Shown here piece by piece: positions 1 through 4,360 of a stretch of DNA of 4,360 nucleotides. The notes below the pieces were generated by a model, which saw nothing but the letters and a program-made list of their open reading frames with translations, had not been told where the DNA came from and made no database searches. The stretch is from a virus. Taxonomy: Duplodnaviria; Heunggongvirae; Uroviricota; Caudoviricetes. Numbering within the stretch: the first letter of the stretch is position 1; the number at the start of each line of letters is the position of its first letter. Made by a program: the position numbers and the translations under genes. The DNA is taken from IMG/VR virus record IMGVR_UViG_2645727868_000005; one strand, written 5' to 3'.

Positions 1-1537
1 CGGGAAATACACCGCACAGGATGCAACGACAGCACAGAAAGGGATAATCCAGCTAAGCAGCGCGACCAACAGCACGTCTGAAACGCTGGCGGCAACGCCA
101 AAGGCAGTAAAAGCAGCCAATGACAATGCTGAGAAACGTCTGCAGAAAGATCAGAACGGTGCGGATATCCCTGGCAAAGACACCTTTACGAAAAATATTG
201 GTGCCTGCCGTGCCTTCGGTGGGTCAGTAAGCACAACAACAGGAAACTGGACGACTGCACAGTTTATCGAGTGGCTGGATTCTCAGGGAGCATTTAACCA
301 TCCATACTGGATGTGCAAGGGTTCCTGGTCTTATGGCAATAATAAAATCATTACTGATACTGGCTGCGGTAATATTCATCTCGCCGGAGCTGTCATTGAA
401 GTAATGGGGATAAAGTCAGCGATGACGATCCGCATTACCACTCCGACCACATCCAGCGGTGGCGGAACAACCAACGCCCAGTTTACCTATATTAATCACG
501 GAACAGATTATTCACCTGGCTGGCGAAGGGACTATAACTCCAGAAATAAGCCAACGGCATCAGAGATCGGGGCGTTACCGTCAGGTGGAACAGCAGTATC
601 ATCAGTTAATCTGTCTTCAAAAGGTCGGGTAACCGCGCTGACAGACAATACGCAGGGGGCAACAGGTCTTGAGTTATACGAGGTGTATAACAACGGATAT
701 CCAACAGCGTATGGAAATATCATTCACCTGAAAGGGATGACAGCCGTTGGCGAAGGTGAGTTACTCATCGGCTGGAGTGGTACAAGCGGTGCTCATGCTC
801 CGGCATTTATTCGTTCACGACGGGATACGACCGACGCAAACTGGTCGCCGTGGGCGCAGCTTTACACCTCGGCTCATCCTCCTGCAGAGTTTTATCCAGT
901 CGGTGCACCAATCCCGTGGCCATCAGATACCGTTCCGTCTGGTTATGTCCTGATGCAGGGGCAGACTTTTGACAAATCTGCATACCCGAAACTTGCAGCC
1001 GCTTATCCGTCAGGCGTGATCCCTGATATGCGTGGCTGGACGATTAAGGGCAAACCTGCCAGTGGTCGGGCCGTATTGTCTCAGGAACAGGACGGCATTA
1101 AATCGCACACCCACAGCGCCAGCGCATCCAGTACGGATTTGGGGACGAAAACCACATCGTCGTTTGATTACGGCACTAAATCCACGAATAACATCGGGGC
1201 GCATACGCACAGTGTGAGCGGTACAGCCGCAAGTGCCGGAAACCATACTCATAGTGTCACAGGCGCATCAGCAGTCAGCCAGTGGTCACAAAATGGGTCA
1301 GTACATAAGGTAGTGTCTGCGGCCAGTGTGAATACAAGTGCTGCAGGAGCGCACACTCATAGTGTCAGCGGCACAGCTGCATCTGCAGGTGCTCACGCAC
1401 ATACTGTCGGTATTGGTGCTCATACGCACTCGGTTGCGATTGGCTCACATGGACACACCATCACCGTTAACGCTGCTGGTAACGCGGAAAACACCGTCAA
1501 AAACATCGCATTTAACTATATTGTGAGGCTTGCATGA
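1..1537 (+). CDS. stf: Side tail fiber protein, C-terminal portion (lambda Stf-like); 5' end lies upstream of the window
   Basis: The reading frame beginning at position 2 is open from the window edge to TGA at 1535-1537; the ATG at 311 in the ORF track is internal. The translation carries the conserved tail-fiber box [21 protein letters not shown] (nt 50-112), which I recall from P2 gpH and lambda Stf, a [55 protein letters not shown] segment, seven HxH repeats ([54 protein letters not shown]) and the C-terminus [15 protein letters not shown] that I recognise as lambda-type Stf. Confidence 0.9.
1106..1456 (+). repeat. Protein-level His-x-His repeat array in the tail fiber tip (diverged at DNA level, not a nucleotide tandem repeat)
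   Basis: Seven HxH motifs in G(A/S/N)H(T/A/G)H(S/T) contexts are encoded between 1106 and 1456. The two [15 protein letters not shown] copies use different synonymous codons, so this is an old in-frame duplication. Confidence 0.7.
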
Positions 1538-2436
1538 TTACGCTCATTCTTTCTGCACCAGTAACCGAAATGGCTGAAGCATTTAAGCGGGTATTTGCAA
1601 ATGCAGATAATGTGAATATTGTCGGAAAGCCATTTGAAACAATCAGAGAATTTGACTGCATGGTAAGTGCGGCAAATAGTTTCGGCCTGATGGATGGCGG
1701 TGTTGATGCCGCCATTACCACATTCTTCGGTTCTCAGCTACAGGCCCGCGTTCAGAATCATATTCTTCGTGAATATCTCGGCGAGCAGCCTGTAGGTTCT
1801 GCATTTGTTATTGAAACGGGGCATAATTATCACCCCTGGCTGGTACATGCGCCAACAATGCGTGTTCCGTTGACAATTGACGGAACAGACGCTGTATATA
1901 ACGCAACTTGGGCAGCTCTACTTGCTATCTTTCAGCACAATAAAAACGCAACGACAGACAGGAAAATAAAGACGGTGGTATTCCCTGCAATGGGAGCCGG
2001 ATGTGGTCAGGTGCCGTTTGAAAGCGTTGCCCGGCAGATGAAGCAGGCATGGGATAACTTTAATAAAAAAACAGAATCAATTAACTGGGAATACGCACAA
2101 TCCCGCCAGTCGGCAGTATTTGGCACATATGCATACTGTCCGGGTAATTCTGTTTGCCGTTATGCGGATACTAAATATATTGGATGCGGCGATTATCGGA
2201 CGTATTGCTCACGCTCCGGGCAGGTCTGTATTAACCCTGAACATCAGGCTGATGATGTACTGATACAACATCAGGCTAATAACCGGTTTCGCCCTGGTTC
2301 GCATATACACCGGATTAATCCAGAAAATCCTGTAGGTAATGTCATCTCTGGCGCACATAGCCACGGAAGTAGCATCGTTATTGGTGCTCACACCCATACG
2401 CTCAATAAACAATATTCTGTCTCTGATATTAAGTAG
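1534..2436 (+). CDS. Macro-domain (ADP-ribose binding/processing) protein fused to a Cys-rich, HxH-containing fiber-tip-like C-terminal module
   Basis: 300-aa ORF. Its ATG (1534-1536) overlaps the stf stop (ATGA, 1534-1537), with GAGG at 1525-1528 five nt upstream. Residues around nt 1654-1716 read [21 protein letters not shown], matching the macro-domain N-A-A-N...G-G-G-V...A-I box; nt ~1975-2010 encode [12 protein letters not shown], matching the second macro box (AFPAISTGVYG-like). The C-terminal part has five Cys in [32 protein letters not shown] and two HxH motifs (GAHSHG, GAHTHT). Stop TAG at 2434-2436. Confidence 0.75.
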
Positions 2437-2444
2437 AGGTGAAC

Positions 2445-3029
2445 ATGGATTTCAGAATGAGTGAACAACCACGGACCATAACAATTTATAATCTGCTGGC
2501 CGGAACTAATGAATTTATTGGTGAAGGTGACGCATACATTCCGCCTCATACAGGTCTGCCAGCAAACAGTACCGATATTGCACCGCCAGATATTCCGGCT
2601 GGTTTCGTGGCTGTTTTCAACAGTGATGAGTCATCGTGGCATCTCGTTGAAGATCATCGGGGTAAAACGGTTTATGACGTGGCTTCCGGCGACGCGTTAT
2701 TTATTTCTGAACTCGGCTCATTACCGGAAAATGTCACCTGGTTATCCCCGGAAGGGGAGTTTCAGAAGTGGAACGGCACAGCCTGGGTGAAGGATACGGA
2801 AGCAGAAAAACTGTTCCGGATCCGGGAGGCGGAAGAAACAAAAAACAGCCTGATGCAGGTAGCCAGTGAGCATATAGCGCCGCTTCAGGATGCTGTGGAT
2901 CTGGAGATCGCAACGGAGAAAGAAACCTTGTTGCTGGAAGCCTGGAAAAAGTATCGGGTGTTGCTGAACCGTGTTGATACATCAACTGCACCTGATATTG
3001 AGTGGCCTGCGGTCCCTGTTATGGAGTAA
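2445..3029 (+). CDS. tfa: Tail fiber assembly protein (chaperone), lambda Tfa family
   Basis: ATG at 2445 with SD AGAGGTG (2435-2441) five nt upstream. The product [79 protein letters not shown]...[11 protein letters not shown] is 194 aa and near-identical along its length to lambda Tfa ([18 protein letters not shown]...) as I remember it. The ORF track's GTG at 2439 is two codons upstream and overlaps the SD, so ATG 2445 is preferred. Confidence 0.92.
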
Positions 3030-3043
3030 TCGTTTTGTGATAT

Positions 3044-3090
3044 GCCGCAGCAACTTGTCATGGCAGGATACTGCGGCTGATTTGTGAATT
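3044..3090 (+). terminator. Possible weak intrinsic terminator or stem-loop between the convergent tfa and RT genes
   Basis: Perfect 7-bp inverted repeat GCCGCAG (3044-3050) and CTGCGGC (3071-3077) with a 20-nt loop, followed by the T-rich but interrupted TGATTTGTGAATTT. The long loop and broken U-tract make it weak. Confidence 0.25.
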
Positions 3091-3141
3091 TAAATAGTGT
3101 GTTTATTGCTTTATATATAAAGGATTTAATGGATTACATAT

Positions 3142-4260
3142 CTATGATATCCCTGAAATGTCCTCTTCAAGCTCTTTTACTGATTTCGCAATTTTAAATT
3201 TAAATTTTCTCTCTATTTCACTATTGCTAAGTTTTTTTTCATTCTCTTTCCCTATCCACATAGAAACAATTTCTCGTTTCTGAGATATATGTAGATTGTC
3301 AAAGTTAGGTATGTATTTAAAAGTCTCCGCTCTACCCCTGCGGAGTTCATAGAAAGTTTTAATCAAAGACTTTGGTTTTATTTCTGATGAAAGGCCGAAT
3401 CGGCGGATAAGATTATTGATCGTATGATTAACAGCTCGAAGTTGAGCTGTTGACGTTATTTGTGAGAAGTACGATACCCATCCCAATCGTTTACCTTCAA
3501 ACACACATCCCGTAATTCTAAGATTTAGTTTCCACTGACAATATGCAACAGCTCGTTCTTTATCGTGCTTATTTTTAGCTTGTAGTAGAGCGTGTCTATA
3601 TGCAGTAAAAATTTTTGCTAAGGATGACTCAAATCTAAGAATGCTCTCATGTTTTATCAATAATTCTCGATTTTTTATGTGGTAGCCCAAAAAGTTGAAA
3701 CTTTCATCCAAGCTGCCTACTTTGGATTTTGAGTTCTCTTCATTTAATGGATGTGGGTTTAAATTTAATGATTGAAGCTTATCAATGATATGAGATGCAA
3801 TTTTTGTTGCTTGATCTTTTTGCGTTAAAATAAGAATGTCATCAACGTATCGCATGTACCATATGTCATGCATTTTATTGATTTCATTGTCGAAATCAGA
3901 TAGTGATATTTCAGCTAAAATGTTTGATATTGCTAACCCCTGAGGTACTCCTCTGGTATTATTAGGGACACCTTTGCTTCCTGTACTTCCACTTACAGTA
4001 GGCACGATTAATGATGATGTTATTAACTGCCTAATTTCTTTTTTTCTAATCTTATTTTTTATTGCATTAAATATCAATTTATGTTCAATTGAAGGATAGA
4101 AACTTTTGAGATCTATTTTTGCATATTCAGCATATAGATCGCTGTTTAATGCATTTTTCAATAAGTCAATTACTGTATGTGGTAGTTTTAATCTGGAGTT
4201 AGGATATATTTCTGTAAGGCATACCAGATTCGCCCGGATCTTCCGAAGTTGTTTCCACAC
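3142..4260 (-). CDS. Reverse transcriptase, compact single-domain prokaryotic RT (candidate defence-associated RT; class unresolved)
   Basis: 372-aa minus-strand ORF from GTG (plus 4258-4260) to TAG (plus 3142-3144). RT motifs present: motif 1 IDLKSFYPSI (plus 4087-4113), motif B RGVPQGLAISNILAEISL (GVPQG at plus 3937-3951), motif C YMRYVDDILIL (YVDD at plus 3838-3849), motif 7 FNFLGYHI. An in-frame TGA lies 11 codons upstream of the GTG with no other start in between. The gene is AT-rich (roughly 30-35% GC) against about 50% GC in the fiber genes. Confidence 0.85.
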   Translation of the reverse strand: MWKQLRKIRANLVCLTEIYPNSRLKLPHTVIDLLKNALNSDLYAEYAKIDLKSFYPSIEHKLIFNAIKNKIRKKEIRQLITSSLIVPTVSGSTGSKGVPNNTRGVPQGLAISNILAEISLSDFDNEINKMHDIWYMRYVDDILILTQKDQATKIASHIIDKLQSLNLNPHPLNEENSKSKVGSLDESFNFLGYHIKNRELLIKHESILRFESSLAKIFTAYRHALLQAKNKHDKERAVAYCQWKLNLRITGCVFEGKRLGWVSYFSQITSTAQLRAVNHTINNLIRRFGLSSEIKPKSLIKTFYELRRGRAETFKYIPNFDNLHISQKREIVSMWIGKENEKKLSNSEIERKFKFKIAKSVKELEEDISGIS

Positions 4261-4300
4261 ACCGAAAAGAACGCAGCTTAAATTTCCATTTCACGCTCTT

Positions 4301-4330
4301 TAACAATAAGCAATCAACTTAACAGTCAAT
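4301..4330 (-). promoter_or_regulatory. Candidate sigma70-like promoter for the RT gene (speculative)
   Basis: On the minus strand, TTGACT (-35-like; plus 4324-4329) is followed 15 nt later by TATTGT (-10-like; plus 4303-4308), about 45 nt upstream of the GTG start. Spacing is slightly short and the -10 match is 4 of 6. Confidence 0.2.
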
Positions 4331-4350
4331 TCAAACTAAAGGAGTCAATT

Positions 4351-4360
4351 ATGCAACCAC
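4351..4360 (+). CDS. 5' end of an unidentified plus-strand gene (M-Q-P...), divergent from the RT; continues beyond the window
   Basis: ATG at 4351 preceded by strong SD AAAGGAG (4338-4344) at 6-nt spacing. Only three codons are visible, so no product call is possible. Confidence 0.3.

What the first reader, a model, noticed from the sequence alone, without database searches (positions are those of the whole stretch)
1534..2436. Macro-domain gene wedged between the side tail fiber and its chaperone
The sequence shows a 300-aa ORF with both macro-domain signature boxes ([18 protein letters not shown] and [12 protein letters not shown]). It is embedded in the late fiber operon: its start overlaps the stf stop (ATGA), and its stop overlaps the SD of tfa. 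In phage lambda, as I recall, stf is directly followed by tfa, so this looks like cargo inserted into a normally contiguous structural pair. Macro domains bind or hydrolyse ADP-ribose, ADP-ribosylated substrates and O-acetyl-ADP-ribose. Late co-expression with the fiber, plus a fiber-tip-like C-terminus, suggests a virion-associated enzyme. It could reverse ADP-ribosylation-based host immunity (for example DarT-type DNA ADP-ribosylation) or degrade ADP-ribose-derived immune signals. This is a hypothesis, not an identification.
Basis: partly seen in the sequence, partly recalled or inferred. Interest (0 to 1): 0.72.

Follow-up and report, generated by a model that had tools for sequence, protein, structure and literature searches.

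The report
Macro-domain enzyme inside phage fibre module
A real, well-conserved ADP-ribose-processing (macro-domain) enzyme gene sits as optional cargo exactly between a phage's side tail fibre gene and its fibre chaperone gene; databases already annotate it but nobody has worked out what it does, and a role in undoing ADP-ribose-based bacterial immunity is the best guess, not yet shown.

Summary
ORF 1534-2436 (300 aa) is a genuine macro-domain protein (Pfam PF01661, 68.6 bits, E=6e-19). Its ATG overlaps the stf stop (ATGA), and its stop abuts the tfa Shine-Dalgarno. Compared with a 99%-identical stf/tfa pair in phage SPF_0923, it is a precise 908-nt insertion.

It is not new as an annotation. 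RefSeq calls it "macro domain-containing protein", Gifsy-1 carries it (STM2588.1n), and it is PHROG 2613. I found no functional study.

New here:
- The phage clade alone adds a conserved four-Cys module (dN/dS 0.12-0.22) and a fast-evolving tail of 1-3 fibre-type GxHxH repeats.
- In 80 of 80 viral contigs it sits in the same place, coupled to a fibre ending ...NYIVRLA and (74 of 75) a lambda-type Tfa. This holds in lambdoid, Gifsy, P2-like and phage-plasmid backbones.
- It occupies only about 1% of such junctions in E. coli, so it is accessory.

Best reading: a late-made, probably oligomeric ADP-ribose hydrolase or phosphatase serving counter-defence. The target and any virion association remain untested.

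The parts
2..1537 (+). 3' part of the side tail fibre gene stf. It runs off the left edge of the window. The tip carries 7 HxH repeats and ends ...[19 protein letters not shown].
   Evidence: Pfam Phage_fiber_2, Collar and Phage_fiber; PHROG 295 tail fiber E=1.8e-183. RefSeq annotates it as 'prophage tail fiber N-terminal domain-containing protein'. HxH count.
1525..1537 (+). Coupling junction GAGGCTTGCATGA. The SD (GAGG, 1525-1528) and the ATG (1534) both lie inside the last stf codons, and the stf stop TGA is at 1535-1537.
   Evidence: The junction GTGAGGCTNGC(A/G)TGATT is identical in all 11 examined loci and in 80/80 IMG/VR loci. In macro-less phages the same SD serves tfa.
1534..2436 (+). 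Macro-domain protein gene (300 aa), identical to WP_000631346.1.
1534..2118 (+). Macro domain of the Ymx7/Macro_2-like type, aa 1-195. It includes the N-terminal strand-helix-strand insertion, the N48 / G51-D58 loop and the G154-G158 loop.
2119..2259 (+). Cys-rich module, aa 196-242: C202-x5-C208-x16-C225-x6-C232, then H237 Q238 x D240 D241. It is specific to the fibre-linked phage clade.
   Evidence: Invariant columns in A1. dN/dS 0.12-0.22. Present in 74/75 viral loci. No Pfam match. pLDDT 60-80.
2260..2436 (+). Variable tail with three GxHxH fibre-type repeat units (H257, H275, H286), followed by the stop codon.
   Evidence: dN/dS 0.28-0.96. pLDDT below 50 as a monomer.
2436..3029 (+). tfa (tail fibre assembly protein): SD GAGGTG at 2436-2441, ATG at 2445.
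   Evidence: Pfam Caudo_TAP E=1.7e-44; PHROG 105; RefSeq CDS.

Best explanation
The gene encodes an accessory, non-structural-by-default enzyme. Its N-terminal 195 residues are a catalytically intact macro domain of the Ymx7 (ADP-ribose-1''-monophosphatase) type, which binds ADP-ribose and hydrolyses a group attached to its distal ribose. The gene has no promoter or terminator. It is translated by coupling to stf upstream and passes ribosomes on to tfa downstream, so the protein is made late, in step with the fibre.

The phage-specific C-terminus (a four-Cys module that probably binds metal, plus 1-3 fibre-type GxHxH repeats) most likely makes the enzyme oligomerise. It may do so as a metal-stapled trimer, possibly helped by Tfa. 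The whole unit travels by homologous recombination with the lambda-type fibre-tip/Tfa host-range cassette between lambdoid, Gifsy, P2-like and phage-plasmid genomes.

The most likely biological role is counter-defence: removing an ADP-ribose mark (on nucleic acid or protein) or an ADP-ribose-derived metabolite that a host immune system produces during late infection.

Shown: fold, family, conservation, insertion, synteny, dispensability. Inferred: catalysis, late expression, oligomerisation, the counter-defence role and its target.
For: - The ligand-loop residues N48, G51, D54, G56, D58 and G158 are at least 90% conserved across 74 diverse homologs.
- Purifying selection: dN/dS is 0.08-0.13 on the macro domain and 0.12-0.22 on the Cys module.
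- Precise 908-nt insertion relative to SPF_0923.
- Accessory: the insert is present at about 1% of tfa-class junctions. Plaque-forming phages with 96-97% identical flanks lack it.
- No promoter or terminator signal above the shuffle expectation, and the coupling junctions are conserved.
- Stand-alone homologs in unrelated phages lie among non-structural genes. Bacterial homologs of about 195 aa lack the C-terminal extension. Both facts point to a soluble intracellular enzyme.
- Precedent that phage macrodomains are counter-defence enzymes: AdfM against DarTG2 (10.1101/2025.11.20.689424; PMC13309987).
- GxHxH units are shared with the Stf tip. That such repeats form metal-coordinated trimers in T4 gp37 is established knowledge recalled from memory, not tested here.
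Against: - No biochemical or genetic data exist for this protein or any close relative.
- The closest characterised relative is a housekeeping phosphatase, not a defence antagonist.
- The protein is not of the DarG/AdfM clade.
- Late expression is an odd time to counter DNA-replication-targeting ADP-ribosylation.
- The strict fibre-Tfa position in 80/80 loci and the fibre-like tail are not explained by a free cytosolic enzyme.
- Asp8, common in the wider family, is Ala in this clade. The significance of this is unknown.
- Bacterial homologs have no conserved neighbour to indicate a substrate.
Confidence: 0.4

Rival explanations
1. Fibre-associated virion protein. The GxHxH tail and Cys module dock or co-assemble the protein (with Tfa's help) onto the side-fibre tip. 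The macro domain is then displayed outside the cell and binds or modifies a surface structure. This would resemble the gp38 adhesins of T2-like phages, which are encoded just after gp37 and cap the fibre tip.
For: - Invariant position between the fibre and Tfa, with translational coupling, in 80/80 viral loci and in four or five phage backbones.
- The C-terminal extension exists only in this clade and shares repeat units with the Stf tip.
- The tail evolves fastest in the module (dN/dS up to 0.96, against about 0.1 for the Tfa N-domain), as receptor-contacting tips do.
- The association is always with a single fibre-tip class...NYIVRLA.
Against: - The same fibre/Tfa pairs work without it.
- Known macro-domain ligands are intracellular nucleotides.
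- In fibre proteins it is the N-terminus, not the C-terminus, that attaches proximally. Here the enzyme is N-terminal.
- No fibre Pfam model matches the tail.
- The invariant synteny can equally be explained by one ancient insertion inherited with the cassette (lineage-wise co-variation).
- No virion proteomics data were found.
Confidence: 0.22
2. Housekeeping-type nucleotide clean-up for the phage. The enzyme is simply an ADP-ribose-1''-phosphate/ADP-ribose metabolite phosphatase, like Ymx7, that detoxifies or recycles NAD-derived by-products during late infection. No immune system is involved.
For: Ymx7 is the closest solved and characterised relative by three methods. Orphan homologs of about 50% identity are widespread in bacterial chromosomes with no conserved defence neighbour.
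Against: The gene is rare (about 1% of junctions) and patchy, which fits conflict-driven cargo better than metabolism. The phage-specific C-terminal extension has no role in this scenario. Many macrodomains show Appr-1''-pase activity in vitro as a side reaction (established knowledge).
Confidence: 0.15
3. Lysogenic-conversion factor. The protein is expressed from the prophage (for example by read-through from lom) and benefits the host. It might work as an orphan antitoxin-like eraser against incoming ADP-ribosylating toxins, or in virulence.
For: The gene lies in the moron-rich right end of the prophage, next to lom and the RT-SLATT defence cargo. In Gifsy-1 it lies near virulence genes (gogB, pagK-like).
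Against: No promoter-like signal lies in or before the cassette. The start codon is embedded in the stf coding end, and the gene also occurs in P2-like virulent-capable isolates and phage-plasmids in the same late-operon position.
Confidence: 0.08
4. Essential fibre assembly factor, or alternatively a decaying remnant.
For: The position next to tfa. One frameshifted copy (L168) and one remnant (SEN34) exist.
Against: About 99% of junctions of this class lack the gene, and plaque-forming phages with near-identical stf/tfa lack it. Strong purifying selection and 74/75 intact copies argue against decay.
Confidence: 0.03

Closest known systems
Yeast Ymx7 / YMR087W, ADP-ribose-1''-monophosphatase (PDB 1njr, 1txz, 1ty8; Pfam Macro_2-type)
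   Different: Identity is only about 20%. Ymx7 is a stand-alone eukaryotic housekeeping enzyme with no Cys-rich/HxH extension. Pfam Macro_2 itself scores below its cutoff here (23.4 against 27 bits), while PF01661 passes. Activity was not tested for the phage protein.
AdfM (anti-DarT factor macro): T4 Tk.4; PhiKZ gp104 / PhiPA3 gp108
   Same: It is a phage-encoded macrodomain. Its demonstrated role is erasing ADP-ribose from DNA to defeat DarTG2 (10.1101/2025.11.20.689424; PMC13309987), which is the functional model proposed here.
   Different: AdfM is DarG2-like (N22/K80 chemistry). Our protein is nearer Ymx7. A Tk.4 homolog ranks only 25th among viral models (E about 1e-4). PADLOC DarG scores E=0.005. 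In PhiPA3 the relative of our protein is gp271, not the AdfM gene gp108. AdfM is not fibre-linked and has no C-terminal extension.
Gifsy-1 STM2588.1n, SEN5_19 and PHROG 2613 (same family, uncharacterised)
   Same: These are orthologs at 63-70% identity, with the same three-part architecture and the same fibre-macro-tfa position.
   Different: Nothing of substance differs. They show that the gene was already noticed and annotated ('contains pfam01661, Macro') but never studied.
gp38 adhesins of T2/S16-like phages (protein encoded after the distal fibre gene that caps the fibre tip)
   Same: The gene order (fibre, then a small protein next to or acting with a chaperone) and a rapidly evolving segment are shared. 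This comparison is recalled from memory and serves as an analogy only.
   Different: There is no sequence or fold similarity, and gp38 has no enzymatic macro domain. Attachment of the macro protein to a fibre is not shown.

Membership tests
Macro domain superfamily (Pfam PF01661) | Significant profile match above the curated cutoff | tested here: met
   68.6 bits against a cutoff of 22, E=5.9e-19, covering profile positions 1-118 of 118.
Macro domain superfamily (Pfam PF01661) | Three-layer alpha/beta/alpha macro fold | tested here: met
Macro domain superfamily (Pfam PF01661) | Conserved ligand loops (Asn of the xAAN strand end; the GGxD loop; the Gly-rich phosphate loop) | tested here: met
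   N48, G51, D54, G56, D58 and G158 are at least 90% conserved in A2 (74 sequences, mean column identity 25%). Their positions in a bound-ligand model were not checked.
Macro domain superfamily (Pfam PF01661) | ADP-ribose binding or hydrolysis | not testable with these tools
   This needs ITC or enzyme assays.
Ymx7 / Macro_2-type Appr-1''-p phosphatases | Closest structural neighbour, with the N-terminal LxLxD strand + helix + strand insertion | tested here: met
Ymx7 / Macro_2-type Appr-1''-p phosphatases | Pfam PF14519 match above cutoff | tested here: not met
   23.4 bits against a cutoff of 27, and only aa 42-112 are matched. The protein is therefore a relative of this family and not a curated member.
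Ymx7 / Macro_2-type Appr-1''-p phosphatases | Appr-1''-p phosphatase activity | not testable with these tools
   This needs an enzyme assay.
DarG2 / AdfM-type anti-DarT macrodomains | Sequence or profile membership in the DarG macro clade | tested here: not met
DarG2 / AdfM-type anti-DarT macrodomains | Removal of ADP-ribose from thymidine in ssDNA; protection from DarTG2 | not tested
   This needs in vitro de-ADP-ribosylation and plaque assays. Failing clade membership does not exclude the activity.
Phage tail fibre proteins (Phage_fiber PF03335 / HxH needle repeats) | Profile match to the fibre repeat models | tested here: not met
   No Pfam family matches aa 176-300 even at E<=10. There is only motif-level similarity to the Stf tip (E=7e-4 in a two-sequence BLASTP).
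Phage tail fibre proteins (Phage_fiber PF03335 / HxH needle repeats) | Presence in the virion / trimeric fibre | not testable with these tools
No proteomics data were found in the literature.

The most novel reading that the evidence does not exclude
The protein is a new class of fibre-tethered enzyme. Its fibre-derived GxHxH/Cys tail, folded with Tfa, would fix a trimer of ADP-ribose-processing macro domains to the side tail fibre (or to Tfa on the fibre tip). The virion would then carry an ADP-ribose eraser or binder to the cell surface or into the earliest moments of infection. No phage is currently known to do this with a macrodomain.
Probability: 0.15. Interest if true: 0.85.

Novelty: new variant of a known kind. 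Interest (0 to 1): 0.5.

Why it matters
Phage macrodomains have only just been shown to be counter-defence enzymes: AdfM against DarTG2, in 2025-2026. This family is a second, unrelated macro clade. It is very common in Salmonella and E. coli prophages, including the model prophage Gifsy-1, and clusters in the protein collection hold hundreds of member sequences each.

It differs from AdfM in three ways. It is of the Ymx7 type, it carries a conserved Cys-rich module plus a fibre-repeat tail, and it is locked into the host-range (fibre tip/Tfa) exchange cassette.

If it is an immune antagonist, host-range modules would carry an immunity-evasion gene along with receptor specificity. That would matter for understanding prophage spread and for engineering therapeutic phages by fibre swapping. 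If it is fibre-bound, it would be a new kind of virion enzyme. Either outcome is directly testable in well-established genetic systems (lambda-like coliphages, Gifsy-1, P2-like phages).

Tried and rejected
1. **C-terminal module elsewhere.** I searched for the C-terminal module (aa 195-300) in other proteins. Only truncated or chimeric gene calls of the same family came back, and Pfam found nothing. There is no evidence that the Cys module is a fibre-tip domain.
2. **Neighbours of stand-alone homologs.** I clustered the neighbours of 73 stand-alone bacterial homologs. The best cluster is present in only 11 of 73 loci, so there is no operon partner and no toxin clue.
3. **Co-variation test.** I compared identities of the macro tail with the fibre tip and the Tfa N-domain. 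Everything co-varies by lineage, as linked genes do, so the test is uninformative.
4. **'Tail protein' labels.** Homologs in jumbo phages and rhizobiophages carry this label, but their contexts are non-structural. The label is a propagated name. One cyanophage copy is near an S74 structural gene, which is anecdotal.
5. **First structure prediction.** The 14 close homologs gave pLDDT 56 and the model was discarded. The 74-sequence alignment gave a usable model.
6. **Loss of the adenine-contacting Asp.** The canonical Af1521 'GDIT' Asp aligns to a non-conserved position in the whole Ymx7-like family, and Ymx7 itself has His there. This is not diagnostic. The D8-to-A change in this clade remains unexplained.
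7. **Fusion to Stf by frameshift.** No slippery sequence precedes the ATGA, and an SD is correctly spaced. Rejected.
8. **A prophage-borne ADP-ribosyltransferase partner.** None is annotated in the prophage.
9. **Fibre-tip dN/dS.** The ungapped estimate is unreliable because of repeat indels, and I do not use it.
10. **Literature.** Eight searches found no study of this gene.
Full report
**What is in the window.** The 4,360-base window is the right end of a lambdoid prophage. It contains the 3' part of the side tail fibre gene stf (2-1537, +), a 300-aa ORF (1534-2436, +), the tail fibre assembly gene tfa (2445-3029, +) and, on the minus strand, a reverse transcriptase gene (3142-~4222). The window is identical over the finding to many complete E. 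coli chromosomes. One example is strain THO-003, where the prophage lies next to yecD/aspS and the ORF is annotated WP_000631346.1, 'macro domain-containing protein'.

**Observation check.**
- Both quoted motifs are present.
- Pfam Macro (PF01661) matches aa 44-169 across the full profile, at 68.6 bits against a cutoff of 22 (E=5.9e-19).
- The ATG (1534) overlaps the stf stop (TGA, 1535-1537), and a GAGG lies 5 nt upstream inside the last stf codons.
- The TAG stop (2434-2436) overlaps GAGGTG, which lies 5 nt before the tfa ATG.
- No sigma-70-like promoter or intrinsic terminator stands out; the counts are at or below the shuffle expectation.
- In Salmonella phage SPF_0923, the stf (99.0% identical) and tfa (95.5%) abut as TGATG. 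The window therefore carries a clean 908-nt insertion at 1538-2445.
- Lambda, HK629/630, PhiR29_1/2, mEp460 and others also match only the flanks.

The 'fibre-tip-like C-terminus' is confirmed only at the level of a short repeat.

**How common, and where.** The gene occurs in 128 of 5,426 complete E. coli genomes (131 places, 22 of them on plasmids). tfa-class sequence occurs at 13,677 places in 5,210 genomes, so the insert occupies roughly 1% of such junctions.

The family is large: 1,702 clusters at E<=1e-3, found in Escherichia, Salmonella, Citrobacter, Enterobacter and Erwinia. It is named either 'macro domain-containing protein' or 'phage tail protein'. It is PHROG 2613, 'unknown function' (E=3e-147).

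It sits between the fibre gene and tfa in several backbones:
- Gifsy-1, as STM2588.1n, whose record already notes 'contains pfam01661'
- the P2-like phages Chuche and SEN4/SEN5
- phage-plasmids of about 95-115 kb

In 80 IMG/VR loci, all 80 have the start codon (75 ATG, 5 GTG) overlapping the stop of an upstream ORF ending ...NYIVRLA. Of the 75 scored in full, 74 are followed within -12 to +30 nt by a Tfa carrying the PPHTGLP motif, and 74 keep the Cys module. The exception is a frameshifted copy. In the Erwinia and Izhakiella loci the macro stop also overlaps the tfa start as ATGA.

**Anatomy of the protein.** Alignment of family members shows three parts.

2. *aa 196-242, the Cys-rich module.* The pattern is C202-x5-C208-x16-C225-x6-C232 followed by HQxDD. 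It is conserved across Escherichia, Salmonella, Erwinia, Citrobacter and Enterobacter, modelled at moderate confidence as a beta-hairpin plus helix, and has no Pfam match.
3. *aa 243-300, the variable tail.* It holds one to three (I)G(A/S)HxH units, sometimes with the same 9-residue period as the Stf tip repeats. BLASTP against the Stf tip gives E=7e-4, and the HxH enrichment has shuffle p=0.00025.

Nei-Gojobori dN/dS is 0.08-0.13 for the macro domain, 0.12-0.22 for the Cys module and 0.28-0.96 for the tail. The Tfa N-domain, as a comparator, gives about 0.1-0.2. The first two parts are therefore under purifying selection. The tail keeps its frame and motif but is free to change, or is driven to.

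**Wider relatives.** The macro domain alone has 2,360 representative homologs at E<=1e-3. Typical ones are proteins of about 195 aa, about 50% identical, in Chloroflexota, Cyanobacteria, Acidobacteriota and others. They have no conserved gene neighbour.

Stand-alone copies also occur in jumbo phages (Noxifer, PhiPA3 gp271, Klebsiella/Serratia jumbo phages, phiRSL1), rhizobiophages, a Microcystis phage and giant viruses. Where I looked, these lie among small non-structural genes. Their 'tail protein' labels are therefore names propagated from the enteric family. The C-terminal extension is confined to the fibre-linked clade.

**Literature.** I found no paper on this gene. Two recent works show that a phage macrodomain can be an immune antagonist. 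AdfM (T4 Tk.4) is needed on DarTG2 hosts (10.1101/2025.11.20.689424). Chimallivirus AdfM (PhiKZ gp104, PhiPA3 gp108) removes DarT2-made ADP-ribose from DNA (PMC13309987). Those proteins are DarG2-like. In PhiPA3 the relative of our protein is a different gene, gp271.

**Interpretation.**
- *Settled:* this is a real, selected, accessory macro-domain gene. It was inserted once, or rarely, into the stop/start overlap of a lambda-type fibre-tip/Tfa cassette, and it now moves with that cassette among unrelated phage backbones.
- *Excluded:* it is not a general fibre component and not needed for fibre assembly, because near-identical stf/tfa pairs in plaque-forming phages lack it. It is not a decaying remnant. 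It is not paired with an ADP-ribosyltransferase in the prophage.
- *Inferred:* it is made late by translational coupling. It is catalytically active on an ADP-ribose derivative. Its C-terminus makes it oligomerise, because HxH fibre repeats form metal-bridged trimers in T4 gp37 (recalled from memory, not tested here).

I rank a counter-defence ADP-ribose eraser first (0.40), by analogy with AdfM and because the gene is rare, patchy cargo in a conflict-rich region. A fibre-tethered virion protein comes second (0.22). That reading best explains the invariant position and the borrowed fibre repeats, but it lacks any direct support. A purely metabolic Appr-1''-p phosphatase (0.15) and a lysogenic-conversion role (0.08) follow.

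**Novelty and score.** The existence and the domain call are already in public annotation, so the bare observation is known. What is not described, as far as the held literature shows, is the following:
- the Ymx7-type affiliation
- the conserved Cys-rich plus fibre-repeat extension
- the strict fibre-macro-Tfa coupling across phage types
- the distinction from AdfM

I file it as a new variant of a known kind (phage macrodomain enzymes), with interest 0.5. It is a well-defined, easily testable candidate in model systems, but it has no demonstrated function and a plausible ordinary outcome.

Noticed in passing
window 3142-4360 (minus strand); L001 21609-23508: Downstream of tfa lies a defence-type reverse transcriptase (PADLOC RT_UG17, E=3.5e-117). 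In strain THO-003 it is 456 aa and is followed by a SLATT-domain gene. In the window the RT is cut at ~4222 and joined to 138 bases that match a lambdoid early region (transcriptional regulator / YdaT). No complete E. coli genome has this junction, so it is either a rearrangement or an assembly chimera.
   Followed up: partly
phage records: Noxifer gp265 (L091), phiRSL1 ORF054 (L092), P106B_77 (L089), PhiPA3 gp271: Stand-alone homologs of this macro clade in jumbo phages and rhizobiophages are labelled 'tail protein' or 'tail assembly-like', yet they lie among small non-structural genes. The label looks like annotation carried over from the enteric fibre-linked family. PhiPA3 therefore encodes two different macrodomains: gp108 (AdfM) and gp271.
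   Followed up: partly
L090 (Microcystis phage Mae-JY35) 3935-4492: A stand-alone homolog with 4-nt gene overlaps sits two genes upstream of a peptidase-S74 (fibre intramolecular chaperone) structural protein. It is the only distant copy I saw in a structural neighbourhood.
   Followed up: no
L011 and L013 (Izhakiella australiensis): The four-Cys module is replaced by a longer, unrelated Cys/Gly/His-rich segment (…ACGCTATTDWHPDMW…GCDCGCGWG…), while the GxHxH tail and the ATGA coupling to tfa are kept. A metal-binding-like linker appears to be what is conserved, more than its sequence.
   Followed up: no
L006 (Salmonella phage SEN34) 4001-4183; L168: There are remnants and pseudogenes of the family. 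SEN34 keeps only aa 184-244 (the Cys module) after its tfa and an O-acetyltransferase gene. IMG/VR locus L168 is a frameshifted copy.
   Followed up: partly
L002, L008, L087 versus window 2413-2436: The 289-aa variants differ from the 300-aa variant by a single TAT-to-TAA change. The last 11 residues (YSVSDIK…) are therefore dispensable read-through.
   Followed up: yes
P0018, P0250 (protein database entries): Two odd fusions appear among the database entries. One has a ParM/StbA-like N-terminus joined to macro aa 62-300. The other has a lysozyme-like N-terminus joined to the macro C-terminal part. They are probably chimeric contigs or gene calls.
   Followed up: no
L173 17974-20832 (same prophage in THO-003): Between the Q antiterminator and the lysis genes, the prophage carries a cytosine methyltransferase and a DUF262 protein plus a HEPN-like nuclease pair. 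This is further defence-type cargo, and no ADP-ribosyltransferase is annotated.
   Followed up: no
window 1534-1557 (aa 1-8) versus alignment A2: Most members of the wider family have LxLxD at the first strand. The fibre-linked clade has an invariant LILSAPV, with Ala in place of Asp8. Whether this alters ligand specificity is unknown.
   Followed up: partly

Follow-up and report, generated by a model that had tools for sequence, protein, structure and literature searches.

A question raised by this phage locus is why a gene for a macro-domain protein lies between a tail fibre gene and the gene of its chaperone, and whether the fibre-like C-terminus of the protein was taken from the neighbouring fibre. 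The window, i.e., the whole stretch of 4,360 nucleotides that was analysed (IMG/VR record IMGVR_UViG_2645727868_000005), contains the 3' part of stf, the side tail fibre gene (2-1537; all features are on the + strand), which runs off the left window edge and matches Pfam Phage_fiber_2, Collar and Phage_fiber. The last 211 amino acids of stf form a gp37-type receptor-binding tip that matches the T4 gp37 tip chain 2XGF_A (E = 3.2e-85). Its seven HxH motifs (aa 369, 401, 415, 451, 465, 474, and 483; 1106-1456), the last three spaced 9 residues apart, align with the gp37 HxH motifs in 2XGF, which bind iron in a trimeric needle. Further downstream, tfa (2437-3029 including its AGGTGA ribosome-binding site; ATG at 2445) encodes a lambda-type tail fibre assembly protein (Pfam Caudo_TAP, E = 1.6e-44), whose C-terminal part matches Mu Tfa 5YVQ_B. 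The ORF between these two genes (1534-2436) encodes 300 amino acids in three parts: a macro domain, a Cys-rich linker, and an HxH tail.

The macro domain (aa 1-195; 1534-2118) was recognized by its Pfam match, fold matches, and conserved motifs. Pfam Macro (PF01661) scored 68.6 bits against a cut-off of 22, with aa 44-169 covering profile positions 1-118 of 118. A Foldseek search of the PDB with the ORF model, which is of moderate quality (the macro part mostly at pLDDT 65-91, with weaker loops), returned Poa1/Ymx7 (1NJR, E = 4.8e-9) as well as macroH2A, TTHA0132, MacroD2, and YmdB (1SPV). Furthermore, at least 95% of 56 stand-alone homologues have the same residues at N48-x5-D-G-G-V-D58 and at G154 and G158, two positions of the G154-A-G-C-G158 loop; an N-x6-GGVD-type motif plus a second Gly-rich phosphate loop is the pattern of MacroD/YmdB-like hydrolases. 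Judged from its sequence, the macro domain is apparently complete and catalytically intact, and is predicted to be an ADP-ribose binder or hydrolase; its dN/dS is 0.12-0.14. Residues 1-195 show 47-56% identity to stand-alone chromosomal macro proteins (median 208 aa) of Chloroflexi, cyanobacteria, and Acidobacteria, which keep all the ADP-ribose-site motifs and, among 72 loci, have no conserved operon partner. Because these bacterial homologues (about 50% identity) lack residues ~200-300, the word "chimera", which the first-pass annotation had applied to this protein, is fair as a label for its domain architecture.

The Cys-rich linker (aa 196-243; 2119-2262), which ends in HQxDD, contains five cysteines (202, 208, 218, 225, and 232), four of which are conserved, with C202, C225, and C232 invariant and C208 nearly so; across 161 distinct family members, the extension carries 4-6 cysteines each. 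AlphaFold2 modelled the linker as four strands (pLDDT 57-67), pointing to what is probably a small beta-rich metal-binding knuckle, and its dN/dS is 0.20-0.36. The HxH tail (aa 244-293; 2263-2412), recognized by family statistics, hhalign, and dN/dS, contains GSHIH (aa 255-259; 2296-2310), GAHSH (aa 273-277; 2350-2364), and GAHTH (aa 284-288; 2383-2397), with spacings of 18 and 11 residues. Two G-A-H-x-H motifs had been reported at the C-terminus; both are indeed there, in frame at the end of the ORF, and a third motif, GSHIH, lies just upstream of the segment then considered. At least one HxH occurs in 158 of the 161 distinct homologues and at least two occur in the extension of 135/161, with 2 to 5 units per tail. 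The ORF ends with YSVSDIK and TAG (2413-2436). A DNA alignment with Chuche, locus L013, and pTB212 showed that the 289-aa alleles end after NKQ and that a 1-nt indel in their TAA stop (around nt 2413-2415) gives the read-through seen here; on this alignment, YSVSDIK is a former spacer brought into frame and part of no module.

Such a terminus could suggest that the tail is decaying, namely, a functionless remnant of translated spacer or of the 3' end of a fibre. No other part of the ORF evolves as fast (dN/dS 0.36-0.49), the number of units in the tail varies, single HxH motifs have been lost in common alleles (e.g., IGTPTH, IGAPTH, and GAYNH), truncated alleles without the tail exist, and translated spacer makes up the final seven residues in this window. 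However, the dN/dS values are clearly below 1, so the tail is under selection; G255 is invariant in a 34-sequence alignment, with conservation of at least 90% at H257, H259, and H277; and the HxH units are kept even where the remaining extension has diverged beyond recognition, while Izhakiella versions combine an unrelated Cys pattern with retained GAHxH units. We therefore consider decay highly improbable. When the full ORF product and aa 196-300 were modelled as monomers with AlphaFold2, the tail had a pLDDT below 40, which speaks neither for nor against an oligomer-dependent fold.

The likeness of the C-terminus to a fibre tip, as first proposed, holds at the motif level. The consensus is xIGAHxH[T/G/A][V/I/L] in the macro tails and xIGAHxH[T/S][V/I] in the fibres, position frequencies agree between 78 tail sites and 91 fibre sites, and IGAHTHTL is common to both sets. 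The commonest HxH spacing is 9 in both (70/201 intervals in the macro family and 98/175 in fibre tips), and hhalign aligned the macro tail and fibre tip profiles with 90% probability (E = 1.4e-6), over 18 columns only. In pairwise protein alignment, the tail of this window also resembled stf above chance, although over a short stretch, with a local BLOSUM62 score of 61, where shuffled tails reached 33.9 +/- 5.6 (p = 0.001); shuffle tests of tail versus fibre tip gave z = 3.3-7.1 in 9/10 loci. Two anecdotal sharings were also seen: a YIG quirk is common to Salmonella tips and tails, and HNHYI occurs in an Erwinia fibre tip and an Izhakiella tail, with HNHFI in the Izhakiella tip.

This likeness may have arisen by convergence. 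The Cys/His extension would then be a generic tail that binds Zn, Ni, or Fe or stabilizes the protein, on a soluble cytoplasmic enzyme that hitch-hikes in the fibre tip-tfa module. In keeping with this, Pfam Phage_fiber (PF03335) had no match at E <= 10 in three macro tails, whereas the stf tip used as control matched in 5 stretches (E = 5e-7); searches with the macro extension as query, by tblastn of phages or HMMER/phmmer, returned no fibres; the window spacings of 18 and 11 depart from the 9 of the fibre; and the Izhakiella Cys pattern is quite different, so that on this account the conserved trait would be Cys/His richness. Against convergence, the tails match the flanks of the fibre unit too (I-G-A before, T/S-V/I after) and not the histidines alone, and both the shared commonest spacing of 9 and the hhalign probability argue in the same direction. 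Other sources of the tail were considered and rejected. HMMER with aa 196-300 against 1.84 billion representatives found only family members, fragments, and one spurious repeat protein, giving no sign of a module common to other proteins, and tblastn of phages likewise returned family members alone, rather than other phage proteins sharing the tail. The conserved C-terminal end of the fibre is found in all fibres upstream of a macro gene and in no macro tail.

The first-pass annotation had further suggested that the insert arose or was captured by recombination at the HxH repeats, citing a 20-nt DNA match. The macro side of this match, attggtgctcacacccatac at 2380-2399, was confirmed, but its stf partner attggtgctcatacgcactc lies at 1412-1431 rather than 1419-1438, and the identity is 16/20 rather than 17/20, including an 11-nt exact run. 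The three differences within the six IGAHTH codons of the match are all synonymous. The best local DNA alignment of tail and stf scores 13, and synonymous-codon resampling gives 11.1 +/- 2.0 (p = 0.21); codon shuffling gives p = 0.002. Taken together, these two values indicate that the DNA signal is that of the shared peptide. Moreover, the synonymous null was not exceeded (p < 0.05) by the DNA similarity of tail and own fibre in any of 57 distinct tail/tip pairs from related loci. DNA similarity between tail and stf thus does not exceed the shared-peptide expectation, and recent DNA exchange with the local stf is ruled out by this resampling for the window and the 57 related loci. Co-variation of the tail with its own fibre tip was also examined and dismissed, as there was no consistent excess: the cognate tip scored highest in only 2 of 10 rows (L003 and L014), and the tail is not systematically nearer to its own fibre.

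The insertion point was located by comparison with macro-less phages, which read ...GTGAGGCTTGCATAATGGCATTCAGAATGAG across the stf/tfa junction, whereas the window reads ...GTGAGGCTTGCATGATT[macro]...TAGAGGTGAACATGGATTTCAGAATGAG across the stf/macro/tfa junctions; therefore, the two joints coincide with the stop codon of stf and the start codon of tfa. The window stf stays homologous to that of macro-less phages across its HxH region and as far as the last codon, and joints in the HxH repeats were ruled out against SPF_0923, PhiR29_1, and lambda. It is true that fibre alleles, and macro tails as well, look mosaic at their HxH regions, and that in the P0040 tail two tail types seem to meet at such a unit. 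Nevertheless, the joints lie outside the repeats, there is no excess DNA identity, and the tail occurs throughout the family in Escherichia, Salmonella, Citrobacter, Enterobacter, Erwinia, and Izhakiella. Capture of the macro gene, or acquisition of its tail, by recent recombination with the neighbouring stf HxH repeats is largely refuted and now seems barely credible. By these sequence comparisons, the HxH tail is an old, selected feature that is ancestral to the whole family, with no recent exchange with the neighbouring stf.

At the upstream junction GAGGCTTGCATGA (1525-1537), the final codons of stf contain a GAGG ribosome-binding site, and the stf TGA and the ATG of the macro gene overlap (ATGA); in macro-less phages, the same GAGG serves tfa. 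This 4-nt stf/macro overlap was found by script in 80 of 87 loci, the other seven being script artefacts. At the downstream end, tfa starts 8 nt after the macro gene, and the Tfa protein is nearly identical to that of macro-less phages except at codons 2-3. As read from these junctions, the cassette takes over the ribosome-binding site of stf-tfa coupling and supplies a new one (AGGTGA) for tfa. A search for an own promoter or terminator of the macro gene, as in a moron, found no excess around the gene, and its GC content is slightly below that of stf. A stf-macro fusion by -1 frameshift was considered and rejected, as a stop at 1513-1515 limits the open macro frame to 18 nt ahead of its ATG and no slippery heptamer was seen by reading. 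The same stf tip and Tfa also occur, and work, without the macro gene; the cassette is therefore dispensable for fibre assembly.

All 87 loci examined have the order fibre(...IVRLA*)-ATGA-macro-tfa, and the family was never found elsewhere in a phage genome among them. The annotated backbones are lambdoid (the THO-003 prophage and Gifsy-1), P2-like (Chuche and SEN4/5), and two phage-like plasmids; among 5426 complete E. coli genomes, 128 carry the family, and in S. Typhimurium LT2 it is represented by gene STM2588.1n of Gifsy-1. These comparisons of sequence and gene order show that the ORF is a member of a conserved three-part protein family of Enterobacterales prophages and that its gene is an optional cassette. 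The fibre-macro-tfa synteny could simply reflect hitch-hiking in a mobile tip-tfa module. Indeed, a block of the same last ~45 fibre residues, macro, and tfa recurs downstream of differing fibre sequences, which, like the dispensability of the cassette for the fibre, would suit a generic metal-binding tail on a hitch-hiking enzyme. A hitch-hiker, however, need not replace the translational coupling signals so exactly, and the absence of the family from any other phage-genome site in the 87 loci also argues against it. In view of both sides, we regard this explanation as possible but rather unlikely.

The position of the gene within the host-recognition module also allows for a role in adsorption, in which the protein, carried at the fibre tip, would bind or de-esterify a surface ligand through its macro domain, or otherwise modify the receptor, rather than act on intracellular ADP-ribose. 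The macro fold is capable of esterase chemistry, as seen in the deacetylation of O-acetyl-ADP-ribose by MacroD/YmdB-type macro domains, and some database records name the macro protein "phage tail protein". However, the ~50% identity to chromosomal stand-alone proteins, with all the ADP-ribose-site motifs kept, argues for a universal small nucleotide substrate. The "tail protein" names appear to be propagated annotation, and the jumbo-phage macro homologues that share this name were discarded as virion evidence, being short stand-alone proteins in non-structural neighbourhoods; no virion proteomics for SEN4/5 was found in the literature. A role in adsorption is thus very unlikely in our view.

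The reading that we prefer, tentatively and at close to an even chance, is that the three-part family cassette supplies a metal-held, probably trimeric, late-made macro enzyme acting against ADP-ribose-based host immunity, a function that we infer by analogy. Metal bound by the tail and the Cys cluster would keep the macro enzyme oligomeric, most likely as a gp37-like trimer; the protein would be made late, in step with the fibre, and the neighbouring Tfa may aid its folding. The macro domain would then remove or sequester ADP-ribose adducts or ADP-ribose-derived signals, and NAD/ADP-ribose-based immunity would be blunted in the late infected cell, or at the next infection if the protein travels with the virion. 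Weighing against this reading are the window spacings of 18 and 11, the missing Pfam and search matches of the tails to fibres, the absent fibre end, the lost HxH motifs and tail-less alleles, the dispensability of the cassette, and the possible hitch-hiking behind the synteny. We know of no defence system that is countered by the macro protein, and the DarG profile of PADLOC gave only a negligible match to it (E = 0.005, 14.4 bits, no stretch passing alone). One proposal is that macro genes found close to morphogenesis genes in phages act against soluble ADP-ribose signals (PMC9503650), some phages use DarG-like macro proteins to neutralise DarT (PMC11481870, PMC11825919), and side tail fibre and chaperone alleles of Pseudomonas phages set sensitivity to type II Thoeris (bioRxiv 10.64898/2026.06.04.730250). 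The fixed fibre-macro-tfa order is also compatible with Tfa-assisted folding or fibre mounting of the macro protein, but the macro tails lack the conserved C-terminal end that every cognate fibre carries. A more specific version makes the protein a passenger of fibre assembly, in which Tfa would fold the tail into an iron-held trimeric needle and the enzyme, placed on the virion fibre apparatus or dosed to fibre production, would neutralise ADP-ribose immunity triggered by or aimed at the fibre-chaperone complex; we consider this unlikely.

Phage macro domains are increasingly viewed as tools against NAD/ADP-ribose-based immunity; HxH iron sites, in turn, typify fibre and spike proteins. Here, a macro domain and HxH motifs are found on one polypeptide, whose gene has a fixed site within the host-recognition module, be the phage lambdoid, P2-like, or plasmid-borne. 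We found no description in the literature of a macro enzyme and an HxH tail on one polypeptide, and the combination of macro domain, Cys knuckle, and HxH tail seems undescribed. Should the tail turn the enzyme into a Tfa client or a part of the virion, a counter-defence enzyme would be delivered or dosed in a new manner, and tail fibre chaperones would also gain a new substrate class. Even on a plain reading, the family offers a clean testable case, with the same fibre and chaperone occurring in nature with and without the cassette.

Among known systems, the T4 gp37 needle (2XGF) and the homologous lambda Stf tip share with the macro tail the unit I-G-A-H-x-H-T/S-V/I and the commonest spacing of 9. 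Unlike them, the macro tail has only 2-5 units, placed at the end of an enzyme, and is without collar, head domain, conserved fibre end, or Pfam Phage_fiber match; a gp37-like trimer with iron is predicted for it, and its spacings in the window are 18 and 11. In the membrane-piercing spike of P2, gpV, HxH on the three-fold axis of the apex holds a metal ion (bioRxiv 10.1101/2023.02.25.529910); this is a single apex site in a beta-helical spike, and a sequence relationship to the macro tail would not be expected. Stand-alone macro proteins (MacroD/YmdB/Poa1-like) have, like this ORF, a full macro domain with ADP-ribose-site motifs, and the ORF shows 30-39% identity to macro proteins of jumbo, rhizobial, and cyanobacterial phages. 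In contrast to this family, with its ~100-aa Cys/HxH extension and fixed fibre-chaperone position, stand-alone macro proteins end at about residue 200 and their contexts are non-structural or unconserved. DarG-like antitoxin mimics, which reverse DNA ADP-ribosylation by DarT (PMC11481870, PMC11825919, PMC13309987), differ in having no meaningful similarity to the ORF, another genomic position, and no fibre-like tail; they are also phage-borne macro-type enzymes with a counter-defence use and are the most concrete precedent for the purpose of a phage macro domain.

The plus strand of the window carries three closely spaced genes: the 3' part of stf, which encodes the side tail fibre (2-1537; Pfam Phage_fiber_2, Collar and Phage_fiber), a 300-aa macro ORF (1534-2436; Pfam Macro, 68.6 bits against a cut-off of 22 bits) and tfa, a tail fibre assembly gene of lambda type (2445-3029, from its ATG; Caudo_TAP, E = 1.6e-44). 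The stf stop and the macro ATG overlap (ATGA), and 8 nt separate the macro stop from the tfa start, which is preceded by an AGGTGA ribosome-binding site. Nearly identical E. coli chromosomes carry these genes within a lambdoid prophage, in the order gpJ, Lom, Stf, macro and Tfa. The last 211 stf residues match the T4 gp37 tip crystal structure (2XGF_A, E = 3.2e-85), HxH for HxH; in that structure, the tip is a needle-shaped trimer whose three chains jointly coordinate one axial iron ion at each HxH.

We compared the window with phages lacking the macro gene. In SPF_0923, PhiR29_1 and 2H10, the stf 3' end and tfa are 96-98% identical to the window (about 92% in the more distant lambda), and the junction reads ...GTGAGGCTTGCATAATGGCATTCAGAATGAG, with the stf TAA overlapping the tfa ATG, whereas the window junctions read ...GTGAGGCTTGCATGATT[macro]...TAGAGGTGAACATGGATTTCAGAATGAG; thus, the macro cassette lies exactly at the stf stop/tfa start junction. 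Its ribosome-binding site is GAGG within the last stf codons, and it brings a new site for tfa. The right end of the cassette has replaced the first tfa codons (2445-2453, MDF versus MAF in phages without the cassette), and homology restarts at TCAGAATGAG. The first-pass annotation had suggested recombination at the HxH repeats; this is contradicted by stf homology to the macro-less phages, which is continuous through the entire HxH region, the joints lying elsewhere. The fibre-ATGA-macro-tfa order was found in 87/87 loci examined, and annotated carriers include lambdoid backbones (THO-003 prophage, Gifsy-1), P2-like backbones (Chuche, SEN4/5) and two plasmids that carry phage structural genes (pTB212 and pEC17CM13_2, the latter with a macro pseudogene); of 5426 complete E. 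coli genomes, 128 have the macro gene. The gene is not set apart by any promoter or terminator signal, and a -1 frameshift stf-macro fusion is unlikely: upstream of its ATG, the macro frame stays open for just 18 nt. These results demonstrate exact intergenic placement and translational coupling inside a gp37/Stf-type tip-tfa module.

On the minus strand, AT-rich DNA carries a reverse transcriptase gene (3142-4260) of defence type (PADLOC RT_UG17, E = 3.5e-117), whose E. coli THO-003 counterpart encodes 456 aa and has a SLATT-domain gene after it. Window homology to THO-003-type genomes stops at 4228, and 4213-4360 matches a prophage regulator/YdaT-toxin region present in 1515 genomes; judged from these matches, the gene therefore appears 5'-truncated through a rearrangement, with an overlap of about 16 nt.

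Residues 1-195 of the macro protein show 47-56% identity to proteins encoded on the chromosomes of Chloroflexi, cyanobacteria, Acidobacteria and other groups; these are shorter (median 208 aa), end at about window residue 200 and showed no conserved neighbour gene. N48-x5-D-G-G-V-D58, G154 and G158 (G154-A-G-C-G158 loop) are unchanged in 95% or more of these proteins, and by fold the macro domain matches yeast Poa1/Ymx7, MacroD2 and YmdB best. Homologues of the phage macro family are abundant in Escherichia, Salmonella, Citrobacter, Enterobacter and Erwinia, with a common layout of macro domain, YCPx4Cx...GDYRTYCxxSGxxC...HQxDD, 2-5 (I)GAHxH units and variable ends. Among 161 distinct full-length members, the extension (aa 196-300) has 4-6 Cys, with at least one HxH in 158 and at least two in 135. 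Pooled pairwise dN/dS was 0.12-0.14 for the macro domain, 0.20-0.36 for the Cys linker (aa 196-243) and 0.36-0.49 for the HxH tail (aa 244-293), indicating that the tail is under selection, though evolving faster. A functionless relic, with which this faster pace and the few truncated macro alleles found might agree, is thus a very improbable account of the tail. Overall, the protein is a composite of a full macro enzyme and a Cys/HxH extension that is a family-wide, selected feature.

One of the three HxH motifs has been lost from common E. coli alleles (IGTPTH, IGAPTH or GAYNH), all of which keep at least two (L104, L105, L111, L112, L114, L116, L120, L011-L012, L113). The macro ORFs of Izhakiella australiensis (L016-L018) form a divergent branch, 51% identical overall, with the same fibre-macro-tfa order, a wholly different Cys pattern (CGC...CDCGCG...CRC) and more numerous histidines, GAHTH, GAHHH and RHNH units being kept. 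An HNHYI quirk is common to the Izhakiella macro tail and Erwinia fibre tips, the Izhakiella fibre tip having HNHFI.

The first-pass annotation had also read the macro C-terminus as fibre-tip-like. The peptide it quoted is indeed the in-frame end of the ORF (GAHSH, aa 273-277; GAHTH, aa 284-288), a third motif (GSHIH, aa 255-259) lies immediately upstream of where it had begun the tail, and stf has seven HxH motifs. Across the family, HxH spacing is most often 9 residues in both tails (70/201 intervals) and cognate fibre tips (98/175), the tail in the window having spacings of 18 and 11, and the position-specific consensus is the same (tails, I47/G87/A61-H-x-H-T,G,A-V,I,L; fibres, I36/G90/A39-H-x-H-T,S-V,I). 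The protein local score of tail versus stf was 61, against 33.9 ± 5.6 for shuffled tails (p = 0.001), z was 3.3-7.1 in 9 of 10 loci so compared, and hhalign of the tail and fibre-tip profiles gave 90% probability (E = 1.4e-6) over 18 columns only. These alignments point to a real, though short, protein resemblance. The accompanying 20-nt DNA match exists, with its stf partner at 1412-1431 rather than 1419-1438 and 16/20 rather than 17/20 identities; the six IGAHTH codons differ at three nucleotides, all synonymous. The best local DNA alignment scored 13, which exceeds shuffled codon order (p = 0.002) but not synonymous codons re-drawn for the same peptide (11.1 ± 2.0, p = 0.21), and none of 57 distinct tail/tip pairs exceeded the synonymous null at p < 0.05. 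The DNA likeness therefore merely reflects the common peptide. Recent exchange between tail and stf is absent, and a chimera made by recent recombination is scarcely credible. The final seven residues, YSVSDIK, are translated spacer: alleles of 289 aa end after NKQ, and a 1-nt indel at about 2413-2415 (CAATAATTCTG vs CAAT-ATTCTG) abolishes the TAA stop, lengthening the ORF by seven codons across the former spacer to the tfa ribosome-binding site.

The longest Salmonella tails (P0040, P0058) have five HxH-like units and resemble a join of two tail types (compare P0051 and P0032), ...IGAHTHTIDIGAHNHAIHTGAYAY + LHAVSPGIHSHGYHLNPEYLSGVKNDV, at an HxH unit; therefore, members of the macro family may themselves recombine at these repeats. 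In related loci, one and the same block (the final ~45 fibre residues, macro and tfa) stands behind quite different upstream fibre sequences, which diverge at or near HxH repeats; this fits these repeats being mosaic joints of fibre genes. Salmonella phage SEN34 (L004, ~3950-4150) retains a decayed Salmonella-type macro fragment, reading ...GTAFVIETGN and then, in another frame, YASARQNAVFSTTAYCPSK...DDIYIGAHSHAKRN*, which adjoins an inserted O-acetyltransferase gene with an unrelated fibre/tfa pair upstream. A 91% identical E. coli-type fibre-macro-tfa module on contig JAEWTL010000041.1 (L012), binned as a 'Bacillota' MAG, most likely reflects mis-binning or contamination.

By analogy with gp37, the Cys/HxH extension would bind metal and oligomerise the macro enzyme, probably as a trimer. 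The strongest alternative, a hitch-hiking cytoplasmic enzyme with a convergent, generic metal-binding tail, is possible but less likely. In its favour, the extension has no match to Pfam Phage_fiber, which the stf tip does match, and searches of 1.84 billion representative proteins and of phage genomes gave it no relatives beyond its own family; against it, the tails share the fibre consensus and the gene order is constant. In the AlphaFold2 monomer, the Cys part is a small beta-rich unit (pLDDT 57-67) and the HxH tail has no structure (pLDDT below 40), which is not informative either way on a metal-bound oligomer fold. The macro protein might depend on Tfa or be associated with the virion; the conserved fibre C-terminal end is absent from its tail, and the same fibre and Tfa function in phages without the cassette. 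We consider an adsorption accessory carried on the fibre improbable. The enzyme would be produced late, in step with the fibre, and, going by precedent, may counter host immunity by acting on ADP-ribose adducts or signals. No published description of a macro and Cys/HxH fusion or of a fixed fibre-macro-chaperone gene order was found; the macro domain and the HxH/fibre components are each well known already. For phage macro genes located among morphogenesis genes, a role against soluble ADP-ribose signals has been proposed (PMC9503650), and DarT is neutralised by phage DarG-like proteins (PMC11481870, PMC11825919).

Follow-up and report, generated by a model that had tools for sequence, protein, structure and literature searches.

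A sharp drop in GC content after the tail fiber genes of an Escherichia coli prophage most likely falls where two modules of this mosaic, lambda-like element meet. The window analyzed here is one entire 4,360-bp draft contig (LJYB01000073.1, E. coli assembly GCA_001306605.1), and its features are listed in Table 1. We propose that a conserved hairpin closes off a GC-normal tail fiber operon (stf, macro, tfa). Past the hairpin, bounded by tfa on one side and by the dinI-like/int/att end of the prophage on the other, would lie an accessory slot for interchangeable, AT-rich, leftward-transcribed cargo. The lineage of this contig would have carried a DRT10 cassette as its slot cargo. The cassette would have been cut within its reverse transcriptase (RT) gene, and a 7-bp microhomology join would have attached the remainder, from codon 98 on, to the 3′-terminal part of a Cro/YdaS-like gene of another lambdoid immunity type. 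Such a join would have removed RT residues 1-97, which include fingers motifs 1-2, together with the SLATT gene, the ncRNA and the promoter. The outcome would be a very recent and almost certainly inactive RT pseudogene. We assign this overall explanation (a module boundary, DRT10 as slot cargo and truncation by a microhomology join) a probability of about 0.85.

Table 1. Features of the 4,360-bp window
Feature	Position	Strand	Basis or context
stf 3′ part (side tail fiber)	to 1537	+	left end of window
macro-domain gene	1534-2436	+	between stf and tfa
tfa, tail fiber assembly; last gene of GC-normal late operon, 48.9% GC	2439-3029	+	Pfam Caudo_TAP 1.7e-44
tfa 3′ flank, kept in lambda-type phages	3030-3043	+	alignment; lambdoid matches reach 3052-3062
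GC-rich hairpin GCCGCAG...CTGCGGC, probable left module boundary	3044-3077	.	between convergent tfa and RT
AT-rich spacer, 20% GC	3078-3141	.	between hairpin and RT stop codon
UG17/DRT10 RT 3′ remnant, codons 98-456 and stop	3142-4222	-	PADLOC RT_UG17 3.5e-117
7-bp microhomology AAGGCAT, junction of RT remnant and Cro-like fragment	4216-4222	.	three-way alignment
Non-RT head of the 372-aa ORF, GTG and 12 codons	4223-4260	-	antisense to Cro-like gene
Cro/YdaS-like HTH regulator 3′ end, last 21 codons and stop	4216-4281	+	5′ 55 codons absent
YdaT-domain (CII-like) gene start, MQP...	4351-4360	+	ATG at 4351; runs off contig end

Size and position of the GC step

The GC step is real and highly significant. 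Over the whole window, the best single change-point by maximum likelihood falls after base 3079, with 49.3% GC before it (1-3079) and 32.9% after it (3080-4360). Its log-likelihood ratio of 50.1 compares with no more than 7.6 in any of 200 shuffles. When the sequence is taken in 60-nt lines, GC averages 49.2% over 1-3029 (range 32-60%) and 32.6% over 3061-4216 (range 17-42%), and the two sets of lines differ with a Mann-Whitney p of 6e-9. The AT block itself (3078-4216) has 32.0% GC. At third codon positions (GC3), the RT frame has 26% GC, compared with 40-48% in stf, macro and tfa. An earlier note on this DNA had described a sharp drop after tfa, and both the computed GC profile and the codon-position GC bear that description out.

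The same note had placed the step exactly at the tfa stop codon and had put the DNA to the left of it at 50-58% GC. Each statement holds in part. The step exists, but the change-point sits 50 bp beyond the stop codon (3027-3029), and bases 3030-3077, the conserved hairpin included, are 52% GC. The left side is the GC-richer one, but it is not uniform; the macro gene has 45.6% GC, with dips to 35-39% at both edges. The return to higher GC that the note saw at about 4225-4280 was recovered as described. These bases are 50% GC, a value that only 0.09% of 56-nt windows within the AT block reach. This right-hand rise coincides with a homology breakpoint at 4216-4222, and the remainder of the right flank beyond it is only ~40% GC.

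The reverse transcriptase remnant and its junction

The RT domain lies in a 372-aa minus-strand ORF that is open from 4260 to 3142. In PADLOC it matches RT_UG17 (3.5e-117) over profile positions 97-429 of 429 only. The next-best PADLOC match is Drt3a (9e-35), and the protein scores as RT_UG17, not AbiP2. By these profile matches, the window RT is a member of the UG17 clade. Its Pfam RVT_1 match begins at position 49 of 205. The protein contains YMRYVDDILIL, with the catalytic YVDD, and ends in SGIS followed by the stop codon, which leaves a serine at the C-terminus. A sequence search of solved structures with the window RT returned distant RTs only, the best being Drt3a (1.7e-10). The UG17 locus table published by Tang et al. 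includes peptides of the window RT; an accession search in the supplements of that paper for a link between this RT and Eco3DRT10 gave no match.

An intact version of the cassette is found in an ST131 prophage (NZ_AP022525.1, 2,263,000-2,266,000), that of THO-003 (hereafter L001). Its gene order is J, lom, stf, macro and tfa, followed on the opposite strand by a 456-aa RT and a 183-aa SLATT protein. Beyond SLATT stand a dinI-like pseudogene and then the host gene yecD. The intact RT matches RT_UG17 over positions 1-429 (8e-159). Its partner protein matches SLATT_5 (2.3e-28) and RTasSLATT (2.8e-57), and the 3′ end of the SLATT gene overlaps the start of the RT gene, by ~23 bp in the RefSeq annotation. 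Upstream of SLATT is a structured region of ~140-150 nt. This ncRNA region (L001 13046-13200, minus strand) is predicted to form four hairpins set on a basal stem (-53.9 kcal/mol, z -3.96), and a promoter-like TTGACT-18-TGnAATAAT, absent from the window, stands just upstream of it. An Rfam search of the native ncRNA region found no matching family. The northern-blot probe for the E3659 ncRNA gave no match to the ST131 ncRNA region, and the ST131 ncRNA is therefore a different sequence variant. In all, the DRT10 cassette (promoter, ncRNA, SLATT_5 and UG17 RT) spans 2.2 kb at about 33% GC.

Alignment to this intact copy locates the end of the RT remnant. The window and L001 agree with zero mismatches from 708 to 4222, the first mismatch falling at 4223, and the remnant DNA (3142-4222) is 100% identical to the intact 456-aa RT gene. 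From 4216 on, the window has 99.3% identity to the 3′ end of a Cro/YdaS-like gene, the intergenic region after it and the start of a ydaT-like gene. The plus-strand translation of 4216-4281, KAYQIRPDLPKLFPHTEKNAA followed by a stop, is exactly the C-terminus of WP_001067459.1 in a second locus (L002); the full-length Cro/YdaS-like regulator has 76 aa. The RT-side and Cro-side homologies overlap by the 7 bp AAGGCAT (4216-4222). RT residues 1-97 (which include IPRQISIPTARDRITLRAL), with fingers motifs 1-2, are replaced by 13 unrelated codons. Judged by these alignments, the 372-aa ORF is a chimera, in which a GTG and 12 antisense-Cro codons precede RT residues 98-456. What the earlier note had read as the first ~12 codons of the RT is thus not RT, being antisense to the Cro-like gene, and the RT_UG17 match starts only at 97. 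The far boundary near 4225, which the note took for the edge of the island, is instead a truncation junction inside the RT gene. The native island extends ~1 kb further and takes in the RT N-terminus, the SLATT gene and the ncRNA.

If the join is real, the truncated RT would now lie downstream of a cro/cII-like control region, on its antisense side, which in lambda is the place of the CII-activated pRE promoter.

The SLATT_5 gene, the structured ncRNA and the cassette promoter are absent from the window, and Cro-like sequence stands in SLATT's place. Read directly, the sequence before the GTG at 4260 contains no Shine-Dalgarno motif, and a consensus promoter scan of the minus strand upstream of the RT remnant found no site within the window. 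DRT10 defense requires all three parts of the system (PMC12632851; bioRxiv 10.64898/2026.04.29.721553). Because of this requirement, the remnant is almost certainly inactive, to judge from the parts it is missing. The remnant carries zero substitutions, and for this reason the truncation would be very recent, or else artefactual. Other disrupted alleles of this RT are recorded in E. coli, among them a 432-aa form with a C-terminal frameshift (9 contigs) and N-terminally shortened forms of 288 and 275 aa.

The evidence for the join comes from a single short-read assembly. A 50-mer across the junction (about 4194-4243) had no match in the genome, viral and metagenome contig collections, and among complete E. 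coli genomes none spans the junction. The chimeric protein, WP_283234776.1, is recorded from LJYB01000073.1 alone. On either side of the junction the sequence is well represented. The window is matched from base 1 at 99.8% identity by 54 complete E. coli genomes, many of them ST131, and all 54 matches end at ~4228; the right-side sequence (4216 onward) is present in 1,464+ to about 1,585 genomes. In 60 kb searched of the ST131 prophage with the intact cassette, 4223-4360 found no match, and that prophage has a different immunity region. The two sides of the junction therefore come from different prophage types.

This pattern could be attributed to an assembly or library chimera at 4216-4222, for example one made by a template switch. 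The true genome would then have a whole DRT10 cassette behind tfa and, elsewhere, an intact Cro/YdaT prophage region. We consider this explanation unlikely, yet it deserves real weight. In its favor, the junction lies only 138 bp from the end of a lone 4.36-kb draft contig and is found nowhere else in the collections searched. The remnant and the intact allele show 100% identity, and the two sides of the junction belong to different prophage types. In-vitro chimeras typically show microhomology too. Against an artefact, the 7-bp overlap is too short for a k-mer misjoin, and E. coli commonly carries disrupted alleles of this RT. The contig also runs unbroken through the junction, which suggests that the assembly had no competing path into the RT N-terminus. 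We infer that the join was made in vivo by illegitimate recombination.

Much less credible is a complete, stand-alone RT gene (3142-4260) acquired from a low-GC donor, with island edges at the tfa stop and at ~4225. The ORF is indeed open from 4260 to 3142, its GC is about 33% with a GC3 of 26%, and GC goes up again at 4225-4280. Both the proposed edges and the completeness of the gene are refuted by the RT_UG17 match, which covers the profile only from 97 of 429, and by the sequence at 4223-4281, which is Cro-like coding sequence on the opposite strand. Moreover, the intact allele has 456 aa, with SLATT and ncRNA before the RT, and is identical to the window up to 4222. A target-site duplication is absent, all slot cargo is AT-rich, and the closest distant orthologs found have 52-54% GC. 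Equally improbable is a genuine join whose truncated RT still functions, perhaps expressed on induction and acting, for example, as a dominant negative or decoy against DRT10-type systems, or a join that reflects selection for purging a toxic DRT10 along with the lysogeny module.

The accessory slot after tfa

On the left, the AT-rich DNA begins at the 3′ foot of the hairpin at 3044-3077. This hairpin has a folding energy of -18.8 kcal/mol on the plus strand and -17.5 kcal/mol on the minus strand (z -3.7). Its outer stem is invariant across 5 contexts; of the four predicted pairs that stay paired with both sides changed, three belong to the inner stem. In prophages with unrelated fiber genes, homology to the window starts at 3044. 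The spacer behind the hairpin (3078-3141) is kept with the cassette in L001, in a second cassette locus (AR434, L003) and in 20 IMG/VR prophage contigs. A simple consensus scan for intrinsic terminators did not call the hairpin. It may nevertheless serve as a terminator or as an exchange point between modules.

The DNA past the hairpin varies among related prophages. The cassette is present in 197 of 5,426 complete E. coli genomes; 188 of these 197 carry at least 80% of it, and all copies are chromosomal. Homologs of the tfa 3′ end, with window 2850-3250 as the query, occur in 4,636 genomes. We searched for the empty slot with a synthetic query in which the tfa end is joined to the dinI-like gene. 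In 405 complete genomes the slot is empty, with its flanks within about 490 bp of each other. In strain A20, for example, tfa is followed by 115 bp with a hairpin of similar type and then by the dinI-like gene, int and dusA.

Other prophages fill the slot with other cargo. The tfa gene of the window is 94-96% identical to that of lambda and of prophages without the cassette, and in lambda, AZ187 and PhiR29_1, all within this identity range, other cargo occupies the slot. Homology between these three and L001 breaks off within the hairpin, at L001 11052-11058 (about 3052-3058 in the window). For AZ187 it returns at L001 13259, in the dinI-like gene, and the variable segment so delimited measures 2.2 kb in ST131. 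The AZ187 slot holds a 1.7-kb segment with 31% GC that encodes a 410-aa ea47-like protein. In lambda, the b region (4 kb after tfa) has 35.8% GC, compared with 54.7% in the preceding left arm. Every cargo observed in the slot is AT-rich.

The cassette also adjoins unrelated fiber genes, as homology begins at 3044 in L003 and in 15 of the 20 IMG/VR loci. At the other end, L003 and whichever of those IMG/VR loci extend that far match the ncRNA region and the dinI-like gene, and the right joint of the native cassette is the dinI-like stop codon. Gene order in L001, L003, L006 and L038 places the slot after tfa, where the late operon ends, and before the att/int side. Rather than core genome, the AT-rich block is accessory cargo, in the slot occupied in lambda by the b region. 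A sharp GC step after tfa is the normal state in lambda-like phages. The earlier note had called the block cargo at the end of the fiber operon, and the 197 occupied and 405 empty slots agree with it; had the block been core genome, related phages should share it, whereas they show empty slots or other cargo.

Slot cargo is swapped by recombination at module boundaries and not by transposon-like insertion. We give very little probability to an insertion of the transposon or integron type, equipped with recombination machinery of its own and flanked by a target-site duplication. Its attraction is a short AT-rich motif, ATTTAATG(G)AT, similar to the empty-site sequence TTGAATGAT and present near both native cassette ends (L001 11124 and 13211-13212). 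Two further copies of the motif lie within the RT gene, where AT-rich 10-11-mers recur, and repeats of many other 10-11-mers are found in this AT-rich DNA; as candidates for a target-site duplication, these AT-rich 10-11-mers were rejected as chance. Around the native cassette, no direct repeat rises above the AT-rich background. The cassette contains no transposase or integrase, and its boundaries are a hairpin and a gene end. The insertion signature for which the earlier note suggested a check, joints with a target-site duplication, was not found, nor was a recombinase belonging to the cassette.

The composition of the block could instead be forced by the RT protein, which is rich in Lys, Asn and Ile, and would then say nothing about the lineage of the DNA. 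The nearest non-enteric orthologs found, in Pseudomonas and Stutzerimonas, share 57-61% amino acid identity and have 52-54% GC with a GC3 of 58-66%. Orthologs of this composition show that the protein does not dictate the AT-richness, and they are themselves no low-GC donors. The comparison of GC3, 26% here and 58-66% in the Pseudomonas orthologs, leads us to reject a protein-imposed composition, which we hold to be highly improbable; the non-coding spacer (3078-3141), moreover, is only 20% GC. The earlier note had attributed the block to a low-GC source. This was not borne out, given that all slot cargo is AT-rich and the nearest non-enteric orthologs stand at 52-54% GC. Since all slot cargo is AT-rich, the composition is a property of the pool of accessory genes in these phages and points to no identifiable donor. 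A low-GC origin of the cassette is possible but unsupported.

Relation to known systems and meaning of the locus

The closest parallel to the slot is the lambda b region and the 'moron' modules. They share its place, directly after tfa and before att/int, as well as AT-rich leftward cargo, a GC step after a hairpin and presence or absence among otherwise similar phages. The difference is in the cargo, which is ea47/ea31/ea59 in the lambda b region and a truncated DRT10 cassette here. The lambda b2 region is AT-rich by classical denaturation maps. The concept of the 'moron' as an accessory module reportedly goes back to Juhala, Hendrix et al. in 2000.

The cargo itself belongs with a described defense system. 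DRT10 (= UG17) is a tripartite ncRNA-SLATT-RT anti-phage system (PMC12632851, Tang et al. 2025; bioRxiv 10.64898/2026.04.29.721553, Sanchez-Nieto et al. 2026). Its RT uses the ncRNA as template for a protein-primed, tandem-repeat cDNA (PMC12632851). The residue that primes synthesis in Eco3DRT10 (456 aa) is its C-terminal Ser456 (PMC12632851). The L001 locus has the published SLATT-RT architecture (UG17-A-like), and its ncRNA fold fits the description in PMC12632851. The L001 RT shares the 456-aa length and the terminal Ser456 with Eco3DRT10. The window differs in that it has residues 98-456 alone of the RT and lacks SLATT, the ncRNA and the promoter.

A further comparison is AbiP2, an RT found at a hypervariable locus of P2-like prophages (PMC9226505). 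Like the RT described here, it is a defense RT from the UG/Abi lineage and forms part of the variable cargo beside the tail fiber genes of a temperate coliphage. It differs in belonging to the P2-like phage family and to another RT clade, and in having no SLATT partner.

UG17 is toxic in the absence of SbcB, and insertions in the RT relieve this toxicity (bioRxiv 10.64898/2026.04.29.721553; PMC9226505). Such toxicity is a plausible selective reason for loss of the cassette.

Both the AT-rich b-region slot and DRT10 as its cargo are already known, and the truncated chimera is the only new detail. WP_283234776.1, annotated as a 372-aa 'RNA-directed DNA polymerase', should not be counted as a defense system or as a stand-alone RT. 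A sharp GC step at the post-tfa slot does not by itself identify a low-GC donor. The locus exemplifies how defense cassettes occupy the AT-rich post-tfa slot of lambda-like prophages. If the join is real, it would be one more case of the recurrent inactivation of DRT10, an SbcB-dependent and potentially toxic system, in E. coli.

The fibre genes and the macro-domain gene

Compared with the prophage of ST131 E. coli THO-003, which carries an intact DRT10 cassette, all five substitutions in the window fall within 133 bp of stf (575-707). The other 3.5 kb, through 4222, does not differ from that prophage. Positions 575-707 look like a small recombination patch within the fibre gene.

A macro-domain gene is placed between stf and tfa in the window. 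In the related phage PhiR29_1, in AZ187 and in A20, tfa directly follows stf, with no macro gene between them. None of 20 IMG/VR loci contained a match to the gene (0/20). Homologues adjoin tail fibre genes in Gifsy-1, in Salmonella phages SEN4/SEN5 and in Escherichia phage Chuche. At its own 3' end (2362-2396) the macro gene has a 74% identical copy of the His-rich fibre motif found at the 3' end of stf (1394-1428). GC content drops to 35-39% at both edges of the gene, which therefore looks like a second, older insertion.

Within tfa, Rfam family RF02111 ('IS009') was matched over its full length at 2788-2986 on the plus strand (218.5 bits, E 1.8e-54; gathering score 117). This match lies wholly inside the coding sequence, and the family appears to model part of a prophage protein-coding gene.

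Features of the window and of the two comparison prophages
Feature	Location	Strand	Evidence
Macro-domain gene, 300 aa	window 1534-2436	+	Pfam Macro 5.9e-19; phrog_2613; between stf and tfa
Alternative cargo, 410-aa protein	L006 (E. coli AZ187) 5181-6890		same slot as DRT10 cassette; phrog_19262, E 4e-293
Native DRT10 ncRNA region	L001 (ST131 prophage) 13046-13232	-	promoter-like site and fold

Other cargo and the regulatory flank

The cargo of the AZ187 prophage has 31% GC. Its protein, equal in length to lambda Ea47, had no match in Pfam or PADLOC searches. A pair of CCGCAG...CTGCGG hairpins appears to flank the cargo: a lambda-type hairpin after tfa and, before the dinI-like gene, a hairpin of the type found in A20, where the slot is empty.

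By eye, a direct 8-mer repeat, AGTCAATT, is seen at window 4324-4331 and 4343-4350, 19 bp apart, between the Cro-like gene and ydaT. Of the two copies, the one at 4343-4350 overlaps the ribosome-binding site of ydaT. The repeat is a possible binding site for a regulator.

The DRT10 ncRNA and disrupted reverse transcriptase alleles

The native ncRNA region of the ST131 prophage contains a promoter-like TTGACT-18-TGnAATAAT site, followed by a fold of ~150 nt and then a U-run. In the predicted fold, a basal stem (GGAUGGGGCAG / CUGCCCCUUCC) carries four hairpins. This region had no match in Rfam 15.

Further broken alleles of the DRT10 reverse transcriptase (RT) are recorded in E. coli (RT protein cluster members P0003, P0004 and P0005). 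A 432-aa allele, found on 9 contigs, has lost the priming Ser to a C-terminal frameshift. Alleles of 288 and 275 aa are shortened N-terminally, on contigs of up to 90 kb. That several disrupted alleles exist suggests that the DRT10 RT has been inactivated recurrently in E. coli. UG17 toxicity has been reported to be SbcB-dependent, and recurrent inactivation of the RT fits this toxicity.

Follow-up and report, generated by a model that had tools for sequence, protein, structure and literature searches.

The minus-strand open reading frame (ORF) of 372 aa at positions 3142-4260, with a GTG start, is very probably a 5'-truncated fragment of the reverse transcriptase (RT) gene of DRT10 (UG17), an anti-phage system. 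The window, meaning the whole stretch of 4,360 bp that was analysed, is the complete contig LJYB01000073.1 of the Escherichia coli JA33 draft genome (GCA_001306605.1). The annotated 372-aa protein is a chimeric reading frame, since the sequence switches to a cro-cII region at 4222/4223, and the "compact orphan RT" described in the initial annotation is not a biological unit, whether this junction is real or an artefact. DRT10 is already known: UG17 was characterised in 2025-26 as a tripartite defence system formed by an ncRNA, SLATT and the RT (10.1101/2025.10.16.682844; 10.64898/2026.04.29.721553). The window adds a fragment to this system and no new stand-alone RT. The significance of the result is mainly corrective, as a draft-contig boundary made the three-part DRT10 resemble a novel stand-alone RT.

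Prophage context of the window

E. coli JA33 is a bloodstream uropathogenic isolate with a draft genome in 121 contigs, assembled with the A5 pipeline from MiSeq 2x250 TruSeq reads at 54x coverage (PMC4722275). Positions 1-4228 of the window align with the chromosome of the ST131 strain THO-003 at 99.83% identity. Over 4,222 bp only five substitutions separate the window from the ST131 prophage (575, 614, 632, 662 and 707), and positions 708-4222 are base-for-base identical to intact ST131 prophage loci, THO-003 (locus L001) included. All five substitutions fall inside 133 bp of the tail-fibre gene; the cluster at 575-707 suggests a small recombination patch.

The features of the window are listed in Table 1. 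The gene order is tail fibre, macro-domain gene, tfa and then the RT ORF, which is convergent with tfa. The AT-rich island that had been described after the fiber module was recovered, with a GC content of 0.31-0.38 over 3001-4350 vs 0.42-0.55 to its left. The spacer between the convergent genes contains a GC-rich hairpin (GCCGCAG...CTGCGGC, 3044-3077) folding at -20.3 and -17.5 kcal/mol on the two strands. From its position it could be the terminator of both the tfa and the RT genes; a consensus terminator scan did not flag it.

Two further elements were identified in the tail-fibre module. The first is a 300-aa macro-domain protein encoded between the tail-fibre gene and tfa, the start of its gene overlapping the fibre gene stop. 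The C-terminal third of this protein is Cys/His-rich with fibre-like GAHSHG/GAHTHT repeats, and against PADLOC it gave only a faint DarG-like match (E=0.005). The presence of a macro domain inside a tail-fibre module is unusual. The second is a match to Rfam IS009 (RF02111) at 2788-2986 on the plus strand, with 218 bits for a gathering score of 117. It is the sole Rfam match in the window, lies wholly within the tfa coding sequence and was also found in the ST131 locus (L001 5759-5957).

Table 1. Features of the window and of the related complete loci (positions are those of the window unless a locus is given)
Feature	Position	Strand	Basis
Lambdoid prophage tail-fibre module	1..3029	+	Pfam Collar/Phage_fiber, Macro, Caudo_TAP; THO-003 annotation
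Tail-fibre gene, 3' part	to 1537	+	part of module 1..3029
Macro-domain gene	1534-2436	+	Pfam Macro 5.9e-19
tfa	2439-3029	+	part of module 1..3029
tfa/RT intergenic spacer (convergent genes)	3030..3141	.	identical in THO-003
DRT10 (UG17) RT gene, 3' part, codons 98-456 + stop	3142..4222	-	RT_UG17 match; THO-003 identity
Breakpoint microhomology AAGGCAT (7 bp), common to RT gene and cro-like gene	4216..4222	.	three-way alignment
cro-like (ydaS-type) regulator, last 21 codons + stop (...KAYQIRPDLPKLFPHTEKNAA, stop)	4216..4281	+	100% identical to PhiR26_1 Cro
Spurious 5' extension of the ORF, GTG + 12 codons, MWKQLRKIRANLV	4223..4260	-	alignment with PhiR26_1 cro and THO-003
cro-cII spacer	4282-4350	+	PhiR26_1 annotation
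cII/YdaT-like gene, first 10 nt (ATGCAACCAC), then contig end	to 4360	+	PhiR26_1 annotation
DinI-like/ncRNA/SLATT/RT cassette	L001 6001-8476; L005, L006, L007 4001-6383		

Motifs and family assignment of the RT

The four RT motifs reported at first were all located in the ORF: IDLKSFYPSI (residues 49-58, window 4087-4116), GVPQG (residues 104-108, window 3937-3951), YVDD (residues 138-141, window 3838-3849) and FLGY (residues 190-193, window 3682-3693). The match to Pfam RVT_1 is far past chance (E=9.3e-19). The initial counts of about 50 residues before motif 1 and about 180 after motif 7 stand, being about 48 ahead of the first visible motif and 179 behind the last, but the label given to the first motif does not. 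IDLKSFYPSI is RT motif 2, with the first catalytic Asp, and motif 1 is missing. Of the 205 positions of the RVT_1 profile, the window ORF is aligned only from 49 onwards, the intact protein from 8.

The retained part of the RT has no internal stop or frameshift and keeps motifs 2-7 and the priming serine. The ORF ends in ...ISGIS, and the codon of the C-terminal Ser, equivalent to S456 of the intact protein, is at 3145-3147. An intact frame with its catalytic motifs speaks against a dead fragment, although it could also indicate a recent event or an assembly artefact. As initially described, no fused domain, partner gene or ncRNA was identified in the window by Pfam, Rfam and similarity search. 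The chimeric 372-aa protein is on record in RefSeq as WP_283234776.1, "RNA-directed DNA polymerase".

Judged by profile, the RT can be placed confidently in UG17, which is the RT of DRT10. PADLOC RT_UG17 matched the ORF with E=3.5e-117 and 390 bits, residues 13-372 aligning on profile positions 97-429 of 429, and the intact homologue of THO-003 (456 aa) spans positions 1-429 of 429 with 527 bits. The next PADLOC family was Drt3a (9.1e-35); Drt9 gave 1.4e-18. Membership of another RT class (retron, group II intron, DGR, Abi or DRT2/3/9) has a negligible probability. The weak NCBIfam cross-matches that would point to it are those of Drt3a (110 bits, equivalog cut-off 200), the group II intron RT/maturase TIGR04416 (105 bits, cut-off 300) and retron_St85_RT (57 bits, cut-off 235), all below their cut-offs as is Drt2 (76 bits, cut-off 390), and the other classes are about 80 orders of magnitude worse in E-value than RT_UG17. 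At Rfam gathering thresholds no group II intron or retron RNA came up in either the window or the intact locus; there was no RNA near the window RT, and the DRT10 ncRNA of the intact locus went unrecognised. The early suggestion of a defence-associated UG/DRT-type RT other than a retron is borne out. Its alternative, a possibly unclassified RT, is replaced by a confident assignment to a family with published function and mechanism.

Truncation of the RT gene

The 456-aa RT of THO-003 and the ORF are identical over residues 98-456 of the former and 14-372 of the latter. The small size of the ORF, formerly read as compactness, is on this alignment the result of a 5' truncation at 4222/4223 with the loss of 97 residues. 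The lost residues 1-97 hold the block YKxKLISKG..PRxISIPTxRDxIxL, in the region of RT motifs 0/1. This is the most conserved block of the family and is kept in all 8 of the full-length UG17 RTs that were aligned, which come from Campylobacterota, Bacillota and Pseudomonadota and are listed by Tang et al. in their Table S1 (10.1101/2025.10.16.682844).

Codons 1-13 of the ORF (4222-4260) do not belong to the RT; they run antisense to the 3' end of a cro-like gene. The 138 bp after 4222 are a 100% match to the cro-cII region of lambdoid/Rac-type prophages, and 1515 of 5426 complete E. coli genomes carry them between genes annotated as "transcriptional regulator" and "toxin YdaT domain-containing protein". 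The part at 4216..4281 is also 100% identical to "transcriptional regulator" genes of E. coli prophages. The 138-bp piece was not found in the same ST131 prophage (L004), where the immunity region differs.

Upstream of the GTG there is no ATG and stops occur in all three frames; a promoter scan gave no promoter-like site and no Shine-Dalgarno was visible on reading the sequence. That the 372-aa protein is a genuine stand-alone, partner-free defence RT acting in abortive infection or superinfection exclusion is therefore highly improbable, since start codon, ribosome binding site and promoter are missing, the leading codons are antisense cro sequence and the conserved N-terminal residues that include RT motif 1 are absent. 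A frame that stays open from motif 2 through to the C-terminus and an accessory position in a prophage favour such a protein, but the form was found in no other genome searched, and in published homologues DRT10 defence is lost without SLATT or ncRNA. The RT has been placed in a characterised family and the gene is plausibly a decayed remnant; on these two counts the stand-alone reading is largely refuted.

Of the defining features of DRT10, the window has the UG17 profile match, and the catalytic YVDD together with the C-terminal Ser. A complete RT, a SLATT_5 neighbour and a structured A-B-A' ncRNA are the three that it lacks, and so the fragment is filed as a piece of the known system. As it stands the fragment is probably inactive, because the template, the effector, RT motif 1 and the expression signals are all missing.

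Intact loci in complete genomes

In THO-003 the start of the RT gene overlaps the end of its upstream neighbour, a gene for a 183-aa SLATT protein (PADLOC RTasSLATT 2.8e-57; Pfam SLATT_5 2.3e-28). The SLATT sequence of the intact system is MHENIWFTYKARIQ... Upstream of SLATT are a sigma-70-like promoter (read by eye), a 137-nt RNA (L001 8167..8031, minus strand) and a DinI-like gene. The RNA ends in a U-run and folds into a basal stem with four hairpins (-54 kcal/mol, z=-4.9). The DinI-like gene of ST131 is frameshifted. In NZ_AP022525.1 the intact ST131 locus is found at 2263000-2266000.

The 2.16-kb cassette was searched in the 5426 complete E. coli genomes and identified in 188, with at least 80% query coverage in every one. 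The layout with SLATT and ncRNA directly upstream is present in 188/188 of the RT-carrying complete genomes. The RT is thus not an orphan, as had been proposed, and its partners are cut off in this contig: tblastn with the SLATT protein returned nothing in the window, and no trace of the ncRNA or of the RT N-terminus (residues 1-97) was found there.

The cassette of DinI-like gene, ncRNA, SLATT and RT forms the right end of lambdoid prophages at three sites, yecD/aspS, dusA and prfC, and the tail-fibre modules ahead of it differ between integration sites. This cassette is a mobile accessory unit at the prophage end, in agreement with the initial reading of its place beside tfa in a lambdoid prophage as an accessory position. 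Behind the Q gene of the ST131 prophage (L004 15974-18832) is another likely defence island, in which a cytosine methyltransferase is neighboured by a HEPN-like nuclease of the MAE_28990 family and by a DUF262 protein.

Origin of the junction

The RT/cro junction was identified in none of the 5426 complete E. coli genomes, and exact searches with a 43-mer and a 28-mer of the junction returned nothing in one-genome-per-species contigs, IMG/VR and JGI metagenomes. Among about 15 billion proteins the chimeric ORF is on one contig only, and it sits in a protein cluster of 954 members with a representative of 456 aa.

Of the two origins considered, we slightly favour a real illegitimate recombination, specific to strain JA33, by which the system was destroyed, over a chimeric contig tip. 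The latter, with a little under an even chance, would mean that a chimeric read or fragment added the 138 bp to the contig tip and that JA33 keeps the intact ncRNA-SLATT-RT cassette. That the ORF is a singleton and that the junction is missing both from the complete genomes and from collections of genomes, viruses and metagenomes argue for the artefact, as does a foreign tail shorter than one 250-nt read after which the contig stops straight away. Also in its favour, other draft assemblies break in the RT 5' region, and the window up to 4222 agrees in every base from 708 with intact ST131 loci. A simple deletion could not produce the junction from the arrangement in the ST131 strain R3, where about 220 kb separate the RT from the cro piece and the two are oriented head-to-tail. 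On the other hand, the 7-bp overlap at the junction requires spanning reads, and with 54x coverage an assembler would normally discard a rare chimeric edge if the true path is available; the contig is unbranched. Genuine illegitimate recombination, too, typically shows microhomology of this length (7 bp). The contig tip coincides with the beginning of the cII/ydaT-like gene, and two prophage matches break off before reaching it, so it is conceivable that a prophage mosaic boundary ended a real contig.

If the junction is a real recombination, as we favour, it is a minor instance of defence-system loss by illegitimate recombination between prophages. If it is an artefact, the RT would function as part of an already known system; neither outcome changes what the gene is.

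Partial RTs were also identified in independent drafts, where contigs end at residues 62, 73, 81 and 88 (2-4 contigs each), within 30-110 nt of the JA33 breakpoint (L001 about 7222-7300). Long exact stretches shared by two alleles were considered as the cause of these recurrent ends and rejected, as mismatches occur every 10-40 nt. Our guess is a loss of coverage in this region of 27-36% GC. It is very improbable that the junction is real and at the same time one case of recurrent breakage of the DRT10 RT 5' region, either by a hotspot or by selection against a costly autotoxic system. On that reading the recombination in JA33 would have left the RT remnant immediately leftward of a cro-cII spacer, the place where promoters of the lambda pRE type direct transcription leftward.

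Mechanism of DRT10 and template alleles

Defence by DRT10 needs the RT active site, SLATT and the ncRNA (10.1101/2025.10.16.682844; 10.64898/2026.04.29.721553). The RT of Eco3_DRT10, bound to the ncRNA, uses its own C-terminal serine as primer; A-B is copied, the nascent DNA re-anneals at A' and telomerase-like cycles yield kilobase tandem-repeat ssDNA (10.1101/2025.10.16.682844). In the homologue of Escherichia sp. E3659, the threshold for activation is determined by SbcB and a phage SSB-like protein (10.64898/2026.04.29.721553). SLATT is presumed to be the membrane effector. By analogy, in the intact alleles identified here the 456-aa RT would bind the ncRNA of about 137 nt transcribed upstream of SLATT and copy A-B-A' by serine priming into tandem-repeat ssDNA, which together with the SLATT membrane effector would provide the phage defence.

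The RT and SLATT of this lineage are in Table S1 of the first study, with "SLATT associated" and "ncRNA associated" both TRUE (10.1101/2025.10.16.682844). The allele at the prfC site (L006/L007) has an RT with 95% protein identity to the ST131 allele and an ncRNA that carries CAAUGAUUC-CAAU. Numbered from GGAUGGGG, this ncRNA reproduces every published coordinate of the Eco3_DRT10 ncRNA, the length of 137 nt included: U15, U62 and U64 are in U-tracts, U110 comes fourth in A, and C116, A117 and U119 are in A'. The published Eco3 template CAATGATTC was found in the prfC-site allele, and the published 9-nt product GAATCATTG is the reverse complement of the template of this allele. Neither the window nor the ST131 locus contains this published template.

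The ST131 template (L001 8061-8049, minus strand) differs from the Eco3 type at position 110 (U>C) and position 112 (A>G). Its A-B-A' is CAAC-GGUUC-CAAU, and the homology of A and A' is only 3 nt. Applying the published A-B-A' rule, the cDNA repeat of ST131 is predicted to be GAACCGTTG and not GAATCATTG. The intact ST131 allele, which lies outside the window, is with its variant template a natural test of this rule.

Comparison with known systems

Eco3_DRT10 belongs to the same profile family. Its RT has the C-terminal priming residue S456 and its SLATT and RT genes overlap (10.1101/2025.10.16.682844), and the intact alleles likewise comprise an RT of 456 aa ending in Ser, a SLATT-RT overlap and a 137-nt ncRNA upstream. 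The window copy differs in lacking residues 1-97, SLATT and the ncRNA, and the closest intact allele (ST131) departs from Eco3 at two template positions.

The UG17-A DRT10 of Escherichia sp. E3659 (10.64898/2026.04.29.721553) shares with the intact locus the order ncRNA-SLATT-RT, the overlap of SLATT stop and RT start and an effector of the SLATT_5 family. Differences are an ncRNA of about 143 nt and a 7-nt repeat, and only for E3659 is there regulation by SbcB and a phage SSB-like trigger (10.64898/2026.04.29.721553).

DRT9 (UG28) and DRT3 (UG3/UG8), which are class 2 UG/Abi RTs, have related RT cores and also perform ncRNA-templated synthesis of repetitive cDNA. They belong to other profile families, with other templates (poly-U, ACACAC) and other partners. 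Finally, telomerase (TERT and TR) is comparable to the intact DRT10 only, with which it has in common repeat addition, a short internal RNA template and a flanking realignment sequence, whereas DRT10 is bacterial, protein-primed and yields free ssDNA.

Follow-up and report, generated by a model that had tools for sequence, protein, structure and literature searches.

A probable 5'-truncated DRT10 reverse transcriptase remnant fused to cro/cII DNA on an Escherichia coli prophage contig

The minus-strand open reading frame (ORF) at positions 3142-4260 of the window is probably, judging from its sequence matches, the 5'-truncated remnant of a DRT10 reverse transcriptase (RT) gene fused to cro/cII DNA. 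The window, the whole stretch of DNA analyzed, is one 4,360-bp Escherichia coli draft contig (LJYB01000073.1 of GCA_001306605.1). The ORF has 372 codons and a reverse transcriptase domain (Pfam). Its product is entered at NCBI as WP_283234776.1, "RNA-directed DNA polymerase", recorded from this single contig only. The GTG with which the ORF opens is not a biological RT start, whether the junction is real or an artefact of assembly. The system from which it derives is DRT10 (UG17), a known one.

DRT10 is composed of a UG17 RT and SLATT and is a tripartite anti-phage system (PMC12632851; 10.64898/2026.04.29.721553; 10.64898/2026.06.29.735271). A 137-143-nt ncRNA is located upstream of SLATT, followed by SLATT and then the RT (PMC12632851; 10.64898/2026.04.29.721553). 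The RT synthesizes protein-primed tandem-repeat cDNA on the A-B-A' template of the ncRNA (PMC12632851; 10.64898/2026.04.29.721553; 10.64898/2026.06.29.735271). For Eco3DRT10, the priming residue is S456 and the cDNA repeat is GAATCATTG (PMC12632851). The ncRNA, SLATT and the RT are all needed for defense (PMC12632851; 10.64898/2026.04.29.721553), and deletion of SLATT or of the ncRNA abolished it (PMC12632851).

Results

Two unrelated prophage parents meet within the ORF

Positions 1-3029 (plus strand) are the prophage surroundings of the RT. They code for a tail fibre, its start cut by the contig edge and its stop at 1537 (Pfam Collar and Phage_fiber), a macro-domain protein at 1534-2436 (Pfam Macro) and a tail-fibre assembly protein, Tfa, at 2439-3029 (Pfam Caudo_TAP). 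The gene order is identical in a lambdoid prophage of E. coli THO-003 (L001).

The macro-domain protein is 300 aa long, and its gene, set between the tail-fibre and tail-fibre assembly genes, overlaps the tail-fibre stop (ATGA). It matches Pfam Macro at 5.9e-19 and, weakly, PADLOC DarG (E=0.005). Cys and His are abundant in its C-terminal third, where GAHSHGSS...GAHTHTL repeats resemble those at the C-terminus of the tail fibre. RefSeq names the product just "macro domain-containing protein" (WP_000631346.1). It could be fibre-associated or an anti-defense enzyme that processes ADP-ribose. The Rfam family IS009 (RF02111) has a full-length match at 2788-2986 (plus strand), wholly within the tail-fibre assembly gene, at 218.5 bits against a gathering score of 117.

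We compared the region by BLAST with 5,426 complete E. coli genomes; phages were also searched. It splits into two unrelated parents. The left parent is the right end of the THO-003 prophage, to which positions 1-4228 are 99.8% identical. One strand of L001 encodes the tail fibre, the macro-domain protein and Tfa; the opposite strand carries the RT, a SLATT_5 gene and a dinI-like gene, beyond which lie the chromosomal yecD and aspS. The RT there is 456 aa and the SLATT_5 protein 183 aa, and the two genes share 23 nt at the start of the RT. The right parent, matching 4213-4360, is a different prophage module, shared by about 1,585 genomes and by several lambdoid phages of known sequence. It consists of the 3' end of a Cro/YdaS-like gene, a spacer and the start of a cII/YdaT-like gene, and phage records label this DNA "Cro" and "cII".

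The crossover can be placed to within a few bases. Positions 4101-4222 correspond to L001 7072-7193 and positions 4216-4360 to 6005-6149 of L002, the lambdoid prophage used for the cro/cII comparison, in both cases at 100% identity and ungapped. Because both alignments include 4216-4222, the AAGGCAT at that site is the overlap of the parents, a 7-bp microhomology present on the RT side and on the cro side. The DRT10 (UG17) RT coding sequence, lacking its 5' part, therefore occupies 3142-4222 (minus strand), as given by identity to L001, the PADLOC RT_UG17 match and protein alignment. The first 13 codons of the ORF (4223-4260, minus strand) are the antisense of the cro-like 3' end according to the ungapped DNA alignments and the translations.

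On the plus strand, 4216-4281 is what remains of the Cro/YdaS-like repressor gene, its last 21 codons and TAA, without the 5' 165 nt. It translates to KAYQIRPDLPKLFPHTEKNAA followed by the stop, exactly as the Cro-like protein of L002 ends; that protein has 76 aa and matches Pfam YdaS_toxin and P22_Cro. The cro-cII spacer of a lambdoid early-right operon follows at 4282-4350 (plus strand; 100% identical to L002 6071-6139) and includes the AAGGAG ribosome-binding site of the next gene. That gene, cII-like with a YdaT domain, begins at 4351 and is cut at the contig end (4351-4360, plus strand; L002 6140 onward). L002 6140 is the start of an annotated "toxin YdaT domain-containing protein" (Pfam YdaT_toxin, E=2.6e-29). 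An IS insertion was considered as the cause of the truncation and ruled out, the DNA past the junction being cro/cII with no IS. Elsewhere in L002 (9177-10809), phosphoribosyltransferase-like and NADAR-family genes separate the replication genes from the nin region.

The GTG lies in antisense cro-like DNA

A preliminary description of this DNA had regarded the ORF as an RT starting at a GTG with no Shine-Dalgarno (SD) sequence. Most of the features it listed are there. The minus-strand ORF opens with GTG at 4260-4258, an in-frame TGA is found 11 codons upstream at 4293-4291, and the frame between the two contains no ATG, GTG or TTG. The preceding 14 nt (gcgttcttttcggt) hold no AGGAGG-like run, in agreement with the reported lack of an SD, and a search of the minus strand upstream of the GTG for a promoter-like site found none. 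The spacing of about 90 bp was also correct, with 90 nt from the GTG to the plus-strand ATG at 4351, which has AAGGAG 7 nt upstream. Long inverted repeats of the a1/a2 type are missing as described; a scan of 4150-4360 returned two weak ones of 9-10 nt. The GC-richer first codons were likewise confirmed (GC 0.43-0.47 over 4200-4289 versus 0.17-0.33 in the RT DNA over 4020-4229). The suspicion that the 5' end had been remodelled was well founded, as the junction at 4216-4222 swaps the first 97 codons of the RT for the antisense cro-like 3' end.

Read on the opposite strand, the GTG is CAC, a His codon of cro. The 13 N-terminal codons of the ORF, MWKQLRKIRANLV, the last of them completed by base 4222, align to nothing in full-length homologues at the protein level. 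True RT sequence begins at ORF residue 14, equivalent to position 98 in the full-length protein. The GTG has neither SD nor promoter because it is simply the first codon resembling a start that follows a random stop in the foreign DNA, and the GC step arises from the junction with that DNA. The upstream space is short because the N-terminus of the RT, SLATT, the ncRNA and the promoter are all missing. The next downstream candidate start, a TTG at ORF residue 34, was read by eye; it has no SD and was rejected as a better start.

Several interpretations drawn from the GTG consequently change. It had been placed upstream of motif 1; the ORF contains neither motif 1 nor motif 2. It is not a genuine SD-less RT start, since it sits in antisense cro-like DNA. 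The upstream space, said to be too short for a retron-style ncRNA, does measure 90 nt, but this fails as an argument because the real upstream region is missing. Of the two options then offered, an RT independent of upstream RNA is not supported: as the GTG is not genuine, the ORF does not argue for an RT that is SD-less or ncRNA-independent. The other, a template RNA located elsewhere, is right for the family, in which the RNA is upstream of SLATT, but not for this contig, from which the RNA is missing altogether. The gene diverging at 4351 is present but unrelated to the RT, being the cII/YdaT-like gene of another prophage module.

Parts of the DRT10 module retained and lost

The ORF keeps residues 98-456 of the 456-aa WP_029701056.1 and the final base of codon 97. 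Over the 359 retained codons, the aligned protein is identical to the intact allele, an identity that would make the truncation recent and that leaves decay no evidence of pseudogene status. Membership of the UG17 clade is evident from the PADLOC RT_UG17 match (E=3.5e-117; next Drt3a, 9.1e-35). The catalytic YVDD (ORF residues 138-141) and the terminal Ser, both invariant in the alignment, are retained. The RT domain is incomplete, with RT_UG17 matched at 97-429 only of its 429 profile positions and Pfam RVT_1 from profile position 49 in the ORF versus 8 in the full-length protein.

Residues 1-97, missing here, are strongly conserved in nine RTs from Pseudomonas/Stutzerimonas that are 57-61% identical overall; examples are SGAIGxDRxRP and YKEKLIxKGAxSxPRQISIPTARDRIxLRAL. 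They align to the N-terminal extension and to RQLGIPTVVDRLIQQAILQEL of the group II intron RT GsI-IIC, the latter stretch being fingers motifs RT1 and RT2 in that enzyme. SLATT is adjacent to the RT in all the Pseudomonas/Stutzerimonas loci inspected, and a SLATT gene is present in L001 (SLATT_5, 2.3e-28), in L004 and in L017. The window has no SLATT sequence, nor the intergenic region upstream of it with the promoter; the DNA beyond 4222 is cro/cII. Deprived of the N-terminal extension, motifs 1-2, SLATT, its ncRNA and its promoter, the remnant is almost certainly non-functional.

Assemblies break repeatedly in the AT-rich 5' third of the RT gene, perhaps at a coverage drop or a fork. Four independent draft or Logan assemblies (L013 1-1111, L014 1-1111, L015 1-1112 and L016 3-1112) all end at the identical base, in RT residue 88, with genuine RT sequence up to the contig end; this shared break is 30 nt upstream of the junction. 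Other partial RT proteins begin at residues 62, 73 and 81. We also inspected the shorter members of the 90% protein cluster, and none has the junction seen here. Those without a start codon read RT sequence from their own first residue, and the one looked up, P0006, starts at the end of its contig; two others start at internal Met codons. A recurrent truncation at the junction point was therefore rejected.

The ncRNA in intact alleles

We located the ncRNA in both the intact E. coli allele and the Pseudomonas relatives, and covariation supports the placement. In L001 the ncRNA is at 8030-8170 (minus strand); it is about 140 nt long, and the true start of the RT is about 0.85 kb downstream of it. 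The segment L001 8025-8175 (minus strand) is predicted to fold into a basal stem bearing four stem-loops (fold z = -4.84). We aligned L001 with the DNA preceding SLATT in each of the nine Pseudomonas/Stutzerimonas loci. The consensus has 34 pairs, 10 with compensatory changes, and 98% of the cells in the alignment are paired versus about 50% when the partners are slid. A covariance model built from the aligned sequences gave 119 bits on L001; on the allele of E. coli IHE3034 (L017), which is independent, it gave 118.6 bits. In L001, a promoter-like TTGACT-17-TAATAA precedes the ncRNA, and the Pseudomonas loci have a conserved TAGAAT.

An RNA structure scan, which the preliminary description had suggested, was run on the window and yielded neither a retron nor a DRT10 ncRNA match. 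With filters off, the covariance model found no ncRNA in the window, its best hit of 5.8 bits (E=5.7) falling inside the macro gene. An Rfam scan at E<=1 returned nothing in 3030-4360, and the IS009 match inside tfa was its only one. The structured RNA of about 140 nt characteristic of DRT10 is thus absent from the window by both the covariance model and Rfam.

The ncRNA of the IHE3034-type allele carries CAAUGAUUC, the reverse complement of the Eco3DRT10 repeat, and the RT of this type is 456 aa and ends in Ser, which fits the priming residue reported at position 456. The template loop reads CAAU-GAUUC-CAAU in L017 (5016-5156, minus strand), corresponding to the published repeat, versus CAAC-GGUUC-CAAU in L001. 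L001 was ruled out as the published Eco3DRT10; as the CAAUGAUUC template is absent from L001 and present in the IHE3034-type allele, the parent of the remnant is a sister allele of the characterized system. The parental module (L001 type) and the IHE3034-type allele are about 94-95% identical in DNA. From its template, the parental allele would produce a predicted 9-nt cDNA repeat, GAACCGTTG.

At least 80% of the ncRNA-SLATT-RT stretch is held by 188 of the 5,426 complete E. coli genomes, with both genes annotated every time. Two different prophages, inserted at separate chromosomal sites, each carry an ncRNA-SLATT-RT-dinI cassette at the right end (L001 6113-8476 and L017 3099-5469). Its neighbors are yecD/aspS with stf-macro-tfa in L001, and prfC with unrelated fibre genes in L017. 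The cassette behaves as a mobile, moron-like cassette.

Discussion

A plausible course of events can be proposed for the truncation. In a lambdoid E. coli prophage, the RT gene is normally found at the tail-fibre end, where it comes last in the ncRNA-SLATT-RT module. Illegitimate recombination, to which the 7-bp microhomology points, probably joined RT codon 97/98 to codon 56 of the cro/YdaS-like gene of a lambdoid early-right operon at AAGGCAT. In lambdoid genomes, cro, cII and the tail-fibre genes are co-oriented, so the join would have the topology of a deletion or an inversion. A deletion could have occurred between tandem or circularized prophage copies; starting in the 5' part of the RT gene, it would reach as far as cro and take out SLATT, the ncRNA, dinI, att, int and all of the early-left and immunity region. 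An inversion would have taken place between two oppositely oriented prophages. Either event would have removed from the locus the N-terminal extension of the RT, fingers motifs 1-2, SLATT, and the ncRNA of about 140 nt with its promoter. The open frame would then read 13 codons into antisense cro up to the GTG, at which an ORF finder reports a start.

We infer that the junction exists outside the assembly, and a real truncation in the cell is the probable reading. It is possible, though unlikely, that the strain has an intact locus and that the last 140 or so nt of the contig (4223-4360) come from a chimeric read or a mis-join. The junction is on a single 4,360-bp draft contig, 138 nt from its end, and has no second occurrence in any collection searched. 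It is carried by none of the 5,426 complete E. coli genomes; BLAST with 4150-4360 and with 4100-4360 against these genomes and phages found no record spanning it, and a 40-mer across 4216-4222 was not found in genome, viral or metagenome contig collections. At least four other draft assemblies break at RT residue 88, in an AT-rich region that is hard to assemble, and library chimeras often arise at short microhomologies. However, an overlap of 7 bp is far under the k-mer or overlap length of an assembler, making a graph mis-join unlikely, and a lone chimeric read would normally be clipped against the well-covered path into SLATT, dinI, yecD and aspS. At both ends the contig also runs about 140-170 nt into prophage DNA that is multi-copy and then stops, the pattern of a real unique segment flanked by repeats: positions 1-171 occur in up to 7 places per E. 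coli genome and positions 4213-4360 in up to 4.

If the truncation in the cell is real, one might ask whether the ORF is a shortened RT that still functions, a 372-aa protein made from the GTG by leaderless or non-SD initiation without SLATT or an adjacent ncRNA. The frame is open for all 372 codons, an NCBI protein entry (WP_283234776.1) exists, and the YVDD and the C-terminal Ser, equivalent to S456 of Eco3DRT10 (PMC12632851), are kept. We consider such an enzyme extremely improbable. Its first 13 codons would be antisense cro, with neither an SD nor a promoter-like site; it would lack the conserved N-terminal extension and fingers motifs 1-2; and none of the homologues inspected starts at this point. 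Published DRT10 defense was also abolished when either SLATT or the ncRNA was deleted (PMC12632851). A truncation that is both real and selected, as a natural escape from DRT10 self-toxicity, is improbable as well. Such an escape could follow because DRT10 makes its cDNA constitutively and UG17 is linked to sbcB essentiality (PMC9226505; 10.64898/2026.04.29.721553). More speculatively, the palm-thumb-CTD fragment might be expressed from a promoter off the contig and modulate an intact DRT10 elsewhere in the cell.

The value of the analysis is mainly as a correction, and for specialists none of the results is surprising. Scanners for defense systems will flag an orphan RT here; the ORF should be taken neither for a functional DRT10 nor for an ncRNA-independent or SD-less reverse transcriptase. 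As a probable remnant, it offers an example of a prophage-borne defense module lost through microhomology-mediated recombination between prophage modules.

Among known systems, DRT10 is the closest, above all the Eco3DRT10-like systems borne by E. coli prophages (Tang et al. 2025, PMC12632851; Sanchez-Nieto et al. 2026, bioRxiv 10.64898/2026.04.29.721553). Residues 98-456 are identical to those of the RT in the intact E. coli ncRNA-SLATT-RT module, including the YVDD and the terminal Ser. Unlike DRT10, only a fragment is present here, with RT residues 1-97, SLATT, the ncRNA and the promoter absent. The remnant cannot work by the DRT10 route, in which tandem-repeat cDNA is synthesized on the ncRNA and SLATT is then activated. 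Retrons belong to the same broad superfamily of bacterial defense RTs, and a retron-type structure (5hhj) is matched at E=1.6e-13. Unlike them, the RT here is of the UG/Abi lineage: its profile is UG17, 4150-4360 has no long inverted repeats and no Rfam retron family is matched. The RNAs also differ, that of DRT10 being a multi-stem-loop template of about 140 nt upstream of SLATT while the retron msr-msd adjoins the RT and has a1/a2 repeats. Since the DRT10 RNA is upstream of SLATT and the RT is not that of a retron, there was never a reason to expect a1/a2 repeats in front of the RT. DRT9 (UG28) and DRT3 (UG3+UG8) are neighboring ncRNA-templated RTs of the UG/Abi lineage, with weaker matches to the ORF (Drt3a, 9.1e-35; Drt9, 1.4e-18). 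The DRT10 ncRNA is reported to be similar to that of DRT9 (PMC12632851). Unlike DRT10, DRT9 and DRT3 have other partner genes and other cDNA products, poly-dA in the case of DRT9 (PMC12483538).
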